Source: Leptolyngbyaceae cyanobacterium
Lineage (GTDB): Bacteria > Cyanobacteriota > Cyanobacteriia > Leptolyngbyales > Leptolyngbyaceae
Assembly (NCBI GenBank): GCA_041752515.1
Contig: JBGSWI010000009.1
Coordinates: forward strand, 27 to 64,026
Length of the DNA: 64,000 nt
Reading direction: 5' to 3'
Position 1 is the stretch's first letter, and each line of letters starts with the position of its first letter. The translations under genes and the position numbers were made by a program. Below are positions 1 through 64,000 of this stretch, piece by piece. The notes below the pieces were generated by a model. That model had not been told where the DNA came from and did not search any database. It saw only the letters and a list, made by a program, of their open reading frames with translations.

Positions 1-147
1 AGAGGTTTCGTTGGACAAACGGGCATCAGGTTTGAGCATTGCCGCAAGGATAGACAGTTTTAAGGCGCGTCGATGAACTAAGAATCCCTGTGCGTTTACG
101 CCAGGGAGTGTCAACTATTCCATTCGTAGCGCTACTGCGAGTTAGGG

Positions 148-1008
148 TCATATTTTCAAATGTTGCTGAAGCGATCGCCGCATCACCTCCACGGGCGCGG
201 GCTGCTGAAGCCAAATCTCTAGGGCAGCGGCTCCTTGTTGCACCAGCATTTCTAACCCGTCGATCGCGATCGCGCCTTGTTGGGCTGCCTGCTGCAAAAA
301 TAGGGTTGGCTGGGGCACATAAATCAAGTCATAGGCGATCGCGCCCGGTTGCAGCGTTTTTAGCAGGGAAAGATCCACAGGGGACTGATCGACTTGGGGC
401 TGCATTCCAATCGGGGTCGTATTCACAATTAAGCTTGCCGTGGGCAAAAACTTTGGTAAGTCATGCCACTCATGGGTTTGGAGCAAGGGCGCGGTGGCTG
501 AATTTGCCCAACTTTGCTGAAAAGCGGTTAGTTTGGCGCGATCTCGTCCCACCACATAAATCGCGCGACAGCCCAACTCAGTACAGCCAGCTACCACGGC
601 ACGCGCTGCGCCGCCATTGCCCAAAATCACCACGTCCACTTCTGCCCAACGCGGATCAAGGTGCTTTAAAGGAGCCAGAAACCCAATCACGTCTGTGTTT
701 GTACCGCTCCAGCCTTGCTCAGTGCGCCAAACGGTATTGACTGCGCCGACTGCTTGAGCGGCAGAACTAATTTCCGTCAAAAGCGGTAAGATTGTCTGCT
801 TGTGTGGAATGGTGATGTTGAAGCCCTGTAGTCCGATCGCCGCAAATCCAGCGATCGCCACCGCCAGGTTTTCTGGCTTGACAGGCAACGGCAGATAGGC
901 AAAATCTACGCCAAGATGGGCGATCGCGGCATTGTGCATCACCGGTGACAAGGAATGGGAAACCGGATGCCCCATTACGCCCAGTAGTTTTGTTTTGCCA
1001 GTAATCAC
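148..1008 (-). CDS. aroE: shikimate dehydrogenase
   Basis: N-terminal GxPVxHSLSPxMHN, NITIPHK, GAVNT, NTDVIGF and GLEMLVQQG motifs. Confidence 0.95.
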   Translation of the reverse strand: MITGKTKLLGVMGHPVSHSLSPVMHNAAIAHLGVDFAYLPLPVKPENLAVAIAGFAAIGLQGFNITIPHKQTILPLLTEISSAAQAVGAVNTVWRTEQGWSGTNTDVIGFLAPLKHLDPRWAEVDVVILGNGGAARAVVAGCTELGCRAIYVVGRDRAKLTAFQQSWANSATAPLLQTHEWHDLPKFLPTASLIVNTTPIGMQPQVDQSPVDLSLLKTLQPGAIAYDLIYVPQPTLFLQQAAQQGAIAIDGLEMLVQQGAAALEIWLQQPAPVEVMRRSLQQHLKI

Positions 1009-1030
1009 AGGGTTAAAAAAGGGATAGGGG

Positions 1031-1528
1031 TTAAGCCACCGATTCTGGTTTGGCGGGTTCCGTCGCTGATTCAGTAGGCGCAGGAGAAAATTCGAGATCT
1101 GCCATTTCTATGGAACTCTCTAAAGCCATTTCGGATGGGATCGCGGCATCAAGTGTTGCTTCGGTTGGCGCAGTGTCGGGAAGGGGGGCTGCGATGGGGT
1201 CGCCCGCCTCGGTTAGGGTCACTTCTGGAATAGCGATCTCGGCGGTTTCGGGGCGATCGAGTTCCGTGGAAGAGATCACGCGGCGAATAGGCAAGTTAGC
1301 GATTAAGGCAGTCGATCGCTGGCTGCTTTCTAGGGCAAACTCCATGCTGTCGGTGTCTAGCTCAACATAGCGAGAAACAACTTCTAGAATCTCCTTTCGC
1401 ATCGCTTCGATCACGTGGGGCGGCAAATCGGCGCGATCGTGCGCCAAAACCAATCTCAATCGGTTCTTTACGTCATGACGACTGTTTGTTGGGCGAGCAA
1501 AGAGACGTTCGATCAGTTCAAATAACAT
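1031..1528 (-). CDS. minE: cell division topological specificity factor MinE with a ~75-aa acidic C-terminal extension
   Basis: [12 protein letters not shown]...[14 protein letters not shown]...[11 protein letters not shown] core; directly downstream of minD. Confidence 0.92.
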
Positions 1529-1558
1529 GAAGCAGGAGGGTAAAGGGGAGTATCGACT

Positions 1559-2365
1559 TCAGAAGAGTTTTGTTGAGAACATTTTGCGAAGGCGAGAGAG
1601 TAGCCCATCGTTTGGCACAGTCAGATCCAAAAAATCGACGGTTTCCCCTTCTAGTCTACGAGCGATATTGTCGAACGCGGTTCCTGCCAAGGAGGGGATT
1701 TCCGATAATACGAGGGGTTCGCCTTTGTTTGTAGACACGATTACGCGCTCATCATCGGGAACCACGCCAATTAAAGGAACTGCCAAAATTTCCTGCACAT
1801 CTGCCACGCTCATCATGTCGTTTGCCTGCACCATGGCGGGACGTAGACGGTTGATAATCAGGTGTACCTTTTTAATATTATTGGCTTCAAGCAACCCAAT
1901 CACGCGATCGGCATCCCGCACCGCCGCGATTTCGGGTGTGGTGACGATCAAGGCTTCTTTGGCTGCCACGATCGCATTTTGGAACCCCATCTCAATTCCT
2001 GCCGGACAATCTACCAGCACGTAGTTAAATGCCTTGGTCAGCGCATTCACCAATTGCTTCATTTGATCTGGCTTGACGGCATCCTTCGTCCGGTTTTGCG
2101 CCGCAGGTAGCAGCATCAACGTCGGGTAACGCTTATCTTTAACCAATGCTTGCTCTAGGCGGCAACGCCCTGCCAACACATCCACGGCAGTATAGACCAC
2201 CCGATTTTCCAGCCCTAGCAGCAAATCAAGATTGCGTAGACCAAAATCCGCATCGATCACAATCACCTTGCGACCTCGCTTTGCTAACGCCATGCCCAAA
2301 TTAGCAGTCGTGGTAGTTTTGCCCACACCACCCTTGCCAGAGGTAACTACAATAACGCGACTCAT
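1559..2365 (-). CDS. minD: septum site-determining ATPase MinD
   Basis: MSRVIVVTSGKGGVGKTT deviant Walker A; DADFGLRNLD; C-terminal amphipathic LLSRLRKMF; start set at the ATG at 2365. Confidence 0.97.
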   Translation of the reverse strand: MSRVIVVTSGKGGVGKTTTTANLGMALAKRGRKVIVIDADFGLRNLDLLLGLENRVVYTAVDVLAGRCRLEQALVKDKRYPTLMLLPAAQNRTKDAVKPDQMKQLVNALTKAFNYVLVDCPAGIEMGFQNAIVAAKEALIVTTPEIAAVRDADRVIGLLEANNIKKVHLIINRLRPAMVQANDMMSVADVQEILAVPLIGVVPDDERVIVSTNKGEPLVLSEIPSLAGTAFDNIARRLEGETVDFLDLTVPNDGLLSRLRKMFSTKLF

Positions 2366-2505
2366 GGAATGAGCTTTATCACTAAACAACTAAACGATTG
2401 TTGCAACCCACGGAATGCCCTGAGTAATCTAACAATATCAAACCTGGCTTCCTTATACTCGAAAAGCGCCAAGATGATGGAAAAAGGATTAGATCATTCT
2501 TCGCG

Positions 2506-2538
2506 TAAGATGTTTGCATAAGATGTTTGCGTAAGATG
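2506..2538. repeat. 13-bp direct repeat, 2.5 copies (TAAGATGTTTGCR), in the divergent minD/def intergenic region
   Basis: taagatgtttgca taagatgtttgcg taagatg read directly. Confidence 0.7.
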
Positions 2539-2671
2539 CGTGAACTGCTACAAGTTTGACTCGAATGAGGCTGTTTGATAAATCTGGGTTAACAACTCCA
2601 CTAAAATAAACGGAAATTCGATAGGATGAGTTAATACGGAATGATTCCGACCTTTTTATTGAAAGCTGTGA

Positions 2672-3244
2672 GTGCCATCCATGACTGCTGAGGTTTTGGT
2701 AGAGAAAAAGAAATTAGCGAAGCCACCGCTGGAGATTCATCAGTTGGGCGATCGCGTGTTGCGTGCGCCTGCAAAACGAATTGCCAAGGTGGATGCCGAA
2801 ATTAAGCAACTGATTCGAGAAATGTTGCAAACCATGTATAGCGCGGATGGCATTGGTTTAGCTGCGCCTCAAGTGGGGGTTAATAAGCAACTGGTCGTCG
2901 TGGATTGTGATCCAGACGACGCTACAAAATCACCGCTGATTTTGCTCAACCCGGCGCTGACCAAGGTGAGCCAAGAGATTGTGGTCAACCAGGAAGGGTG
3001 TCTCAGCATTCCCAATGTTTATCTAGATGTCAAACGTCCCACCGCGATCGAAGTGGTTTATAAAGACGAAAACGGTCGCCCTCAGCGACTGACAGCGACC
3101 GGGCTGCTTGCCTGCTGCATTCAACACGAAATTGATCACTTAAATGGTGTTTTGTTTGTCGATCGCGTGGAGAATGCCTTGGAGTTAAATCAAGAACTAA
3201 CCAAGCATGGCTTTTCGGCACGGGCGGTTAAACCGGTAAGCTGA
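2672..3244 (+). CDS. def: peptide deformylase
   Basis: GIGLAAPQVG, EGCLSIP and QHEIDHLNGVLF motifs; true start may be the next Met (MTAEV). Confidence 0.97.
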   Translation: MPSMTAEVLVEKKKLAKPPLEIHQLGDRVLRAPAKRIAKVDAEIKQLIREMLQTMYSADGIGLAAPQVGVNKQLVVVDCDPDDATKSPLILLNPALTKVSQEIVVNQEGCLSIPNVYLDVKRPTAIEVVYKDENGRPQRLTATGLLACCIQHEIDHLNGVLFVDRVENALELNQELTKHGFSARAVKPVS

Positions 3245-3349
3245 GAGGGAAATCCTTTGTAAACGGCTCGGTTTTAGTCAAGCTGTTTGAATTTTTCATG
3301 TAGATAGTCTAATTTTTAGCCCATTGAGATGTTTCGGGATTAGTCTATA

Positions 3350-3547
3350 GTGACTCCAAAAAGCGGCATACTTCTAGCAGGTTCTTGTATCACGGCGATC
3401 GCGGCGGTTGGCTCAGTCTTTGAGTTATCCTCTGGCGAACCCGAACTGGGCGGCTTGGTCACTGGAATTATTTTGGCATTCAGTATTCCTTTAACGATTG
3501 TCTGTTTTTGGGTAGCCGTTCAAGATACGAGAGCCAATCAAAAATAA
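3350..3547 (+). CDS. small two-helix membrane protein, conserved cyanobacterial hypothetical
   Basis: 65 aa, two hydrophobic segments, follows def; no function recognised. Confidence 0.7.
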   Translation: MTPKSGILLAGSCITAIAAVGSVFELSSGEPELGGLVTGIILAFSIPLTIVCFWVAVQDTRANQK

Positions 3548-3615
3548 ATTTCTCAAATCCTGCTGAGTGTGTTGATTTTTGGCACAATTTATTGTCTCGG
3601 CAGACTTTTCTGATA

Positions 3616-4998
3616 ATGTCTGGCACTCAATCTATTGCATTTCTTCGATTGCGCTCTGGCAAACGTGGCGCTCTGCGCCGGAAACCTGATTATCCGCTGT
3701 CCATGTCTGAGCCGATGGCAATTGGGCGAGATCTATGCTGCGAAATTGTTCTAGATGCATCCCTTTATCGCTCAGTTTCTCGGCGACACGCAGAGATTGT
3801 GCCTATTTTGGAGTGTGAGTCGCCTCAGGGAGAGCGGTTTTGGCAGGTTTGCGATCTAAACAGCAGCAACGGCACATTTGTGAATGGCGATCGCTTAAAA
3901 GGATGCCAGGTTTTGCAAGTGGGCGATCGCATCATGCTGGGGCAAAATGGTCCGGAGTTAGTGTTTGAATATCACCTTCAAGCAGCAGGGCAACCGCTAG
4001 ACAATTTTGGCGTGGCACGAGGTTCATTACCGCTGGCTCTTGATCCAACTTTGCCGTCGCCTAGGAACCGTAGTAGACCGGAAGATGTCAGCTTAACTCA
4101 GTTGTTTCCAATCTTATCTACCGGGCGTGAACTGACTCAAAAAGCTTACTTGGTGCCGGCGATCGTTACCATTACGTTTGTCGTGTTGTTATTTTTGGCG
4201 ATCGGCAATCCAGCGATGTTTAACCTATTGCTGGCGGCATATCTAGCGATCGCAGCGTTATATTTCATCTATCAACTGTGCGGCAAGCGAAAGCCCTGGT
4301 GGCTGTTGATGGCAGTGGCAACCAGCACGGTCTTGATTTTGATCAGCCCCGTTTTGGATCTATTTATATTAATATTTCATCACCTTTTGCCGGGTGACTT
4401 ATCGAACACCAATGCCGCAACCAATTTTTGGGTGTTGTTGGTAAAAATGTTTTTTGGCGCGGGGTTGATGGAAGAGTTGATCAAGGCAGTGCCCGTGTTC
4501 ATCGCCTTGGGTTTGGGACTGCGGCTGCGATCGCCCTTTCGATCTCGCGTTGGCGTATGGGAACCATTGGATGGAATTTTGCTCGGTGCGGCTTCGGCTG
4601 TGGGTTTTAGCTTAATGGAAACCCTGGGAGTCTATGTTCCCGCAACCTATAAGTCCTCCCTTTTAGGAGGGCAAGAAGCCGCTCAACTCGCCGGACTGCA
4701 ACTACTGATTCCGAGGGTGTTAGGCTTGGTCGCTGGACACATGGCTTACAGCGGCTACTTTGGCTACTTCATTGGACTCAGTGTGTTGCAGTTTCGGCAG
4801 CGCTGGCTGATCTTGAGCGTTGGACTGTTTACGGCGGCTGGCTTGCACACGCTTTGGAATGCCGCAGGAATGCTGAGTCCGATTTTCCTAACATTTGTGG
4901 GTGTGCTGTCCTATGCGTTTTTGGGTGCCGCCATTCTCAAAGCACGGGCGCTTTCCCCCACGCGATCGCAAAACTTCGCTACCCGCTTTCTGCCCTGA
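3616..4998 (+). CDS. FHA domain plus PrsW-family intramembrane metalloprotease
   Basis: FHA motifs IGR, SVSRRHA, DLNSSNGTFVNG; PrsW motifs AGLMEELIK, GFSLME, HMAYSG, HTLWN; start set at ATG 3616. Confidence 0.88.
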   Translation: MSGTQSIAFLRLRSGKRGALRRKPDYPLSMSEPMAIGRDLCCEIVLDASLYRSVSRRHAEIVPILECESPQGERFWQVCDLNSSNGTFVNGDRLKGCQVLQVGDRIMLGQNGPELVFEYHLQAAGQPLDNFGVARGSLPLALDPTLPSPRNRSRPEDVSLTQLFPILSTGRELTQKAYLVPAIVTITFVVLLFLAIGNPAMFNLLLAAYLAIAALYFIYQLCGKRKPWWLLMAVATSTVLILISPVLDLFILIFHHLLPGDLSNTNAATNFWVLLVKMFFGAGLMEELIKAVPVFIALGLGLRLRSPFRSRVGVWEPLDGILLGAASAVGFSLMETLGVYVPATYKSSLLGGQEAAQLAGLQLLIPRVLGLVAGHMAYSGYFGYFIGLSVLQFRQRWLILSVGLFTAAGLHTLWNAAGMLSPIFLTFVGVLSYAFLGAAILKARALSPTRSQNFATRFLP

Positions 4999-5147
4999 CT
5001 TTTTCTGCCCTGACCTTAGCGATCGCAAAACTTCTGCACTGCTCCTACCGATAGGTTCAATGTCTCGGCGACTTGGTTCATCGTTAGCCCCAAACTCATG
5101 AGACGGGCGATCGCACTCGACTAGACCATAACATTTTGCTGAAAGGC

Positions 5148-5738
5148 TCACTCTAGCAGCCAGCCGAAGACTTCACCCAGGGTTAGAGTTAAGCCAGCGG
5201 CAAAAGTGGGCACAGGCAGAACGATCGCTGGATCTTCAAACGCTTTGACTTGTTGACCAGGGGAATAGACCAAAATTAGGCTTTCCTCTGGGTCAATCAG
5301 CCAGCCGAGTTGAGTGCCATGTTCCAGGCAATGCAGAATGTTGAGTGCCACGCGATTAGCACTCTGCTCAGGAGAAAGAACCTCAATCGTCCAATCGGGA
5401 GGAATGGGGAAAACGTTGGCAACTCTGCCATCAGGTTCACGCGGAATTCTTTCTTGAACAAACACTGTGACATCGGGTACGGTTGAACGACCACCATAGA
5501 CGCTACTGCGGCTTCCCGCAGGGTAGGTGCAGCGCAATTCCGGGAAAGCGCGAGCAACCTTTGCAGGTTTGAGAGCCGCATTAATAGCCCTGAGCAATTC
5601 TCCCTGAATAACACTGTGGTGTCCTTGTGGCATGGGCTTTTGAATGATTTTGCCGTCAATATATTCGCTGGCGGGCTTGGTTTCTGGCAGTTGCAGAAAC
5701 TCCTCCAAGGACACGGTTTTTGCTGGGGTTTGAACCAT
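5148..5738 (-). CDS. Uma2-family (DUF820) PD-(D/E)xK endonuclease
   Basis: LEEFLQLPETKPASEYIDG, PELRC, VPDV, PDWTIEVLSP, LGWLIDPEE. Confidence 0.92.
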   Translation of the reverse strand: MVQTPAKTVSLEEFLQLPETKPASEYIDGKIIQKPMPQGHHSVIQGELLRAINAALKPAKVARAFPELRCTYPAGSRSSVYGGRSTVPDVTVFVQERIPREPDGRVANVFPIPPDWTIEVLSPEQSANRVALNILHCLEHGTQLGWLIDPEESLILVYSPGQQVKAFEDPAIVLPVPTFAAGLTLTLGEVFGWLLE

Positions 5739-5875
5739 GGTTCGCTCCGATGATGAGCAATCTTACTTGTTATGCTAGCTTGCTCTATCTTAAAAAATTC
5801 TCTGTAGATGGGCGATCGCAGTTTGAAGTCCTACACTGTAGGTTATGCTTCTTATAAAATTAAGGATTGGCAGTC

Positions 5876-6658
5876 ATGGGATTGTTTGACCGTGTTAGCC
5901 GGGTAGTACGTGCAAATCTGAACGATGTCGTCAGTAAGGCTGAAGACCCCGAAAAGATTCTAGAACAAACGATTATTGATATGCAGGAAGACCTGGTGCA
6001 AATGCGTCAGGCAGTGGCAAGCGCGATCGCCAGCCAAAAGCGGAGTCAACAGCAACATAACCAAGCTCAGACCGAAGCAAACAACTGGCAGCAACGGGCA
6101 CAGTTAGCGATTCAAAAGGGTGATGAAGGGTTGGCGCGAGAAGCGTTGGTTCGCAAAAAGACCAATTCTGAAACTGCTGCCGCGCTCAAAACCCAACTTG
6201 ATCAGCAAAGCACAATGGTCGATACGCTGAAGCGGAATCTGATTGCATTAGAAGGTAAGATTTCGGAAGCCAAAACCAAAAAAGATATGCTCAAAGCACG
6301 GGCATCGGCGGCAAAAGCCAACGAACAACTGCAAAACGTGGTGGGTAACATGAGCACGGGCAGTGCCATGGGTGCGTTTGAGCGCATGGAAGAAAAAGTG
6401 CTGCAAATGGAAGCAAAGTCTCAAGCCGCAGCGGAATTGGCGGGTTCCAGTTTGGAAAGCCAGTTTGCCCTATTGGAATCGGGCGGCGACGTGGATGATG
6501 AACTGGCAGCGATGAAAGCCCAACTATTAGGCGGTTCTCAAGACCAAGCCCAGCTTCCTTCTGGCGCTCCGGTGGACAAAGCAACCACTCAGCAAACAAG
6601 TAATCCGGAAGTGGATGCTGAATTGGAAGCGTTAAAAACAAAGCTTGACCAACTTTAG
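5876..6658 (+). CDS. pspA: PspA/IM30 (Vipp1) family membrane-remodelling protein
   Basis: MGLFDRVSRVVRANLN, AEDPEKILEQ, AFERMEEKV, C-terminal VDAELEALK helix typical of Vipp1. Confidence 0.95.
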   Translation: MGLFDRVSRVVRANLNDVVSKAEDPEKILEQTIIDMQEDLVQMRQAVASAIASQKRSQQQHNQAQTEANNWQQRAQLAIQKGDEGLAREALVRKKTNSETAAALKTQLDQQSTMVDTLKRNLIALEGKISEAKTKKDMLKARASAAKANEQLQNVVGNMSTGSAMGAFERMEEKVLQMEAKSQAAAELAGSSLESQFALLESGGDVDDELAAMKAQLLGGSQDQAQLPSGAPVDKATTQQTSNPEVDAELEALKTKLDQL

Positions 6659-6780
6659 GCGATCGCTCGCTGCTATCATCACAGCTTTTTCTAGCCTTCT
6701 ATGTTGACTGGGTTTGCCTTTGAGGTTCAAAACAGGTCAAAATACGAAGGCTTTGTTTTTAACATTATTTAGGAAAGGGT

Positions 6781-7113
6781 ATGAGTATCACGATCATTAC
6801 GGATGCTGAATTTTCGGCAGAAGTTTTGCAAGCCAAACAGCCTGTGCTGGTTTATTTTTGGGCACCTTGGTGTGGTCCTTGTCGGCTGATGGCTCCGATG
6901 ATGGAAACGGTAGCAATGGATTATGGCGATCGCCTAAAGGTGATTAAAATGGAAGTTGACCCCAACCCAACCTCCGTTAAAACCTATAAAGTGTATGGAG
7001 TTCCTGCCTTTCGCCTCTTTCAGGCAGGTGAAATGGTGGCTTCTCTCGAAGGGGCAATTCCAAAGCAGCAGGTTAAGGCATTTTTGACCGATCATATGCC
7101 AGCCTTAGCCTAA
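6781..7113 (+). CDS. thioredoxin
   Basis: WAPWCGPC active site, 110 aa. Confidence 0.93.
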   Translation: MSITIITDAEFSAEVLQAKQPVLVYFWAPWCGPCRLMAPMMETVAMDYGDRLKVIKMEVDPNPTSVKTYKVYGVPAFRLFQAGEMVASLEGAIPKQQVKAFLTDHMPALA

Positions 7114-7149
7114 ATCTAACTCGTATAGACCTTTAACCCGACTTTAATC

Positions 7150-8340
7150 ATGCAGTTTGCCCAGCGATTAGCGCCGCTTCAGTTCAATGTATTTGCCGAT
7201 ATGGATCAGGCAAAAGCGCAAGCGCGAGTCGCAGGGCGGCAACTGATTGATCTATCGCTTGGCTCATCGGATCTGCCCACGCCGGAACCTGTGCTCAGGG
7301 CGATCGCCGATTCCTTGCCCGATCCCAGCACCCACGGCTATCTGCTATTTTCGGGCACTCAAGCCTTTCGCCAAGTTGCCGCCCAGTGGTACACCCAAAA
7401 GTTTGGCGTTGTCGTTGATCCTGAAACCGAAGTGCTGCCGCTGATTGGCTCCCAGGAAGGCACTGCCCATATCCCTCTAGCGATTCTCAATCCGGGAGAC
7501 TTCGCGCTGTTGCAAGATCCGGGCTATCCATCCCATGCAGGCGGCGTTCACCTCGCCAGCGGACAAATTTACCCGATGCCGCTAATCGCCGCGAACCACT
7601 TTTTACCGGTGCTGGAAGATATTCCGGGGGCTGTTCTAGCGCAAGCAAAAATGATGGTGTTGAGCTATCCTCACAACCCCACCACCGCGATCGCCCCCCT
7701 AGAATTTTTTCAAAAAACCGTCGCCTTTTGCCAGCGACATAATTTAGTTTTAGTCCACGATTTTCCCTACGTGGATCTTGTTTTCCCGAACGACTCCAAT
7801 CTTGGCGCTGCGATCGCTCCTTCCGTCTTGCAAGCTGACCCCAACAAAACCGTTTCCATTGAGTTTTTCACAATGTCTAAGTCCTACAACATGGGCGGTT
7901 TTCGAGTCGGCTATGCGATCGGCAATGCGGAGTTAATTCGGGCATTGCGGCAGGTGAAAGCGGCGATCGACTTTAACCAATATCGCGGCATTTTGAACGG
8001 GGCGATCGCGGCGTTGACTGGCTCCCAAGACTCCATTCACACCGTAGTCGAGACCTTTCGTCAGCGCCGAGATGCTGCCATCGCTGCTCTGCATGGAATT
8101 GGCTGGAACGTGCCCACGCCTGCCGCCACCATGTATATTTGGGCAAAACTACCTGAACCTTGGACGCACGACTCCATTGGCTTTGCGACCCGACTCGTCG
8201 AAGCAACCGGAGTTGCAGTATCGCCCGGTGCAGGCTTTGGCAAATCAGGCGAAGGCTATGTGCGGTTGGCGTTGGTCCATCAGCCATTGGTGCTAGAAAC
8301 CGCGATCGCCCGGATTCAGCAGTTTTTGAAGGGCAGTTAG
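7150..8340 (+). CDS. PLP-dependent class I/II aminotransferase (LL-diaminopimelate aminotransferase-like)
   Basis: YPHNPT, VHDFPY, SKSYNMGGFRVG (PLP lysine), PGAGFG..GEGYVR. Confidence 0.88.
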   Translation: MQFAQRLAPLQFNVFADMDQAKAQARVAGRQLIDLSLGSSDLPTPEPVLRAIADSLPDPSTHGYLLFSGTQAFRQVAAQWYTQKFGVVVDPETEVLPLIGSQEGTAHIPLAILNPGDFALLQDPGYPSHAGGVHLASGQIYPMPLIAANHFLPVLEDIPGAVLAQAKMMVLSYPHNPTTAIAPLEFFQKTVAFCQRHNLVLVHDFPYVDLVFPNDSNLGAAIAPSVLQADPNKTVSIEFFTMSKSYNMGGFRVGYAIGNAELIRALRQVKAAIDFNQYRGILNGAIAALTGSQDSIHTVVETFRQRRDAAIAALHGIGWNVPTPAATMYIWAKLPEPWTHDSIGFATRLVEATGVAVSPGAGFGKSGEGYVRLALVHQPLVLETAIARIQQFLKGS

Positions 8341-8396
8341 TGGACATGAATGAGGGAAACTTTCTAGCTTTTGTAGAATATATTTTCCACCGTGGA

Positions 8397-8585
8397 TCAC
8401 TCGGATCGGGCACGACACTTGCCCAATTTGATCGCGCGATCGCCCTTCCCTAAAAATGACACTGCTACTTTCTGGCGATCGCTAATGGACAGCATTCCCA
8501 GATGAAGCTTCACCGTTTTTTGGATGTTTGCCTTGGCTTCTTCCAGCGAGTCGCTGTGGGGATGATAGATCTTCAACTCAGGATG
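8397..8585 (-). pseudogene. degenerate HicB-like antitoxin fragment
   Basis: manual minus-strand translation HPELKIYHPHSDSLEEAKANIQKTVKLHLG resembles the HicB PEL...GDTxEEAxxNIxEAIxLxL motif; in-frame stop immediately upstream and no ATG start. Confidence 0.35.
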
Positions 8586-8606
8586 TTAAAAGGAGGATGA
8601 GCTTCG

Positions 8607-9377
8607 CTAAGCGCCTTTTCCAGGATCGGCGCTCATAGTGTCGAGGTAGGTAATAAACGCCTTTGCCCAAACACTTTCTTCCAGGTAGTGTTTCGTAATC
8701 TCAGCAAGGGTCGCTTTACTCGCTTTTAAATGGCGATCGGGGTTAAGCAGTTGATTGCGGAGAGTTGCCAGTTTAGTGGCATTTGGGGTTGTCGGATTGA
8801 CAATCTCAGCGTCAATGATTTCGTAGGCTTGAGTTTCCGTGGTGACTCTAGGATGCTGCTTTTGCAGATCAGCAAGAGCGGCTTTCAACTCTTGAAGCAC
8901 AGTAGTGAGTTCTGTATCCGTAGCATAGTTATGCTGAATGCCAACTTGATCATGCTGAATCGTGACATCACCTGAGTTAATGTTGCCAACTTGACCAATA
9001 TGAAATGTGGGTTGATTTTTAGACGATTCTGCCATGACGGTTACCTCGATCGCTTCCATTTGCTTTAACCATTGATCAATCCATTCTGGCGGGAATTCTG
9101 GCGCACCATTGAATGGCTTTTCTGGCTGCTCATGCAAATTTCCCACTAGACTTTCCCATTGGGTCGTGATGTCCGAGAGGAGCGATCGCAATTGGCTGGC
9201 TTCAGGCGAAAAATCTTGTCGATACTCCCCTTCAATCAACATCCAATAGCACTCCTCTGCCAACTGCACTAACCGTTGACTGGTTAAAGACTGTTGAGCA
9301 AGTTGCTCTACCTGCCTGGTGAAAGTGGTCAGCAGGAATTGAGAACTAGGTGAAATCAGGTGAGAGGTATCTACCAT
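8607..9377 (-). CDS. hypothetical two-part protein: putative immunity-like helical N-terminus, VGNIN/DQVG motif, helical C-terminal domain
   Basis: 256-aa ORF whose ATG overlaps the last codons of the upstream 100-aa ORF; carries VGNINSGDVTIQHDQVG at 8940-8990. Confidence 0.75.
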   Translation of the reverse strand: MVDTSHLISPSSQFLLTTFTRQVEQLAQQSLTSQRLVQLAEECYWMLIEGEYRQDFSPEASQLRSLLSDITTQWESLVGNLHEQPEKPFNGAPEFPPEWIDQWLKQMEAIEVTVMAESSKNQPTFHIGQVGNINSGDVTIQHDQVGIQHNYATDTELTTVLQELKAALADLQKQHPRVTTETQAYEIIDAEIVNPTTPNATKLATLRNQLLNPDRHLKASKATLAEITKHYLEESVWAKAFITYLDTMSADPGKGA

Positions 9378-9673
9378 CGATCAGTTTCCTTGCCTGTAAC
9401 AGGATCAATCTCAATATGCCCCAAGTCAATAGGTCTTTTGGGATGAACCCGAATCACTCGTCCTTGAGCATCATAGCTTTCGTACCAGGTGCGGATTGGT
9501 TTCCCCGTTGATGAATCGACTTCCACCACTAGCCGCGCCCCTGCTGTTCTTCCCGCACTTCTGGCTGGCTTATATTCGTCATAGTAGCGAATTCGCCCAT
9601 TTTGCAACACCCTAAAGCGATCGTAAGCCGCAACCCTGCGATCGTGTTCGGGAACCCAAGACAAATCAATCAC
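9371..9673 (-). CDS. putative stand-alone polymorphic-toxin-type ribonuclease (CdiA-CT/Rhs tip-like, BECR tRNase-like)
   Basis: GRIRYY...PARSAGRTAG...EVD..TG..RTWYESYDAQGRVIRVHPK pattern resembles CdiA/Rhs C-terminal tRNase domains; GTG start 15 nt after the NACHT stop. Confidence 0.65.
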   Translation of the reverse strand: MIDLSWVPEHDRRVAAYDRFRVLQNGRIRYYDEYKPARSAGRTAGARLVVEVDSSTGKPIRTWYESYDAQGRVIRVHPKRPIDLGHIEIDPVTGKETDRW

Positions 9674-9688
9674 ACGCTCAATTTAACT

Positions 9689-12600
9689 CTATTCAGAGCA
9701 TTCCCCCTCCAGCGCTGGCAATTCATACTTCACTCCCACCTGATCACCCTGAATTGTTGGCTCAATGTTTATATTTCCAACAGTCTCAGCGTTCAAATTT
9801 TCTAAGGACTCAATGATGTAAGTAGTATGAGCAGCCTGACTTTCTTCCCTTTTTCCTCTTCCCTTTGCCCTTTTGATTTCCTCCACCGCCGCCTGAGCAA
9901 TTTCGTAATTGTAGAATCCACAAAATCCCTGGATTTCAGAAATTGATTCAAAAATAGAATATTGAGGTGACGTTCTCTGAAGTTTATCTAAGTAAGGAAG
10001 AGAAATAGGTAATCTGATTTTGCCTAAAGCGCGAATTGTATCTTTTTGAACATAAGTGTCTGAGTCGCTTAAGACAGTTAGAAGTTTAGAAGCTACATAA
10101 TTGGTCTTTATTTTTTCTAATCCACGAATAGCACCTCTTCTGACAAATGGTACAGAATCCTTTAAAGCTTCAATTAACTTTTCAGTTAAAACTTCGCTGT
10201 TGATTTCTCCTAATGCATCAACAGCATAAGTTCGCACTATATCATCGTCATCTTGTAATGCAATCAAAAGCTCCTCAATATAAAAATCCCTTGCAAAATC
10301 ATTAAATTGTAAGGCAACAAAAATATTCCTACGAACTTCAAGATCTCGATGTTTAAACGCAGCTAATATACTTTGCTCATCTTTTTCAGAGATAATTCTC
10401 CCCAAAGCATAAGCTGAATTAGTTCGTACCAGTTGATGTTCATCTTTCAAAGCAGAAAGCAGTATAGAAATTGAAGTTTTAAGGCGAAGTGATAATAGTG
10501 CTTCAGCAGCCATAGACCGCACAAAAGGATGTTCATCCTGCATCATGATTGTAAAGTTAAAATCTGAGAAGTTCAATTTTCCTAAAGCGGAAACAGCATA
10601 ACCACGTACTGAAAAACAGTGATTACTTAATAATGTTTTCAATTTTGGAATTGCTGCTTTACAACCAATCCTTCCTGAAGCAAATGCTGCATTCGCCCTA
10701 ATCAAGCAAAACTCATGCTCCAAGCCTGAGAGAATCTGAAGTGAAATTTCATCGGACTTATTATCTTTTAATAGTTCGCAAGCTGCACTAATTAAATACT
10801 TATCTCTACTTTTTAAAAGTGTAGATAGAAAAGGTATGATTTGATTAGCATCAATTTCACCTAAAGCACGAATAGCACTCAGATTCACCCAAGATTCCTC
10901 ATCTTCAAGAGCTTTAACTAGCCCAGATATGGCTTTCTTGCTACCAATTTTTCCTAGAGCAGAAGCACACTTATTCCGTACTAAGGAGCTTGCATCATTC
11001 GCTAAGGTTTCTAACAGTGATTCAACTGCGACTTCAGCAACTAAGTCGCCTAACTTAGAAGCAGCCTTTCGACGAATATCTGGACATTGGTGTTTTAGAG
11101 ATTCTAATAACTCTTTAATTGACTTCTTGCTAGGAAGTTGTCCTAGGCTATCAATAGTAGTCAAACAAACTAAAATATTTTCACAATATAAGTACGGTAC
11201 AATAGCAGAAACTACAGCATCTGAACCAATCAAACCAAATGCGTAAGACAGAGTATATCGTGTATCGAATTCATCCTTGGTTAAAGAGTTTTCATTCAAA
11301 AATTTTAATAAGTAAGGGATAGCAAAATCTGATTGAGTCTGACCTAGCAGATTGATTTCAAGTATTTGTGGAATTTGACTTCCCAGGTTTAATTTAATTG
11401 CTTTCTCTTGGAATGGTGGCTTTACTCTGCCAGATAGTTTTGCACCTAGCATTAAATCCACTTCAAAAGCTATTCCTATAAAGTGAATTGTCTGAGCTTC
11501 CCTACTGATTAAACCCAGCATGAAAGCGATCGCTTCTGTCCATTTCAAATAATTCAAATAATGTTGCTTCAGTTCGCGATCGCTGAGTGTGGGAAGCAAC
11601 GTTAATAGTTTTTCGGCGGCGTAATATTCCTGAAACAGTTGGTGCAGGAACTCGATGTGGTCAAGATCTTTAACAACCAAAAGCTTGAATCTCAATAGGT
11701 CTTCCAGCCATGCTTTGGCATTTTGAGCCGGAGCTTCAACGCGACCTGTGAGGTAATCTTCTAAAATTTTTTCGGCTTTCGTTTTGGAGATAATTAACCA
11801 GGAAGGAGTTGGTTTGCAGGGATCAGTGTGAGGATCTCCCTGAATCATGGTGAAGGCGAGATGCTGGAACAATTCAGCGGTGAATCGGCGGGAGTCGCCT
11901 GAAATGGGTAAGGTGTGGGACGGTTTGAACTCTTCGTAGCGTCGAGCAAACTCTTTTTGAAACAATTCACCCCGATTTTGCGGTAGTTGTCCATCGGGGC
12001 TATCTTGCACCACATCGCAAAGAATTTTCAGGAGCAAGGGCGTTTCTGCTAGTTCTCGCAAGCGGTCTTTAAGTTGACGCAATAGGCTCTCTGCTCGTCC
12101 AGGCAATCGATTTTCAATAAACTGCTGCATCTGTGGTTCCGTAAGCGGCAGCATTTCCAGCTTTTTCTCAATGCCCAAATCTGATCCGGCTCCCAATTCC
12201 CGTGTGGTGAAGATCCGGGGATTGGTGCAAAAGTCGCGATCGCGTTGAAATTCATCCAAGGCTGACCAGGCAACACTGGTAGGCAACTCATTCAAGCCAT
12301 CGAATAAGAGCAAAAGCCGTCCGGCAAACAGCAACTCTTCGATCGCCGTCTCATCCCGCGTCACTTTTCGCAGTGACCTCTGAATCCAGTTCACAACCGA
12401 ACCATCCCGGCGATCGCGCAACTCCATCAAAACAGGAATAGTGAAATCTGCTTGTCCCTTCTCAATAGCTGCTAAAGCCTTTTGTGCTTCTTCCCAGTGC
12501 AATCGTTGTAAGGCGGTCGATTTGCCGGAGCCGGGTTTGCCAATTATCAAAACGTGGTCAGGTGCAAACGTCTGCAATCCATCCAACACCTCAAAGCGTT

Positions 12601-12766
12601 CTGCTTTTTCTTGCCGATGCTGGGTTGGATCTTGCGATTGGCGAGAGGGGACTGTTTGCACCTTTAAGGGCAACTCGGCTTCTGTAGGCGTATAGCGATC
12701 GCCCCAATCTTGAGAATTAGAGTGAGGCAGTGATCGCAAATAATCCCGAAAATTCAGTTCAGCCAT
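9689..12766 (-). CDS. NACHT/STAND NTPase with C-terminal HEAT repeats (NLR-like)
   Basis: Walker A GKPGSGKST, Walker B LLLFDGLNE, TPLLL, FLHQLFQEYYAA; many LxDxxxxVRxxAxxALG HEAT units; no recognisable N-terminal effector. Confidence 0.92.
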   Translation of the reverse strand: MAELNFRDYLRSLPHSNSQDWGDRYTPTEAELPLKVQTVPSRQSQDPTQHRQEKAERFEVLDGLQTFAPDHVLIIGKPGSGKSTALQRLHWEEAQKALAAIEKGQADFTIPVLMELRDRRDGSVVNWIQRSLRKVTRDETAIEELLFAGRLLLLFDGLNELPTSVAWSALDEFQRDRDFCTNPRIFTTRELGAGSDLGIEKKLEMLPLTEPQMQQFIENRLPGRAESLLRQLKDRLRELAETPLLLKILCDVVQDSPDGQLPQNRGELFQKEFARRYEEFKPSHTLPISGDSRRFTAELFQHLAFTMIQGDPHTDPCKPTPSWLIISKTKAEKILEDYLTGRVEAPAQNAKAWLEDLLRFKLLVVKDLDHIEFLHQLFQEYYAAEKLLTLLPTLSDRELKQHYLNYLKWTEAIAFMLGLISREAQTIHFIGIAFEVDLMLGAKLSGRVKPPFQEKAIKLNLGSQIPQILEINLLGQTQSDFAIPYLLKFLNENSLTKDEFDTRYTLSYAFGLIGSDAVVSAIVPYLYCENILVCLTTIDSLGQLPSKKSIKELLESLKHQCPDIRRKAASKLGDLVAEVAVESLLETLANDASSLVRNKCASALGKIGSKKAISGLVKALEDEESWVNLSAIRALGEIDANQIIPFLSTLLKSRDKYLISAACELLKDNKSDEISLQILSGLEHEFCLIRANAAFASGRIGCKAAIPKLKTLLSNHCFSVRGYAVSALGKLNFSDFNFTIMMQDEHPFVRSMAAEALLSLRLKTSISILLSALKDEHQLVRTNSAYALGRIISEKDEQSILAAFKHRDLEVRRNIFVALQFNDFARDFYIEELLIALQDDDDIVRTYAVDALGEINSEVLTEKLIEALKDSVPFVRRGAIRGLEKIKTNYVASKLLTVLSDSDTYVQKDTIRALGKIRLPISLPYLDKLQRTSPQYSIFESISEIQGFCGFYNYEIAQAAVEEIKRAKGRGKREESQAAHTTYIIESLENLNAETVGNINIEPTIQGDQVGVKYELPALEGECSE

Positions 12767-12891
12767 CAAAACTTTTGCAAGGGTGTTGTTTCGATGATAG
12801 GCGATCGCGCTTTTTAGCTATGCTTCCAAAACCTTCTGATCATGGGAACGAATTTGACTACCATAGATGAGGGTTTACCGAGGCAATCATC

Positions 12892-13263
12892 ATGACCGAA
12901 TCAAAGAACGTGTTGGGCGAACCGCTAGAACTCTGCTGCACCTCGCCGATGACGGGCTATTACCGCGATGGCTACTGCACCACCGGCGACGGCGATGTGG
13001 GTATACACGTGGTTTGCGCCCAAGTCACCGCCGAATTTCTGACGTACACCAAAGCACAGGGCAATGATTTATCAACGCCCATGCCTGCCTATGGCTTTCC
13101 CGGCTTGAAACCCGGCGATCGCTGGTGTTTATGTGCCTCTCGCTGGAAAGAAGCTATGGATGACGGAGTAGCGCCACCCGTTGTTCTGGCATCCACCCAT
13201 GCCGCCGCATTAAAATATGTGACCTTGGAAGAGTTGAAGCAACACACGAACGATAAATTTTGA
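12892..13263 (+). CDS. DUF2237 family protein
   Basis: NVLGEPLELC, TGYYRDGYC, FPGLKPGDRWCLCASRW. Confidence 0.92.
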   Translation: MTESKNVLGEPLELCCTSPMTGYYRDGYCTTGDGDVGIHVVCAQVTAEFLTYTKAQGNDLSTPMPAYGFPGLKPGDRWCLCASRWKEAMDDGVAPPVVLASTHAAALKYVTLEELKQHTNDKF

Positions 13264-13300
13264 AGCACCTTACCAATGACGCGCGCCACTTGCAGGGTGA

Positions 13301-14953
13301 CTACCGAAGTCGCCCTGACCGCAAGATGCTGATGATCAGCCAAAAGCCGAGGAAACTGGCAGAGAAAAATAAAGTGCTGCTGATCCAAAAGAGTTGCCCA
13401 GTGCGATCGTTGGCGAGAATTAGCGCTGCGCCCATGATCATTGATCCCACGACAATGCTGAAAGACAGGCGGTTGGCAGAATCATCAATGCTGCGGCGGA
13501 GCAAGTCTAGATCTCGCAGATCGACTTTCCATTGGAGGGTTTCGGAAGTGACGCGATCAAGCAGCATTTCAATTTGGCGAGGAGATTGCAAGCCCAAACT
13601 TTTTAAGTCCAACGCGGTTCGCAATAAAGCCTGCATGGGCGCTTCTCCCACAATCTGCCGCCGAAACAAGTCGGTCATTAAGGGTTTAATTTGCTCAGTC
13701 AGGTTGAATTCTGGATCTAAGGTGCGGGCAACCCCTTCTAAATTTGCCAGAGTTTTTGCATAAAGCCCCATGTTGCCGGGAACGCGCAGATTATTAGACC
13801 GGGCGCGCTGAAGAATCTCATAAAATAGCTGACTGAAATTAACTTGGCTCAAGTTGAGATTGTAGTATCGGCGCAACAGGCGATCGTAGTCGGCTTCTAG
13901 CCGTGCCATGTTGACGGGTTCAATCGGTTCTGCCAATTGGAGGGTGAGTTGGGCGCAGCGCTGGGCATCCAGGTTGACGATCGCCAGCATCATTTCGGTC
14001 AGGGCTTGCTGGGTAAGCGGATCGAGTCGCCCGACCATGCCGCAGTCTAATAGAGCCAGCCGTCCATCGTTGAGGTAAAACAAGTTGCCAGGGTGAGGAT
14101 CGGCATGAAAAAAGCCATCGATGTAGATTTGCTGAAAAAAGGCGCGAATCAGCAGATTGACGATCGCCCGTTCTTCTGCTTTGCGATCGCCGTCATGCCC
14201 TACACCTTGAAAATCTCCATTCAGCAGCGGCACTCCATCGAGCCATTCCATCACCAACAGTTTTTCCGTAGTCAAATCCCAGTTGATTTCAGGCACCACC
14301 AGGCGATCGCTGTCAAACCAACGACTGCCTGCCAGATTGCGCCGCAGTAGATCGGTACACTCTGCCTCTTGGGAAAAATTCAATTCACCCCGTAGCGCCG
14401 TAGCAAACTCATTTGCCAGTGCCTTTAAATCGTAGTACTGCCCCACTTTGGTGAGGGAGGCGAGTTCTGCCAAACTGCGAATCAGTGTAATGTCTTGCTC
14501 GATGGTGATATCGATGCCGGGACGCTGCACCTTGAGGGCAACTTCACGCCCGCCTATTAGGGTGGCGCGATGAGTTTGGGCGATCGAGCCAGCCGCAACG
14601 GGTTCAAAGCTTATTTTGGCAAACACCTTGTCTAGAGGTTCTCGCACTTCCTGCCGCAGCAGCACTTCAATTTCTTGCCACGCGACCGGAGGAACATCGG
14701 CTTGAAGCGCAGTCAGTTCTTTTAAATATTCGGGAGGAAGTAAATCGGGGCGAGTACTCAGCAGTTGCCCTAGTTTGACGTAGACCGGACCCAGTTCTGT
14801 CAAAATATTTCGCAATACGGCAGGGGGCGGTAGCTGAGGTTCTTCGGCTTTGGTGCCCGACAACAGCCGCCGCATATAGCCCCAGCCATTGCGGAGAACC
14901 ACTTCAGCAATATCTCGTTGGCGAGAACTGGTTTTGGCAAGACGTAGAAACAT
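13301..14953 (-). CDS. ABC1/UbiB (AarF) family atypical kinase
   Basis: LGPVYVKLGQLLSTRPDLLP, AAGSIAQTH, VALKVQRP, FFHADPHPGN, LDCGMVG. Confidence 0.95.
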   Translation of the reverse strand: MFLRLAKTSSRQRDIAEVVLRNGWGYMRRLLSGTKAEEPQLPPPAVLRNILTELGPVYVKLGQLLSTRPDLLPPEYLKELTALQADVPPVAWQEIEVLLRQEVREPLDKVFAKISFEPVAAGSIAQTHRATLIGGREVALKVQRPGIDITIEQDITLIRSLAELASLTKVGQYYDLKALANEFATALRGELNFSQEAECTDLLRRNLAGSRWFDSDRLVVPEINWDLTTEKLLVMEWLDGVPLLNGDFQGVGHDGDRKAEERAIVNLLIRAFFQQIYIDGFFHADPHPGNLFYLNDGRLALLDCGMVGRLDPLTQQALTEMMLAIVNLDAQRCAQLTLQLAEPIEPVNMARLEADYDRLLRRYYNLNLSQVNFSQLFYEILQRARSNNLRVPGNMGLYAKTLANLEGVARTLDPEFNLTEQIKPLMTDLFRRQIVGEAPMQALLRTALDLKSLGLQSPRQIEMLLDRVTSETLQWKVDLRDLDLLRRSIDDSANRLSFSIVVGSMIMGAALILANDRTGQLFWISSTLFFSASFLGFWLIISILRSGRLR

Positions 14954-15038
14954 GAGCAGAGCTAGGGTTGAAGAACTAGAGCTTTGATGGGCAACCCTTC
15001 AACACTAGCAAGGATTAATCATTGTTGGGAACTCGCTC

Positions 15039-15881
15039 CTAATACAATGCCGACATCAGTTTCTTACGGTACTCTTGGGTTAAAAGATGGTCATCGCCCA
15101 GCAGATCAAACACAGTCAGCATGGCTTTCCGGGCACCGTCGTTTCGATAAGTTCGATTCGTCGAACGATCCTCAGAGGCATCGCACTCAAGCAGTTTCAT
15201 TAGGGTGTCGAGGGCGGCTTGATGGTCATCGGCTAACACCTGATGGGCTGCCGTTTGAAATGCGCGATCGCGATCGTCTAGGGTTTCAGGTTCCGTGGCG
15301 ACTCGCTTAAAAAAGATCAGCGCTTTTAGCAGTTTTATTTGAGAGGCATATTCTTTTTCGTGTTCAATCACTGCTAAAAGAGTTTGTGCCCGTTCTAGTT
15401 GATTGGTTTCGATATAAAAGTTGGTGGCTTCTAAAATGACTCCACGATTGTTAGAGTGTTGTTCTAATAAGGTATTCAACAAAGATTCGGCAGTGCTAAG
15501 TTGATTCATTGCGGCTGCGTTATACACTTCTTGCATAGATGCATCTAGTGTAGAAGTGATGTTTAACTGTGCTATTAGCTGCCGCAATTCAGCTTCAGGG
15601 AGCGCACCTACAAAGCCATCATTCACAATGCCATCCACTACAATTCGGACATCGGGTACACCCTGCACTCCATAGGTTTGTGCCAAGTCAGGGTTTTCAT
15701 CAATATCTACTTTTGCCAGAACAAAATCATACTCTTGAACCAGTTTTTCTAACATGGGCTTGAGCAGTTGGCAAGGACCGCACCACTGAGCGAAAAAATC
15801 AACCATCACAATCTGCTCGTTGGATTTCTCCAACACTTCAGTGGCAAAGTTTTCGCTGTTGACGACAATTGAAGAACCCAT
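15039..15881 (-). CDS. thioredoxin-TPR co-chaperone (YbbN/CnoX-like)
   Basis: WCGPC thioredoxin domain followed by a helical region ending YRKKLMSALY; start set at ATG 15881. Confidence 0.9.
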   Translation of the reverse strand: MGSSIVVNSENFATEVLEKSNEQIVMVDFFAQWCGPCQLLKPMLEKLVQEYDFVLAKVDIDENPDLAQTYGVQGVPDVRIVVDGIVNDGFVGALPEAELRQLIAQLNITSTLDASMQEVYNAAAMNQLSTAESLLNTLLEQHSNNRGVILEATNFYIETNQLERAQTLLAVIEHEKEYASQIKLLKALIFFKRVATEPETLDDRDRAFQTAAHQVLADDHQAALDTLMKLLECDASEDRSTNRTYRNDGARKAMLTVFDLLGDDHLLTQEYRKKLMSALY

Positions 15882-15933
15882 AGTAATCAAATCTCATGCA
15901 AACGTGTTTTGGATTGAGTTTTTTTGAAGTGAA

Positions 15934-16236
15934 TTATTCATTTTTGGGAATGGCACGATGATCGGCGATCGCTTGCCGAAAACCCAACACCACCAAAATA
16001 TTGGACAAGGTGAGAAAAGATTCTGCGCCGCCATGCAGCCAGTCTACGTTTGCCAACTCCTGACCATAGGCAACTTTGGCATAAATTCCAGCGGGAATGG
16101 TGACCGCAACAAACACCAACAGCAAATAAAACCCAATCAGCGCCAATCGCGGGGTTTGCTTTGAGCGGGTGAGAAACCACAAAAATCCTAGGTAGGGAAA
16201 CAGCGATAGGGCAAACAAGCTCTCTTTGGATGGCAT
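15934..16236 (-). CDS. DUF3593 family membrane protein
   Basis: LFALSLFPYLGFLWFL...LANVDWLHGGAESFLTLSNIL. Confidence 0.85.
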   Translation of the reverse strand: MPSKESLFALSLFPYLGFLWFLTRSKQTPRLALIGFYLLLVFVAVTIPAGIYAKVAYGQELANVDWLHGGAESFLTLSNILVVLGFRQAIADHRAIPKNE

Positions 16237-16372
16237 GGACGATTCGTGAAACGACTCCTACGGGAATCGCGCGAGGGACGTTTTTCCTATTGTAATTGAC
16301 GATGAGAGTTCTCTAGTAATCATGAGGTGGGACGATGTAGGGTATATGGACATAGAGTGGAAGGGCAAAATA

Positions 16373-17023
16373 ATGGAGGCGATCGAGCTATCAGGTGTCA
16401 AGCTAAAGTTGTTGGCAAAAAAGGCGATTTTCCTGAGTGATGCCCACAGCTTGTTAGTGTCAGATGTGCATTTGGGCAAATCGGAAACGTTTCAGGCTGC
16501 CGGGATTCCTATTTCCAACCAAGTGAATCAGTCAACTCTCCAGCGACTCCAAGGATTATGTGAAACATTTCATCCTAAAACATTGTTTATTTTGGGTGAT
16601 TTATTTCACTCTAAACTTGCATTAGTTGATGAAGTATTGGAGTGCTGGTTTCAGTTTTTAACGGCTACTCAGGTCGATGTAACGTTGATTCTAGGTAATC
16701 ACGATCGCGCTCTTATTCCAACTCTCAGTCAACTTTCAATTGAGTGTAGTGCAACACCTATTCAGGTTGAAAATGTGGTGCTAAGCCACGAGCCGAGTCC
16801 TCAACCCGGTTGCTTGAACATCTGTGGTCACGTGCATCCCTGTGTGCGATTGAAGAGCAAACTGGATAATTTGCGATTGCCCTGCTTTTATTTAGACCAG
16901 ACTCAAAATATGCTGATTTTGCCCTCTTTTGGAGAGTTTACAGGCGGCTATGAAATGCCGCTAACTCGTAACTCAATGGCTTATGTAGTCGCTGGCGATC
17001 GCGTCATTGCCATCCACGGCTAA
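16373..17023 (+). CDS. pdeM: ligase-associated DNA damage response endonuclease PdeM (metallophosphoesterase)
   Basis: SDVHLGK, LGDLFH, GNHD, SHEP, GHVHP, LPSFGEFTGG. Confidence 0.88.
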   Translation: MEAIELSGVKLKLLAKKAIFLSDAHSLLVSDVHLGKSETFQAAGIPISNQVNQSTLQRLQGLCETFHPKTLFILGDLFHSKLALVDEVLECWFQFLTATQVDVTLILGNHDRALIPTLSQLSIECSATPIQVENVVLSHEPSPQPGCLNICGHVHPCVRLKSKLDNLRLPCFYLDQTQNMLILPSFGEFTGGYEMPLTRNSMAYVVAGDRVIAIHG

Positions 17024-17085
17024 GCCAAGTGAATCCAGTTTTATCGACGGTAGGGCGTACCACAGATGAGCTAGACCTGATCCCA

Positions 17086-17454
17086 TCAGTAGGGTACAGG
17101 GTAGATTCTTTGAACTGAATAAGTTTGCTGAATTAGGTCGGTTGGCAGAAAGTGCGATCGCAAGGGCGCAAAGAAATTCTTAACGGAGTTTGAGCAAGTG
17201 AAAGGGGAATAGTTGGATGAGTTCGCTGGATATAGGGGCACCGATCGCTCATAGGGCGTAGTGTCATAGCGAGGACGGTTCGAGGAATGAAAATTGGGAT
17301 AGATAATGATCGTGCTGCTTGGAGTGACATAAATCACGGGGGCTTGAGATCGATATTGGGGTTGATAGATAGATTCGCTCCGCCTGATTTGAAAGGTTTG
17401 CCCTAGAGTAGGGGGCAGATCAGTACCGCGATCGCGCTGCCGCCAAGCATCCAT
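17086..17454 (-). CDS. hypothetical protein
   Basis: 122-aa Pro/Tyr/Ser-rich ORF filling the gap downstream of the helicase; no family recognised. Confidence 0.4.
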   Translation of the reverse strand: MDAWRQRDRGTDLPPTLGQTFQIRRSESIYQPQYRSQAPVIYVTPSSTIIIYPNFHSSNRPRYDTTPYERSVPLYPANSSNYSPFTCSNSVKNFFAPLRSHFLPTDLIQQTYSVQRIYPVPY

Positions 17455-17483
17455 CTTTTCATCTGCAAACTCCTACTATTTGA

Positions 17484-19067
17484 TTATTTTTTGGGTTTCT
17501 TTGCGGTAGATTTCGTTGTCCCTGACTCTGATTGCTGATTTTTATCTAGCTGATTTTTATCTGTCGGCTCGTTCCACTCACCGTCTGCCTCTGCCGCTCG
17601 TAGTTCAGCCCTTTTTGGCACGGTATACGGGGTAGGCACTAATTCTAATTGTCGCTGAATTGCTTGAGGGTGGGTTTCAGTCCTAGCAGATTGAGCGGTA
17701 GTTTGCCCGTGGCGACGACGCGAAACGTTTTCCTCACTGGTGTTTTCCGCCACCACTTCATACAGCAACGCCAGTTTATTGGGATTATTGCCCTTTCGCA
17801 GCACCCGCCCTAGCCGCTGAATATGTTCACGGGTGGAACCGGTGCCCGACAGCACGATCGCCACGCTGGCATCAGGCACGTCTACGCCCTCGTTTAATAC
17901 GCGAGAGGCAACTAAGCAGCGATAGTCACCTTGTTTAAACTGAGTCAGAATTTCGTGGCGCTCTTTAACGCCCGTTTGATGAGTAATAGCGGGAATCAGA
18001 AATTCCTGGGAAATTCGATAAACCGTGGCGTTGTCGTCTGTGAAAATCAACGTACGTTCAGGATGGTGAGTGGCAAGGAGATCGGCTAAAACGCGCAGTT
18101 TGCCTTCGGTGCCAAAGGCGATCGCCTTCGCTTCGCGGTGTGCCAGCATAGCTTTTCGCCCTGATTTTGAGCGGGCGCTTGCCTGGACAAATCGCTGCCA
18201 TCCCTGAGTGCTGCTCAGGTAAATATCGGCTTCTTGCAAAAAGGCGTTGCGGGTTTGCATTAGGCGATCGTAGCGTTCTCGTTCTTGGGGCGACAGATGC
18301 ACTTTGATCTGCACTGCCTTATGTTTCGCCAATGCGGTGCCCGAAAGTTCTTCGGCGGTGCGGCGATAGAGTTCTGCCCCAATCAGGGTTTGCAAATCGG
18401 CGTGTTTACCGTCGGTGCGCTCTGGGGTGGCGGTTAAGCCCAGGCGATAGGGCGCGATCGCATATTCGGCGATCACTCGGTTAAAATCGCTGGGCAAATG
18501 ATGGCACTCATCAAACACCAACAGCGCATACTGGTTCCCCAAGGTTTCGGCGTTAATTGCGGCGCTGTCGTAAGTGGAAACCAAAATGGGAGTGCGATCG
18601 CGCGATCCGCCGCCCAGTAGCCCAATGTTGGCATCGGGAAAGGCTGCAACCAGGTGAGCATACCACTGGTGCATTAAATCCAGGGTTGGCACCAAGATTA
18701 ATGTGCTGCGCTGCGTTGCCTGCATTGCCAGTTGTGCCAGATAAGTCTTTCCAGCGGCGGTGGGCAAAACGACTACGCCGGTGCGACCCGCTTGCTTCCA
18801 CGCTTCTAGGGCTTCTTGCTGATGGGGGTAGGGAGCCATTTCGAGGCTGGGCACCAGTTCAACTGCTTGAAAGCCTTTGGCGTTATCGATTAGCTCAATC
18901 TCTGCGGCGCGTAATCCTAAAACTAAGCTGCGATACTGGCTTGCCGGAACCCGGAAGCGCTCAATGCGATCGTCCCAAGTCGCATACTCCAACCATTCCT
19001 TGCCGCGTGGTGGTGGATGCAAAATCAAGGTGCCGCGATCGTAGGATAAGGTCGGTTTCCGCGCCAA
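17484..19067 (-). CDS. SF2 DEAD/DEAH helicase, XPB/Rad25-like
   Basis: VLPTAAGKT, FDECHH, GLTATPERTDG, VLNEGVDVP, QRLGRVLR; TTG start at 19067 preceded by AAGGAG. Confidence 0.9.
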   Translation of the reverse strand: MARKPTLSYDRGTLILHPPPRGKEWLEYATWDDRIERFRVPASQYRSLVLGLRAAEIELIDNAKGFQAVELVPSLEMAPYPHQQEALEAWKQAGRTGVVVLPTAAGKTYLAQLAMQATQRSTLILVPTLDLMHQWYAHLVAAFPDANIGLLGGGSRDRTPILVSTYDSAAINAETLGNQYALLVFDECHHLPSDFNRVIAEYAIAPYRLGLTATPERTDGKHADLQTLIGAELYRRTAEELSGTALAKHKAVQIKVHLSPQERERYDRLMQTRNAFLQEADIYLSSTQGWQRFVQASARSKSGRKAMLAHREAKAIAFGTEGKLRVLADLLATHHPERTLIFTDDNATVYRISQEFLIPAITHQTGVKERHEILTQFKQGDYRCLVASRVLNEGVDVPDASVAIVLSGTGSTREHIQRLGRVLRKGNNPNKLALLYEVVAENTSEENVSRRRHGQTTAQSARTETHPQAIQRQLELVPTPYTVPKRAELRAAEADGEWNEPTDKNQLDKNQQSESGTTKSTAKKPKK

Positions 19068-19077
19068 TGAATCTCCT

Positions 19078-19875
19078 TTATGAGGTTGGATCAATGCCTA
19101 GCGATCGCAGTTGGTCTGCCAATTGCGCTGCCCTGGCTTCTGCTGCATCTGCGCGTTGAGATTCTGCCTCTGCACGTTGAGATTCTGCATCTGCGCGCTG
19201 GCGTTCTTGGTTTGCCCGTTCTGCGCCTGTAGGAATCACCGCTCCCGCCGCATCACACCAGCGTAGCCAGCGATCGCGCTTGCCCTCAAAGACTCCATCC
19301 CACAGCGTTAGCCCTAGACCGATTTCTTCAAACCAAGATTCAGTCAAGGCTTGATAGCGATTTGCCCGATTTTCAAACAGATATAAGTCAGCGCTGCCCA
19401 GTTGTCGCAAGGGATCAAACACGGCATAATACCCTACTCCCATGCGGGCATAATCTTGCAATTTACGACCCAATTCGTTGCCTTCCCGGTTGGAAACAAT
19501 TTCAATCACGATATCGGGCGGTTTACCAAATTCCCAAACGAAATAGGTGCGATTTTTCTTTTGTGTCCAATCTTGCGCCACTTCCACATCCAGGCTGACG
19601 AAAACATCAGGCACCAGCGGCGGCTGTTTGATGGCATAAAACACTCCCACATTCGCAGCAGCTAAAAAGATGCGATTCTGCAAAGCAGATCCCTCAGGGG
19701 AATCGCCCAACACACCCTCATTGCTATACAGCACCTCGGTAAGCAGACGCTGCTGTTTCTCGGAAATCAAATTATCCACAGGTGCGTCATCCTCAATCAC
19801 CAACGCATCAATATTGGGTGAGAGATCAAGTTCCTCTGCTGAGAGATCGACTTCTGTTGTTATGCCTTGGGACAT
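19078..19875 (-). CDS. Uma2-family endonuclease with C-terminal coiled-coil repeat
   Basis: PVDNLISEKQQRLL, VPDVFVSLDV, PPDIVIEIVSN, (ESQRA[D/E]A)n tail. Confidence 0.9.
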   Translation of the reverse strand: MSQGITTEVDLSAEELDLSPNIDALVIEDDAPVDNLISEKQQRLLTEVLYSNEGVLGDSPEGSALQNRIFLAAANVGVFYAIKQPPLVPDVFVSLDVEVAQDWTQKKNRTYFVWEFGKPPDIVIEIVSNREGNELGRKLQDYARMGVGYYAVFDPLRQLGSADLYLFENRANRYQALTESWFEEIGLGLTLWDGVFEGKRDRWLRWCDAAGAVIPTGAERANQERQRADAESQRAEAESQRADAAEARAAQLADQLRSLGIDPTS

Positions 19876-19962
19876 TAGTACTGGCTCCCATCACTCTAAC
19901 GCTATAGTAGCGGGTTTAAGAGCACACAGCACAAAATGATCGCCAATCGCCTAGTGGGCAGT

Positions 19963-22509
19963 TTAAAAGATAAAGTCTTCAATCGGCAGTTCTGGAAAGT
20001 CGGGGGGAATCACTTCGCAATCAAGGCTGATCTTTGCACTCTCGCGTTGAGTTTGCACTTCCACCGCGATCGCTTCTAGGCGAATTGCCAAAGTCCCAAA
20101 AGGCACGGTGAGTTGAGTCACGGCTTCTAGTTCATCGTGTCCGTTGGGGAAGAAATCTACCATCCAGCGAGGACCATCCAAGAGCGATCGCGTTTGACGA
20201 TCATTCACCCAGAGCTTGATATAGATCTTGGGCAATAGATTAGGTAGCTTTAGCCGCAGATTCATCGGTCTACCAGCGACGATTTCATCAGTCAAAATCT
20301 CAATCACTGGAACGGGAATCGCTGCATCTTTCGGCATTACCAATGGGTTCGCAAAAGGCAGTTCCAGCGCTTCGCCCCGCTTGGCACGGGAGAGCGATCG
20401 CTGCATCCACTCTTGCCACATGGGGTCATCATCCACGACGACTTCGTGAGTCACCCAATCTTCTGTTGGGGCTTGAGTCACGGCTTCTTCAGTGACCCGT
20501 AAATGCGTTTCAGCGGCAATTTCGGGAGGCACACTTTCCTTTAAGGCGACCAACAGTTCTTCATCGGCTGCCAACACCGAGAGCCGATCAAAAAAGCGAT
20601 CTTGTAATCGGAGTGCTTGAAATGCCGACCTGATCGGAGATGAAACCTCGGCAACGGGCTGGGTGTCTATTGATTGGGCTGCATCCACAAACACTTGCTC
20701 AATCAAAGCCAAAACCTCAGAATCCACATCGCCATCTTGTTGTTTTTCGGTCATATCACCATCGATTTGCGGAGGAGTCTGTTCACAAACCGGCTCTATG
20801 GCAATTATTTCAGCTTCTCCAAGGCTTTGCCCTTCGGATGTCGCCCCCGCCGTTGGTTCATTCAGTTCCTCGACCGGGGCTTCTTGCGCGATCGCCTCTT
20901 GAACGGCAGTCGTGCTGGCGGTTGTTCGAGCGGTGACAATAAAGGTAGGCAGATCGAGCGGACGTTTTGTGCCCGTGGGGTCTGTTTGAGGTTCACTCAA
21001 TTGAGGAGGCAATTCCGACCTTTTGGCTTTTGCAGGTCTGGCAACTTCAGGAGCACTCATTTCTGGCATGGCGTGAAGATTATCCGCAGCCATGCTTGCT
21101 GAGGTCAGGTCTAAAAACGAGAGATCTAGAACAGGCTTGGTTCTAGATCGGTGCAGCCGTTCGCTAAATTCAACCGCCAAATTAGGCAGATCACCGCCGT
21201 CTGGCTCTTGATCGAGCGCTGTTCTCACCCGCTGAAATTCTGCCATCAATTCATCGGGGTTGACGGTAATAGTGAGGGTTGCAGTTTTCAGGGCAACGGG
21301 TTCAGCCTCTTCTGCGGCGGCTCCCCACAGTTCTATTGCTCCGGTCAAAAGATGAGTGGTCGAATGAGGCGGTAGCTCTACTTTGAAATTGAAAGAGTAG
21401 GGCAATCGCTCCGTGGCAAGAGTCAGGCGATCGCTGAAAACCACTTCTGAAGTTTGAGGATTGCGCAGAGAAAGCCGCAGTTCTTGGGCAATCCATCTCG
21501 TTGAAACGGCGATCGCCCGATCTAAATCACCCGATTCACCGTTGAGTGGCTGTTCTCTGTCACGGACGACGGATAAAGTGTTTGCGGGCGCTTGCTGCCC
21601 ATCTTGTACTAGATGACCTACCACTACTACACTGCGTCCAGCACTCGCCTGGAAGGTTTCCGGCTCCAAAACGATCTCTATGGCTCTGGCATCCACCTGG
21701 CTTAAAAGGGTTGACTGCGGCGGCTCTGAATTTTGCCTAGCCTCAGCTAGGTCAGGAGTCACGTTAGACACCTTAGACAGCGATGGATTGACCGATATGC
21801 TAGCAGCCGACATTTGCTCAGTTTCACTGGCACTTGAGGCAGCGCCAAACTCTTGAAACACTTCTTCAATGAGTTGATGAGACAGATGTTCGGTCATCGC
21901 CACCAATCGCTCCATCGACAACCCCAAGGCTTGAGCAATTTCCACATTCAAGGCTACGATTTCAGGCGTAGTGGGAGTCTCTGAAGCGCACACCTCGCTG
22001 CTTGCGATCGCAGAGAGTTCCATGACATCCGGCTCAACCCCGCTGGCTTCAACCCGACTGAACTGCGATTCTGCCGCTGAAGCGGATTCAAGATATTCGC
22101 CCGCTAAATCTTCGGAATCGTCGCCATCCCAATTCTCATCTGAATCCAGCACGGGAGCAAACACCTGCAACCGAACCGAGTGGTGCAGCGTATCGCCGAT
22201 CAAATCTGATATGGGGTCGGGAGAAAAACAAGAAAATTCCCAAATGCCTGAACTAAGGTAGGTGTAGGGAATTACAACCATTAGCCCATCGGCATTGGTT
22301 CGACTAGAGCGCTTTTGAAATCGACGCTTGGGTGGCTCTTCCGCGATCGCCACATGACCAATGCAAATTTGCACTTCTGTATTTGCTTGAGCCAATCGCG
22401 CCACGATGCGATAGCGCCCTTCCAAAATTTCAACATCGGGAGAATCCAGCGGCAGCCAGGAGCGATCGCCATCTTTTTGTACGAGAAACTTCCACTCTTC
22501 CATATTCAC
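19963..22509 (-). CDS. large conserved cyanobacterial hypothetical protein
   Basis: 848 aa; ordered termini (WKFLVQKDGDRSWLPL...; IYIKLWVNDRQTRSLLDGPRW) separated by acidic low-complexity linkers. Confidence 0.8.
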   Translation of the reverse strand: MNMEEWKFLVQKDGDRSWLPLDSPDVEILEGRYRIVARLAQANTEVQICIGHVAIAEEPPKRRFQKRSSRTNADGLMVVIPYTYLSSGIWEFSCFSPDPISDLIGDTLHHSVRLQVFAPVLDSDENWDGDDSEDLAGEYLESASAAESQFSRVEASGVEPDVMELSAIASSEVCASETPTTPEIVALNVEIAQALGLSMERLVAMTEHLSHQLIEEVFQEFGAASSASETEQMSAASISVNPSLSKVSNVTPDLAEARQNSEPPQSTLLSQVDARAIEIVLEPETFQASAGRSVVVVGHLVQDGQQAPANTLSVVRDREQPLNGESGDLDRAIAVSTRWIAQELRLSLRNPQTSEVVFSDRLTLATERLPYSFNFKVELPPHSTTHLLTGAIELWGAAAEEAEPVALKTATLTITVNPDELMAEFQRVRTALDQEPDGGDLPNLAVEFSERLHRSRTKPVLDLSFLDLTSASMAADNLHAMPEMSAPEVARPAKAKRSELPPQLSEPQTDPTGTKRPLDLPTFIVTARTTASTTAVQEAIAQEAPVEELNEPTAGATSEGQSLGEAEIIAIEPVCEQTPPQIDGDMTEKQQDGDVDSEVLALIEQVFVDAAQSIDTQPVAEVSSPIRSAFQALRLQDRFFDRLSVLAADEELLVALKESVPPEIAAETHLRVTEEAVTQAPTEDWVTHEVVVDDDPMWQEWMQRSLSRAKRGEALELPFANPLVMPKDAAIPVPVIEILTDEIVAGRPMNLRLKLPNLLPKIYIKLWVNDRQTRSLLDGPRWMVDFFPNGHDELEAVTQLTVPFGTLAIRLEAIAVEVQTQRESAKISLDCEVIPPDFPELPIEDFIF

Positions 22510-22971
22510 CTTTACGGACTGCGCCGCTGGATTAACGACTCAAAAAACTACATTTAGCGTTCTTCAAATGGAAAATAGCGCCTTTGAAGGCATAGCATAC
22601 TAGATGTTGTCGAAAAGTAGATATTTTTTACAAAAATTTATAAGTGGTGCATTTTAGCTTGACCAGTGTAGGTCGGCGATCGCGATCCGGCGAACATCGA
22701 AATATTTTGTTACAAAATAGCCGCTATCGCTCACTAGGACAACGATAACAGCGCCATAAACTAACAGCGCCATAAACTTCGCGGGGTTCGATCTCGAAGC
22801 CCAAATATGATTTTGCTTGCCTCGCATCTTTCCAAAAACTTGAACTGTTTTAACTGTGGGATCTAATTCATCCACCGCGGGTTCGCAAGGATTGCGATCG
22901 CCAGAAATTAGAAGTGTTATTTTCAGGGAAGGACGATCGCTCTCTTTCCGATCTCACCCAAATCTTGCTTT

Positions 22972-23643
22972 ATGCCGCAATCAGAACGCAAATCCTGGGA
23001 TGCGGGGCGATTCCTGCAAACCCTCAATTTTTTCGACTCTATTCCTGTCGTTAGTTGGCTTCAGCATATGGTTTTTGGCTCAACTCCACCGCCGCCGCCC
23101 CAGCCCCAAGCAGGGCTAATTTTCGATTTTAGCCAGCCATCCTCGGCGCTCAACCTAGTTTGGGGCGCACTGGATGATGTGGTCATGGGCGGGGTTAGCG
23201 CCAGTTCGTTTCAGATGCAACCCGATGCTGCCTTGTTTACGGGCAACGTTTCTACCGAAAATTCTGGTGGGTTTGCCTCCGTTCGCACCCGCAATTTTGA
23301 CCCGCCGCTCAACCTAACCGGGCATACTGGCATTGAGCTACGGCTGAAGGGCGACGGGCAACGCTACAAGTTTTTGGTGCGGGATGAAGATTCCTGGGAC
23401 AGCCTTGCCTACACCTACTCATTTGATACGGTGCCAAATCAGTGGATCGAGGTGCGGATTCCGTTTAACCTGATGACTCCAGTCTTTCGGGCGAAAACGG
23501 TTGCCGGTGCTAAAGCATTGAATACTGCACGCATTCGATCGCTCCAACTAATGCTGAGCAAGTTTGAATATAACGGAGCGCTGAATCCCAATTTCCAGCC
23601 CGGTGAGTTTCAATTGTGGGTGAGGGCGATCGCGGTTTACTAA
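22972..23643 (+). CDS. CIA30 (complex I intermediate-associated protein 30) family protein
   Basis: WGALDDVVMGGVS, NSGGFASVR, GDGQRYK, LMLSKFEYNG. Confidence 0.92.
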   Translation: MPQSERKSWDAGRFLQTLNFFDSIPVVSWLQHMVFGSTPPPPPQPQAGLIFDFSQPSSALNLVWGALDDVVMGGVSASSFQMQPDAALFTGNVSTENSGGFASVRTRNFDPPLNLTGHTGIELRLKGDGQRYKFLVRDEDSWDSLAYTYSFDTVPNQWIEVRIPFNLMTPVFRAKTVAGAKALNTARIRSLQLMLSKFEYNGALNPNFQPGEFQLWVRAIAVY

Positions 23644-23661
23644 TATCTTCAATTGCAAGCT

Positions 23662-25002
23662 TTATTCTCGTAAAAAAGTAAAGCTGACATACACTGCCAA
23701 CACGACGAGTTGCAACCCCATGGTCGGCAGTCCGTAATAGAGGAAGCGCTGAAACGAAATCGGCTTACCGTGCTGCTCGGCAATTCCCGCAGCGACGATG
23801 TTAGAAGATGCCCCTACTAGCGTTCCGTTGCCGCCCAATGTTGCCCCATACATCATGGCGTAAAACAGGGGTAATACTTCTGGTGGTAACTGACCCTCAA
23901 AGCCAGGAGCCAAAATTTCATTGCCGACCAACCCGGCATTAACTATATATTCTTTGAGGAGAGGAACCATCGCCACGACTAAGGGAATGTTGGGCACCAC
24001 GCTGGAAAGCAAGCCGACCGCAAACAGCAGAGCAATAGCCCCCAGCGCCACGTTTTTACCGAGCAGAAACGCTAATGCGATCGAGCCACTGCTAACTACG
24101 CCTGTTTTTTGCAAGCCGCCAATCAACACAAAAACACTCATAAAAAACAACAGCGTACTCCAATCCACATCCCGCAGAATGTTATTGATGGTATCAATTT
24201 TGCTCTGGTGGGCAAGCATCAGGCAAAGCGCTGCACCCAGCAGCGCTACCGTTGCCGGAGAGACGGGCACGGGCAAGGTTGCTCCCACTACAAAGAAAAT
24301 CAGCACCAACAGCACGATCATTGATCCGAATAGCAGCATACGGGGATGATTGATTTCGGGGCGGGGCAAATTATCTAGACTAGCAAGTTCGGTACGCCAG
24401 ATTTTTTTGAATAAAAACGGCAGGGTTGCCACCACGACTAGCACTGAGATCGCGCCGCCCAAACTCAACTTTTGCGCATAATCGGTGAAGCTCATATTGA
24501 TGGAGGTGCCGACAATGAAGGTTGCCGGATCGCCGACTAGGGTTAGCAACCCTGCACTATTTGCCACAAACACCATCAAAATCAACAGCGGCACAAAATC
24601 AACGCCAATTTCTGCGGCGAGCGGCGGAATTAAGGGTGCTAGCAACATGACTGTGGTGGCGTTCGGCAGCACCGCGCAAATCGGCGTAGTAATTGCCACA
24701 ATGCCCAACAGCAACCGATTGCCTTTTCCTTTTGCCAGCAGCACCATTTGAGTTGCCAAATAATCAAATACTTGGGTGGGCTGAAATGCACGAACCATCA
24801 CCATCACACCGAAAAATAAACCGAGCGTGGTGTGGCTTTTGGCGATGTAAGCGATCGCTTCATCCAGCGTCAAAATATTTAACAACACCAGCAGTAATGC
24901 CCCCAACATCGCGGCGATGGTGAGATGCAGCCACTCCGTCATCACTAGCCCAATCACCCCGCCAAAAATCATCAATGCCGCGATCGCTTGCCAGCTTTCC
25001 AT
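23662..25002 (-). CDS. ArsB/NhaD (IT superfamily) ion transporter
   Basis: about 11-12 hydrophobic segments; LPNATTVMLL, ANSAGLLTLVGDPAT, ATLGGNGTLVGASSN. Confidence 0.88.
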   Translation of the reverse strand: MESWQAIAALMIFGGVIGLVMTEWLHLTIAAMLGALLLVLLNILTLDEAIAYIAKSHTTLGLFFGVMVMVRAFQPTQVFDYLATQMVLLAKGKGNRLLLGIVAITTPICAVLPNATTVMLLAPLIPPLAAEIGVDFVPLLILMVFVANSAGLLTLVGDPATFIVGTSINMSFTDYAQKLSLGGAISVLVVVATLPFLFKKIWRTELASLDNLPRPEINHPRMLLFGSMIVLLVLIFFVVGATLPVPVSPATVALLGAALCLMLAHQSKIDTINNILRDVDWSTLLFFMSVFVLIGGLQKTGVVSSGSIALAFLLGKNVALGAIALLFAVGLLSSVVPNIPLVVAMVPLLKEYIVNAGLVGNEILAPGFEGQLPPEVLPLFYAMMYGATLGGNGTLVGASSNIVAAGIAEQHGKPISFQRFLYYGLPTMGLQLVVLAVYVSFTFLRE

Positions 25003-25210
25003 AACGCTTCCTCTTGGTTAGAATAAATCGCTAAACGAGTAATAATGTGCGCTCAATGGGCAATTCAGTCAGCGATCGCAGCAAAAACCACTGCTAAATT
25101 CATTAGCAACATCAGGGCACCTCGCATCACGAGCAGGTACAAAAACTGAGCAGTACAAGCAAGAGACACTGGCAAGCCAAAACATTTGGTAAAAATGTTG
25201 ACTTCTTCAG

Positions 25211-25402
25211 TCCTCTCTCAATGCTGACGGAGTTAGCTGACGGGCTAGGGCTGAGAGATGCCCCCTTAAAAAAATTCTAAATTCTAGACTTTGAGCCGTG
25301 AATTCAGTAGACATTCCTGGCTAATCTAAATTCAAAATTCTAAACTCGAAAATTTTTATCAGTTCGCCCCAAAAAGTGGTTCCTCCGTTTTGCTTGAGCA
25401 AT
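25211..25402 (-). promoter_or_regulatory. c-di-AMP (ydaO/yuaA) riboswitch
   Basis: minus strand reads GCTCAAGC..CGGAGGAACCA..GGGGCGAAC..[insert]..AGGGGGCATCTCTCAGCCCTAGCCCGTCAGCTAACTCCGTCAGC..GAGAGAGG, matching the ydaO consensus blocks in order; upstream of an ion transporter. Confidence 0.85.
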
Positions 25403-25917
25403 TAATGGGTAATTGACAAAAGCAAATTAAGCTGGCTTCAGTTATTGGAAGAAACTTAACACACTCTCCTCATCTTGGGTCGTTTTGTTCAGCAGTATGT
25501 CAATATTTTCGTAGAGAGCGATGCTTTCGATTTGAGCTTCAAAAGCGCTCCACGACGAGGTGGCGCTAGGATCATTATATTGTGATGCCAGCTATTAATT
25601 GGCAGTAGCTTTGATTGAAATCAAGCTTATGGTCTTGAAGCAAATGCGACTCCAGTTCCGATATTCACTGGATAGACAATCTACACAGTCATTGAGTTTT
25701 TGCTTTGTGTCAAAACTTTGCCATCTGGGCTTTTCGGAATTATGTTCGTCTGCCATGAACAACTATCAAAAGTTTGGATATAAAAGGCGAGATAGGGCGC
25801 TACCCATTCCTGTCTCATCCCGTTTTGAGTATGGTAAAAGCTTTACTCAGCCACGGTTCCAGGCTCAGATCTGTCGCATCCTTCGTTTAAATGGGTATCA
25901 GTTTGGCAACGCCTAAC

Positions 25918-25950
25918 AAAAAAGGGAGAGGCGCTAAGCGTCTCTCCCTA
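25918..25950 (-). terminator. intrinsic terminator
   Basis: minus strand AGGGAGAGACGC-TTA-GCGCCTCTCCCT stem-loop followed by a T tract. Confidence 0.7.
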
Positions 25951-26124
25951 TCATCAGGGTGCATCTACTAGACATAGTATGCCACCTTAGGGGTGGGGGG
26001 TGTCACCCCCTATTGATGTTTTTTTCGTAAAGAAATCTCTCTTATATTCCGTGCTTCTATGAAATGTAGAAATTTTGTAGAATGCATCTAAGCTTGTAGA
26101 GCCTAGCAGAGCAGGTTTTTCAGC

Positions 26125-27615
26125 TTAGCCGTTTAGTTTTTTGCTAACCAATTGATTGGTCAACTTAGGATCAGCGCGACCGCCCGTTTTTTTCATCACT
26201 TGACCGACAAAAAAGCCTAATAGCTTAGTTTTGCCTCCTCGATACTGTTCCAACTCTTTTGGATTTTCGATCAACACTTCGTCGATTGCGGTTTCCAGTG
26301 CGCCCGTATCTGAAATTTGCCCTAAACCATCCCGTTCTACGATCGCTTTTGCAGACCCGCCTTGAGTCAGCAGTTCTTGCAAAATATTTTTGGCAGCCGA
26401 ATTGCTGATGGTGCGGTCTTCAATTAGCCCAATCAATTCTGCCAAACTGGCTGGCTTCAGGGGCAACTCACCCATGCTGAGGTCGGTATTATTGTTTAGA
26501 TAGGCACTCAGGTCGCCCATAATCCAGTTTGCCGCCAGTTTTGCAGAAGCCCCTGCCGCGATCGCGGCTTCAAAGTATTCCATCGTGGCACGGTCATTGG
26601 TCAACACGCGGGCATCATAAACCGATAAGCCCAGGTCAGCGGTATATCGCTGACGTTTTTGAGCAGGCAATTCAGGCAGTTGCGATCTCCAATCGGCTAA
26701 TTGGGCGGCAGAGACTTCGATCGGTCCCAAATCGGGTTCTGGGAAATAGCGATAGTCGCTAGACCCTTCCTTTTTTCGCATACTAATGGTGCGCTGAGCG
26801 CCTTCCTCCCACAGCCGCGTCTCTTGCACCAGTGGTTCACCCGCTTCAACCGCTGCAATCTGCCGATCAATTTCATATTCGATCGCCCGCTGAATGGCAC
26901 TGAAGGAGTTCATATTTTTGATCTCCACCTTCGTGCCAAACTCTTTTTGCCCCACCGGACGCACCGAAATATTCACATCACAGCGGAGTGAGCCTTCTTG
27001 CATATTGCCGTCGCCAACGCCGAGATAGCGAACAATCCGACGAATTTCTTGGGCATATTCAGCGGCTTCTTGCCCCGTGCGAATGTCCGGCTCAGACACA
27101 ATTTCCATTAGCGGCACCCCCGCCCGGTTATAGTCCACCAGCGAGTAGGTAGACCCTGAAAGCCTTTCGCCGCCGCCATGCACCAGTTTTCCTGCGTCTT
27201 CTTCCATATGCAAGCGGGTTACGCCAATCCGCTTGTAGGTGGCAGTTCCCGTTTCTTTGTCATAAAGTTCAATGGTCAAAAAGCCGTGTTCTGCGATCGG
27301 CAGATCAAACTGAGAAATTTGGTAGTTCTTCGGTAGATCGGGGTAAAAATACTGCTTGCGATCGAACTTGCTGTAGGGTGCAATTTCACAGTTCAAAGCA
27401 AGCCCCATCTTCACCGAGGATTCCAACACCGCCTGATTCAAAACAGGCAAGGTTCCGGGTAAACCCATACAAACGGGATCGATCAACGTATTAGGCGGTT
27501 TGCCAAACTTAGTCGAACTGGGAGAGAAAATTTTGGTATTTGTATTCAGTTGGCAGTGAGTTTCCAACCCAATCACTGCTTCATACTGCGTTTTTGTGGG
27601 AGCCGATGCGGTCAT
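26125..27615 (-). CDS. gatB: Asp/Glu-tRNA amidotransferase subunit B
   Basis: YEAVIGLETHCQL, DRKQYFYPDLPKNYQISQ, HMEEDAGK, RCDVNISVR, DYRYFPEPDL. Confidence 0.98.
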   Translation of the reverse strand: MTASAPTKTQYEAVIGLETHCQLNTNTKIFSPSSTKFGKPPNTLIDPVCMGLPGTLPVLNQAVLESSVKMGLALNCEIAPYSKFDRKQYFYPDLPKNYQISQFDLPIAEHGFLTIELYDKETGTATYKRIGVTRLHMEEDAGKLVHGGGERLSGSTYSLVDYNRAGVPLMEIVSEPDIRTGQEAAEYAQEIRRIVRYLGVGDGNMQEGSLRCDVNISVRPVGQKEFGTKVEIKNMNSFSAIQRAIEYEIDRQIAAVEAGEPLVQETRLWEEGAQRTISMRKKEGSSDYRYFPEPDLGPIEVSAAQLADWRSQLPELPAQKRQRYTADLGLSVYDARVLTNDRATMEYFEAAIAAGASAKLAANWIMGDLSAYLNNNTDLSMGELPLKPASLAELIGLIEDRTISNSAAKNILQELLTQGGSAKAIVERDGLGQISDTGALETAIDEVLIENPKELEQYRGGKTKLLGFFVGQVMKKTGGRADPKLTNQLVSKKLNG

Positions 27616-27714
27616 GGAAACTTTCTTGCACAACAATAGTTTTCTATTTTAGCGGATGCAGCGGAGATCAAGAAAACGACTGAAGGCAAATCGGAGCCAG
27701 ATTGCAAAGCTACG

Positions 27715-27838
27715 CCAATTTGAAATTGAAACGCGACAGATGATCTCCTGGAAGCAGCAATATTTTTTGGCGTTGCAACTCAAAACTTAAAATATCTCCT
27801 GCGGAGACGCTACGCGAACAAAACTTAACACTTAAAAC
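27715..27838. repeat. composite dispersed repeat, copy 1
   Basis: CCAATTTGAAATTGAAACGCGACAGATGAT is identical to 43231-43260 and is followed by a heptamer array with ATCTCCT..GGAGACGCTACGCG. Confidence 0.85.
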
Positions 27839-27947
27839 GGTATTACGCACTTCCTGAACCCGTCAATGGTTATCCCCATTCGATAGGGGGCTGCGGCTGC
27901 GGTCACCCCGCGATCGCTCAGTCAGGCGATCGCAGCCGAAACCTAAA

Positions 27948-28282
27948 CTAACCCTTAACACAAACAACTTGCTTCAAGGTAGCCACCACCTCAACCAAGT
28001 CGGCTTGATTTGCCATTACTTCTTCGATTGGCTTATAGGCTCCGGGAATCTCATCTAAAACGCCCGAATCCTTGCGGCATTCCACCCCTGCGGTTTGTTG
28101 AATCAAGTCATCCACAGAGTAAACTCCTTTTGCCTTCGTGCGAGACATGAGCCGCCCGGCACCATGAGAACAAGAGCAATAGCTTTCAGCGCTGCCCTTC
28201 CCTTGAACAATATAAGACTTGGAACCCATAGAACCGGGAATAATGCCATAGTCTCCGACTTGGGCACGCACTGCGCCTTTAC
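27948..28282 (-). pseudogene. rtcB: RNA ligase RtcB, 3' fragment (~110 codons)
   Basis: KGAVRA..GDYGIIPGSMG, SCSHGAGR, DEIPGAYK, LKQVVCVKG. Confidence 0.9.
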
Positions 28283-29453
28283 AGCCTACGGCAAAATTGC
28301 CCAGCACCAATCTATTGACGAAGTGATCCGAACGGTTCAGTTCATTCGCAATAAATCAATTCGTTTATGGATGGATGGTCAAGCTAAATCTTGGGTCGAA
28401 CTCTCGCGGCATTGTGCTTTGTTGGCTAAAGAATTCTCGTTTGCAGGCAAGCTGAATTCAATGGCTAGACAAGCTGCTGCTGAACGGGCTTGGGCAGCTA
28501 TCTCTCGGTTCTTTGAGAACTGTAAAAAAGGATTGCCTGGTAAAAAGGGTTTTCCTCGGTTCCAAAAAGACTGCCGTTCAGTGGAATACAAAACCTCTGG
28601 CTGGAAATTAGCTGATGATCGTAAATCAATTACGTTCACCGACAAAAACGAAATCGGCAAGCTCAAGCTAAAAGGGACTCGTGACTTGCACTTCTACCAG
28701 CTTGACCAAATCAAACGGGTTAGGTTGGTGAAAAGAGCGGATGGGGTCTACGTTCAGTTTTGCGTTCAGATTGATCGCACTGAGCAGATTGAGCCATCAG
28801 GGAGTGCCGTGGGGCTAGATGTAGGCTTGAAAGAGTTCTACACCGATTCCAATGGTGAAATGGTTGAGAATCCTAGATTTCTCCGCAAGGGTGAACAGGT
28901 TCTTAAGCGTTCTCAAAGACGAGTTAGCCGCAAGGTTAAAGGTTCAATCAATCGTCGTAAAGCAAGACAGGTTCTAGGTAAACGCCATCTCAAAATAAGT
29001 AGGCAACGAAAAGATCACGCCGTTAAGCTGGCGCGTTCCGTCATCCGGTCAAACGACCTGGTAGCCTACGAAGACTTGAGAATTAAAAACATGGTGAAGA
29101 ATCATTGTCTTGCCAAATCGATTAACGACGCATCTTGGTATCACTTTCGAGTGTGGTTGGAATATTTTGGCAAAGTGTTTTCTAAGATCACTATTGCTGT
29201 TCCACCTCACTACACCAGCCAAGAATGCTCTAGCTGCGGTGTGATAGTGAAAAAGTCGCTTTCAGTTCGCACTCATATTTGTGAGTGTGGCTGTGAGTTA
29301 GATCGGGATCACAATGCAGCTAGAAATATCCTCAGTCGGGGATTGGGTACGACGGGGCACGTCGGAACCTTTGCACTTGATGCAAGTAACGCTTCAGGAG
29401 AATCGACCCCTACATTGGCTGGTGCAAACCTGTCTTTGCAAGTTGGCTCGTAG
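28278..29453 (+). CDS. tnpB: RNA-guided endonuclease TnpB, native N-terminus truncated by a few codons
   Basis: AYGK..Q..SIDEVIRTVQFIRN; RuvC-I GLDVGL, RuvC-II AYEDL, zinc ribbon CSSCG/CECG, RuvC-III DRDHNAARNI; frame stays open upstream to 28095. Confidence 0.9.
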   Translation, partial: FTAYGKIAQHQSIDEVIRTVQFIRNKSIRLWMDGQAKSWVELSRHCALLAKEFSFAGKLNSMARQAAAERAWAAISRFFENCKKGLPGKKGFPRFQKDCRSVEYKTSGWKLADDRKSITFTDKNEIGKLKLKGTRDLHFYQLDQIKRVRLVKRADGVYVQFCVQIDRTEQIEPSGSAVGLDVGLKEFYTDSNGEMVENPRFLRKGEQVLKRSQRRVSRKVKGSINRRKARQVLGKRHLKISRQRKDHAVKLARSVIRSNDLVAYEDLRIKNMVKNHCLAKSINDASWYHFRVWLEYFGKVFSKITIAVPPHYTSQECSSCGVIVKKSLSVRTHICECGCELDRDHNAARNILSRGLGTTGHVGTFALDASNASGESTPTLAGANLSLQVGS

Positions 29454-29492
29454 ATCGAAGAATCCCCGTCGCTTCAGCGCGGGGAGTGTCAA
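28278..29492 (+). mobile_element. IS200/IS605-family element remnant (tnpB plus right end; left end and tnpA not present)
   Basis: tnpB ORF followed by hairpin GAATCCCCGTCGCTTCAGCGCGGGGAG and terminal TGTCAA at 29487-29492 abutting rtcB sequence; no HIP1 sites. Confidence 0.9.
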
Positions 29493-29646
29493 CCAAATGA
29501 ACATCGGGCATTAACGCCACGTGCTTAAAAACGAAGGGCAGGGAGGCAACGTTTTTCGCCATTTTAATTTCTGGAGAACCCAACTCATGGTTTGCCCAAG
29601 ACAGCACAGGGGCAGTTGTGGAGATGGCTAGAGTTTCGTAGGGCAT
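29493..29646 (-). pseudogene. rtcB: RNA ligase RtcB, 5' fragment (51 codons)
   Basis: MPYE..VLSWANHEL..KMAKNVASLPFVFKHVALMPDVHL, cut exactly at the IS right end. Confidence 0.9.
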
Positions 29647-29741
29647 GGCGATCGCGCCTCCTTAAAACAAATAATTCTTGAATGATTAATCCTAAGCATA
29701 CTACGTATACTACAGAAATACTACGAATTGGTCAACTGTTT

Positions 29742-30614
29742 TTAGGTAAGGTTCCAGCGTCGTCGCCAACTGGAGGTGGATTCTCGCTGAGACTGCTGTT
29801 GCTCCTGGGTATGGCGTTGCAAAATGGTCTCGGCTGAATCGTTCAGGGTGAGATCGCGGTAGGCGATCGCGGCGCGGGTTTGTAAATGCTCTTCTTCTAG
29901 CTGAGACAGGGGATGAAGCGGGGGGTGCAAGCTGCCCACCGTCCCGTGAGACCAGTCATTTGGCTGATGAACCACTCCTAAGGGGATGGTGCCAATGGTT
30001 AAGCCTGCTTCTAACATTGCCGATCGCACAGAAGCAGAGCGGGAATAAGTCGCCAGTTTTCCACTGGGAGCCAGACATTGGGCAACTAGGGTGAAAAATT
30101 CTACCGTCCACAACTGCGGACAGCGATGCGGCGAGAATGGATCAAAGAAGATCGCATCTGCTTGAAAATCAGCTTGGCACACCTGCTGAATGGTTTGGCG
30201 CGCATCGCCGATTAACAGCGTGGCATTTAAATTTTCAGTGGTGTGCTGCTGCTGCTGAGCGATCGCTTTCAAAATCTCCTGTACTGGGAATGACCAGATG
30301 TTGATCAAAGGGGGAGCGATCGCGGCTTGGGGCACGCTCATATCTAGCTCCAGCGCATAGAGCGTCACCTGACAGCTAGAGTTCACCGCCCAGATCGCCT
30401 CTAAGGCAGCGGCAGTGTTGTACCCCAACCCGTAGCACACATCCAACAGGCAAATGGAGGATTGCTCTGCCTGAGTTGCCAAATCTGTTGCTTGAACAAA
30501 CTTAAGAAACGCCTCCTGTTTGGCACCCAAGCGACTGTGAAACGCTTCATTAAACGTTTTAGAGAAAAAGGTAAAAGAACCATCTTCTGTAAGTTGGGGA
30601 ATCCATTCGCTCAA
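29742..30614 (-). CDS. MnmC/MnmD-like SAM-dependent tRNA methyltransferase
   Basis: TEDGSFTFFS, LLDVCYGLGYN, IFFDPFSP..CPQLW, ATYS. Confidence 0.88.
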   Translation of the reverse strand: MSEWIPQLTEDGSFTFFSKTFNEAFHSRLGAKQEAFLKFVQATDLATQAEQSSICLLDVCYGLGYNTAAALEAIWAVNSSCQVTLYALELDMSVPQAAIAPPLINIWSFPVQEILKAIAQQQQHTTENLNATLLIGDARQTIQQVCQADFQADAIFFDPFSPHRCPQLWTVEFFTLVAQCLAPSGKLATYSRSASVRSAMLEAGLTIGTIPLGVVHQPNDWSHGTVGSLHPPLHPLSQLEEEHLQTRAAIAYRDLTLNDSAETILQRHTQEQQQSQRESTSSWRRRWNLT

Positions 30615-30636
30615 AATTGTCTGCTGTTCAAACTAC

Positions 30637-33363
30637 TTACTTTTCGGTCAATATCCACGAGCCATCCCAATCATCGGCAGGAGGATCTTGCAAACATTTT
30701 TGGCAGCGCTCCAGGTGCAGGCTAGCAGCTTTGTTACTTTTATCGAGGCTCAGAACGTGACCAAACGCTGCCATTGCCATAGGAAAATCTCGCTTTTTAA
30801 AGTGCTCCCGACCTTTGTGATAGTGATCGATGAGGCGCTGGCGCTCATCTGCGATCGGGTCTTCTTGGAAGCCCACGAGTTCATAGACTTCAACGGGTTG
30901 GTCTTTTCCTTTGACTCGAATGTAGTCTAGCTCCCTAGCGCGAATGCGACTCGCGCAGGGTTTGTAGGTGTTGCCACTGATGATAATATCGGTGCCATAA
31001 ATTTTACTGGCGCTTTCCAATCGAGATCCCAGGTTAACGCCATCCCCGATCGCGGTAAACTCCATGCGCTTACTAGAACCAATATTGCCGCTAATGATCG
31101 TATCTGAGTTGATGCCAATGCCAATCCGAAGAATGTCCTGATTCTTTTCAGTCCGTTTGACGTTAAAGGCTATCAGTCGCTGGCGCATTTCTAAAGCCGA
31201 TTGAACTGCCATCCACTCATGGTCATCTAAGGGCAACGGCGACCCAAACACTGCCATGATGGCATCCCCAATATATTTATCTAGAGTGCCTTTGAAGCCA
31301 AAAACAGCATCCACCATCGATTCAAAGTACTCATTGAGCATTTCGACCACTTGTTCTGCCTTGAGGTTTTCGGTGAGGCTGGTGTAGCTACGAATGTCGG
31401 AAAACAAGATGGAAACCGCTTTGCGATCGCCGCCCATTTTAGCAGCATCAGGATTTGCCATTAGCTGCTCAGCCAATTCTTGGGTCATGTAGCGATACAT
31501 GGTGGTTTTGAGCCGCTTTTCATCGCTAATGTCTTCCATGACGACCAGAATGCCAGAGGCTTTGGAACGGTCTTTCGCGTCGGTGATGGTGTTGATTGAC
31601 AAGTTAATGCTGTGCTCTTCCACCGAGTCGCCCATGCATTCTAGAGTTTGGTCAGGATAATACTGTTCGCGGCTCTTTTCATCTTTCGGTTCTAGGGCGT
31701 TGCCAATCCATTTATCAAAGTCACCTTTTTTGAGGCGAATCAGGGATTGAACATGGTTGCCTTCCAATAAAGTGCCTTCGTTTAAGCCTAATAGGTCTCT
31801 AGCGCTGTCGTTGGCGGTGATGATGGTGCCATTTTTATCGGTGGAAATGACTCCATTAGAGAGCGATCGCAAAATGTCTTTTTGCATTTGCTCTTGCTGT
31901 TTTACCGTTTCAAACAGTTTGGCATTTTGCAGCGCCACCCCCGCTTGAATGTTAAACGCTTGCATAAACTCTTGATCGCTCTGGTTAAAGCTAGCCTTCC
32001 AGCGATCGGGCGCTTCGGGGTAATTCACCGGGTCATACTCAGGGTAGTCGCCCTGTTTAAGTTTGTTGACCAGTTGGGTCACGCCAATCAAAGCCCCATC
32101 GCCATTAAACACTGGCATACACAACATACTGCACGTGCGATAGCCCGTTTTGGGATCAGTGTCTTTTGAGGTTTGAGAGTTGGGATGATTGTACAAATCA
32201 AACGGGATCAGCAGCGGTTCGCCGGTGGTGGCGACCTGACCCGCAAAACCGGCATCTCTAGGAATCCGCAGTTCCTTCAGTTCACCGCCAATGGGCACTT
32301 TCGTCCAAAGCTGCTGGCGCTCTTCGTCAATCAGCCAGAGAGTGCTGCGATCGGCTTGCATCAGTTCTTTTGCCTGATACATGACATTTTTCAAGGTTTC
32401 TTCTAGATCCAAGCTGCCCTTGCTCAGAGATTTCACGGCATTCATCAACGCTGACGCGGCTCGTTGCCGTTGAGTCGCCCGGTAGAAGGAACGCGAGGCT
32501 TCAATAATCAGCCGGATGGAAGGAGCAAATTCATCAAACACTTGCTCATCGTCATCGATAAAGCCTTGGCGATCAATTTTTTCCTCTAGGGTGCCGTGAA
32601 GCTCGAAGTTTGGCTTGAGCTTGTTGAGCAGTTGCACCACCGCCACCAACTTGCCGTCTTCGTTTAAAAGCGGCAATGCCAGCATTGTGTAAGTGCGGTA
32701 GTGATTCTTTTGGTCAAATTTTTTGGCAGCCTCGGAGCGGGGATCGTCATAAAAATCGTAGTCAATTTTGACTTTTGCTTTACTGCTTGCCACTTCGCCA
32801 GCAATGCCGACATTGGCAGGAATTCGTAGTTCTAAGTTGTTGCCTTGCTCGTCTTTTGCAACGATCGCCCAAAGCTCATGTTTCTCTTCATCTAGCAAAA
32901 AAATGGTGGTGCGATCGGCGTTCAGCAATTCCCCCGTTTTAAGGGTGATAGACCGCAACATATCGTCCAAAATGGCATCAAAGCCCTGAGCATCCATCAG
33001 ATTGTCTAGCAGCGAGAGCGTATTACTCATCACTTCTAGCTTTTGATGCACTCCACTGACTGCTTCTTTAAAGCCATCTTTGGTTAAGGGTGCAAGGTAG
33101 GCTCCAAAGTTTCCTTGACGAGTTGCCAAAGCTCCAGCTTGAGGCTGAGCGATCTGCCCATTCTGAGAAGACGTTGGATGAAGAACTGTCGGTTCTGCGG
33201 CAATAGCAACTTCGATCGCTTCGCTGGTCGGATCGACCACTGGTTGTGAATTCTCTTCAACGATATTTTCCGCTTCAAGGGTTACAACGGTCGCTTCAAT
33301 AGCCAAATCTTTAGCGCTATCTTGCTGGATTTTCTTCGATAGATGCTGTGGTGAAGGGGTCAT
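30637..33363 (-). CDS. cyaB: class III adenylate cyclase, GAF-GAF-PAS-CHD (CyaB-type)
   Basis: two GAF domains with NK...F...D[E/Q] motifs, a PAS domain, catalytic SDIRSYT, DKYIGDAIM, FTAIGDGVNLGSRLE (Lys/Thr ATP specificity). Confidence 0.93.
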   Translation of the reverse strand: MTPSPQHLSKKIQQDSAKDLAIEATVVTLEAENIVEENSQPVVDPTSEAIEVAIAAEPTVLHPTSSQNGQIAQPQAGALATRQGNFGAYLAPLTKDGFKEAVSGVHQKLEVMSNTLSLLDNLMDAQGFDAILDDMLRSITLKTGELLNADRTTIFLLDEEKHELWAIVAKDEQGNNLELRIPANVGIAGEVASSKAKVKIDYDFYDDPRSEAAKKFDQKNHYRTYTMLALPLLNEDGKLVAVVQLLNKLKPNFELHGTLEEKIDRQGFIDDDEQVFDEFAPSIRLIIEASRSFYRATQRQRAASALMNAVKSLSKGSLDLEETLKNVMYQAKELMQADRSTLWLIDEERQQLWTKVPIGGELKELRIPRDAGFAGQVATTGEPLLIPFDLYNHPNSQTSKDTDPKTGYRTCSMLCMPVFNGDGALIGVTQLVNKLKQGDYPEYDPVNYPEAPDRWKASFNQSDQEFMQAFNIQAGVALQNAKLFETVKQQEQMQKDILRSLSNGVISTDKNGTIITANDSARDLLGLNEGTLLEGNHVQSLIRLKKGDFDKWIGNALEPKDEKSREQYYPDQTLECMGDSVEEHSINLSINTITDAKDRSKASGILVVMEDISDEKRLKTTMYRYMTQELAEQLMANPDAAKMGGDRKAVSILFSDIRSYTSLTENLKAEQVVEMLNEYFESMVDAVFGFKGTLDKYIGDAIMAVFGSPLPLDDHEWMAVQSALEMRQRLIAFNVKRTEKNQDILRIGIGINSDTIISGNIGSSKRMEFTAIGDGVNLGSRLESASKIYGTDIIISGNTYKPCASRIRARELDYIRVKGKDQPVEVYELVGFQEDPIADERQRLIDHYHKGREHFKKRDFPMAMAAFGHVLSLDKSNKAASLHLERCQKCLQDPPADDWDGSWILTEK

Positions 33364-33775
33364 AATTCAGTCGAAGGGATTGAATATTAGAACATTGCAA
33401 TGAATAATCTAGGGGCGGCGATCGCTGGCACTTTTAATTTGCCCCAGCTAACTTACTTTAACTGTGTTTGCAGACTAACAGCTAAGTAGCCCTGACTAAA
33501 AATGGCACTCCGATCAAGGGAAATAGATTCCGACACATTGTCCATGCTCTTATTTTTTACCATTATTAAGTCTGATCCAAGGTTGCTTTGTCAGCATTCC
33601 CAAATACAAATTAAGCAGCCCAAGAGACTGTAACTTTTTGCTTATTTTGTCAAATAACTTCCTAATCGGAATCCCACAAACAGGTGGTAGGTATTCAATG
33701 GCAGCGGTCAGATGTTAGATCGGATGAGGTTCATCGGGGCGCATTCATTGAAATAGCGGCAAGCAATTTTTTAGC

Positions 33776-36736
33776 TTATTCTGGCGAATCCCCTGGATCG
33801 TCGGGTTTGTTGGCATTGGCAAACAGGTTCAAGGTCAAAGCAAGTTCTTGAGTCAAACTTTGAATATCCAGACTGATTTGATCTCGCTGTTGCTTGAGTA
33901 AGACAATACTTTTCTCTAAATTTTTCCGGTCGTTTCGCTCATTTTCTAATTCTGTTTTCAAAGAAATCACACTCTCAATCTGCTGATCACGGATGAAGGT
34001 GACGAGGTAATCGTGAACGATCTGGTAGCGATCGGCGGGAGAATCGGGAATCAGAAAAATCAGCCCAGAGCCGACCAACACTTCTAACACTAAGTCGAGA
34101 TCAGCCAACTGCGTGATCATGCCTAAGTCAATTAGATCGGCTTCTAAGTCATCGCGATTTTTAAGGAGGCGAGTCCCTTTTTCGTTAGTTAGCAAAAATA
34201 GAATGATTCGGGCGAGTTCTTCGTTTTCAAAGCCGCAATCCTTGACCACATCTTCAAGCGATCGCTGCACCAATTTTTCCTTAGGACCCTTCTCTAGATA
34301 CTTCTTCAGCGTGTCAATATCTTCGGTTTGCAGTTGAGCACCCACCACCTGAAGTTCAATGGGGCGCACCTCACCTACCTCACCCGCCAAATCTTTAACC
34401 AAGGCATCCACCAAGTCATCTGGCAAATGAAACTGGGCGTTACTCGTCAAATTTTGGATTACTGTTTTGGCAGCCTCTGGGGTAAAGTCTCCCAAGGGGT
34501 AGAGAATTTCCTTAGACAGAATGTCGTTGTCAATGATTTCTAGATTAGTCAAACGTTGAAATTCCAGCAGGTAATGCAGATAATCCTCCCGCAAAGACAG
34601 CACCACTTTAACGAAAGGCAGATTGAGGCAGTCGCGCAAAAAACGATAAAAGGGGAGGCGCGACTGCACGGTTTCATAGGCAAAAAAGAATTCTTCAAAC
34701 TGGTCAAAGATCAAAACAGGTAGACGAAGATGGGTGCTAGTTAGGGCAGAGAGGCGAGCCAGCAAAGCCGCTGGGGCGGGCAGATCGGATCTTGCTTGTG
34801 GGCGGCTGACTGCTTGCTGCTGTGGATAGACTAGAATTTTTTCTAACGTGATTTGCCAATCCGTATAGATGTCTAAAAAAATGGGAATGGTCATCCGTCC
34901 TTCGATCGCGTAGTCCATCAACATGGGGATCAGCCCAGCTTGAACGATGGAACTTTTGCCCACTCCTGAATTGCCATGAATCACCACCAGCTTATTTTTG
35001 GCATAGTTGAGCCGATCGACAATGTGCTTGACATCCTGTTGGCGACCTGACGCAGAAATTTCTTGGGCTAACAGCAACTTCTGATCAATATGAGGCGGCA
35101 ACGGAAAAGGGGCGATCGCTTGATACTGTTGGGGCTGCAAACGCAACGCTCCCACAAAAGCGCGATAGCCATACTGATGCTCGATCAGCCTACGGGCTTG
35201 GCGAGTCCGAAACGCCAACCGATACTCTCCTTTAGCAAAATAGTAGTAGCGCAGTTTTCGTAGAATTTGGATATATAGCGGCGGATTGCTTTCGGGATGA
35301 CTTGAGTCGCGAGCCGTCTCTAAATAACAGATAGCCGCCTCTAAATTGCCCAGTTCTTTTTCGGATCGCGCCAGCAAAAACCAATACCAGCCTGAATGAT
35401 AACGATGCGCCAGAGTCAGACTTTGTTCCAAATGAGGATCGGCAGGATGTCCATCCCGGTGAAGCTCAACTTCTGCCGTTTCCAAAATTTCTAACGCCTT
35501 GCCCACCTGCTCTCTAGCCAATTTCCACTCAGCCCGTTCCAGCGCCACCTCTGCCAAAAATCCATAGTCTCGCGCTAACCGAACCGGATCTTTATAGAGC
35601 TTGTGCAGGATTAACCCTTGTTTTGCAACTTCTTCCAACGCACCCCAGCGCTTCAGCTTTTGCAGCGTTTCCGCTTGAGCGATGATAAATCGAGCAACCA
35701 AATCTTGACGGTTCTCTTCCGCAAATAACAGCAGGCTCCGGCGAAAGTAGTCGTGTGCCTGTTCGCACGCATGGGTATAAGCTGAGCGTTGCAGCACGGC
35801 AGAGTAGCGCCACCACCAGCCCAGGTAGAAAAGTAGACAGGCAGCGCGTTCGGGGTAGGGAATGGGCAGGAGCGACTGAGGGGAGGAAAGCGGGGGATTG
35901 GGGGCAGGAATGCGGGAGAGCCAAAAGTTGAGGCTACGTTCGTAGAGAATATGGGCAACTTCCATTTCGCTGCGCGCGTGGGCATCTTGCCCTAGCAGAA
36001 AGTCTAGGCTGGCTTGCAGGTCGGGCGGGATGGAAAAGTGGCTGGCGTTTAGATCGGCGATCGCGCCCGTTAATTCGCTTCGGCGCAGTAGGTTGTTTGG
36101 CGGATTGAGCTTCCAATTAGCTAAAAAAGACTCATCGCCCAGATCCAAAATGGAGCTAAATAGGCGATCGGCGTGAATTTTCAGCGATCGCACCAGTTCA
36201 GTCGTCGGCAGTTCAAACCCAATTTCTGCCATTCCTGCCCAACTGTATAGATCCAAGGCGAGAGCTTTCAGCTTACACAAGACTTGATCATTCACCCACA
36301 GCACAATTGGAAACGAAAACTGCTGGCGGAGTTGATTGCGAACTAAATTCGTTGCCGTTAGCACTTCGTCAATATCCGCTACAGATTCTAATCCAAACAG
36401 CATCAGGCAGGAAGGAGTTTTGAGTTTTGAGTTTTGGGTTTTGAGTTTTGGGATCTCGTGTCTTGCCACTTCTCCCTCACTTTGGGCGATCGCCGCTTGG
36501 ATGGTTGTGTACAGCGTTTTTGCGGTTTCTGGCAGGCGCAGCATAGAAATGGAGAGATCAGATTGCTGTTGTAACTGTTGAGCCACGCGATCGCGCAGTT
36601 GGGTGTAGTTGCAGCGCACCACAATTAGAGCAAATTGGTCTTTTGATAAAGAAATTGCCCGGTTCAGCGTTTTCAACGCCTGCTCGTTCTTCGTCTGAAT
36701 CGCTTGATCTGGCATTGGATCAGGTTTCATCGACAT
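33776..36736 (-). CDS. STAND-type protein: degenerate N-terminal NTPase-like domain, TPR-like helices, nSTAND1-like ATPase, coiled-coil end
   Basis: Walker A GNSGVGKSS, Walker B LIFDQFEEFF, LSLREDY, PIELQVVG; ends in a coiled coil with no WD40 repeats. Confidence 0.82.
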   Translation of the reverse strand: MSMKPDPMPDQAIQTKNEQALKTLNRAISLSKDQFALIVVRCNYTQLRDRVAQQLQQQSDLSISMLRLPETAKTLYTTIQAAIAQSEGEVARHEIPKLKTQNSKLKTPSCLMLFGLESVADIDEVLTATNLVRNQLRQQFSFPIVLWVNDQVLCKLKALALDLYSWAGMAEIGFELPTTELVRSLKIHADRLFSSILDLGDESFLANWKLNPPNNLLRRSELTGAIADLNASHFSIPPDLQASLDFLLGQDAHARSEMEVAHILYERSLNFWLSRIPAPNPPLSSPQSLLPIPYPERAACLLFYLGWWWRYSAVLQRSAYTHACEQAHDYFRRSLLLFAEENRQDLVARFIIAQAETLQKLKRWGALEEVAKQGLILHKLYKDPVRLARDYGFLAEVALERAEWKLAREQVGKALEILETAEVELHRDGHPADPHLEQSLTLAHRYHSGWYWFLLARSEKELGNLEAAICYLETARDSSHPESNPPLYIQILRKLRYYYFAKGEYRLAFRTRQARRLIEHQYGYRAFVGALRLQPQQYQAIAPFPLPPHIDQKLLLAQEISASGRQQDVKHIVDRLNYAKNKLVVIHGNSGVGKSSIVQAGLIPMLMDYAIEGRMTIPIFLDIYTDWQITLEKILVYPQQQAVSRPQARSDLPAPAALLARLSALTSTHLRLPVLIFDQFEEFFFAYETVQSRLPFYRFLRDCLNLPFVKVVLSLREDYLHYLLEFQRLTNLEIIDNDILSKEILYPLGDFTPEAAKTVIQNLTSNAQFHLPDDLVDALVKDLAGEVGEVRPIELQVVGAQLQTEDIDTLKKYLEKGPKEKLVQRSLEDVVKDCGFENEELARIILFLLTNEKGTRLLKNRDDLEADLIDLGMITQLADLDLVLEVLVGSGLIFLIPDSPADRYQIVHDYLVTFIRDQQIESVISLKTELENERNDRKNLEKSIVLLKQQRDQISLDIQSLTQELALTLNLFANANKPDDPGDSPE
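36415..36449. repeat. heptamer tandem array (GAGTTTT)x5 inside a coding sequence
   Basis: encodes KLKTQNSKLKT in the 986-aa protein. Confidence 0.9.
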
Positions 36737-36748
36737 CTGTACCGTGTT

Positions 36749-38083
36749 TTAAATATCGTGTTTTGAATCTGCCGCCAACCAATCCTGATACCGCTTTGTC
36801 TCCGTCAGAATGGGGTTAATGCCAAACCAGCCGCCCTGAGAATCGTAATATTCAAACACAAACATACTGCGGAGTAAGGTTTGGTATTCTATTTCTCCCT
36901 TAACGCTTTGATTTTTAACCACCTGAAAAATCAGCTTCCATTCATCGTCGTCGATCGCTCGTGCCAGCCCATCTCGGCGTTCTCGGATCACTTGCTCAAT
37001 CGTGGTTCGCGAAAAGGGTGGATCGCTTTGCTGAATGCAGTTCCAAACTGAGCCGAGCAAGTTTCGCACGTGCCCGCCGCTGACCAAACAAAGGCGATCG
37101 AGCAGTTCTAAGCTATCGAAGACCTGAGGCAAAAAAGCAACCCGCTGTTTGATCGTAGCATCGGGAAACGCCCGCGCCAAAATCATATGCCTCAGCAGGT
37201 TAATGCCGTTTTTGTTCTCACTCCCATTGCGATTTTTTACGGGCACCATCGGCAGCACTTTGGGCGAAATGCCGCCCCCCATTCGTTGCTTCAAGGTTTC
37301 GTTTTCGTTGGAAAACACTAGCCCCAGGGGAATGGTGTACACGACATGGCAGTTGAGCCGCGAGAGTTGGTCACCGCGATCGATAAATAAATATTCTGGC
37401 TGGGTGCGCCCGGTTTGCAGTTGACGAGCATCCACGCGATCGAGGTTATCAATAATCACGACCAGTCCTTTTTTGCCGCGCCGCTTCAACTCTTCGATCG
37501 CCTTGCCAAATAGTTCTTCGTTAATAGACTTGAGGATGCCGTTGGTGCGTGGCTCCATATATTGCCGCAGTTGGCTGCGTAGCTTGGGACTATCTTTGGT
37601 TTTCGCCGTCACTTTGCTGATGCCAACGGAAAATTCTACTCCTGTAATATCGATCGGGGTTTGCAAAATTTCACCCACTTCCGCAAACAGAGTGATGAAA
37701 TAGTTGGGCTTAATGCGGATTTGGTTGGCTTCTAGCTTTTCGCTCACCTGATGGGCGATCGCCATCAAAATATCCGTCACATCCACATCCGACATATCCA
37801 AGTCTTCACTACTTTCAAAGTAGATTACAAAAAAACCTTGCCTCTCCAACTCTGCCTTTAGCCTGAGCAACTCAGTCGATTTGCCGCAGCCCACATGACC
37901 TGTAAATAGCTGACAGGTGCGTTCTTGTGGCAGCAGGTCAATCGTCCGGCGGAGTTCTTGAATCAAATTGGTGCCCCGCACATCTGAAAAATCAATGTAA
38001 TATTTGCGATCGCTGGGGTTGGAGTAAGACAAGGTGTGGCTGGGATTACAAGCTTTGAAAAATTGGGCAACATCTAAGGGCAT
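36749..38083 (-). CDS. P-loop ATPase (AAA/KAP-like, cyanobacterial STAND-associated)
   Basis: Walker A GHVGCGKST, Walker B VVIIDNLDR, SGGHVR, WFGINP; 12 nt upstream of the 986-aa gene. Confidence 0.88.
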   Translation of the reverse strand: MPLDVAQFFKACNPSHTLSYSNPSDRKYYIDFSDVRGTNLIQELRRTIDLLPQERTCQLFTGHVGCGKSTELLRLKAELERQGFFVIYFESSEDLDMSDVDVTDILMAIAHQVSEKLEANQIRIKPNYFITLFAEVGEILQTPIDITGVEFSVGISKVTAKTKDSPKLRSQLRQYMEPRTNGILKSINEELFGKAIEELKRRGKKGLVVIIDNLDRVDARQLQTGRTQPEYLFIDRGDQLSRLNCHVVYTIPLGLVFSNENETLKQRMGGGISPKVLPMVPVKNRNGSENKNGINLLRHMILARAFPDATIKQRVAFLPQVFDSLELLDRLCLVSGGHVRNLLGSVWNCIQQSDPPFSRTTIEQVIRERRDGLARAIDDDEWKLIFQVVKNQSVKGEIEYQTLLRSMFVFEYYDSQGGWFGINPILTETKRYQDWLAADSKHDI

Positions 38084-38113
38084 GGGAAACAGAGAATGGG
38101 GGGCAGTGAGGAA

Positions 38114-38155
38114 AGTTTTGAGTTTTGAGTTTTGAGTTCGGAGTTCGGAGTTTTG
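38114..38155. repeat. heptamer tandem array (AGTTTTG/AGTTCGG)x6
   Basis: read directly, intergenic. Confidence 0.9.
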
Positions 38156-38344
38156 AAATGGATGGGTTCTTCCTCAAAATTTAGCATTGAGAACTCAAAC
38201 TTTCCGGCATCGCTGGGTATCCTCATTTTTTGACCTGCTGGGGGCAGTCTGCCTAAATTTGCTGTAAAGCCGATCGCGTTCTGATGGGCAAGTGGCGCAA
38301 AAATTGATAGGGTTGTAGCCGACATCTTGAAGGAAATTGAGCCA

Positions 38345-38971
38345 ATGTCTGACGCGATCGCACAGTGGGTAACCGAGACGATGAGTTCAATGGGCTATTT
38401 GGGTATTGGGCTACTCATGTTCCTAGAAAATCTGTTTCCACCCATTCCGTCCGAGCTAATCATGCCACTTGCAGGGTTCACGGTCTCTCAGGGCAAAATG
38501 GAGTTTATTCCAGCCGTGGCTGCTGGGGTGCTTGGCACGGTTTTGGGCGCTTATCCCTGGTATTACGCTGGGCGATCGATTAGTGAGGCACGCATTAAAG
38601 TGCTTGCTGATCGATATGGCAAATGGCTGACGCTTTCAGGAAAAGATATTGATAAAGCCAATGAGTGGTTCAATCGGCATGGCAACATGGCAGTCTTTCT
38701 ATGCCGCTTAGTGCCCGGAGTGCGAACGCTGATTTCTATTCCGGCTGGTTTGAATGCAATGCCGTTGATTCCCTTTACGATCTATTCCACGATTGGCACT
38801 ACTTTATGGGTGGCTCTGCTGACCTTTTTGGGGTTTTATCTAGGCAAAAACTATGAAAATGTCGATCAATGGCTAGCGCCTGTATCAAAATTTGTCTTGT
38901 TTGGGTTGCTGGGGCTGTTTGGATTGTGGATTTGGAAACGAAAAAAATCTCAATCCTCTGACCGTCAATAA
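38345..38971 (+). CDS. DedA family membrane protein
   Basis: LENLFPPIPSELIMPLAGF, RLVPGVRTLISIPAG. Confidence 0.95.
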   Translation: MSDAIAQWVTETMSSMGYLGIGLLMFLENLFPPIPSELIMPLAGFTVSQGKMEFIPAVAAGVLGTVLGAYPWYYAGRSISEARIKVLADRYGKWLTLSGKDIDKANEWFNRHGNMAVFLCRLVPGVRTLISIPAGLNAMPLIPFTIYSTIGTTLWVALLTFLGFYLGKNYENVDQWLAPVSKFVLFGLLGLFGLWIWKRKKSQSSDRQ

Positions 38972-39259
38972 TTTTCCCAAGGCACAGACAGACCTGAGCA
39001 GAAATATTTAGCCTGACGATTATCTTAGTGACAGATTAGGGGATCGGTGCCGTTCTGAGAGTGCGCCGTTCTGAGAGATAATGTTGGCTAGCGATTGGGA
39101 ACAAGTTTGGTCGTCGTTTGTCGTTATACTACTGGGCTATTTGGGGGACGGCTGGCTTTCCCAATAGGGTCAAGTATTTATTACCGATGATTCTGGTGAT
39201 CATTATCTCGATCGCTGCCGCCATTGTCCATTTTATCAAGAAAGTAAATCTATCAAACG

Positions 39260-40987
39260 TTGAACGCTCGCGATCGCTACTGGCAACTTCTGACTTACAT
39301 TCGCCCCCAGAAAACACTCATCCTTCAAGCGTTGCTTTGCACGATAGGGTTTACGGCAATGTGGCCTGTTCTAGCGTGGCTAGCCGGGGAGATGGCAAAA
39401 CCGATTGCTCTGGGGCAAGTGGCAGCCATTGCAAGGCTTTCTGGAATTGCGGCTCTAGCATTTTTGGTGCAAAAAATTGCTCAATATGGGCAAGACACCT
39501 TAATGGCAAAAGCGGCTTTGGCAATTGTCTTTCAGTTGCGCACTCAGGTTTATTCCCATCTTCAGCGGCTGAGCCTCAGCTACTTTGAAACCACTCAAAG
39601 TGGCGACCTTGCCTATCGGATGACCGAAGACATCGATCGCATAGGCGAAGTGGTTAACAAAGCCTTTCATCAATTTTTGCCGAGTGTCTTACAGTTCATT
39701 GTGGTATTGGGATACATGATTTATCTCAACTGGCAACTCACCATCACCATTTTGATCATTGCGCCAGTCATGGCAATTTTGATTACCTGGTTTGGGGAAC
39801 GCATCCGTAAGCTGTCATACCGGAGTCAAGGGAATGTTTCCAATCTCTCGGCTTTGCTAGTGGAGGTATTTAGCGGAATGCGCTTGGTGCAAGCCTTTGC
39901 TGCTGAAGATTATATGCTGGGGCGTTTTAGTCGCGAAGCAGAACAGAATCGCATTGCTCGCTACAAAACTGAAAAGCTGAAGGCGATTCAAGCTCCTGTG
40001 GTAGGTTCGCTGGAAGCCTTTGCCCTGCTGTTTTTGCTCCTGTTTGGGGGCTGGCAAGTTTCGACGCAAACTATCACGGGCAGCAATTTTGTCAGCTACC
40101 TGGCAGCCGTGATTATGCTGATTGATCCGATCGCACTGGTGACGGGTAACTACAACGAGTTCAAACAAGGGGAAGCCTCGATCGATCGCGTGTTTGAACT
40201 GCTCTCCATGCAGCCCACGGTGATAGAAAAGCCGGGTGCCGCTCTGTTGCCGCCAGTGACCGGCAAAGTAGAGTATCGCGATGTTAGCTTTGCTTATAAA
40301 TCTGAGCAGCCTGTTCTGAAGCAACTCAGCTTGTTAGCGCTACCCGGAGAGGCGATCGCCCTAGTGGGTCATTCGGGTGCGGGCAAAACCACCTTGGCAA
40401 ACCTGCTGATGCGGTTTTACGATCCGCAAGATGGGCAAATTTTAGTGGATGGCATGGATATTTGCGATGTCACCTTGCGGAGTCTGCGCCGCCAGATTGG
40501 CATCGTTCCCCAGGAAACTATTTTATTTTCTGGTACGATCGCCCAAAATATTGCGTTTGGTCAAAGCGATTTAGATCTAGCTGCCATTCAAACCGCGGCT
40601 AAAATTGCTAACGCCGATCAGTTTATTGTGGAATTTCCAGACGGATATCAAACCTGGGTGGGTGAGCGGGGGGTAAATTTGTCGGGTGGACAGCGCCAAC
40701 GATTGGCGATCGCCCGTGCCGTTTTGCTCAACCCGCGTATTTTAATCTTGGATGAGGCAACGTCGTCCCTCGATTCAGAATCCGAAGCGCTGGTGCAGCA
40801 AGCCTTGGAACGGTTAATGAAAAACCGTACCGTGTTTATCATTGCCCATCGGTTAGCAACCGTCCGCCGTGCCGATCGCATTCTGGTGTTAGAACAAGGG
40901 CACGTTGTCGAGTCTGGCACCCACACCGAATTGCTAAACCAAGAAGGACGATACGCCCGCTTCTACGCCCAGCAGTTTCAGGATTAG
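39260..40987 (+). CDS. ABC transporter, fused permease/ATP-binding (MsbA-like exporter)
   Basis: transmembrane domain followed by GHSGAGKT, LSGGQRQR, ILDEATS. Confidence 0.95.
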   Translation: MNARDRYWQLLTYIRPQKTLILQALLCTIGFTAMWPVLAWLAGEMAKPIALGQVAAIARLSGIAALAFLVQKIAQYGQDTLMAKAALAIVFQLRTQVYSHLQRLSLSYFETTQSGDLAYRMTEDIDRIGEVVNKAFHQFLPSVLQFIVVLGYMIYLNWQLTITILIIAPVMAILITWFGERIRKLSYRSQGNVSNLSALLVEVFSGMRLVQAFAAEDYMLGRFSREAEQNRIARYKTEKLKAIQAPVVGSLEAFALLFLLLFGGWQVSTQTITGSNFVSYLAAVIMLIDPIALVTGNYNEFKQGEASIDRVFELLSMQPTVIEKPGAALLPPVTGKVEYRDVSFAYKSEQPVLKQLSLLALPGEAIALVGHSGAGKTTLANLLMRFYDPQDGQILVDGMDICDVTLRSLRRQIGIVPQETILFSGTIAQNIAFGQSDLDLAAIQTAAKIANADQFIVEFPDGYQTWVGERGVNLSGGQRQRLAIARAVLLNPRILILDEATSSLDSESEALVQQALERLMKNRTVFIIAHRLATVRRADRILVLEQGHVVESGTHTELLNQEGRYARFYAQQFQD

Positions 40988-41074
40988 ACGGGGGTATTTT
41001 CTAAGCAGACGGTTGCGGGTTGAGCGCAGCCCAAAGCCAGTGGCAACTAATTTGCACCAGCTAATTTGCCCCAG

Positions 41075-43063
41075 CTACTGATCGATCGCGGGCGCAAGCT
41101 GAGGGGGGTTGGGCGACCTTGCACCTACTTTAAACTCAGGCTCATCCGTCAGTAAAAATTCTCGAATCATCCGAGTGAGCGTCCGTTGAGTTAAGCCTTC
41201 AGCAATTTTTTGACCCATCTGGCGAGTCTCCGGTTTCACCAAAAGCCGAGGAATGATAGGCAGAATCATCAGCGGGTCAAACCCAGATGTTTCTTGCAAG
41301 ATCACCCAAATCCGCTGAATGTGTTCAACCGTTTTCTGATCGGTGGAGGAAACCGGGGGCGGCGTGACGGCAAACCCTAGCCGCTGACTGATTGTATAAG
41401 TAAAGTTGCGAAAGGCATGATTGCCCATCGTATCTAGTCCTCGCACAATCACATCGACTAGCTGCGATCGAATTAACTCGCCCCTGGGAGAAAAGAGGTA
41501 TTCAACGCTTTGGTCAAGCACTTTGCCCAAATCATAATCATTGCTGTCACGAGCGTTTCTCAGCAGATTTTCTAGGCGGTTCCAACGAAAGCTCTCGTCT
41601 TTAAACAGCAAATCGCGCAAAGAAGCCCGCAGTTCAGGTGCAGGATCGGTCAGCAATCGCTTCGCCACATAGGGATAGGCTTTGCTCAACACCTTGAACT
41701 CTGGATCGACGTTAATCGCAATCCCTTCTAGTGTCACGAGCGATCGAATGATTAAGGCAAAAAACGCTGGCACTTGGAAGGGATAGTCGTACATCAAGCC
41801 CGACAAATTATCTGTAATCGTCTTGATGTTGATTTCTGCAACCGTCGCGCCGAGCGCATCGTTAAACACAAACGCCAGCGCTGGAATAATCGGCGTTAGA
41901 TCGGTGTCAGCATTTAAAAAGCCGAGATTGACATAATCATTCGCCAGCCCTTCAAAGTCGCGATTGACCAAGTGAACCACTGCCTCAATCAATCCGTAGC
42001 GTTGAGCGGGCGTAACCTCACTCATCATGCCAAAGTCAAGATAAGCCAGCTTGCCGTCGGGGGTTGCCAGCAAATTACCAGGGTGTGGATCGGCATGGAA
42101 AAAGCCATTTTCCAAAAGCTGCCGCAGAGAACACTGAACTCCCACCGAAATGAGGTAGCTTGCATCAATTCCCTGTTCGCGGATGGCATCTAGCTGCGTT
42201 AGTTTGGTGCCCGTGATCCATTCCATCGTCAGAACGCGCCGTCCGGTGTATTGCCAATAAATCCGAGGGACATAGATTTCAGGAGTTTTGCCATACAGTT
42301 CGGCAAATCGCTCGGCGTTGCGCCCTTCTTGGCTGTAGTCTAGTTCTTCAAAAATGCGGGCGGCAAATTCGTCAATGATGGCAACTAAGTCACTCCGAAT
42401 TTGCTTGACGTTTTTCATTAAAAAGGCAGAAATCCGACGCAAGATGTACATATCCAGCGCAATGCTTTGAGCCAATCCCGGACGTTGTACTTTGACGGCA
42501 ACCTCTTCACCCGTTTTCAACTTACCTTTATAAACTTGCCCCAAAGACGCTGCCGCGATCGGGCTTTCGGTGAGTTCTGCATAAATCTCGTGGGGTTGAA
42601 AACCCAATTCTTCTTTAATAAATTGGTAGGCAAGGGCGTTGTCAAACGGGGGAAGCTGATCTTGTAGTTGGGTTAACTCATCTAGATAAGTCGGTGGCAC
42701 CAAATCAGGACGGGTAGAAAGTGCCTGCCCAACCTTAATGAAGGCGGGACCTAATCGAGTCAAAATTTCCCTTAGCCAAACTGCCTGTTTGCGCTGCTGA
42801 GCTTCGCTGGGTGCTTTACGATTCCACCACCAGACAAACCCGTAGCTGAGAAATGGCAAAAAGATTTGAATGATTCGCTTGAAAGCCTGCAACGGACGTT
42901 GAGAGTAAACGGCGGCGATCGCGTCAGCATCATACCGCAGTGCTTCAGCATCAGGCAGCGGCGGCTCCGCAGGCTTAAGCAGCATTCCTTCTGGCAAAGG
43001 TTCCTCAGTGAAAAACGACGGTTCAACCAAATTTTCAGACGTAAGCGAAGGAGAATAAGTCAC
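41075..43063 (-). CDS. ABC1/UbiB (AarF) family atypical kinase
   Basis: LGPAFIKVGQALSTRPD, AAASLGQVY, VAVKVQRP, FFHADPHPGN, LDFGMM. Confidence 0.95.
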   Translation of the reverse strand: MTYSPSLTSENLVEPSFFTEEPLPEGMLLKPAEPPLPDAEALRYDADAIAAVYSQRPLQAFKRIIQIFLPFLSYGFVWWWNRKAPSEAQQRKQAVWLREILTRLGPAFIKVGQALSTRPDLVPPTYLDELTQLQDQLPPFDNALAYQFIKEELGFQPHEIYAELTESPIAAASLGQVYKGKLKTGEEVAVKVQRPGLAQSIALDMYILRRISAFLMKNVKQIRSDLVAIIDEFAARIFEELDYSQEGRNAERFAELYGKTPEIYVPRIYWQYTGRRVLTMEWITGTKLTQLDAIREQGIDASYLISVGVQCSLRQLLENGFFHADPHPGNLLATPDGKLAYLDFGMMSEVTPAQRYGLIEAVVHLVNRDFEGLANDYVNLGFLNADTDLTPIIPALAFVFNDALGATVAEINIKTITDNLSGLMYDYPFQVPAFFALIIRSLVTLEGIAINVDPEFKVLSKAYPYVAKRLLTDPAPELRASLRDLLFKDESFRWNRLENLLRNARDSNDYDLGKVLDQSVEYLFSPRGELIRSQLVDVIVRGLDTMGNHAFRNFTYTISQRLGFAVTPPPVSSTDQKTVEHIQRIWVILQETSGFDPLMILPIIPRLLVKPETRQMGQKIAEGLTQRTLTRMIREFLLTDEPEFKVGARSPNPPQLAPAIDQ

Positions 43064-43230
43064 GGGTCGCTTTTAGCTCAGGTAAAGGGGCAGTCAACGT
43101 TGCAGGTTGGATCATAGCTATCTAACTAAGAGAACCAGCCTAGATGTAACGTATTGTAACAAGCAGATTGCAACAGTGCGGTCAAAATAACCTTACTGGG
43201 TTCAAGAGAGTAAAAGAAAGATTTCTCACA

Positions 43231-43378
43231 CCAATTTGAAATTGAAACGCGACAGATGATTGCTGGAATCGGCAATGTTTCTTTGCCTTGCAACTCAAAA
43301 CTCAAAATATCTCCTTTGGAGACGCTACGCGTGGGCAGAGCCAGTCCGAAGGACTTACAAAACTCAAAATTCAAAACC
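43231..43378. repeat. composite dispersed repeat, copy 2 (with extra ~25-bp insert)
   Basis: shares a 30-nt identical head and internal blocks with 27715-27838; extra TGGGCAGAGCCAGTCCGAAGGACTT after CGCTACGCG. Confidence 0.85.
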
Positions 43379-43583
43379 GTATCGCACCGTTGAGGCAAAC
43401 ACGCCAAGATTCTCCGCATTTCCTATTTTTACCGTTCTGGATTGCCCATTCACTGGGATCACCCGGATCAGAGCGATCGCCCAAAATCTTGCTCACGGGA
43501 TATTGTCTTTAAGTTGGCTGGAGGCGGAGGCATCGGGTTGATCAACCCCTGTGTTTTATAGTGTAACTGGCTGACTTGAGCCG

Positions 43584-45794
43584 TTAAGCTTCTGGAGCTT
43601 GATTTGCTTGTGATACGGGAATCTCGATCCGAAATTCTGCGCCTTTTCCGGGTTCCGAAATGCACTTAAGCGTCCCACGATGTTTTTCGACCACGATTTG
43701 ATAGCTAATTGATAAGCCTAATCCGGTTCCTTTGCCGATCGGCTTGGTTGTAAAAAATGGATCAAATAACCGCGATTGGTTTGCAGCCGGAATGCCAGAA
43801 CCATTATCTCGAATGCTGATCAGCACTGACTTTGACACGGAGCAGACTGAGGAAGTGGGCGCAGAGTCAGCGTTTTCTCGGAGAATTGCCTCTGTGTGAA
43901 TCGTGATGATGGACGGGTTGGCAGCGATGTCTTCCCGCGATCGCCGTTGGTTGTATTGCTCTAAGGCATCGATCGCGTTACTCACAATATTCATAAATAC
44001 TTGATTTAGCTGCCCCACATAGCATTCAACCAGTGGCAGTTCTCCGTAGTCTTTGACCACTTCCACCCCGGTTTGTCCGGTGGTGTTTTTCAGACGACTC
44101 TGCAAAATTAGCAAGGTGCTGTCAATGCCTTCATGCACGTTTACCCGCTTCATTTCGGCTTCATCTAGCCGCGAGAAATTCCGCAGCGACAACACAATCT
44201 CTCGAATGCGATCGGCTCCAATGCTCATCGATTCCAGCATTTTTGGCAGATCTTCCATCAAAAAGTCTAAGTCAATGGCTTGTTGATAGCGCGCGATCGC
44301 CGGGTCAGGAGGCGTATAAGTTGCGCCATAAAGCTTAACCAAACCCATCAAATCTTGAGCATAGTCCGTCGTGTGGGGCAAATTGCCATAGATAAAGTTA
44401 ATGGGGTTGTTAATTTCGTGGGCAACCCCTGCCACCAATTGCCCCAAACTAGACATTTTTTCCGTCTGAATTAACTGCGCCTGGGTTTGTTGCAATGCCT
44501 GAAGCGCCTGAGCCGATTTTGCGGTTTCCTTCCGCAACCGCCGCTCATTCACCGTCACCTGACCCAACAACGCATAAAAGGAAATCGTCAGCCGCCCTAA
44601 TTCATCCTCTCGACTCATCAATTCTTCACTCTTAGCATTCATCTCTGCCAAGCGATTGCATTCATCCATAATCGGCTGCAACCGCTGATTTAATCGCCTT
44701 ACAAACAAAAACACCACCACACCTTGAACCAGGGATGCCCCAATCACTGCTCCCAAAATTCCGGCTGCCAAAAACCGCCAAACAGGACCTAGCACGACCC
44801 ATTCTGGCACTTGTGCCATCAAAATCCAGTTGTTGTTCGGAATTTGCTGATATGCCCAAAATTCTGATTTGCCGCTAGCATCGGTCCATCGCAGCACACC
44901 CGTTTTTTTGCCAGCAGCCAGATTCGTTTGAATACTTTCCCACAACCCCTGATAGTTACTAATTTGAGGGAAGGGCGTAAGAGCCAAGGCTTTTTGAGGA
45001 TGGGGGGGGTAGGCGATTAGGTTGCCTTTTGCGCTAACCAAAACAAAGTAGCCCGCGTCTCGCATGGCAGGCACAGTCAGTTTTTGACTTAAGAAGCCCA
45101 GTTCTAAATCTTGGCTTAAGACTCCCAGAAGTTGCTGCGTGTCTGTGAAGAAGGGCATCGAATAGGCAGTGCTAACGAGTTGTTGCGGTGGATTAAGCGT
45201 CGTTTCCCTGTAGGATTCTGGCTCTAACCAAACCGGCTTGCCAGCGGCGATCGGCTCGGTAAAATAGCGCTTTTGGTAATCACCCGGATCACTTTCTCCT
45301 CCCTTGGAAGTGATTTGACCGCTCTGGTCGCGCACGGCATAAGGATAGCCAAACTGACGATTGGGCAGGATTAAACGACTTGTGGGAGGTTGCCCAAACC
45401 CTAGCCCGGTCCCCACGGGAGAAGTTTTTAGCGATCGCTGCATCAGATCAACATAAACCTGTTCCCGTCGCTCACCTGAGAGGTAAAGGGTTTGCAGTGC
45501 GTCGGCAACGGTTTTAGTAGAATATTCAACGGTGTTAAACGCTCCTTCTAAACTTTCGGCTTTCACTTGAAGATTGGAAATCAACTCGTTTTCAGATTGC
45601 CGAGTGAGTTCGCGATAAGACCAATAAGTGGTGCCCAATAAGCCAATTAAGGAGCCGCCCACTACGGAAAGGAATAGCCGCGATCCCACCGATCGCAACA
45701 TAGAAAACCCCGTACTCTGGCGCGGTGGGGCAGAGTACGGCGGGGTGGGCGGTGCAGTGGTCTGCATAGGAAAGCTCCTGAATTGAACAGGCAA
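43584..45794 (-). CDS. membrane sensor histidine kinase with Cache-type periplasmic domain
   Basis: two TM helices, YFTEP/WLEPESY Cache motif, H-box VAHEINNP, N-box QVFMNIVSNA, FFTTKPIGKGTGLGL. Confidence 0.92.
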   Translation of the reverse strand: MPVQFRSFPMQTTAPPTPPYSAPPRQSTGFSMLRSVGSRLFLSVVGGSLIGLLGTTYWSYRELTRQSENELISNLQVKAESLEGAFNTVEYSTKTVADALQTLYLSGERREQVYVDLMQRSLKTSPVGTGLGFGQPPTSRLILPNRQFGYPYAVRDQSGQITSKGGESDPGDYQKRYFTEPIAAGKPVWLEPESYRETTLNPPQQLVSTAYSMPFFTDTQQLLGVLSQDLELGFLSQKLTVPAMRDAGYFVLVSAKGNLIAYPPHPQKALALTPFPQISNYQGLWESIQTNLAAGKKTGVLRWTDASGKSEFWAYQQIPNNNWILMAQVPEWVVLGPVWRFLAAGILGAVIGASLVQGVVVFLFVRRLNQRLQPIMDECNRLAEMNAKSEELMSREDELGRLTISFYALLGQVTVNERRLRKETAKSAQALQALQQTQAQLIQTEKMSSLGQLVAGVAHEINNPINFIYGNLPHTTDYAQDLMGLVKLYGATYTPPDPAIARYQQAIDLDFLMEDLPKMLESMSIGADRIREIVLSLRNFSRLDEAEMKRVNVHEGIDSTLLILQSRLKNTTGQTGVEVVKDYGELPLVECYVGQLNQVFMNIVSNAIDALEQYNQRRSREDIAANPSIITIHTEAILRENADSAPTSSVCSVSKSVLISIRDNGSGIPAANQSRLFDPFFTTKPIGKGTGLGLSISYQIVVEKHRGTLKCISEPGKGAEFRIEIPVSQANQAPEA

Positions 45795-45894
45795 TTTTGC
45801 CGACTATGATTACGTTGGACAAGTATGCCCCGCTTGAAAGGATTTCTTACAAAGTACTCTGTTTTGGCTGGATGGGCGGTCTATTTCTTAGCCC

Positions 45895-46506
45895 TTAACT
45901 TACAGCTTTTAACGGGTTAGGAGTTGAATAGTAGCAGGTGAGAATGGAATCGATCGCTTCTCGACCCTCCGCGATCGCGGTTACTTTGACGCAATGGGCA
46001 GGATCAATCAAGTGCTTGAGGGGTTGCTCTACTCGGTTAAAGCATTGCATGGCTTCTGAGGCTTGGCGATCCCACTCAGGGTAGTAGTGCAACATATCAT
46101 CGGGCATGACTTTGGTGCGGGTGGTGTTGGGTTCAGGCAAGCAATAAAAAGGCTTATCTAGGTTGAAGTAGCCATAGTCATCAGTGATTTCGTCGCCGGG
46201 AAGAATGTCTCTAGCAGCAAGCTCAAATTTATAGGGGGTGGCAATTAGGCTGGAGTGAAAGCTGTGGTTGACGTAACGGGCAATATCCCAACACAAAACA
46301 TATTGCCCATGTTCGTCACGAAAGCAATATTTGAGCAAGCGATCGCGGCGTAGTGGCTCCAAGGATAAGACATAAGCGGCATCGAATTTTTGATCTAACT
46401 CATCCAAGATCCAAGTAATCGTTCCTTTGGGGATGAATTGGGTTGCAAACACACCATAACCAATGGATTCGTCAATGAATCGAAGTTCTGTATGTGGATG
46501 CATCAT
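45895..46506 (-). CDS. SET domain-containing protein (putative lysine methyltransferase)
   Basis: IGYGVFAT..IPKGT, ARYVNHS, ARDILPGDEITDDY. Confidence 0.9.
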   Translation of the reverse strand: MMHPHTELRFIDESIGYGVFATQFIPKGTITWILDELDQKFDAAYVLSLEPLRRDRLLKYCFRDEHGQYVLCWDIARYVNHSFHSSLIATPYKFELAARDILPGDEITDDYGYFNLDKPFYCLPEPNTTRTKVMPDDMLHYYPEWDRQASEAMQCFNRVEQPLKHLIDPAHCVKVTAIAEGREAIDSILTCYYSTPNPLKAVS

Positions 46507-46511
46507 TGTCG

Positions 46512-47516
46512 CTAATAGCCTTCCTCTTCGTATTCAGGAGTTTTCGTCTTTTCAGGGATATTCACCCGTGGCGCATTGTAACTGGGAGATTGCTTGTCTG
46601 CCCAAGCATCTTCTTCTAAATCATCGAACGGCGCGTCGTATTGATCATCATAATCATCGTCGTAGTCCCCTTCGCTGTAGGGCTGGATTGAAGCTTGAGG
46701 CTCTCGCTCGTAGCGATCGCCCGCAGTTTTTTCGCTCCAGTTGTCGCCTTCGTCATCCTCGTCAGCGTCGTCTTCGTAATACAGCGGTTCTGCACGACGC
46801 TCCTGCTGACGGATCTGGCGCGGTTCTGGCTCTCCCCAATTATCATCATCCCAAGTTTCTTGAACGACAGGCTCGCGCTGCCGCAGTTGGGCATTGACGG
46901 GGGTTCGCAAGCCGGTGCCAAGCTGATTTTCAGATCGCATTGGGGCAATGTAGCCATCCTCATCGTCTCGCTCCCACGGGGGGCTACCGATGCCTAGCCG
47001 CTCCAATACACCCACGGATAGCTGGATCAGTCGGTCTTCTGAACCTTCAAACACAATCAGGCGATCGGGTCCACTGCTGACAATTTCTTCAATCGGCAAT
47101 TCATACGTGCTAACCACTTGGTCAGGAATCAGGGGAACGCCAATAGACGCAATGATGAGCGACGTAACTTTGCCATCGTCCACATCAAATTTGAAGCCCC
47201 GTACTTTGCCTAACAGTTCGCCGGTTTCTGTGACTACTTCACAATTAATTAAGCTGCTGTAAATTTCTGTATCGATTTCTTCAATCACGTCTTCGTCGTC
47301 TACCAGAATGACATCACCAATTTGCCGAATGCTAGTCAGCAGCATGGGTTGAGGAGTGCCATAAAGAATGTTGGGACGAAGGCTCAGCGCCACCACTTCA
47401 CGCTGATCGATATCGACCCACAGTTGGCTGACTACGCCAAGTTTTTTGCCACTATCACGGGTGACCACTAATGTACCCAGAATGTCAGACCGTTGGCGAA
47501 TTGCTTCAGATGCCAT
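46512..47516 (-). CDS. PRC-barrel domain protein with acidic tail
   Basis: two PRC barrels (VVTRDSGKKLGVV; VVTETGELLGKV) and an Asp/Glu-rich C-terminus. Confidence 0.9.
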   Translation of the reverse strand: MASEAIRQRSDILGTLVVTRDSGKKLGVVSQLWVDIDQREVVALSLRPNILYGTPQPMLLTSIRQIGDVILVDDEDVIEEIDTEIYSSLINCEVVTETGELLGKVRGFKFDVDDGKVTSLIIASIGVPLIPDQVVSTYELPIEEIVSSGPDRLIVFEGSEDRLIQLSVGVLERLGIGSPPWERDDEDGYIAPMRSENQLGTGLRTPVNAQLRQREPVVQETWDDDNWGEPEPRQIRQQERRAEPLYYEDDADEDDEGDNWSEKTAGDRYEREPQASIQPYSEGDYDDDYDDQYDAPFDDLEEDAWADKQSPSYNAPRVNIPEKTKTPEYEEEGY

Positions 47517-47567
47517 TTATTTTTTCCCGAATCCTAACCCGCGAATCATGTTAGATGTTACATCAAA

Positions 47568-50500
47568 TCACAAAGAGGCTCTTTGTGGAACTAGATCAAT
47601 TCCTAAAACTTGGGTGAACGCACCACGAGCTTGGGTCACCCCAATTTGACGCTGGGCAGATTCAATCATGGGACGACGAAGGCTCACGACAATAAACTGC
47701 GCCTGCTGCGATTGCTGTTTGATCATTCTAGCTAATCGCTCTACGTTTGCCCCATCAAGAAACATATCAACCTCATCAAAGGCATAAAACGGGGAGGGAC
47801 GGTAGCGCTGGAGGGCGAAGATAAAGCTGAGGGCGGTCAGAGATTTTTCGCCGCCGGACATGGATGCCAGCCGCTGAATGGGTTTGCCTTTGGGATGGGC
47901 AACCAAGTTTAAGCCGCCGTTAAACGGATCGGTCGCATCATCGAGTTGCAGGTGCCCATCGCCATCGGAGAGGATGGCAAAAATGGACTGAAAATTTTCG
48001 TTGACGGCATCAAAGGCTTCCTTGAAAGCGCGTTGGCGGAGAGTGGTGAAGTTTTCGATGCGGAGCAGGAGTTCAGTGCGTTCTTCTTCTAGGGTGCGAA
48101 GTTTGTCGGTGAGTTCATCGAGTCTGGCTTGGGTGCGATCGTATTCTTCTAGTGCCAACATATTGACGGGTTCCATAGACTGGAGGCGTTTTTGCAGCGA
48201 TCGCAGTTCTTGCTGGAGTTGTTCTAAGCCAATATCTTCGGGCACTTCGGGCAGGGGATCGGGCAGATTGGCGTGCTGGGCGTGTATTTGCTCTTGCAGG
48301 GCGATCAGTTGTTCCCGCCGCGATTGCTGCGTTTCCTGAACTTTTTGCCGATCCCATTCTCGCTGTTGGTGCTGCAATTGGCGATCGCGCAGGTGTCGTT
48401 CGGCGCTGTCTCGTTGCCCTTTTTCCGCCCCCAGTTGTTGTTCTAAAGAAACTTGGGTTGCTTTCGCCTCGGCAATCTGATCATTAAGGCTGGACTGTTG
48501 GGTACTGAATGCCAATTGCTGCTGGAGTTGGGCGGTTTGCTGGGTGCGATAGTCCTGTAGGCGCTCTTGGCACTGACCGATTTTTTCTATCAAGCGCTGG
48601 TATTGGTTGTCTAAGTCGCGCAGTCGTTGTTCGACGGTTCGGAGTGCCAGTTCTTTTTGGCTGAGGTCGGCTTCTTGCGATCGCAGGGTTGCCTGAATCT
48701 GCTGCCATTCACTGTGGGTGTGGGATTGCTCCAACTCGGTCAGGGTTTGCCGCAATTGGTTCAACTGGGTTGATTGTGCCGGGATTGCGGCTTCTAAAAC
48801 CTGTAAGCGGGTTTGAGCGGTGGTGAATTCTTGGGTGTGCTGGGTGTGCTGATCGTGCAGGTGGGCACAGTTCACTTCTAAAATTTTCAGGTCTTTAGTC
48901 AATTGATTTTTTTGGATTTCGGTTTCGCGGTGCTGCTGACGGTGTTCGGTCAGGGCTTGGGTGCGCTCTCGAACCAGATCGGTGGCGCGGTGAATGCTGT
49001 TGTCGCAGTGGATCAAGATGCGATCGATTTCCTGGAGGCGATCGCGCAAGGCTTTCACTTCATCAGAGTCGTCCGCATCCATGGTGCCAAAATGGAGGGA
49101 TGAGCGGGTATTGCTGCTGCCGCCCGTCATTGCCCCGGAGGATTCCAGCAGGTCGCCGGTGATCGTCACAATCCGGTAGTCGCCCAAGTGACGACGGGCA
49201 TCGCTGAGGGTTTCAAACACAACGGTGGAGCCAAAAACGTAGGCAAAGACATCCCGGTAGCGATCGTCAAATTCGATCAGGTCTAGGGCGTAACCCATGC
49301 AGCCAGCCAGCGATCGCAGGGTGCCCCGGTTGGGCGATCGCCCCGGTTGGATTTTGTTCAGCGGCAGAAAAGTGGCACGTCCGGCTTTGCGTTGTTTCAG
49401 CAGTTCGATCGCGGCAGCAGCAACGCCATCATCGTCTACTACTAAATTTCCCAGTCGGGCACCCGCCGCCGTTTCTAGCGCCAGTCGATAACGAGGTTCT
49501 ACCCGTCCCAGTTGGGCAACCAAGCCGCACACACCGGGCAGGTTCATTTGCAGGATTAACTGGGTGGCATGAGTGCCTTGAGCTTCTTGGAGTGCTTGAG
49601 TTTGGGCTTCTAGCTTATCGAGGCGGCGCTGTTTTTCACGCTGTTCGTTTAGCAGGCGATCGCGGGTTTCTCGCTGAATTTGCAGTTCTTGCTCGGCATT
49701 CGCCAATCCTTGCGCCAAGGTTTGAAGCTGTTCTTGGGACGCGGCAAGCTGGGTTTCTACGGTAGCTTGCTGGGTTTTTTGGGCGGCAAGCTGCTGCTCT
49801 AAAGTTTGTTGGCTTTGGGTTTGCTCCTGGATCTGACGCTCTAATCGGTGAATCCGCTCTTGCAGTTGGGCTTGTTCCGTGCGCTGCGGCTCCAAAAGCG
49901 CCAAAATTGCATCAATTTGGTGACGCAAATCGGTTTGCTCTTGCACCCAAGCTTCGGCACTGGCGGCACTGACACTGGCGGCTTCGCGATTGTGGACTAG
50001 CTGCTGTTGAGCGCGATCGCGTTCTGCCCTCAAGGTCACAAAATCCTGCGTTTCTAATCTGCGTTTCTCTTGCGTTGCCGCCTCTAACTGGTGCTGCTGC
50101 TCTTGGAGTTCTTGCTGAGTACGGCTCAGATTTACGGTCAATTCACGGCTAGCCGCTTGCAAATCTTGCTCTTGCCGCTGCACTTGGCGTAATTCGGCTT
50201 CACGAGTTGCCAGGGTTGCCTGTAATGCCAGAAGTTCTTCTTCGCCCAAGGCTTTGACGCGGGCGTTCAGTTGTTCGAGCGCGGCGGTAGATTGCTGAAT
50301 CTCCGTGAAAAGGAGCGCCAGTTGATCCGTTAGGTCGGCGATCGCCCGTTCATCGCTGCCAAGCTGTTGCTGCAACTGCTGCACGGCGCGGGTCGATTGG
50401 CGATATTGAATCACCGCGTCCCATTGTTCTTTGCGCTGTAATTCTTGCCGCAGCTTTTGATATTTTTCCGCTTTAATCCGGTCTTGGGCAAGGCGATCGC

Positions 50501-51245
50501 GCTGGTCAATCAGTTCTCGCTCAACGATGTGATATTTGTCTTCCCGATCTTTGACTGCATTCAGCTTTTCTCGCGCCTGGACAATTTTGCGATCGAACGC
50601 CGCCACCCCTGCCAATTCATCAATAATTTCCCGGCGCTCCCGCGAGTTCATCGAAATAATTCGCGTTACATCCCCTTGCAGCACGACGTTGTAGCCTTCA
50701 GGATAAACTCGCAGCCGATTTAAGGATTCGTGCAGTTCGGTAAGCGTACAGGGTTCGCCGTTAATGTAATAGTTTGAGGTGTAAGTGCCCTGCTGGGTCA
50801 CCCTGAGTTTACGGGTGACGCTCCATTCACGCGCTGAGGCTAGATGACCGTTTCCGTTGCCATGTGCGCCGCTCTCAGCCTGTTCGTTCCGTTCCGCATC
50901 ACTCAACCAATCAGCCTCGACCATGGAACCGTCCACATTCACCGATTGTTCAATCTGATCGTCCATAGACAGCGGCTCATCGCTCAGGTCAAAGGTAACG
51001 GTGACGCTGGCTTCCACGGTGGAGCGGTTGCGTGTGCTTTGGGTGTGGTTTACCAAGTCGGGCAGCCGTTCTGCCCGCATTCCCTTAGAACCCGCCAGCC
51101 CTAAGCAAAATAGTAAACCGTCAATTAAGTTAGATTTACCTGAGCCGTTTGGACCGGAAACCACGGTGAACCCCGGCAGCAAAGGAATGGTTACCTTGCC
51201 GCCAAAAGATTTGAAGTTAGAAAGTTCCAGGCGCTTAATATACAA
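47568..51245 (-). CDS. smc: chromosome segregation protein SMC
   Basis: GPNGSGKSN, long coiled coils, hinge GRATFLPLNKI, MSGGEKS, FYAFDEVD. Confidence 0.98.
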   Translation of the reverse strand: MYIKRLELSNFKSFGGKVTIPLLPGFTVVSGPNGSGKSNLIDGLLFCLGLAGSKGMRAERLPDLVNHTQSTRNRSTVEASVTVTFDLSDEPLSMDDQIEQSVNVDGSMVEADWLSDAERNEQAESGAHGNGNGHLASAREWSVTRKLRVTQQGTYTSNYYINGEPCTLTELHESLNRLRVYPEGYNVVLQGDVTRIISMNSRERREIIDELAGVAAFDRKIVQAREKLNAVKDREDKYHIVERELIDQRDRLAQDRIKAEKYQKLRQELQRKEQWDAVIQYRQSTRAVQQLQQQLGSDERAIADLTDQLALLFTEIQQSTAALEQLNARVKALGEEELLALQATLATREAELRQVQRQEQDLQAASRELTVNLSRTQQELQEQQHQLEAATQEKRRLETQDFVTLRAERDRAQQQLVHNREAASVSAASAEAWVQEQTDLRHQIDAILALLEPQRTEQAQLQERIHRLERQIQEQTQSQQTLEQQLAAQKTQQATVETQLAASQEQLQTLAQGLANAEQELQIQRETRDRLLNEQREKQRRLDKLEAQTQALQEAQGTHATQLILQMNLPGVCGLVAQLGRVEPRYRLALETAAGARLGNLVVDDDGVAAAAIELLKQRKAGRATFLPLNKIQPGRSPNRGTLRSLAGCMGYALDLIEFDDRYRDVFAYVFGSTVVFETLSDARRHLGDYRIVTITGDLLESSGAMTGGSSNTRSSLHFGTMDADDSDEVKALRDRLQEIDRILIHCDNSIHRATDLVRERTQALTEHRQQHRETEIQKNQLTKDLKILEVNCAHLHDQHTQHTQEFTTAQTRLQVLEAAIPAQSTQLNQLRQTLTELEQSHTHSEWQQIQATLRSQEADLSQKELALRTVEQRLRDLDNQYQRLIEKIGQCQERLQDYRTQQTAQLQQQLAFSTQQSSLNDQIAEAKATQVSLEQQLGAEKGQRDSAERHLRDRQLQHQQREWDRQKVQETQQSRREQLIALQEQIHAQHANLPDPLPEVPEDIGLEQLQQELRSLQKRLQSMEPVNMLALEEYDRTQARLDELTDKLRTLEEERTELLLRIENFTTLRQRAFKEAFDAVNENFQSIFAILSDGDGHLQLDDATDPFNGGLNLVAHPKGKPIQRLASMSGGEKSLTALSFIFALQRYRPSPFYAFDEVDMFLDGANVERLARMIKQQSQQAQFIVVSLRRPMIESAQRQIGVTQARGAFTQVLGIDLVPQRASL

Positions 51246-51376
51246 AGCCTGACAGGGTTGGGGTTAAAGACGGGATGAGAAGTCGTGCTTAAGTGTAATG
51301 GCTAAACGCCAAACTAAACAAAAATCTCAAAAGCCCTTTTTTTATAGCATGAGATAGAACTAATGTTCTATAAACT

Positions 51377-52450
51377 CTACATTGCGCCGGATTTTTTGTT
51401 GAAAATGACCAGGATAGTTTTGACAATTAGCTCTAGATCGTACTTTAAGCTCCAGTTTTCTTGATATTTCAGATCGAGCTGCACAATGTCTTCAAAGTTT
51501 TTCACTGACGATCGCCCATTTACCTGCCATTCTCCCGTCATGCCGGGTTTAATATCTAACCGCTGCCACTGGGGAATCTCATATTTTTCCACTTCATCGG
51601 GCGTAGGCGGACGGGTGCCGACTAAGCTCATCTCGCCCTTCAGCACATTCCAAAATTGGGGCAGTTCATCCAAGCTGGTTTTTCGTAAGATCCGACCGAC
51701 GCGGGTAATCCGAGGATCGTTCTTTGCTTTAAAAATCGCGCCTTCTGCGTCATTTTGAACCAAGTGCTTTTTGGCTTCGGCATCGGTCACCATTGATCGG
51801 AACTTCCACATTTTGAAGCGTTTGCCCATTTGAGAGCAGCGGACTTGTCCAAAAAAGAGAGGTCCGGGGCTATCTAGCTTGATGGCGATCGCGATCGGAA
51901 TAATCAGCACACTGGTAATCGACAGCCCCACAATCGAACCCACGATATCAATCATCCGCTTGGGCACCGACTTGACAGAAGGATGAGTGATAAACGGCTG
52001 CTCATCCGCTTTAACCCTGTTTCTAAGACGCTGCGGGATGAGCCTGCCGGGAGCGCCATCAGCCCCCTGCTGCGCCGAGTTTGAGGATAAGCTAGGCGAT
52101 TGAGAACCGGCGATGGAGCCGGGGGGAGATAACAAGGGCGTTCCTGGCTCGATCACAAAGAACTTATCTAAATCCGCTAGCGCAAGTGCTGACATTACTT
52201 GCGGCGGAACATTTTGCAACACGAGATTAAACCTTGTTTTTTGCGCCATTTTACGGCTGGCAACCAAGGCACCAATGCCGCTGCTGTCCATAAACTTGGT
52301 TTCACTGAAGTCAAGCGCAATCCGCGTTAAATCAGGATTGTTTTGACAAATTTCTTGAAAGCTCTGCTTAAATTCCACTGCTTTTTTGACCGTAAAAACA
52401 GGTGGAATATGAATAGTTACTTGATTCTGGTCTTCGTTAGATTCAACCAC
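51377..52450 (-). CDS. STAS (anti-sigma antagonist) domain fused to a bacterial sugar transferase (WcaJ/WbaP-type phosphoglycosyl transferase)
   Basis: STAS LDFSETKFMDSSGIGAL; transferase KFRSM, DPRITRVG, SLDELPQFWNVLKGEMSLVGTRP. Confidence 0.92.
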   Translation of the reverse strand: MVESNEDQNQVTIHIPPVFTVKKAVEFKQSFQEICQNNPDLTRIALDFSETKFMDSSGIGALVASRKMAQKTRFNLVLQNVPPQVMSALALADLDKFFVIEPGTPLLSPPGSIAGSQSPSLSSNSAQQGADGAPGRLIPQRLRNRVKADEQPFITHPSVKSVPKRMIDIVGSIVGLSITSVLIIPIAIAIKLDSPGPLFFGQVRCSQMGKRFKMWKFRSMVTDAEAKKHLVQNDAEGAIFKAKNDPRITRVGRILRKTSLDELPQFWNVLKGEMSLVGTRPPTPDEVEKYEIPQWQRLDIKPGMTGEWQVNGRSSVKNFEDIVQLDLKYQENWSLKYDLELIVKTILVIFNKKSGAM

Positions 52451-52642
52451 AGCGCTAGCTCAACTTATGTAAGTGGACTATAAAGCAATTGGTAGATAAG
52501 GCGGCAGTATGTGGGACTGCAATAAACCGCAATGGCACACCCGGAGTTTCAACCACGATGTTTAGTAAACTCTTGAACTCGATTCCCCTGCATTCACCTA
52601 TCCATAGTCGTCGGTATAAAAGGCTTCAACGTTTACCTCCCG

Positions 52643-53551
52643 TCATTGATGCGATCGCCGCCACTCCTCAGCCACCAAATCAAGCCCATAAAAACGCTGC
52701 CAAAATCGATCAACGGTTTTCGTAGACAGCACCTTAGTGAGGAAAAACAGTAAAAACCGCCCTCCGGTAGCGGCAACATAGCGCGGTTGAGGATGATGGG
52801 TTTTGAGGGCTTTGATAATCACCCCGGCGACTCGTTCCGAAGTCCAAGCGTTGGCGGTTGTTTGCTGTTCTAATGCCTCCATTTTTTGGAAAGCCGCCCG
52901 GTAAGGCGTAGTCTCTGGACTGGGAAACATCTGGGTGATTTCTTGCCTCACTACTTCAAAAAAGTTAGTGCTAACGGGACCAGGTTCAATCACACTAACC
53001 TGAATGTTGAACGGTTGCAGTTCCATTCGCAGGGTATCGCTGAGAGCTTCTAGGGCAAATTTGGAAGCACTGTATAGTCCGCCAAAGGGGAAGGCTGTTT
53101 TACCACCGATAGAACTAATGTTGATGATTTTGCCACCGCCGCGATCGCGCATTGCCGGAATCAACGCTTGTATCAGCGTCAATGGACCTAGCACATTTAC
53201 CTCAAATTGGCGACGAGCAGCTTCAGGGGGAACCAATTCCAAAACACCCATTTGCCCATAGCCCGCATTATTGACCAGTGTATCTACCTGCCCAAAATGC
53301 TCCAATGCTGCTTTTGCCAGGGCTTGCACTTGCTCAATCTCGGCTAGGTCGGTGGCAACAGTTAGGGTTTCTGCCCCAGATTCATGGCATAGAGTGGCTA
53401 CTGCATTGAGTTTTTCTAGGCTCCGAGCCGCTAAAACTAATCGAATGCCGGGATATTGCCGCGCTAAAACTTGTGCTAGGGCGGCACCAATTCCGGTAGA
53501 AGCACCCGTGATTAAAATAACTTGTTCGGCAAGATTTGAAGATGGAGGCAT
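52643..53551 (-). CDS. short-chain dehydrogenase/reductase
   Basis: TGASTGIG, NNAG, YSASK. Confidence 0.95.
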   Translation of the reverse strand: MPPSSNLAEQVILITGASTGIGAALAQVLARQYPGIRLVLAARSLEKLNAVATLCHESGAETLTVATDLAEIEQVQALAKAALEHFGQVDTLVNNAGYGQMGVLELVPPEAARRQFEVNVLGPLTLIQALIPAMRDRGGGKIINISSIGGKTAFPFGGLYSASKFALEALSDTLRMELQPFNIQVSVIEPGPVSTNFFEVVRQEITQMFPSPETTPYRAAFQKMEALEQQTTANAWTSERVAGVIIKALKTHHPQPRYVAATGGRFLLFFLTKVLSTKTVDRFWQRFYGLDLVAEEWRRSHQ

Positions 53552-53696
53552 GAATCAACGAGTCAACCTATCGGCAGGATGAGGACGATACTATCTTGGC
53601 ATTGTGTGAGATAAACTGCACTTATTGTTCTCTCAAACTCAATAGTTTCAACGTATCTTCATCAATCATTTTAGGTAAATTTGCTTTTAAGTGAAT

Positions 53697-54665
53697 TTAC
53701 GGATTGATCTGCTTGGCTATCCATTCAACTACTTGCTGTCCTAAACACACATTATCGAGGCGATCGATTTCTCGAATCCCCGTCGGGCTAGTCACATTCA
53801 CTTCAGTAAGATAGCCGCCGATAATATCAATTCCGACAAAAAACAAACCATCCCGGCGCAAGGTCGGCGCAAGCTGAGTGCAAATATCTCGTTCGCGATC
53901 GCTAATGTCGGTTTGGGAAACTCTGCCGCCCACTGCCATATTGCCGCGAAATTCTTTTCCAGTGGGAATGCGGTTGACAGCCCCAATCGGTTCGCCATTG
54001 AGTAGAATAATTCGCTTGTCACCTAGTTTGGCTTCCGGGAGGTAGGTTTGCACCATCACAGGCACCTGCGCTTGAAAAGTGCTGATTTCAACGAGAGAAT
54101 TGAAATTGCGATCGCCGGGGTCAAGAAACAAAATCCCTTCCCCCGCCTTGCCACCCAAAGGCTTGATGATGGCGGCTCCCTGGCGTTCTAAAAAATCTCG
54201 TATCACCTGTTTGTCTTGGCTCACGATAGTTTCAGGAATCGCTTGAGTAAATTGCAGCGCATACATTTTCTCATTGGCTGCCCGAATTCCCTGAGGCGCA
54301 TTGATCACTAGAGTTTTTGCGGGATCGACGTAATCCAAAATGTAGGTGGCGTAAAGATAAGGCACCGTGACCGGTGGATCGGTTCGCATGAAGACTGCAT
54401 CCATCTCTTCTAACAGTCGCCGCTCTGACTTGCCCACTTCAAACCAAGCATTAGCTGCTGTCCACAGCCCATCTACTAGCGTGACTGGCGTAAGCTGCAC
54501 CGGTTGAAGCCATGCCGATGCTTTGCCATCACTGACTCCAAGCGAGTTTGCCTGAGTAATCCAAACCTCATGCCCTAACAGTTGAGTCGCTTCCATTAGC
54601 GCCACGCTGGTGTCGTGACTAGGGTCTAGCCGTGCGATCGGGTCAATGATGAAAGCAAATTTCAC
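53697..54665 (-). CDS. gshB: glutathione synthetase
   Basis: MRTDPP, NEKM, GDKRI, RGNMAVGG, EVNVTSPTG. Confidence 0.97.
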   Translation of the reverse strand: MKFAFIIDPIARLDPSHDTSVALMEATQLLGHEVWITQANSLGVSDGKASAWLQPVQLTPVTLVDGLWTAANAWFEVGKSERRLLEEMDAVFMRTDPPVTVPYLYATYILDYVDPAKTLVINAPQGIRAANEKMYALQFTQAIPETIVSQDKQVIRDFLERQGAAIIKPLGGKAGEGILFLDPGDRNFNSLVEISTFQAQVPVMVQTYLPEAKLGDKRIILLNGEPIGAVNRIPTGKEFRGNMAVGGRVSQTDISDRERDICTQLAPTLRRDGLFFVGIDIIGGYLTEVNVTSPTGIREIDRLDNVCLGQQVVEWIAKQINP

Positions 54666-54752
54666 AAGTAGTTCCTAGAGCTAAAGCCCTGATTCAAAGG
54701 GCAAAGATTGAAAACGATTAGTCTGATCGGGTCTGATGATTAAGCGCTCAAA

Positions 54753-55013
54753 CTAACTTGCTAACAGTGCATCAAGCTTATTGGCAGAGTTTAAGGCATA
54801 TAAATCATCGCAGCCGCCAATGTGTTGATCGTTAATAAAAATCTGAGGCACCGATCGCCGCCCCTGCGATCGCGCTGCCATAGTCGACCGGGCGGCTTCG
54901 TCTCCATCAATACAATACTCTGTAAACTCAACCCCTTTTTTGGCTAGCAAGGCTTTTGCCCGAATACAAAATGGGCAAGTACTCCAGGTATAGACTTCAA
55001 CGTTAGCAGACAT
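54753..55013 (-). CDS. grxC: glutaredoxin 3
   Basis: CPFC, SVPQIFI, IGGCDD; adjacent to gshB. Confidence 0.95.
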   Translation of the reverse strand: MSANVEVYTWSTCPFCIRAKALLAKKGVEFTEYCIDGDEAARSTMAARSQGRRSVPQIFINDQHIGGCDDLYALNSANKLDALLAS

Positions 55014-55094
55014 AGTTCTTTACATTTAATGTTTCCACTCATTCTACCCGTTTGTGGTGGATGAAAGCGCGATAGATCGCTTTCCCTCCTACGA

Positions 55095-55622
55095 CTATGG
55101 GAGCCTCGTGGGGGGAAGATCAACTTCTGTTGAGGGAGGCTTAATAGAGGTTGCAGGTACTATCGCCAGGGTCAAGGAACGTTCTTCTATATCACAGCCT
55201 TGGATTTGAACTAGAACGCTGACCGAATCATTCATCAAGGTTTTAGGCGAGGTATAGACGGCACGGCTGCTAGCAGAACTACCTTGAGGATTGATTTTGC
55301 CGCGATCGGCTTTCCAGGTGAACAGCACTGGCTTTCGATCTGGATTTTCTAGCCGAACGGTGATTGCCCGTTTTTCTCCGGCTGGAACGGCAATGGGCAG
55401 ACCTGCGGGAAGTTGCGGCTCGTCATCAAGAGACTCTGAGTTGAGGCTGAGCCGATTGGCAGAGACACTTAGAATTCGTGCTGTGCAAGCAGTGCTAGAA
55501 GATTCAACCTTAAATAGGGGTTGCAGGATTAAATCCCAGGTGCCATAGCCAATCATGACTGCGATCGCAATGGGGGATGCCACTCGGCTAATTTGATCAA
55601 TCCACGACTGATTTTCTGGCAT
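55095..55622 (-). CDS. hypothetical protein (N-terminal hydrophobic anchor, beta-rich domain)
   Basis: 175-aa ORF, one hydrophobic segment; no family recognised. Confidence 0.6.
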   Translation of the reverse strand: MPENQSWIDQISRVASPIAIAVMIGYGTWDLILQPLFKVESSSTACTARILSVSANRLSLNSESLDDEPQLPAGLPIAVPAGEKRAITVRLENPDRKPVLFTWKADRGKINPQGSSASSRAVYTSPKTLMNDSVSVLVQIQGCDIEERSLTLAIVPATSIKPPSTEVDLPPTRLP

Positions 55623-55777
55623 GATGAAGGACGGGTTCTAAACCTCGCTGCTTTTGACCATATCAAATTTTAGCCATGATTTTAGCCCTACAGCATCAGA
55701 TCGGCTGCTCATTAAAACAGCGATCTTTAGCGATAGCTATAGTTGAATCGTTCACTAATTCTTAATCTAGTTTAAAT

Positions 55778-56272
55778 ATGCATCCCGATCGCATCGATCC
55801 TCAGCCCGGTCAAGAATCTGTGTGGGATTACCCCCGTCCTCCACGGTTGGAAGAAACCTCGAAGCATATCCAGATTATTTTTAATGGAGTGGCGATCGCC
55901 GATACCCATCACGCCAAACGAGTCGTGGAAACCAGCCATCCGCCTGTTTACTACATTCCCCCGGCTGACATCAAGCTGGAATATTTGGTGAAAAGTCCGC
56001 GCTCTACCTACTGCGAATGGAAGGGGCAGGGCGCTTATTATACGGTTGTGGTGGGCGATAAGCAAGCTGAAAATGTGGGCTGGTACTATCCCCAGCCGAC
56101 GGATGACTTTGCTGATATTAAAGATCATGTTGCTTTTTATCCGGCACCCATGGATGCTTGCTACGTGGATGGCGAAGAAGTGGAGCCTCAACCCGGCGGT
56201 TTCTACGGCGGCTGGATTACCCGTGATGTGGTGGGTCCCTTTAAAGGTGCCGCTGGAAGCTGGGGCTGGTAA
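55778..56272 (+). CDS. DUF427 family protein
   Basis: ESVWDYPRPP, ETSHPPVYYIP, CEWKG, GGFYGGWIT. Confidence 0.92.
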   Translation: MHPDRIDPQPGQESVWDYPRPPRLEETSKHIQIIFNGVAIADTHHAKRVVETSHPPVYYIPPADIKLEYLVKSPRSTYCEWKGQGAYYTVVVGDKQAENVGWYYPQPTDDFADIKDHVAFYPAPMDACYVDGEEVEPQPGGFYGGWITRDVVGPFKGAAGSWGW

Positions 56273-56275
56273 GCC

Positions 56276-57199
56276 ATGTCTGCAATAGTGTTCGGCAGCC
56301 TGAATATGGATTTGGTCGTGCGATCGCCCCGCTTACTTCAGTCGGGTGAAACGTTGATTGGCTCAGATTTTTACACGACACCAGGCGGCAAGGGCGCAAA
56401 TCAGGCGGTGGCGGCGGCAAAGTTGGGCATTTCGACCCAAATGATCGGTCGAGTGGGAAATGATGCGTTTGGGCAAGAACTTTTAGCCGGGTTGAAAGCC
56501 GTCGGCGTTGGAACGGATGGCGTTTGGGTGAATGCTACCCATTCGGGTGTGGCGGTGATCACGGTGGCGGCAACGGGTGAGAACCAAATTATTGGGGTAT
56601 TTGGGGCAAATGGCACTGTGGATGAGACGGATGTGGAGCGGCTCACCGCTAGGCTACCCGGCACTAAGCTATTGCTGCTCCAACTAGAAGTGCCGATCGC
56701 GGCGGTCAAACAAGCGGCGCAAGTGGCTCATGCCGCAGGCGTACCGGTGATTCTCGATCCGGCTCCGGTGCCTACGGAGGCGATCGCGTCTCTCTATCCC
56801 TTCATTGATATTCTGATGCCCAATGAAATAGAAGCCGGACAGCTTGTGGGGTTTTCGGTGAATTCGCCTGTTCTTGCAGCACTGGCGGCTAAAGTGCTGC
56901 AAGAACAGGGCGTGAAAACGGTAATTGTTAAACTGGGCGCGCAAGGGGTCTTTTGTGCCACGCCCGATGAAACGTTCTTTGTCCCAGCGTTTGCAGTCGA
57001 GGCGATCGACACTGTAGCCGCAGGAGATGCTTTTGCGGGAGGATTGGCGGCAGCTTTGATAGAAGGCGCATCGCTCCGGCAGGCGGTGATTTGGGGTGCG
57101 GCGGCTGGCGCTTTAGCCACCACAAAAAAGGGGGCGCAAGCAGCCATGCCCGATCGCCCCACTTTTAATGCATTTCTCACAGCCAATGGCGTTACCTAA
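56276..57199 (+). CDS. rbsK: ribokinase (PfkB family)
   Basis: GSLNMD, GGKGANQA, PNEIEA, DTVAAGDAF. Confidence 0.92.
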   Translation: MSAIVFGSLNMDLVVRSPRLLQSGETLIGSDFYTTPGGKGANQAVAAAKLGISTQMIGRVGNDAFGQELLAGLKAVGVGTDGVWVNATHSGVAVITVAATGENQIIGVFGANGTVDETDVERLTARLPGTKLLLLQLEVPIAAVKQAAQVAHAAGVPVILDPAPVPTEAIASLYPFIDILMPNEIEAGQLVGFSVNSPVLAALAAKVLQEQGVKTVIVKLGAQGVFCATPDETFFVPAFAVEAIDTVAAGDAFAGGLAAALIEGASLRQAVIWGAAAGALATTKKGAQAAMPDRPTFNAFLTANGVT

Positions 57200-57212
57200 C
57201 CGCTATGTAGCT

Positions 57213-57235
57213 CTCAAAACTCAAAACTCAAAACT
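57213..57235. repeat. heptamer tandem array (CTCAAAA)x3
   Basis: between convergent rbsK and FKBP genes. Confidence 0.85.
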
Positions 57236-57238
57236 TTC

Positions 57239-57790
57239 TTACCCAGCGCCCAAAAGCTCTACGTCAAAGACTAGGGTAGCGTTTGGCGGAATCACCCCAC
57301 CGGCTCCACGAGCGCCATAGCCTAATTCAGGTGGAATCACAAGCTGGCGACGACCCCCCACTTTCATGGTAGAAAGCCCTTCATCCCAACCTTTGATCAC
57401 CTGTCCAGCACCGATTTTGAAGCTAAATGGAGCGCCGCGATCGCGGGAGCTATCAAACTTGGTGCCATCTTCTAGAGTGCCGATGTAATGCACACTCACG
57501 GCTTGCCCTGGTTCAGGCGTAGCGCCCGTGCCTTCAACCAACTCAAGGTATTTTAGACCTGAGGCAGTTGTCACGTAATTTTTAGATGCTTCCACTTTTT
57601 TTGCAGTTTTAATAGGGGTTTCAGACGATTGCGCGATCAGTTGGGCAGACTGGGGGAGGAGCGTTTCAATGGTTTCCGTCGTGGGCAGTTTGGCTGCGAT
57701 CGCACTCGGCTGTCCACCGCCAAACTGGGCAACTACCAACACCAGCACACACGTCAGCATGACTCCTACACTGACTAAAATCTCTTTCAC
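57239..57790 (-). CDS. FKBP-type peptidyl-prolyl isomerase with signal/anchor
   Basis: [36 protein letters not shown]. Confidence 0.96.
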
Positions 57791-57931
57791 AGCAAGCCTC
57801 CTGTGTCGTAACTGTTTACAGTCAGTCGTTGCAACAACGCTAACGCTTGAATATTGTAACCATTTCGGGGTTCGTTCGATCTGGTGAATTAGTTCACACA
57901 GTTTCAGCTTGGGGTTTTAAAGTTGGCGAGA

Positions 57932-58690
57932 CTACAGAGCTTCTGCCAGCGATCGCGCCAACGCCACATCAAAGTAGGATTGGTCGCCTGAATTGCCCGC
58001 GATCACTTGAAAGGGCGCATCTGGTTCGCCAAACTGATCCAGCACGATCGCTGCTCCTGAAAAATTGTGGTTTTGGGTGTAGTCATTCAAGGTAATCACT
58101 GTTTTTAGCCCCGCTTGAGCCGCCGATTTCAAGCCTTGCTGTGAGTCTTCCAGCGCCAAACAATCTTCTGGCTTCAGCTTCATTTTTTCCAACGCATATA
58201 AATAAATATCAGGAGCAGGTTTTTTTGCCGGAACAATATCTCCCGCCGCGATCACTTCAAACCAGTCCAGGCTATCAGGCGCAAGTGCCGCTTCCAAGAG
58301 CGCCGTCACGTTTTCTGGCGTGGTGGTGGTGGCGATCGCCAGCCTAATTCCCGCTTCCCGCGCTTCCTGAATCAGCCTGCGCACTCCCGGACGCAAAGGA
58401 ATACTGCCAGCTTGAATCAACGCTTTGTAGTGCTTTGTTTTGAGCTTGTGAATCGTGGCTGCCCAAGTGGGCGCATCCGTGGCTAAAGGATAATCGGGCT
58501 GATCTTCCTTCAAATATCGCTGCAATCGCTCCTTGCCGCCCGTCGTTTCCAGCAATTCGCCGTAGCGTTCCACCGTCCATTCCCAATCTAAACCCGACTC
58601 GGCAAAGGCTCGGTTAAAGGCAATGCGGTGTCCATCTCGCTCAGTGTCGGCAAGGGTTCCATCTACATCGAAAATCAGAGCTTGAAGCAT
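57932..58690 (-). CDS. cbbY: HAD-superfamily phosphatase, CbbY-like
   Basis: FDVDGTLADTERDGHRIAFN, KKPAPDIY, EDS. Confidence 0.9.
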   Translation of the reverse strand: MLQALIFDVDGTLADTERDGHRIAFNRAFAESGLDWEWTVERYGELLETTGGKERLQRYLKEDQPDYPLATDAPTWAATIHKLKTKHYKALIQAGSIPLRPGVRRLIQEAREAGIRLAIATTTTPENVTALLEAALAPDSLDWFEVIAAGDIVPAKKPAPDIYLYALEKMKLKPEDCLALEDSQQGLKSAAQAGLKTVITLNDYTQNHNFSGAAIVLDQFGEPDAPFQVIAGNSGDQSYFDVALARSLAEAL

Positions 58691-58745
58691 AGGTGAGGTA
58701 ATAGCTAAAAAGGAAGGTGAAAGACAAAAGTTAATGGAGAAAAGT

Positions 58746-58831
58746 AAAACTCAAAACTCAAAACTCAAAACATCTCCTAGGTCGCCGCTACGCGAACAAA
58801 ACTCAAAACTCAAAACTCAAAACTCAAAACT
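58746..58831. repeat. heptamer array (AAAACTC)n interrupted by a 26-nt dispersed repeat
   Basis: ATCTCCTAGGTCGCCGCTACGCGAAC at 58772-58797 inside the array. Confidence 0.9.
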
Positions 58832-58832
58832 A

Positions 58833-59999
58833 TTAATTCTTGGTCTTATCCGTTGTATCCGCCCAGAGATCATCGGGTTCCAGGGGATTGTCAGCCGATT
58901 GCAGGACGGTTTCGGTGAAGACAGCGGGAGCATCAGCCGTGGGAGATGGGAAGGATCGGTCTTGGGTGTGGGGCGGCGCACTCCACCCATCCATAATATC
59001 TTCTACCAGGACTCGTCGAATCCAAATTTGGCACACGACAACGAGGGGCAAGGCAAGCAACAACCCCCAGAAGCCGAAAATGGTGGCAAAAAAAACTTGG
59101 GCAAGCAAGGTGACGGCAGGGAGCAAATTGACCTGTTGCGACATGACATAAGGCGTGAGAAAGTTGCTTTCAAACTGCTGAATGGCAACGTAGAGACCTA
59201 ATACCAGCAGCGCTTTCACGGGGGAGTCGAGCAGCGCGATCGCCATGGGTGGGATCACGCTAAAGGTCGGACCCAAATTAGGAATAAAGTTGAGCAATCC
59301 CGCCAATACTCCATTTGCCAGCGCGGCTTTGACTCCAATAATTGACAGCCCAAGGGTACTCAGCACGGCAATCACGCTCATGCTAATCAGCGCTCCTACG
59401 ATCCAGCTTCCCAAAGAGCTTTCACACTCTTCCAGAATGCTCTCCACGCGCCGCCGATAAAATGATGGAAAAAGCCGAATAAATCCGCCACGATAGGCAG
59501 CAGGATTCACCAGCATCATCAGCCCCAGCACCACAATCAGCAGGACATTTAGCAAAGATCCTAAGGAACTGGAAAAGAATGCAAAAGAGCCACCCAGCAA
59601 CCGGTTCCCAAACGGTGTTGCCTGCCGAATCAGATCATCCACATCAGGAATGTAGCGCTCAAGGTTATCAGGAACTACATCATCAATCGAATTAACCCAG
59701 GTATTTAGCTGGCGGATTCCTTGGGGCACCAAAACATAGATTTCCTGAATCTGTTTGGCAAAAGACGGCACAATAATTTGGAAAAATAGAGCTAGCGCCG
59801 CAATCAAAAATCCAATGGCGATCGATACGGCGATCGCTCGCTGAATTCCCAATTTTTTTCGCAGCCACCGCGCCAATAAATTCAGACTATTGGCAAGCAC
59901 CACCGCTGCAAACACCAACAGCAGCACCTCTTTAATCTGCCAAAGAATATAAACAGAGGCAGCTAATGCCAGTAGCGCAATCCATTCTCCCAATTTCAC
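58833..59999 (-). CDS. AI-2E (PerM) family transporter
   Basis: multi-TM; LNFIPNLGP, QQFESNFLTP, GLLLALP. Confidence 0.92.
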   Translation of the reverse strand: MKLGEWIALLALAASVYILWQIKEVLLLVFAAVVLANSLNLLARWLRKKLGIQRAIAVSIAIGFLIAALALFFQIIVPSFAKQIQEIYVLVPQGIRQLNTWVNSIDDVVPDNLERYIPDVDDLIRQATPFGNRLLGGSFAFFSSSLGSLLNVLLIVVLGLMMLVNPAAYRGGFIRLFPSFYRRRVESILEECESSLGSWIVGALISMSVIAVLSTLGLSIIGVKAALANGVLAGLLNFIPNLGPTFSVIPPMAIALLDSPVKALLVLGLYVAIQQFESNFLTPYVMSQQVNLLPAVTLLAQVFFATIFGFWGLLLALPLVVVCQIWIRRVLVEDIMDGWSAPPHTQDRSFPSPTADAPAVFTETVLQSADNPLEPDDLWADTTDKTKN

Positions 60000-60014
60000 A
60001 GGCGACTCCCAGAA

Positions 60015-60182
60015 CTATCGCGATCGCCAACCCAACGCGATCGCCATTAGTATACTCGGCAACACGACCGCAATCAGCGCGATTGTATTGGTTTCAGAAA
60101 CCTCAAGATAGGGCGCACCATATTTAATGGCAACAGCAATCAGGGTAGAGAATGCAAAAACTTTGACGATAAAACCAGTCAT
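60015..60182 (-). CDS. small membrane protein (55 aa, below the ORF-track cutoff)
   Basis: manual translation MTGFIVKVFAFSTLIAVAIKYGAPYLEVSETNTIALIAVVLPSILMAIALGWRSR; two hydrophobic helices; co-oriented with both neighbours. Confidence 0.7.
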   Translation of the reverse strand: MTGFIVKVFAFSTLIAVAIKYGAPYLEVSETNTIALIAVVLPSILMAIALGWRSR

Positions 60183-60212
60183 TTTGATTTGAAAAAGTGA
60201 AAAGAAGCTAAT

Positions 60213-60839
60213 TCAGCGTTTCTGTGCCTGAATGACCTGCAAGCTACCGCCCGCGTGCAATGTTTGCTGGGTTACTTGAAGCCCGATCGCGGTCAAGATT
60301 CCGACTAAATCTGTTTTGAGTAGCTGCCAAGCGGTTTCGGTTTCAAACAGCCACAAAAAGATTGCCACACCAGGGATAAACACCAAATTAGTCGGCTGAT
60401 GAAAATCGACCATGGCAAAGGAACCTCCCGGCTTCAACACGCGATGCACCTCACTCAAGATTTTTTGCAGTTGGTCAGGCTTCATCTCATGCATGGCAAC
60501 GCTAGTATGCACCAAATCAAACTGATTATCCGCAAAGGGCATCGCCTCTGCAAACGCTTCCACATACTCCGCCTGGGGTACATTCTGCTGAGCGCGCTTG
60601 ATCGAAAACGGTGAGGCATCTAGCCCAGTGACATGGCGCGATCGCTCAACTAACACCTGCGTCGTCTGTCCGCTGCCGCAGCACAAATCCAGCACCGCCG
60701 CTTCTGGCAAAATCGTCAGCCCCTCTAACGCGAGTCTACGAAATCGCGCTTCACCCCCCACACTCAACGCCGACAATCGAGAAATGCCGTCATAAAGCCA
60801 TTGATAGCGATAGCTGAGATCTCGAAGAATCGTTGCCAT
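60213..60839 (-). CDS. class I SAM-dependent methyltransferase
   Basis: VLDLCCGSG, GLDAS, AEAMPF..FDLV. Confidence 0.92.
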   Translation of the reverse strand: MATILRDLSYRYQWLYDGISRLSALSVGGEARFRRLALEGLTILPEAAVLDLCCGSGQTTQVLVERSRHVTGLDASPFSIKRAQQNVPQAEYVEAFAEAMPFADNQFDLVHTSVAMHEMKPDQLQKILSEVHRVLKPGGSFAMVDFHQPTNLVFIPGVAIFLWLFETETAWQLLKTDLVGILTAIGLQVTQQTLHAGGSLQVIQAQKR

Positions 60840-60921
60840 AAAAAATTAAGAATAACGAAGGAATGATTTTGAATGCTGATCAACCTGGCAGCTAAAGCTC
60901 TGGCATTCAGCGAGTCTGTTT

Positions 60922-60972
60922 CGGCTACGCTCAACAAACCTGCGGCTACGCTTAACAGACCTGCGGCTACGC
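60922..60972. repeat. 21-bp tandem repeat, 2.4 copies (CGGCTACGCTYAACARACCTG)
   Basis: read directly in the intergenic region upstream of lepB. Confidence 0.8.
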
Positions 60973-61150
60973 GATCGCTTGAACATCCCGCTGTTCAAAC
61001 TCTAGCACTTGAACCCCAGGATCAAAATTGTATTGAGCCATAGCAGTAGCCAGAAGTGATGCGACTCACAAGATTGATGTTTATAAGGTTGATCTAGTTG
61101 ATCGAATTGATAAGTTGCGCTCTGCACCTACGCTTGCGACAATAAAGCCT

Positions 61151-61738
61151 ATGAATTCCGAAAAGACCTCCGAACAAAAACCATCCCTGCCGATTCCTGC
61201 GGTCAAATCTCCCAGTCAGATTTGGTGGGATAACTTTCAAATTCTGTTTGTTGCCCTGATTTTGGCACTGCTGATTCGAGTATTTGTTGCCGAGCCGCGC
61301 TTTATTCCATCTGATTCGATGGTGCCAACCCTGAAAGTGGGCGATCGCCTAGTCATTGAAAAAGTCTCCTATCGGCTGCATCCGCCGGAGTTTGGTGACA
61401 TCATTGTTTTTGATCCCCCGCCTCAACTCCAAAGCTTAGGCTTTGCCAAAGATCAGGCATTCATTAAGCGGATTATTGCCACACCGGGTCAAACGGTTCA
61501 TGTGCTAAATGGCAAAGTCTATGTCAACAATCAAGCCTTAGTAGAGCCTTACATTGCCGCTCCGCCTGATTATCTGCTAGAGACAGTGCAAGTTCCGCCT
61601 GATCAATTTTTTGTGATGGGCGACAACCGCCCTAACAGCAACGACTCCCATGTTTGGGGCTTTTTGCCCAGTCAAAATATTATTGGTCGCGCCGTATTGC
61701 GATTCTATCCCTTCGATCGCGTGGGTAGAGTGCAATAA
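61151..61738 (+). CDS. lepB: signal peptidase I
   Basis: IPSDSMVPTL (catalytic Ser), FIKRII (catalytic Lys), MGDNR.NS.DSHVWG. Confidence 0.95.
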   Translation: MNSEKTSEQKPSLPIPAVKSPSQIWWDNFQILFVALILALLIRVFVAEPRFIPSDSMVPTLKVGDRLVIEKVSYRLHPPEFGDIIVFDPPPQLQSLGFAKDQAFIKRIIATPGQTVHVLNGKVYVNNQALVEPYIAAPPDYLLETVQVPPDQFFVMGDNRPNSNDSHVWGFLPSQNIIGRAVLRFYPFDRVGRVQ

Positions 61739-61944
61739 AGGTGACTTTTTCCTGACATTTTGACTAAAGTGTGGGAGAGAATCTTAGCACGACTCATTTT
61801 TGCGGCTAGAATGACGCAAACTCACGGTATCAGCCAATTCCGATTTCTGAACCGGCTGGCGATCTGGGGGAGCTTACCTTGCAAAACAGCGAGGTGGAGA
61901 TGAAACAATGGTTGGGAGAGATTGGATGAGGGTGAGGAAGGCAC

Positions 61945-63942
61945 ATGGTCGGCAAGCAATCAAATCCATTTGAACTCAACCCCTCTGATCATTCTAGCCA
62001 GCCTGAGGAGCTAGGAAACGAGAGTTCTCAATTAACCGCGTCCCTAGACAAAAGCCGTTCTCGATCGCTGTGGTCTAAGGCAAAGTCCTGGCGCTGGCTG
62101 TGGGTGACCGTTAGCGTTTTTGGCATGGTGAGCAGCATTGGGGGAGCCGCGCTGTGGTTGCTAACTACCCCGCCGCCCTCAGCCGATTGCCAAAAAACCT
62201 CATCCTTGTCTACCGATATGGAGCAACTTTACTGCGCCCAAGAATCGGCTCGCTCTGGAGAGTTACCTAAGGTGCTAGCGGGCATAGACACCTTAAACCG
62301 TTGGGCACCCGACCACCCGCTTTATCGAGAAGCGCAACGGTTAATTGCAGAATGGTCGCAGCCTGTTTTAACCGCCGCCCGCGATCGCATTGCTCAAACT
62401 GATTTAACTGGAGCCGTAGAACTGGCAAGCCGCATTCCTAAAACCAGTCCGCTGTATGCAGAGGCTCAGGCAGACATCACCCAATGGCAGCAATTTTGGC
62501 AGAAGGGAGACGCGATCGCCACAGCCATTCAAACGGCTCTAAAAGCCCAGCAGTGGGATGTTGCCGCTGCAAAAATTGGCTCACTGCGAGAGTTTACCCA
62601 AGAGTATTGGCGCGATGAACGACCCAACGCCCTCGCGCAACAGCTTGAATCAGAACAGCGCAGTCGCCGTTATTTTGCCCAAGCTCAAGAACTTGCCCAG
62701 TCCAACCAGCCGGATCAACTAGGAGCGGCGATCGCCATGGTCAGCCGGATGGATACCAAAACTCATGCCTGGGTTGCTGCTCAAACTCTGCTGAGCCAAT
62801 GGAGCGAAACCCTCCTATCCTTGAGCTATCAAGATTGGGTTAAGGGCAATCTGGCTCAATCAATGGCGCTGGCAAAGCGGGTGATTCCCAATCCTAAATT
62901 GGCGCAAACCGCGCAGGACTTAATCTGGCTGGGTCAGGCGCGCAGCCACTCCTGGGGCAGTCGCACAACCCTAAAGCCTACATTGCCTCAGCTTTGGAAC
63001 CTAACCGCCGCGATCGCCACCGCAGATTTGCTTCAGCCCAACAGCCGTTATTATTCGCAAGCCCAAGCCAACCTAACAAGCTGGAAAGCTCAATTCCAAG
63101 ACTTATCTTTGCTTCAGTTAGGGTGGGCAGTGGGCAGTGTGCCGTATCCCCCTGCCGTTCAACTCGCCCTCTGGCACGGGCAGCAGATCACCCGCGATCG
63201 CCCCCGCCGTTCCCAAGCCCAAACCTTGCTTTCATATTGGCAGCAAGAACTGTTCAAATCTGAAGATCGACCCTATCTTGCCTATGCCCGTAAACTGGCG
63301 AATAAGCGCTCGATTCCAGCCCTAAAAGCCGCGATCGCTCAAGCCACTGTGGTGCAACTCGGTCGTCCACTTCATCCAGAAGCTCAGACCTTAATGGCTG
63401 GCTGGACTGGAAACATTCAGACCCTTCAAGACCAGCCCACTCTAGATCGGGCATTCGCACTGGCAACTCAAGGAAATTTGAATGGAGCCATCCAAACGGC
63501 GGCGGGCATTGCCCCTAATCGATCGCTCTATGGACAAGCTCAAGGCGCGATCGGAAATTGGCAATCTGAAGTTAGAGCGATCGAACTAGCCCAGATTCGA
63601 GCGCAAGAAGCAGCCCGCGATCGTGCTCGTCCTTCCTTAAGCGCAACTCCATCTGAAACAGGCAATCGACCAGATGAGCGTGTTCCATCTAATTCTGAAT
63701 ATTTTTCGCCTAATGAAGCGGATTCATCAACCGCCGATTCCTCACCCGATGAGCCTTCCACGTCAGACCCGTCCGACCGCGCCACACCCTATCCACCTTA
63801 TACGCCATCGCCTCGCCGTTCTTTGACTCCCCCCTCTCCCGAAAGTGCCCCGCCGCCGCCAGCAGAACCTGCGCCGCCCCCCACGGAGCCAGCCGCCCCA
63901 GTGTATGAACCTTATGAACCTGCGCCGCCCCCTAGTCGATGA
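61945..63942 (+). CDS. membrane-anchored helical-repeat protein with Pro-rich tail, cyanobacterial hypothetical
   Basis: one TM segment, repeated AIxxAxxIxxxxPLYxEAQxxIxxW units, low-complexity C-terminus. Confidence 0.8.
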   Translation: MVGKQSNPFELNPSDHSSQPEELGNESSQLTASLDKSRSRSLWSKAKSWRWLWVTVSVFGMVSSIGGAALWLLTTPPPSADCQKTSSLSTDMEQLYCAQESARSGELPKVLAGIDTLNRWAPDHPLYREAQRLIAEWSQPVLTAARDRIAQTDLTGAVELASRIPKTSPLYAEAQADITQWQQFWQKGDAIATAIQTALKAQQWDVAAAKIGSLREFTQEYWRDERPNALAQQLESEQRSRRYFAQAQELAQSNQPDQLGAAIAMVSRMDTKTHAWVAAQTLLSQWSETLLSLSYQDWVKGNLAQSMALAKRVIPNPKLAQTAQDLIWLGQARSHSWGSRTTLKPTLPQLWNLTAAIATADLLQPNSRYYSQAQANLTSWKAQFQDLSLLQLGWAVGSVPYPPAVQLALWHGQQITRDRPRRSQAQTLLSYWQQELFKSEDRPYLAYARKLANKRSIPALKAAIAQATVVQLGRPLHPEAQTLMAGWTGNIQTLQDQPTLDRAFALATQGNLNGAIQTAAGIAPNRSLYGQAQGAIGNWQSEVRAIELAQIRAQEAARDRARPSLSATPSETGNRPDERVPSNSEYFSPNEADSSTADSSPDEPSTSDPSDRATPYPPYTPSPRRSLTPPSPESAPPPPAEPAPPPTEPAAPVYEPYEPAPPPSR

Positions 63943-63950
63943 TAGAACCG

Positions 63951-64000
63951 TTGACAACTCCCACGCTTAAAAGACGTGGGATTCTTTCGGACAAGCGTTA
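63951..64000 (-). mobile_element. right end of a second IS200/IS605-family element (element continues beyond the window)
   Basis: minus strand GAATCCCACGTCTTTTAAGCGTGGGAGTTGTCAA, same hairpin-plus-TCAA architecture as 29460-29492. Confidence 0.75.

Follow-up and report, generated by a model that had tools for sequence, protein, structure and literature searches.

Zhang et al. are said to have set out in 2012 the framework of polymorphic toxins, in which Rhs, CdiA and PT-HINT-linked proteins are followed by downstream immunity genes. To our knowledge, every amyloid-signalling pair described so far carries its motif at the N-terminus of the sensor and at the C-terminus of the effector. Among bacteria, BASS1 to BASS10 are amyloid-signalling pairs with Bell domains, and the BASS3 examples display a G-phi-Q-phi-G signature (10.1101/2020.01.06.895854); BASS11 corresponds to Bab/Agp (10.1101/2024.11.07.622273). 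The Aravind group has described a further class, "ternary" NTPase conflict systems built on shared adaptor domains (PMC8195603).

The window analysed here, a stretch of 64,000 nucleotides from a Leptolyngbyaceae cyanobacterium (contig JBGSWI010000009.1), contains a three-gene operon of about 4.2 kb, set among housekeeping genes rather than in a defence island (Table 1). Gene 1 possesses intact Walker A and B motifs and no N-terminal effector domain, its C-terminal repeats being the presumed sensor. As in the bNACHT/Avs and ternary NTPase systems, a NACHT NTPase with C-terminal repeats stands beside an effector and has a module in common with it; unlike those systems, gene 1 lacks an N-terminal effector or adaptor, a short peptide motif at its C-terminus makes the link, and the effector set holds a polymorphic-toxin domain with its own putative inhibitor. 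Pfam, NCBIfam and PADLOC scans returned nothing for genes 2 and 3; across the three proteins PADLOC gave only weak repeat or P-loop matches, and the NCBIfam model EruA scored gene 1 at 26 bits against a cut-off of 1000. From sequence comparison we propose that the operon is an NLR-like module in which signalling through a motif controls a probable RNase toxin, a reading to which we assign a probability of roughly 0.55.

Table 1. Features of the three-gene operon (positions in the window)
Feature	Position	Strand	Remarks
Gene 1, NACHT-HEAT STAND NTPase, 1026 aa	9689-12769	minus	Pfam NACHT 4.3e-9, HEAT_2 3.5e-59
Gene 1 Walker A, GKPGSGKST	12515-12541	minus	
Gene 1 Walker B, LLLLFDGLNE	12287-12316	minus	
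Gene 1 tail motif (residues 997-1015, VGNINIEPTIQGDQVGVKY)	9725-9781	minus	matches gene 3 motif
Gene 2	9371-9673	minus	stand-alone 100-aa putative toxin domain, GTG start, basic, pI 9.4
Gene 3 N-domain (~residues 1-115)	9033-9377	minus	acidic four-helix bundle, immunity/antitoxin-like
Gene 3 internal motif (residues 123-151 of 256, PTFHIGQVGNINSGDVTIQHDQVGIQHNY)	8925-9011	minus	G/N/Q/V/I/H-rich, predicted disordered
Gene 3 C-terminal helical domain, CTD-A (residues 155-256)	8607-8915	minus	

Gene 2 and its relatives among polymorphic toxins

The preliminary description of this DNA had proposed that the 100-aa open reading frame at 9371-9673 encodes a free-standing protein resembling the toxin tips of CdiA and Rhs proteins. 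That this frame is real and conserved above chance is confirmed by about 30 cyanobacterial orthologues, each of about 100 aa and 63-91% identical, and gene 2 is under purifying selection, with a dN/dS of 0.08-0.20 in pairs with unsaturated dS. The residues singled out earlier are found where they had been placed, GRIRYY at 26-31 (R29), TWYESYD at 62-68 (E65) and VIRVHPK at 73-79 (H77), and the protein is indeed a bare domain with no signal peptide, Rhs core or VENN. Gene 2 is also, as described, in frame with the NACHT gene and separated from it by two stops (TGC TCT GAA TAG AGT TAA ATT GAG CGT GTG). The description had denied a simple read-through fusion of the two genes, and we likewise reject one: in addition to the two stops, the frame relation varies among the orthologous three-gene operons (L001 out of frame, L004 in frame), and since it is not kept, there is no read-through design.

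A profile search with the domain yielded 581 matches, counted as cluster representatives, at a cut-off of E<=1e-3, and 75 of these reach E<=1e-10. Carriers comprise RHS-repeat, TPS/DUF637 (CdiA-like), haemagglutinin-repeat (Fil_haemagg_2), DUF6531 and PT-HINT proteins, with E-values down to 1e-26 for a HINT-linked form, while those of Rhs proteins are 1e-14 to 1e-12. In 142 of 147 distant relatives the domain ends no more than 10 residues before the end of the protein, and in the Rhs and CdiA forms it sits past the self-cleavage/pre-toxin boundary, which is the toxin slot. Because Rhs, CdiA/TPS, haemagglutinin-repeat and PT-HINT proteins carry the domain at their very C-terminal end, the toxin-tip reading holds, and gene 2 is almost certainly homologous to the C-terminal tips of polymorphic toxins. 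This much of the earlier claim stands; the specific NC101-type tRNase identity that accompanied it does not, as set out below. For 59 members of the toxin-domain family, Pfam showed no toxin family even at E<=10, and neither Pfam nor NCBIfam gave a consistent family. One candidate of a narrower locus scan (L019) proved to be a false positive, produced by the string GHIEIDPATGE in a 5'-nucleotidase-like protein.

Directly 3' of the Rhs and CdiA versions of the domain are open reading frames, 76-234 aa long, which overlap the toxin stop or directly adjoin it and are acidic in those checked; a homology search found no candidates for the 76-aa frame that follows a CdiA version. Gene 2 is comparable to polymorphic-toxin tips, to which it is demonstrably homologous and whose carriers hold the domain at the extreme C-terminus with a small acidic frame next to it, and differs from them in having no delivery, repeat or pre-toxin part. 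Since a delivery part is missing, the intracellular role suggested earlier for the protein is reasonable.

Fold and candidate chemistry of gene 2

The preliminary description had equated R29, E65 and H77 with Arg200, Glu236 and His248 of CdiA-CT NC101, which would make gene 2 a divergent, EF-Tu-dependent BECR tRNase. The three NC101 residues had been named correctly and are those tested experimentally (PMC5737660), and the R-36-E-12-H spacing is identical in the two proteins, an agreement that arises in 1.3% of shuffles of gene 2 and was picked out post hoc. Arg200 and His248 are essential in NC101, and the Glu236Ala substitution leaves tRNA cleavage in expressing cells without discernible change and merely attenuates toxicity during cell-to-cell delivery (PMC5737660). 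For the Glu and His positions, conservation in the gene 2 family is reversed with respect to this functional importance: among 136 distant relatives, E65, the counterpart of a Glu236 that is dispensable for cleavage, is kept in 135, whereas H77 is kept in 104 and gives way to R, A, S or N in the other 32 (24%). R29 is kept in 134.

The predicted structure of gene 2 (pLDDT 89.5) combines one helix with seven strands, of which two form a hairpin, three a meander and two are additional; R61/E65, H77 and H86 lie on consecutive strands. In NC101 the toxin domain is made up of helices and a sheet of seven strands, and the immunity protein is four-helical (PDB 5I4Q/5I4R; PMC5737660), so that the gene 2 model and its four-helix partner parallel the NC101 toxin/immunity architecture. 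Gene 2 shares with CdiA-CT NC101 the character of a small alpha+beta toxin tip, the spacing of R, E and H, and a helical partner, but every comparison of sequence or fold made here failed to match the two. Against all PDB chains at E<=10, gene 2 alone retrieved only a chance isopropylmalate synthase and a 59-member profile retrieved nothing, 5I4Q/5I4R being absent from the matches of both. A Foldseek comparison with CdiA-CT/BECR structures, which the preliminary description had named as a check, was run with this model against PDB and BFVD and gave no significant match: the best E was 0.36, every TM-score was below 0.42, and no CdiA-CT, BrnT, colicin D/E5 or RelE structure, nor any other BECR structure, was among the best 50. 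With no sequence, family or fold match, and with mismatched conservation of the His and Glu, identity with the NC101-type tRNase is highly improbable.

Another parallel in layout is offered by SRLase1, a "BECR-like" RNase toxin with an N-terminal helix, pre-beta strands, an extra C-terminal strand and an exposed beta-meander that bears Arg, acid, His and His (R70, D72, H85, H97) on successive strands (bioRxiv 10.64898/2026.09.18.752725). Compared by description only, the gene 2 model, with its helix, hairpin, meander and two additional strands and its residues on successive strands, resembles this layout; the spacing of those residues differs. Eight positions of gene 2 are conserved family-wide (R29, Y31, G41, E51, R61, W63, E65 and H86), and R29, E51, R61, W63 and E65 are near-invariant (>=96%) across very divergent carriers. 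The predicted active site would be an exposed face of the beta-sheet formed by R29, Y31, E51, R61, W63, E65 and H86. The chances that gene 2 is an RNase appear evenly balanced, and a metal-independent RNase is the most likely chemistry; because the model has no structural neighbour, it is from size, charge and residue types that this assignment is drawn.

Conservation of this kind also bears on whether gene 2 is a toxin at all. It may instead be a beta-hairpin (YD/MORN-like) adaptor or structural piece devoid of toxicity, the output of the system being CTD-A or, in locus L013, a TIR domain. Five residues kept at >=96% fit a catalytic site better than a scaffold, even though xYxYDxxGRV motifs in the protein resemble YD repeats, 2 of 59 members give weak RHS_repeat matches (E 0.12) and MORN-repeat proteins are among the weak Foldseek matches. 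The domain occupies the toxin slot of Rhs and CdiA proteins with small frames in the immunity-gene position, and a basic toxin with an acidic partner is what a nuclease-inhibitor pair would look like; an adaptor role is therefore very unlikely, and a YD-repeat fragment was rejected as the main reading of gene 2. Also in favour of an adaptor is locus L029, a sensor-plus-motif-CTD-A system without gene 2, since its existence means that CTD-A by itself can provide the output.

The partner protein and the motif it has in common with the sensor

The N-domain of gene 3 (pI 4.3, net charge -11) is predicted to form four helices at an AF2 pLDDT above 90 and directly follows the toxin gene in 17 of 17 related loci. 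The start of gene 3 overlaps the stop of gene 2 by 7 nt (ATGGTAG), and the overlap is kept in most loci. The most likely function of this domain, by analogy with immunity proteins, would be to bind and neutralise gene 2; judged from sequence, the two genes probably constitute a toxin and its neutralising partner. A type II toxin-antitoxin module was considered and rejected, as the toxin is encoded first and gene 3 has no Pfam DNA-binding domain. The isoelectric points of the two proteins, 9.4 for the putative toxin and 4.3 for the N-domain of its partner, fit a nuclease-inhibitor pair. Foldseek found no significant match to the gene 3 model in the PDB, the four-helix bundle having no informative fold match. 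When the profile of the N-domain was compared with five frames located 3' of Rhs/CdiA versions, the hhalign probability was below 1%, so that common ancestry of this domain and the Rhs/CdiA partners lacks support.

Unlike the immunity proteins of polymorphic toxins, the partner of gene 2 carries in some loci a signalling motif and a further domain, CTD-A. The latter is found in 25 of 401 cyanobacterial genomes, several times within open frames of 860-1340 aa. Outside the window it stands alone after the motif (141 aa), follows a short HEAT segment or is fused to the C-termini of large proteins. Direct fusions of CTD-A to large proteins can be viewed as the "all-in-one" counterpart of the split version.

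The motif of gene 3, about 29 aa long, reads VGNINxGDVTIQxDQVGIQ and has a RHIM/PP/BASS3-like core, G-x-Q-phi-G; the surrounding residues 117-153 have an AF2 pLDDT below 50. Spelled out, the core has the form G-[DH]-Q-[VIT]-G, the first phi position being polar (Asp/His) and not hydrophobic. No K, P or L occurs within VGNIN...DQVGIQHNY, a composition that fits amyloid-signalling motifs, which are poor in these residues. A motif HMM built from gene 3 motifs only was run on the whole genome in six frames (82,405 segments) and matched gene 3 and the tail of gene 1 only (tail E=1.7e-4; next best 0.59). Pairwise BLASTP of the tail against the gene 3 motif gave 12 of 20 identical residues (E=6e-5), or about 60% over about 20 aa, and the HMM matched sensor tails in six loci (the window, L001, L004, L007, L015 and L029). 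The Pfam RHIM model did not match the motif, and the motif string had no match in a literature string search and is absent from the BASS pair table.

These features invite comparison with the fungal NWD2/HET-S and the bacterial BASS pairs, in which a G/N/Q/V/I-rich motif of 20-30 aa is likewise common to a STAND-type sensor and the product of a neighbouring gene. Further likenesses to the BASS systems are the occurrence of all-in-one fusions beside split versions, a core that, its polar first phi position apart, resembles the G-phi-Q-phi-G of RHIM, PP and BASS3, and a lineage of multicellular cyanobacteria. The placement differs: the motif is at the extreme C-terminus of the sensor (following the HEAT repeats or, where the sensor is a ROCO protein, COR) and internal in gene 3, unlike in the known amyloid pairs. 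In addition, the N-domain of the partner is a putative toxin-binding, immunity-like module and not a Bell or HeLo pore former, and the two genes that bear the motif have a separate toxin gene between them. Functional coupling of sensor and partner through the common motif is, on these sequence data, somewhat favoured; amyloid-type templating by the motif is a tentative proposal, and a doubtful one.

Sensor-linked and sensor-free loci, and a model for the operon

Motif-bearing long versions of gene 3 with a readable upstream region occur in five loci (the window, L001, L004, L007 and L015), and in all five an upstream sensor ends in the motif; the sensors are NACHT-HEAT proteins, except in L015, where it is an LRR-Roc-COR (ROCO) protein. 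The five loci with a short gene 3 (L008, L010, L011, L012 and L016) all lack a sensor. In L013, a sensor and a gene-3-TIR fusion share a different, coiled-coil module (E=5e-8). About half of the toxin/partner pairs exist without a sensor, so the pair can work alone.

This last point raises the possibility of a selfish toxin-immunity (addiction/TA-like) cassette, made up of genes 2 and 3, which has landed beside a NACHT-HEAT gene, with the sensor playing no part. Such a cassette would account for the sensor-free pairs of Hormoscilla, Xenococcus, Aerosakkonema and Pannus, for a patchy distribution (3 of 401 cyanobacterial genomes) and for the near-identical toxins (dN 0.026) of sensor-free L010 and sensor-linked L013. 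It would not lead one to expect that, wherever a sensor lies upstream, the module of gene 3 always matches that particular sensor, be it the tail motif in the five loci named above or the coiled-coil module in L013, and that the matching module is absent from sensor-free loci. Intergenic gaps of only 15-17 nt in the window, L001 and L004 likewise speak against a chance neighbourhood, and we consider a selfish cassette unlikely.

Our model for the NLR-like module brings together several properties that we infer, namely that gene 2 is toxic and an RNase, that gene 3 neutralises it, that the motif transmits a signal and, if such be its nature, that it does so as an amyloid. Genes 2 and 3 would be co-translated, and the acidic N-domain of gene 3 would hold the toxin. 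A trigger sensed by the HEAT repeats would cause the NACHT protein to oligomerise, and the C-terminal motifs of the sensor, now clustered, would recruit their counterpart in gene 3 or act as a template for it. The resulting change of state in gene 3 would activate CTD-A and/or pull the immunity domain off the toxin, and the freed toxin would bring about self-arrest of the cell, an outcome of the abortive-infection type. In a more specific version, the sensor acts on the toxin's inhibitor: the motif is present in both the sensor C-terminus and the putative immunity protein, and therefore activation of the sensor would polymerise or sequester the immunity protein through a RHIM/BASS3-like motif of inverse topology, releasing a new RNase-type toxin. 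We regard this version as possible rather than probable.

The toxin-domain family to which gene 2 belongs, carried by Rhs, CdiA and HINT proteins across bacteria and counting at least 581 cluster representatives, is unnamed and has neither a Pfam or NCBIfam model nor a solved structure or described activity. Gene 2 and its partner, a compact and free-standing pair, offer a handy entry point for defining it. In this operon a domain of interbacterial weapons would be reused inside the cell together with its own inhibitor. The arrangement points to a route by which an NLR-type sensor could fire a toxin, by means of a short motif present on the sensor tail and on the inhibitor. Should amyloid-like templating prove true, RHIM/BASS signalling would be extended to a new topology and, with the release of a toxin from its inhibitor, to a class of output that is also new, and the logic of prokaryotic NLR signalling would become accessible in a three-gene operon of this small size.

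The toxin-tip gene and its family

The 100-aa ORF originally proposed as a free-standing toxin tip (gene 2) is present as described, with its motifs GRIRYY, TWYESYD and VIRVHPK at residues 26–31, 62–68 and 73–79 and R29, E65 and H77 correctly numbered. It shares one frame with the upstream NACHT-HEAT sensor gene (gene 1), which ends in ...TGC TCT GAA TAG and is followed by AGT TAA ATT GAG CGT and then the GTG start. Since the frame relation varies in orthologous operons of other genomes (out of frame in L001, in frame in L004), the shared frame is incidental. With 30 close homologues, nearly all of 99–104 aa and 63–91% identical, and a dN/dS of 0.08–0.20 where dS is unsaturated, the ORF is a genuine gene.

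Features of the operon, nearby genes and tail motifs (coordinates within the window unless a locus is named)
Feature	Position	Strand	Remarks
Gene 1, NACHT-HEAT sensor	9689-12769	minus	upstream of toxin ORF, same frame
Gene 2, toxin-tip ORF	9371-9673	minus	GTG start, 100 aa
Gene 3, partner ORF	8607-9377	minus	256 aa; starts with ~110-residue N-domain homologous across loci
FHA-PrsW protease fusion	3508-4998	plus	few kb from operon
Uma2-family putative endonuclease	5148-5738	minus	few kb from operon
Tail motif, gene 1 protein	residues 997-1015		VGNINIEPTIQGDQVGVKY
Tail motif, L001 and L004			NACHT-HEAT proteins
Tail-motif protein, L015	75-3284		ROCO-type protein, LRR-Roc-COR (COR-A, COR-B); toxin and long gene 3 downstream
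Tail motif, L007			tail fragment

The toxin ORF has no match in Pfam, NCBIfam, PADLOC or a PDB sequence search, and a scan of 59 diverse members found no Pfam or NCBIfam model for the family. Searching 1.84 billion cluster representatives with a profile built from the cyanobacterial clade yielded 581 matches at E≤1e-3, of which 75 reach E≤1e-10. The domain ends at most 10 residues from the C-terminus in 142 of 147 distant relatives examined, preceded by a median of 150 residues; 18 of these proteins are longer than 600 aa, six of them longer than 1000 aa. Long carriers contain RHS repeats, a TPS domain with DUF637 (CdiA-type), haemagglutinin repeats, DUF6531 or pre-toxin HINT. In an Rhs locus (L020) and a CdiA-type locus (L021), an acidic ORF of 76 aa either overlaps the toxin stop or begins right next to it, and in the closer relatives L022–L025 ORFs of 96–234 aa lie downstream. 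The C-terminal placement, the delivery-type carriers and the downstream ORFs together argue that gene 2 is a full-length polymorphic-toxin C-terminal domain lacking the delivery part.

One cyanobacterial contig (L027:1-1716) encodes two toxin-tip ORFs with a common leader (MKQVLKPTLQN...) and different tips, one belonging to the family's H77-lacking clade, apparently a series of orphan toxin cassettes. Beyond the CdiA-type toxin and 76-aa ORF of L021, a 78-aa ORF, perhaps a toxin remnant, and a Barstar-family gene (PF01337) lie downstream at L021:8378-8910 and may form an orphan toxin/immunity cassette of another RNase family. A seemingly decayed copy at L014:1784-2352 has the toxin changes W63R, G45E, R47C and R75G, along with a partner ORF cut down to 87 aa. 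One hit of the locus scan, L019:5239-7194, was discarded as a false positive, a GHIEIDPATGE string inside a 651-aa exported protein that is unrelated to the toxin and, by eye, 5'-nucleotidase-like.

Comparison with CdiA-CT and BECR RNases

The preliminary description likened gene 2 to the EF-Tu-dependent BECR tRNase CdiA-CT of E. coli NC101, whose Arg200, Glu236 and His248 it named correctly (PMC5737660). The same R-36-E-12-H spacing arises in 1.3% of shuffles, a comparison chosen post hoc. Kinship to CdiA-CT structures was not borne out, as a 59-member profile matched no PDB chain at E≤10. The confident AF2 model (pLDDT 89.5) predicts a helix at 10–16 and seven strands; its best Foldseek match in PDB had an E of 0.36 and every TM-score was below 0.42, failing to support a BECR fold. 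BrnT, colicin D/E5, RelE, barnase and CdiA-CT were absent from the top 50 PDB matches, and BFVD held no neighbour. Among 136 distant relatives, R29 (134), Y31 (133), G41 (136), E51 (135), R61 (130), W63 (135) and E65 (135) are near-invariant and H86 is at least 90% conserved (MAFFT alignment), while position 77 is His in 104 and R, A, S or N in the remainder. The NC101 toxin cannot do without its His but can cleave without its Glu (PMC5737660), the reverse of the pattern in this family, which keeps E65 but varies at H77. Because every direct test failed, with the PDB profile, Foldseek and conservation pattern all against it, assignment to the NC101-type family was dropped; the free toxin tip stands, but a BECR tRNase is not demonstrable.

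Gene 2 is most likely a metal-independent RNase. This is suggested by its small size and basic charge (pI 9.4) next to a partner that is acidic, the conserved Arg, Tyr, Glu and His, the predicted placement of Arg/Glu/His on successive meander strands, and the absence of metal-ligand or Zn motifs. The predicted topology resembles that of 'BECR-like' RNases (SRLase1), a likeness drawn from the published description only.

The partner protein and the operon

In the window, a 15-nt gap separates sensor from toxin, and toxin and partner (gene 3) overlap by 7 nt. A homologue of the gene-3 N-domain directly follows the toxin gene in 17/17 related loci, and in most the overlap is ATGGTAG, which explains the conserved ...RW* and MV... 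protein ends. The N-domain, confidently predicted by AF2 as a four-helix bundle (pLDDT >90), is strongly acidic (pI 4.3–5.5) and has the look of an immunity protein or antitoxin; no homology could be detected between it and the ORFs adjoining the Rhs/CdiA versions. Short partners (103–117 aa) occur in loci without a large upstream gene (Hormoscilla, Xenococcus, Aerosakkonema, Pannus), and long ones (237–256 aa) add a ~29-aa motif, PTFHIxQVGNINTGDVTIQGDQ[VI]GIQxNY, followed by a helical C-terminal domain. Downstream of the toxin/short-partner pair of Aerosakkonema (L011:6639-8072), a 151-aa protein and a member of the Fic/DOC family are encoded.

The flanks are housekeeping genes, with an aminotransferase, thioredoxin and IM30 on one side and DUF2237 and ABC1 kinase on the other, and orthologous operons (L001, L004) lie in unrelated neighbourhoods. 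The toxin occurs in 3/401 sampled cyanobacterial genomes. Such varied neighbourhoods and patchy occurrence are typical of mobile accessory modules. No link was seen between the operon and the FHA-PrsW or Uma2 genes.

A motif common to sensor and partner

Wherever the sequence upstream of a long-form toxin/partner pair is readable, the protein encoded there ends in the gene-3 motif. As the ROCO protein of L015 also carries it, the motif serves two unrelated sensor NTPase/GTPase classes. An HMM built from gene-3 motifs alone, searched against all 82,405 six-frame segments of the window's 4.45-Mb genome, had no significant match beyond gene 3 itself and the tail of the NACHT-HEAT protein (E=1.7e-4; next best 0.59); pairwise BLASTP of the two gave 12/20 identities (E=6e-5). 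The region is disordered in the AF2 prediction. In composition, in its G-x-Q-phi-G core and in its trailing Q-x-N-[YF], the motif is similar to sequences of the BASS3/RHIM type such as GVQIGDHGTQNNDF. The known amyloid systems clearly differ: here the motif is at the sensor C-terminus and internal in the partner, with Asp or His at its first core position. Neither the BASS pair table nor the searchable literature contains this exact motif.

Variants of the pairing at other loci follow the same principle. At L013:2449-7373, the NACHT-HEAT sensor lacks the tail motif and gene 3 joins the immunity-like N-domain to a coiled coil and TIR_2; the sensor's N-terminal segment (aa 17–55) matches the gene-3 linker (38% identity, 39 aa, E=5e-8), which by alignment is a second, different common module. 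The motif and C-terminal domain also stand alone (141 aa). In Leptolyngbya sp. CCNP1308 (L029:2113-6660), a NACHT-HEAT protein ending in ...FHFHAPVGVVNTGSVTIEGDQKGFN is followed by a 231-aa HEAT protein and then a 219-aa protein of HEAT, motif and CTD-A (gene 3's helical C-terminal domain), evidently the same putative signaling pair without a toxin gene. Close by are a TIR-FGE-sulfatase gene and an NTase/HEPN pair. CTD-A, found in 25/401 cyanobacterial genomes, is also fused directly to large proteins, several times at the end of 860–1340-aa open frames; L001, L004 and L006 have an unrelated C-terminal domain type (…EKGGKKALEKLVDHPAAAIAIAVYEGWK) in its place. Two hallmarks of NLR-associated amyloid signaling (10.1101/2020.01.06.895854; 10.1101/2024.11.07.622273), the occurrence of split and all-in-one forms and a short motif that a STAND sensor has in common with the product of an adjacent gene, are both seen here.

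Toxicity, RNase activity, neutralisation, signaling and amyloid formation are all properties that we infer for this system. Its most likely function is that of a toxin-inhibitor pair through which, in the window's genome, an NLR-like NACHT-HEAT sensor would act, with sensor and inhibitor coupled via the RHIM/BASS3-like motif common to the sensor tail and the inhibitor.

Follow-up and report, generated by a model that had tools for sequence, protein, structure and literature searches.

The window, the whole stretch of 64,000 nucleotides of cyanobacterial DNA that was analysed, contains a compact three-gene locus in which a NACHT-HEAT sensor gene is followed by a 100-aa gene (p100) and then by a 256-aa fusion gene, all on the minus strand. 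The p100 gene starts with GTG 15 nt past the sensor stop, and the ATG start of the 256-aa ORF (9377-9375) overlaps the TAG stop of the 100-aa ORF (9373-9371) within the 7-nt string ATGGTAG. A scan for promoters and terminators returned counts not above those in shuffled sequence. The genes and their parts, with the evidence on which each assignment is based, are the following.

8607..9377, minus strand: 256-aa fusion gene, the feature under study (62 homologues, dN/dS, AlphaFold2 model)
8610..8921, minus strand: C-module A, residues 153-256 of the fusion, helical, ...LLNPDRHLKASKATLAEITKHYLEESVWAKAFITYLD... (homologues, AlphaFold2, dN/dS 0.15)
8922..9035, minus strand: motif, residues 115-152 of the fusion, MAESSKNQPTFHIGQVGNINSGDVTIQHDQVGIQHNYA (conservation, AlphaFold2 pLDDT below 50, DNA repeat D1)
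9039..9377, minus strand: N-domain, residues 1-113 of the fusion, acidic four-helix bundle, putative p100 immunity domain (AlphaFold2, pI, gene pairing)
9371..9673, minus strand: p100, free-standing 100-aa Rhs-type toxin C-terminal domain (profile A2 matches, RHS carriers, AlphaFold2)
9689..12769, minus strand: NACHT-HEAT NLR-like sensor, 1026 aa (Pfam NACHT at residues 72-219, HEAT_2 with E 3.5e-59)
9725..9826, minus strand: C-terminal motif copy of the sensor, residues 982-1015 (TTYIIESLENLNAETVGNINIEPTIQGDQVGVKY; ...ETVGNINIEPTIQGDQVGVKY), one of two copies in the genome

The 256-aa ORF is a real gene, judged by its 62 homologues and by a dN/dS of 0.19 over its whole length in comparison with a locus that is 90% identical in DNA (L071). 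Against this same locus, purifying selection extends over every part (dN/dS 0.15-0.28), with values of 0.165 for p100, 0.21 for the N-domain, 0.28 for the motif and 0.15 for the C-module. The protein is made up of three parts, namely the N-domain (residues 1-113), a motif rich in G, N, Q, V and I (115-152), and a helical C-module (153-256). Neither the protein nor p100 has a family in Pfam, NCBIfam, PADLOC or PHROGs, and a Foldseek search of the AlphaFold2 model of the 256-aa protein against the PDB gave nothing at E<=1e-3. Much of this layout had been proposed in a sequence-only reading of the same DNA, and it holds up well: the acidic helical domain placed at residues ~1-115 corresponds to the predicted four-helix bundle of residues 1-113 with its pI of 4.3, the proposed overlap with the toxin stop is the 7-nt ATGGTAG, and the internal MAESSK, said to precede a shared motif, provides the Met at residue 115 with which the motif (115-152) begins.

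The p100 protein is basic (pI 9.4), and its profile A2 matches 691 clusters at E<=1e-3 and 516 at E<=1e-10 among 1.84 billion representatives, with clusters counted at 50% identity. In these 691 clusters the domain is nearly always found at the extreme C-terminus, in proteins ranging from 140 to 2285 aa; eight of the nine larger carriers that were scanned contain RHS repeats, and a Larkinella protein with this tip (L017) combines DUF6443 with an RHS repeat. With the matches nearly always C-terminal and the scanned larger carriers mostly Rhs proteins, the assignment of p100 as a toxin tip is supported, in line with the earlier designation of the 100-aa protein as a toxin. An order-level survey around the Larkinella genome found the tip in only 2 of 301 genomes, and a metagenome scan was therefore used in its place. 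The cyanobacterial relatives of p100 are all ~100 aa long and 64-91% identical. AlphaFold2 predicts one short helix and a beta-meander with a pLDDT of 94.4; despite this, Foldseek returned no match for the fold in the PDB or BFVD at E<=1e-3, and a PDB sequence-profile search gave chance-level matches at most. A CdiA-NC101-like BECR tRNase was considered for p100 and dropped, as neither fold nor sequence matched any solved structure. In two loci (L072 and L073), a nonsense codon interrupts p100 at the conserved Tyr30 next to an intact partner fusion gene, which is the asymmetry expected for a toxin and its neutraliser.

The N-domain contrasts with p100 in charge, with 17 D+E versus 6 K+R residues and a pI of 4.3 versus 9.4. 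Its four helices are predicted by AlphaFold2 at residues 13-27, 33-48, 58-83 and 97-116 with pLDDT values of 87-94. In all 11 cyanobacterial genome loci and all 9 metagenome loci that carry p100, the next gene encodes an N-domain, and the overlap between the two is usually short (6-9 nt), mostly the same as in the window. Of 401 cyanobacterial genomes sampled, two have the N-domain and three have p100; both N-domain genomes carry p100 directly upstream of it, and the remaining genome has a p100 fragment where a contig ends. The p100/N-domain gene pairing is strict throughout these loci. Stand-alone N-domains are present in at least six distinct loci (L006-L010, L013-L015, L081 and L082). Those of L006-L010, L013-L015 and L081 are 108-126 aa long and lie among other toxin-antitoxin genes with no adjoining NLR, and in L082 the stand-alone N-domain (HMM E 1.2e-33) comes after a true polymorphic toxin whose tip is p100 (67% identity). 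This toxin is at least 524 aa long, its ORF reaching the contig end, and includes repeats, a Ser-rich linker and a Gly-rich pre-toxin-like region. The gene pairing and L082 support the N-domain as the putative cognate immunity domain of p100, as had been suggested for residues 1-115. The sequence-only reading had also raised the possibility that this domain belongs to an unrelated known family; the family and fold searches that were run matched no known family.

More specifically, searches of Pfam, NCBIfam, PDB profiles and PDB folds gave no significant match between the N-domain and a known immunity or antitoxin family. The PDB sequence-profile search returned chance-level matches, among them the YefM antitoxin (E 0.21), and no DNA-binding domain (RHH, HTH, AbrB or similar) was detected with Pfam and NCBIfam in what appears to be a plain four-helix bundle. 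Outside the cyanobacteria, p100-type tips are followed by a well-defined immunity family of ~85 aa (…SREEAxxWA…IWxxφxYLxGφD…YLH…), for which Jackhmmer found 77 ORFs in the fetched loci, and the overlap between tip and ~85-aa gene is often the identical 7-nt ATGGTAx. Comparison of the N-domain profile A1 with this family by hhalign gave a weak match (probability 8.7%, P=0.004, 28 columns), and comparison with a single sequence gave a probability of 2%. Homology between the two is at best suggestive and is not claimed here, because the hhalign match is weak.

The motif consists of two xQVGxI units 15 residues apart and opens at the internal Met115, which is kept in 10 of 10 fusions. A GAGG Shine-Dalgarno sequence stands before this Met in only 6 of 10 homologues. 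N, Q, G, S, T, V and I together account for 67% of the motif residues, and the pLDDT below 50 in the AlphaFold2 monomer amounts to a prediction of disorder. It is nevertheless the best-conserved segment among distant homologues, with 79-89% identity versus 43-51% for the N-domain. A six-frame regular-expression scan of the 4.45-Mb genome located the motif only in the 256-aa ORF and in the NACHT-HEAT ORF. At the DNA level, repeat family D1 connects 9733-9758 with 8939-8964 and 8984-9009; recent recombination between the two motif copies of the window was rejected, as they are just 69% identical over 26 nt. The amyloid core of RHIM and BASS3 has been described as G-phi-Q-phi-G, that is (I/V)Q(I/V)G (bioRxiv 10.1101/2020.01.06.895854). 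With GDQVG and GQVG, the motif departs from this core by having Asp or Gly at the expected hydrophobic position, and the Pfam RHIM model has no match in the 256-aa protein at E<=1. We therefore describe the motif as RHIM/BASS-like, not as a strict match, and as a putative amyloid former.

C-module A is predicted by AlphaFold2 to form five helices over residues 155-247 with moderate confidence, and it matches no Pfam family and no PDB fold. The combination of motif and C-module A is found in 28 of the 401 cyanobacterial genomes (7%), in ORFs of 49-1338 aa. In the homologues the motif is preceded by an N-domain, by a short HEAT segment or by nothing; among the last are stand-alone proteins of 141 aa, consisting of motif and C-module, that begin at the fusion-point Met. 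C-terminal to the motif lies a C-module of type A, B or C. C-module A itself stands alone or occupies the C-terminus of NACHT-HEAT proteins (single-chain in L049 and L053-L055), LRR-Roc-COR proteins (L050 and L051), an EAD8 protein (L056), an HTH protein (L064) and short HEAT proteins, and an extra orphan copy lies downstream in L012. The earlier suggestion of an NLR-type C-terminal tail is borne out by the single-chain NACHT-HEAT and LRR-Roc-COR carriers. In L003, the motif joins NACHT-HEAT to a CHAT protease in one chain. From the carriers of C-module A and from this CHAT protease, we conclude that the slot after the motif is an effector position. The fusion partners of the N-domain are likewise varied, comprising C-modules A, B and C as well as TIR (L011 and L080). 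In L080, the TIR is accompanied by a second motif type (VQMIFxxxVYGVxGNVEG), which is found at the C-termini of both the sensor and the N-domain-TIR protein.

How is the fusion related to the sensor gene? The translation of the sensor contains the Walker A sequence GKPGSGKST and lacks an N-terminal effector domain, and its motif copy is followed by the conserved end ELPALEGECSE. Tails like this one are present in L002, L071, L072 and L077. Split forms with the motif on both halves comprise the window, L002, L005, L012, L061, L063, L068, L071, L072, L077, L083 and L085. In 13 of 13 tabulated loci, 12 of this type plus L080 with the second type, the C-terminal tail of the sensor carries a motif that matches that of its partner. 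The motif score between sensor tail and partner is 70.7 within a locus versus 52.0 between loci, a difference that 0 of 20,000 permutations reached in a test that is inflated by the relatedness of the loci; the result stands when L080 is left out, and the pair in the window is only 9th of the 13 in similarity. No motif is common to the sensor and the N-domain-TIR protein of L011.

Wherever the upstream DNA is known, and with the exception of L003 and L004, fused N-domains lie behind p100, which itself lies behind a NACHT-HEAT, HEAT-repeat or LRR-Roc-COR gene, whereas free N-domains are never found behind such a sensor gene. The homologue in L003 has no p100 and is placed after a VapBC pair. 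The N-domain tree groups all fused forms, along with two free ones, in a single clade (support 100/98), and it places the TIR fusion of L011 as sister to the free form of L008. The fused forms are thus paired with NLR or ROCO genes in these loci, and their motifs with those of the sensor tails.

We hold with middling confidence that the 256-aa protein is a chimera that joins, at a conserved Met, the immunity partner of p100 and the trans-acting effector arm (motif and C-module) of a split NACHT-HEAT NLR, and that toxin release would be gated by the sensor. This supports the sequence-only reading, which had suggested an antitoxin tethered to the NLR signalling apparatus. That the sensor may control the release of the toxin is suggested by the pairing of genes and motifs described above. 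In the mechanism that we propose, binding of a ligand by the HEAT repeats would cause the NACHT domains to oligomerise, and the tail motifs would become clustered. The clustered tails could then template a beta-rich, amyloid-like co-assembly with the motif of the partner, and refolding or sequestration of this motif would disable the immunity domain, by analogy with HET-S. Such a disabling or sequestration of the immunity domain is conceivable because the motif starts directly at the end of helix 4. As a result, p100 would be set free, the C-module would perhaps be clustered too, and the infected cell would die or stop growing. This sensor-seeded, amyloid-like co-assembly that frees the toxin is something we infer by analogy. 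The complete switch, in which a prion-like motif of the sensor is carried on the immunity protein and templating unfolds or sequesters the immunity domain and unleashes the toxin, is accordingly a tentative proposal, possible but on the doubtful side. In the literature that was searched, we came across no case of an NLR effector arm joined to an immunity or antitoxin domain.

The strongest rival is a selfish insertion, in which a mobile p100/N-domain cassette entered the spacer of an NLR that was already split into sensor-motif and motif-C-module halves, and the immunity ORF became fused in frame by loss of its stop; the tail would then be a passenger and the sensor would have no control over the toxin. 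The same junction is occupied by unrelated toxin-antitoxin genes in other loci, with an antitoxin-like gene and ParE/RelE in L061, an MNT nucleotidyltransferase in L060, VapBC in L003 and a DUF5615 cassette in L077, and the pairs of L061 and L060 in particular fit an insertion hot spot. Moreover, the fusion-point Met is the exact start of the stand-alone 141-aa proteins, p100/N-domain pairs also occur on their own among other toxin-antitoxin genes without an NLR, and there are decayed or truncated variants (L077 and L083). Insertion followed by in-frame fusion is probably how the fusion originated. However, the fusion has been kept across lineages whose N-domains are just 43-51% identical, with dN/dS below 0.3 throughout, and the motif is better conserved than the immunity domain. 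In addition, fused forms are found behind NACHT-HEAT, HEAT-repeat or ROCO sensors (L003 and L004 excepted) and unfused forms never, and the sensor tail co-varies with a partner that ranges over C-modules A, B and C, TIR, and TIR with the second motif. An insertion without sensor control does not explain this long persistence, the steady link to a sensor or the co-varying tails, and we consider it unlikely as the full account of the locus.

Two further explanations rank below the selfish insertion. The toxin-immunity pair could have been domesticated as a heterodimer, such that the N-domain anchors p100 to the effector arm, the activated sensor concentrates or delivers the bound p100 as cargo, and the C-module or TIR is the executioner. 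The position of the C-module, which is that of an effector in all-in-one NLR and ROCO proteins and also behind EAD8, would be in agreement with this, as would the TIR fusions and the retention in p100 of residues common to Rhs tips, namely H10, R27, R29, E51 and H86. Nonetheless, the C-module has no fold or family match, which leaves its toxicity hypothetical, and the nonsense allele of p100 alongside an intact partner shows that the partner gene can be maintained without p100; we regard such a cargo role as quite improbable. Alternatively, the motif DNA could serve as a homology handle for swapping the C-terminal modules of NLRs, similar to the orphan CT/immunity cassettes of CDI and Rhs loci; the 256-aa ORF would then represent a stored cassette, not a working protein. 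C-modules A, B and C and CHAT all come after the same motif, an additional orphan C-module A lies downstream in L012, and duplicated gene ends flank the toxin-antitoxin cassette in L003. However, homologous exchange would call for more than the 69% identity that the window's motif copies share over 26 nt. The ORF is also equipped with a separate start codon, which overlaps the stop of the gene before it in the manner of translational coupling, and purifying selection acts on it over its whole length; we regard a stored cassette as very improbable. We thus return to the chimera of immunity partner and effector arm as our preferred explanation.

Two open questions meet at this locus, namely the route by which bacterial NLR-like sensors signal to their effectors and the way in which infection sets off toxin-antitoxin pairs. 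The locus physically joins them, as the putative neutraliser of the toxin bears the motif of the sensor. If the proposed mechanism is true, amyloid-type immune signalling would reach further, taking in C-terminal sensor tails, toxin-immunity pairs and, besides NACHT sensors, those with Roc-COR. If the switch as a whole is true, toxin-antitoxin systems could be triggered by amyloid signalling, and there would be a new class of bacterial NLRs that signals from its C-terminus. The analysis also defines several uncharacterised protein families: the p100 toxin domain, whose 691 clusters are counted at 50% identity, the helical C-module of ~7% of the sampled cyanobacterial genomes, and two immunity families that go with the toxin domain, one being the N-domain of cyanobacteria and the other the ~85-aa proteins found in other phyla.

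Compared with known systems, the locus does not fit strictly into any of the families considered: it has no Bell or HeLo domain, bears its motif on the sensor C-terminus, has a GDQVG core, and gives no RHIM or EAD match. The closest parallels are in NLR-associated amyloid signalling, where paired motifs connect NLR-type sensors with adjacent effectors in fungi and in the bacterial BASS (bioRxiv 10.1101/2020.01.06.895854), and in Bab/Agp, an E. coli abortive-infection system with an amyloid signalling logic (bioRxiv 10.1101/2024.11.07.622273). Like NWD2/HET-S, BASS/Bell and Bab/Agp, the locus combines a short G/N/Q-rich motif on a sensor terminus with an adjacent co-oriented gene product. Further similarities to NLR amyloid signalling are all-in-one and split architectures side by side, a motif modelled as disordered in the monomer, TIR and CHAT as alternative effectors, and a cyanobacterial setting. 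In contrast to those systems, where the sensor motif is N-terminal, it is placed here at the C-terminus after the HEAT repeats, and the motif of the partner is internal (C-terminal in L080) instead of at the effector C-terminus. The partner has no Bell or HeLo match in Pfam or by PDB fold; instead, it combines a putative toxin-immunity domain with a separate helical module, and the gene of a free toxin stands between it and the sensor. Compared with BASS and RHIM, GDQVG replaces G-phi-Q-phi-G, and the amyloid character is putative.

The EADs of NTP-dependent conflict systems, which are defined protein domains (Kaur et al. 2020, PMC7159879), offer the same logic, in that the NTPase and a neighbouring protein with an effector each bear a copy of a homotypic adaptor, and C-module A is also found behind EAD8 in L056. 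Unlike an EAD, the element described here is a low-complexity motif of ~35 residues that is predicted to be disordered; the EAD Pfam models have no match in the 256-aa protein, and EAD8 was found only in L056, an unrelated carrier of C-module A.

With type II toxin-antitoxin systems in abortive infection, the locus shares two small overlapping genes for a basic toxin and an acidic putative neutraliser, and its stand-alone pairs are located among other toxin-antitoxin genes. It differs from them in that the toxin gene comes first, the neutraliser has no detectable DNA-binding domain and the toxin family is derived from secreted polymorphic toxins. The locus also resembles the Rhs polymorphic toxin/immunity pairs: p100 is homologous to an Rhs C-terminal tip, the immunity gene is directly next to it, often with the 7-nt overlap ATGGTAx, and orphan and decayed copies occur. 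A family relationship between the N-domain and the ~85-aa immunity proteins from other phyla was not detectable. In contrast to the Rhs pairs, cyanobacterial p100 proteins, with the exception of L082, come without an Rhs shell, pre-toxin or secretion domain, and without a shell or secretion domain they must act inside the producer cell. Finally, and again unlike in the Rhs pairs, the putative immunity domain is here fused to effector modules of an NLR.

The NACHT-HEAT sensor gene of the operon is uneven in base composition, with a GC content of 34-38% in its HEAT-repeat part (window 9850-11500), whereas its NACHT part and the adjacent genes stand at about 50%; the low-GC part may be a sensor block that has been exchanged or that is fast-evolving. 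The extreme C-terminus of the sensor, which follows the G/N/Q/V/I-rich motif, has near-identical counterparts in four homologous loci from other genomes or metagenomes (L002, L071, L072 and L077; ELPxxxGECS[ED] or KLPQQDGECSD), and every sensor with such an end in these loci is followed next by p100, the free-standing 100-aa Rhs-type toxin C-terminal domain. A second paired motif type is found in homologous locus L080, where it is common to the C-termini of a HEAT-repeat sensor and of a protein joining the putative immunity domain (N-domain) to a TIR domain.

Window 9689-9724, minus strand: sensor end ELPALEGECSE, after the motif (translation).
L080, 2560-2675 and 3900-4030: second motif type, VQMIF(L/N)xxVYGV(A/G)GNVEG.
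Window 9033-9048, minus strand: internal Met115 of the 256-aa fusion gene, at the N-domain/motif junction.

Met115 is kept among fusions, both in those carrying the N-domain (10 of 10) and in HEAT fusions, and six of the ten N-domain fusions have a GAGG 8 nt 5' of it. Translation may begin here a second time, which would yield a free protein of 142 aa with motif and C-terminal helical module; alternatively, this Met may be a relic of the fusion.

Several homologous loci carry decayed variants. Two assemblies have a stop codon at the conserved Tyr30 of p100 (RIR*Y; L072 6705-7004, L073 1842-2141), and despite this the gene for N-domain, motif and helical module B is intact in both. The Gln of the motif's GDQ(I/V)G is replaced by an in-frame stop in L083 (2381-2386) and also in L084, past which the C-terminal module goes on in the same frame, and ORFs in L077-L079 terminate at the same codon (L077 3092-3094). 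Such repeated nonsense at one motif codon could reflect chance decay or something regulated. In L003 (3900-5600), a NACHT-HEAT-motif-CHAT gene holds a DUF433/DUF5615 toxin-antitoxin cassette within its 3' end, with a duplicated 77-aa CHAT C-terminus behind it, and L077 has a DUF5615-like ORF (3655-4014) after a truncated motif. Judged from these arrangements, it looks like a mobile cassette targeting such NACHT-HEAT-type genes.

Small ORFs also lie beside the operon and behind related toxins.

Window 8397-8576, minus strand: 59-aa ORF, directly 3' of the operon.
L087-L156 and L016-L018, after the toxin tip: ORF of a putative ~85-aa immunity family.

The 59-aa ORF has no match in Pfam or NCBIfam; its SLEEAKANIQKTVKLHL segment is reminiscent of a HicB-type antitoxin fragment, and a promoter-like site lies beside it (8589-8562). 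The ~85-aa family (…SREEAxxWA…IWxxφxYLxGφD…YLHxxDD…) stands behind non-cyanobacterial p100-type tips, in tandem copies in some loci (L090, L152); the single member scanned had no Pfam match.

Residues 23-58 of p100 align locally with residues 107-144 of PDB chain 4f0p A (LQNGRIRYYD.YKPA..PG.TAGARLVVE against LDHGHVRYFGDHKPSTVGLPGETKGNRLLLE), a visually striking match at chance level (E 0.86) to a chain named 'Restriction endonuclease'.
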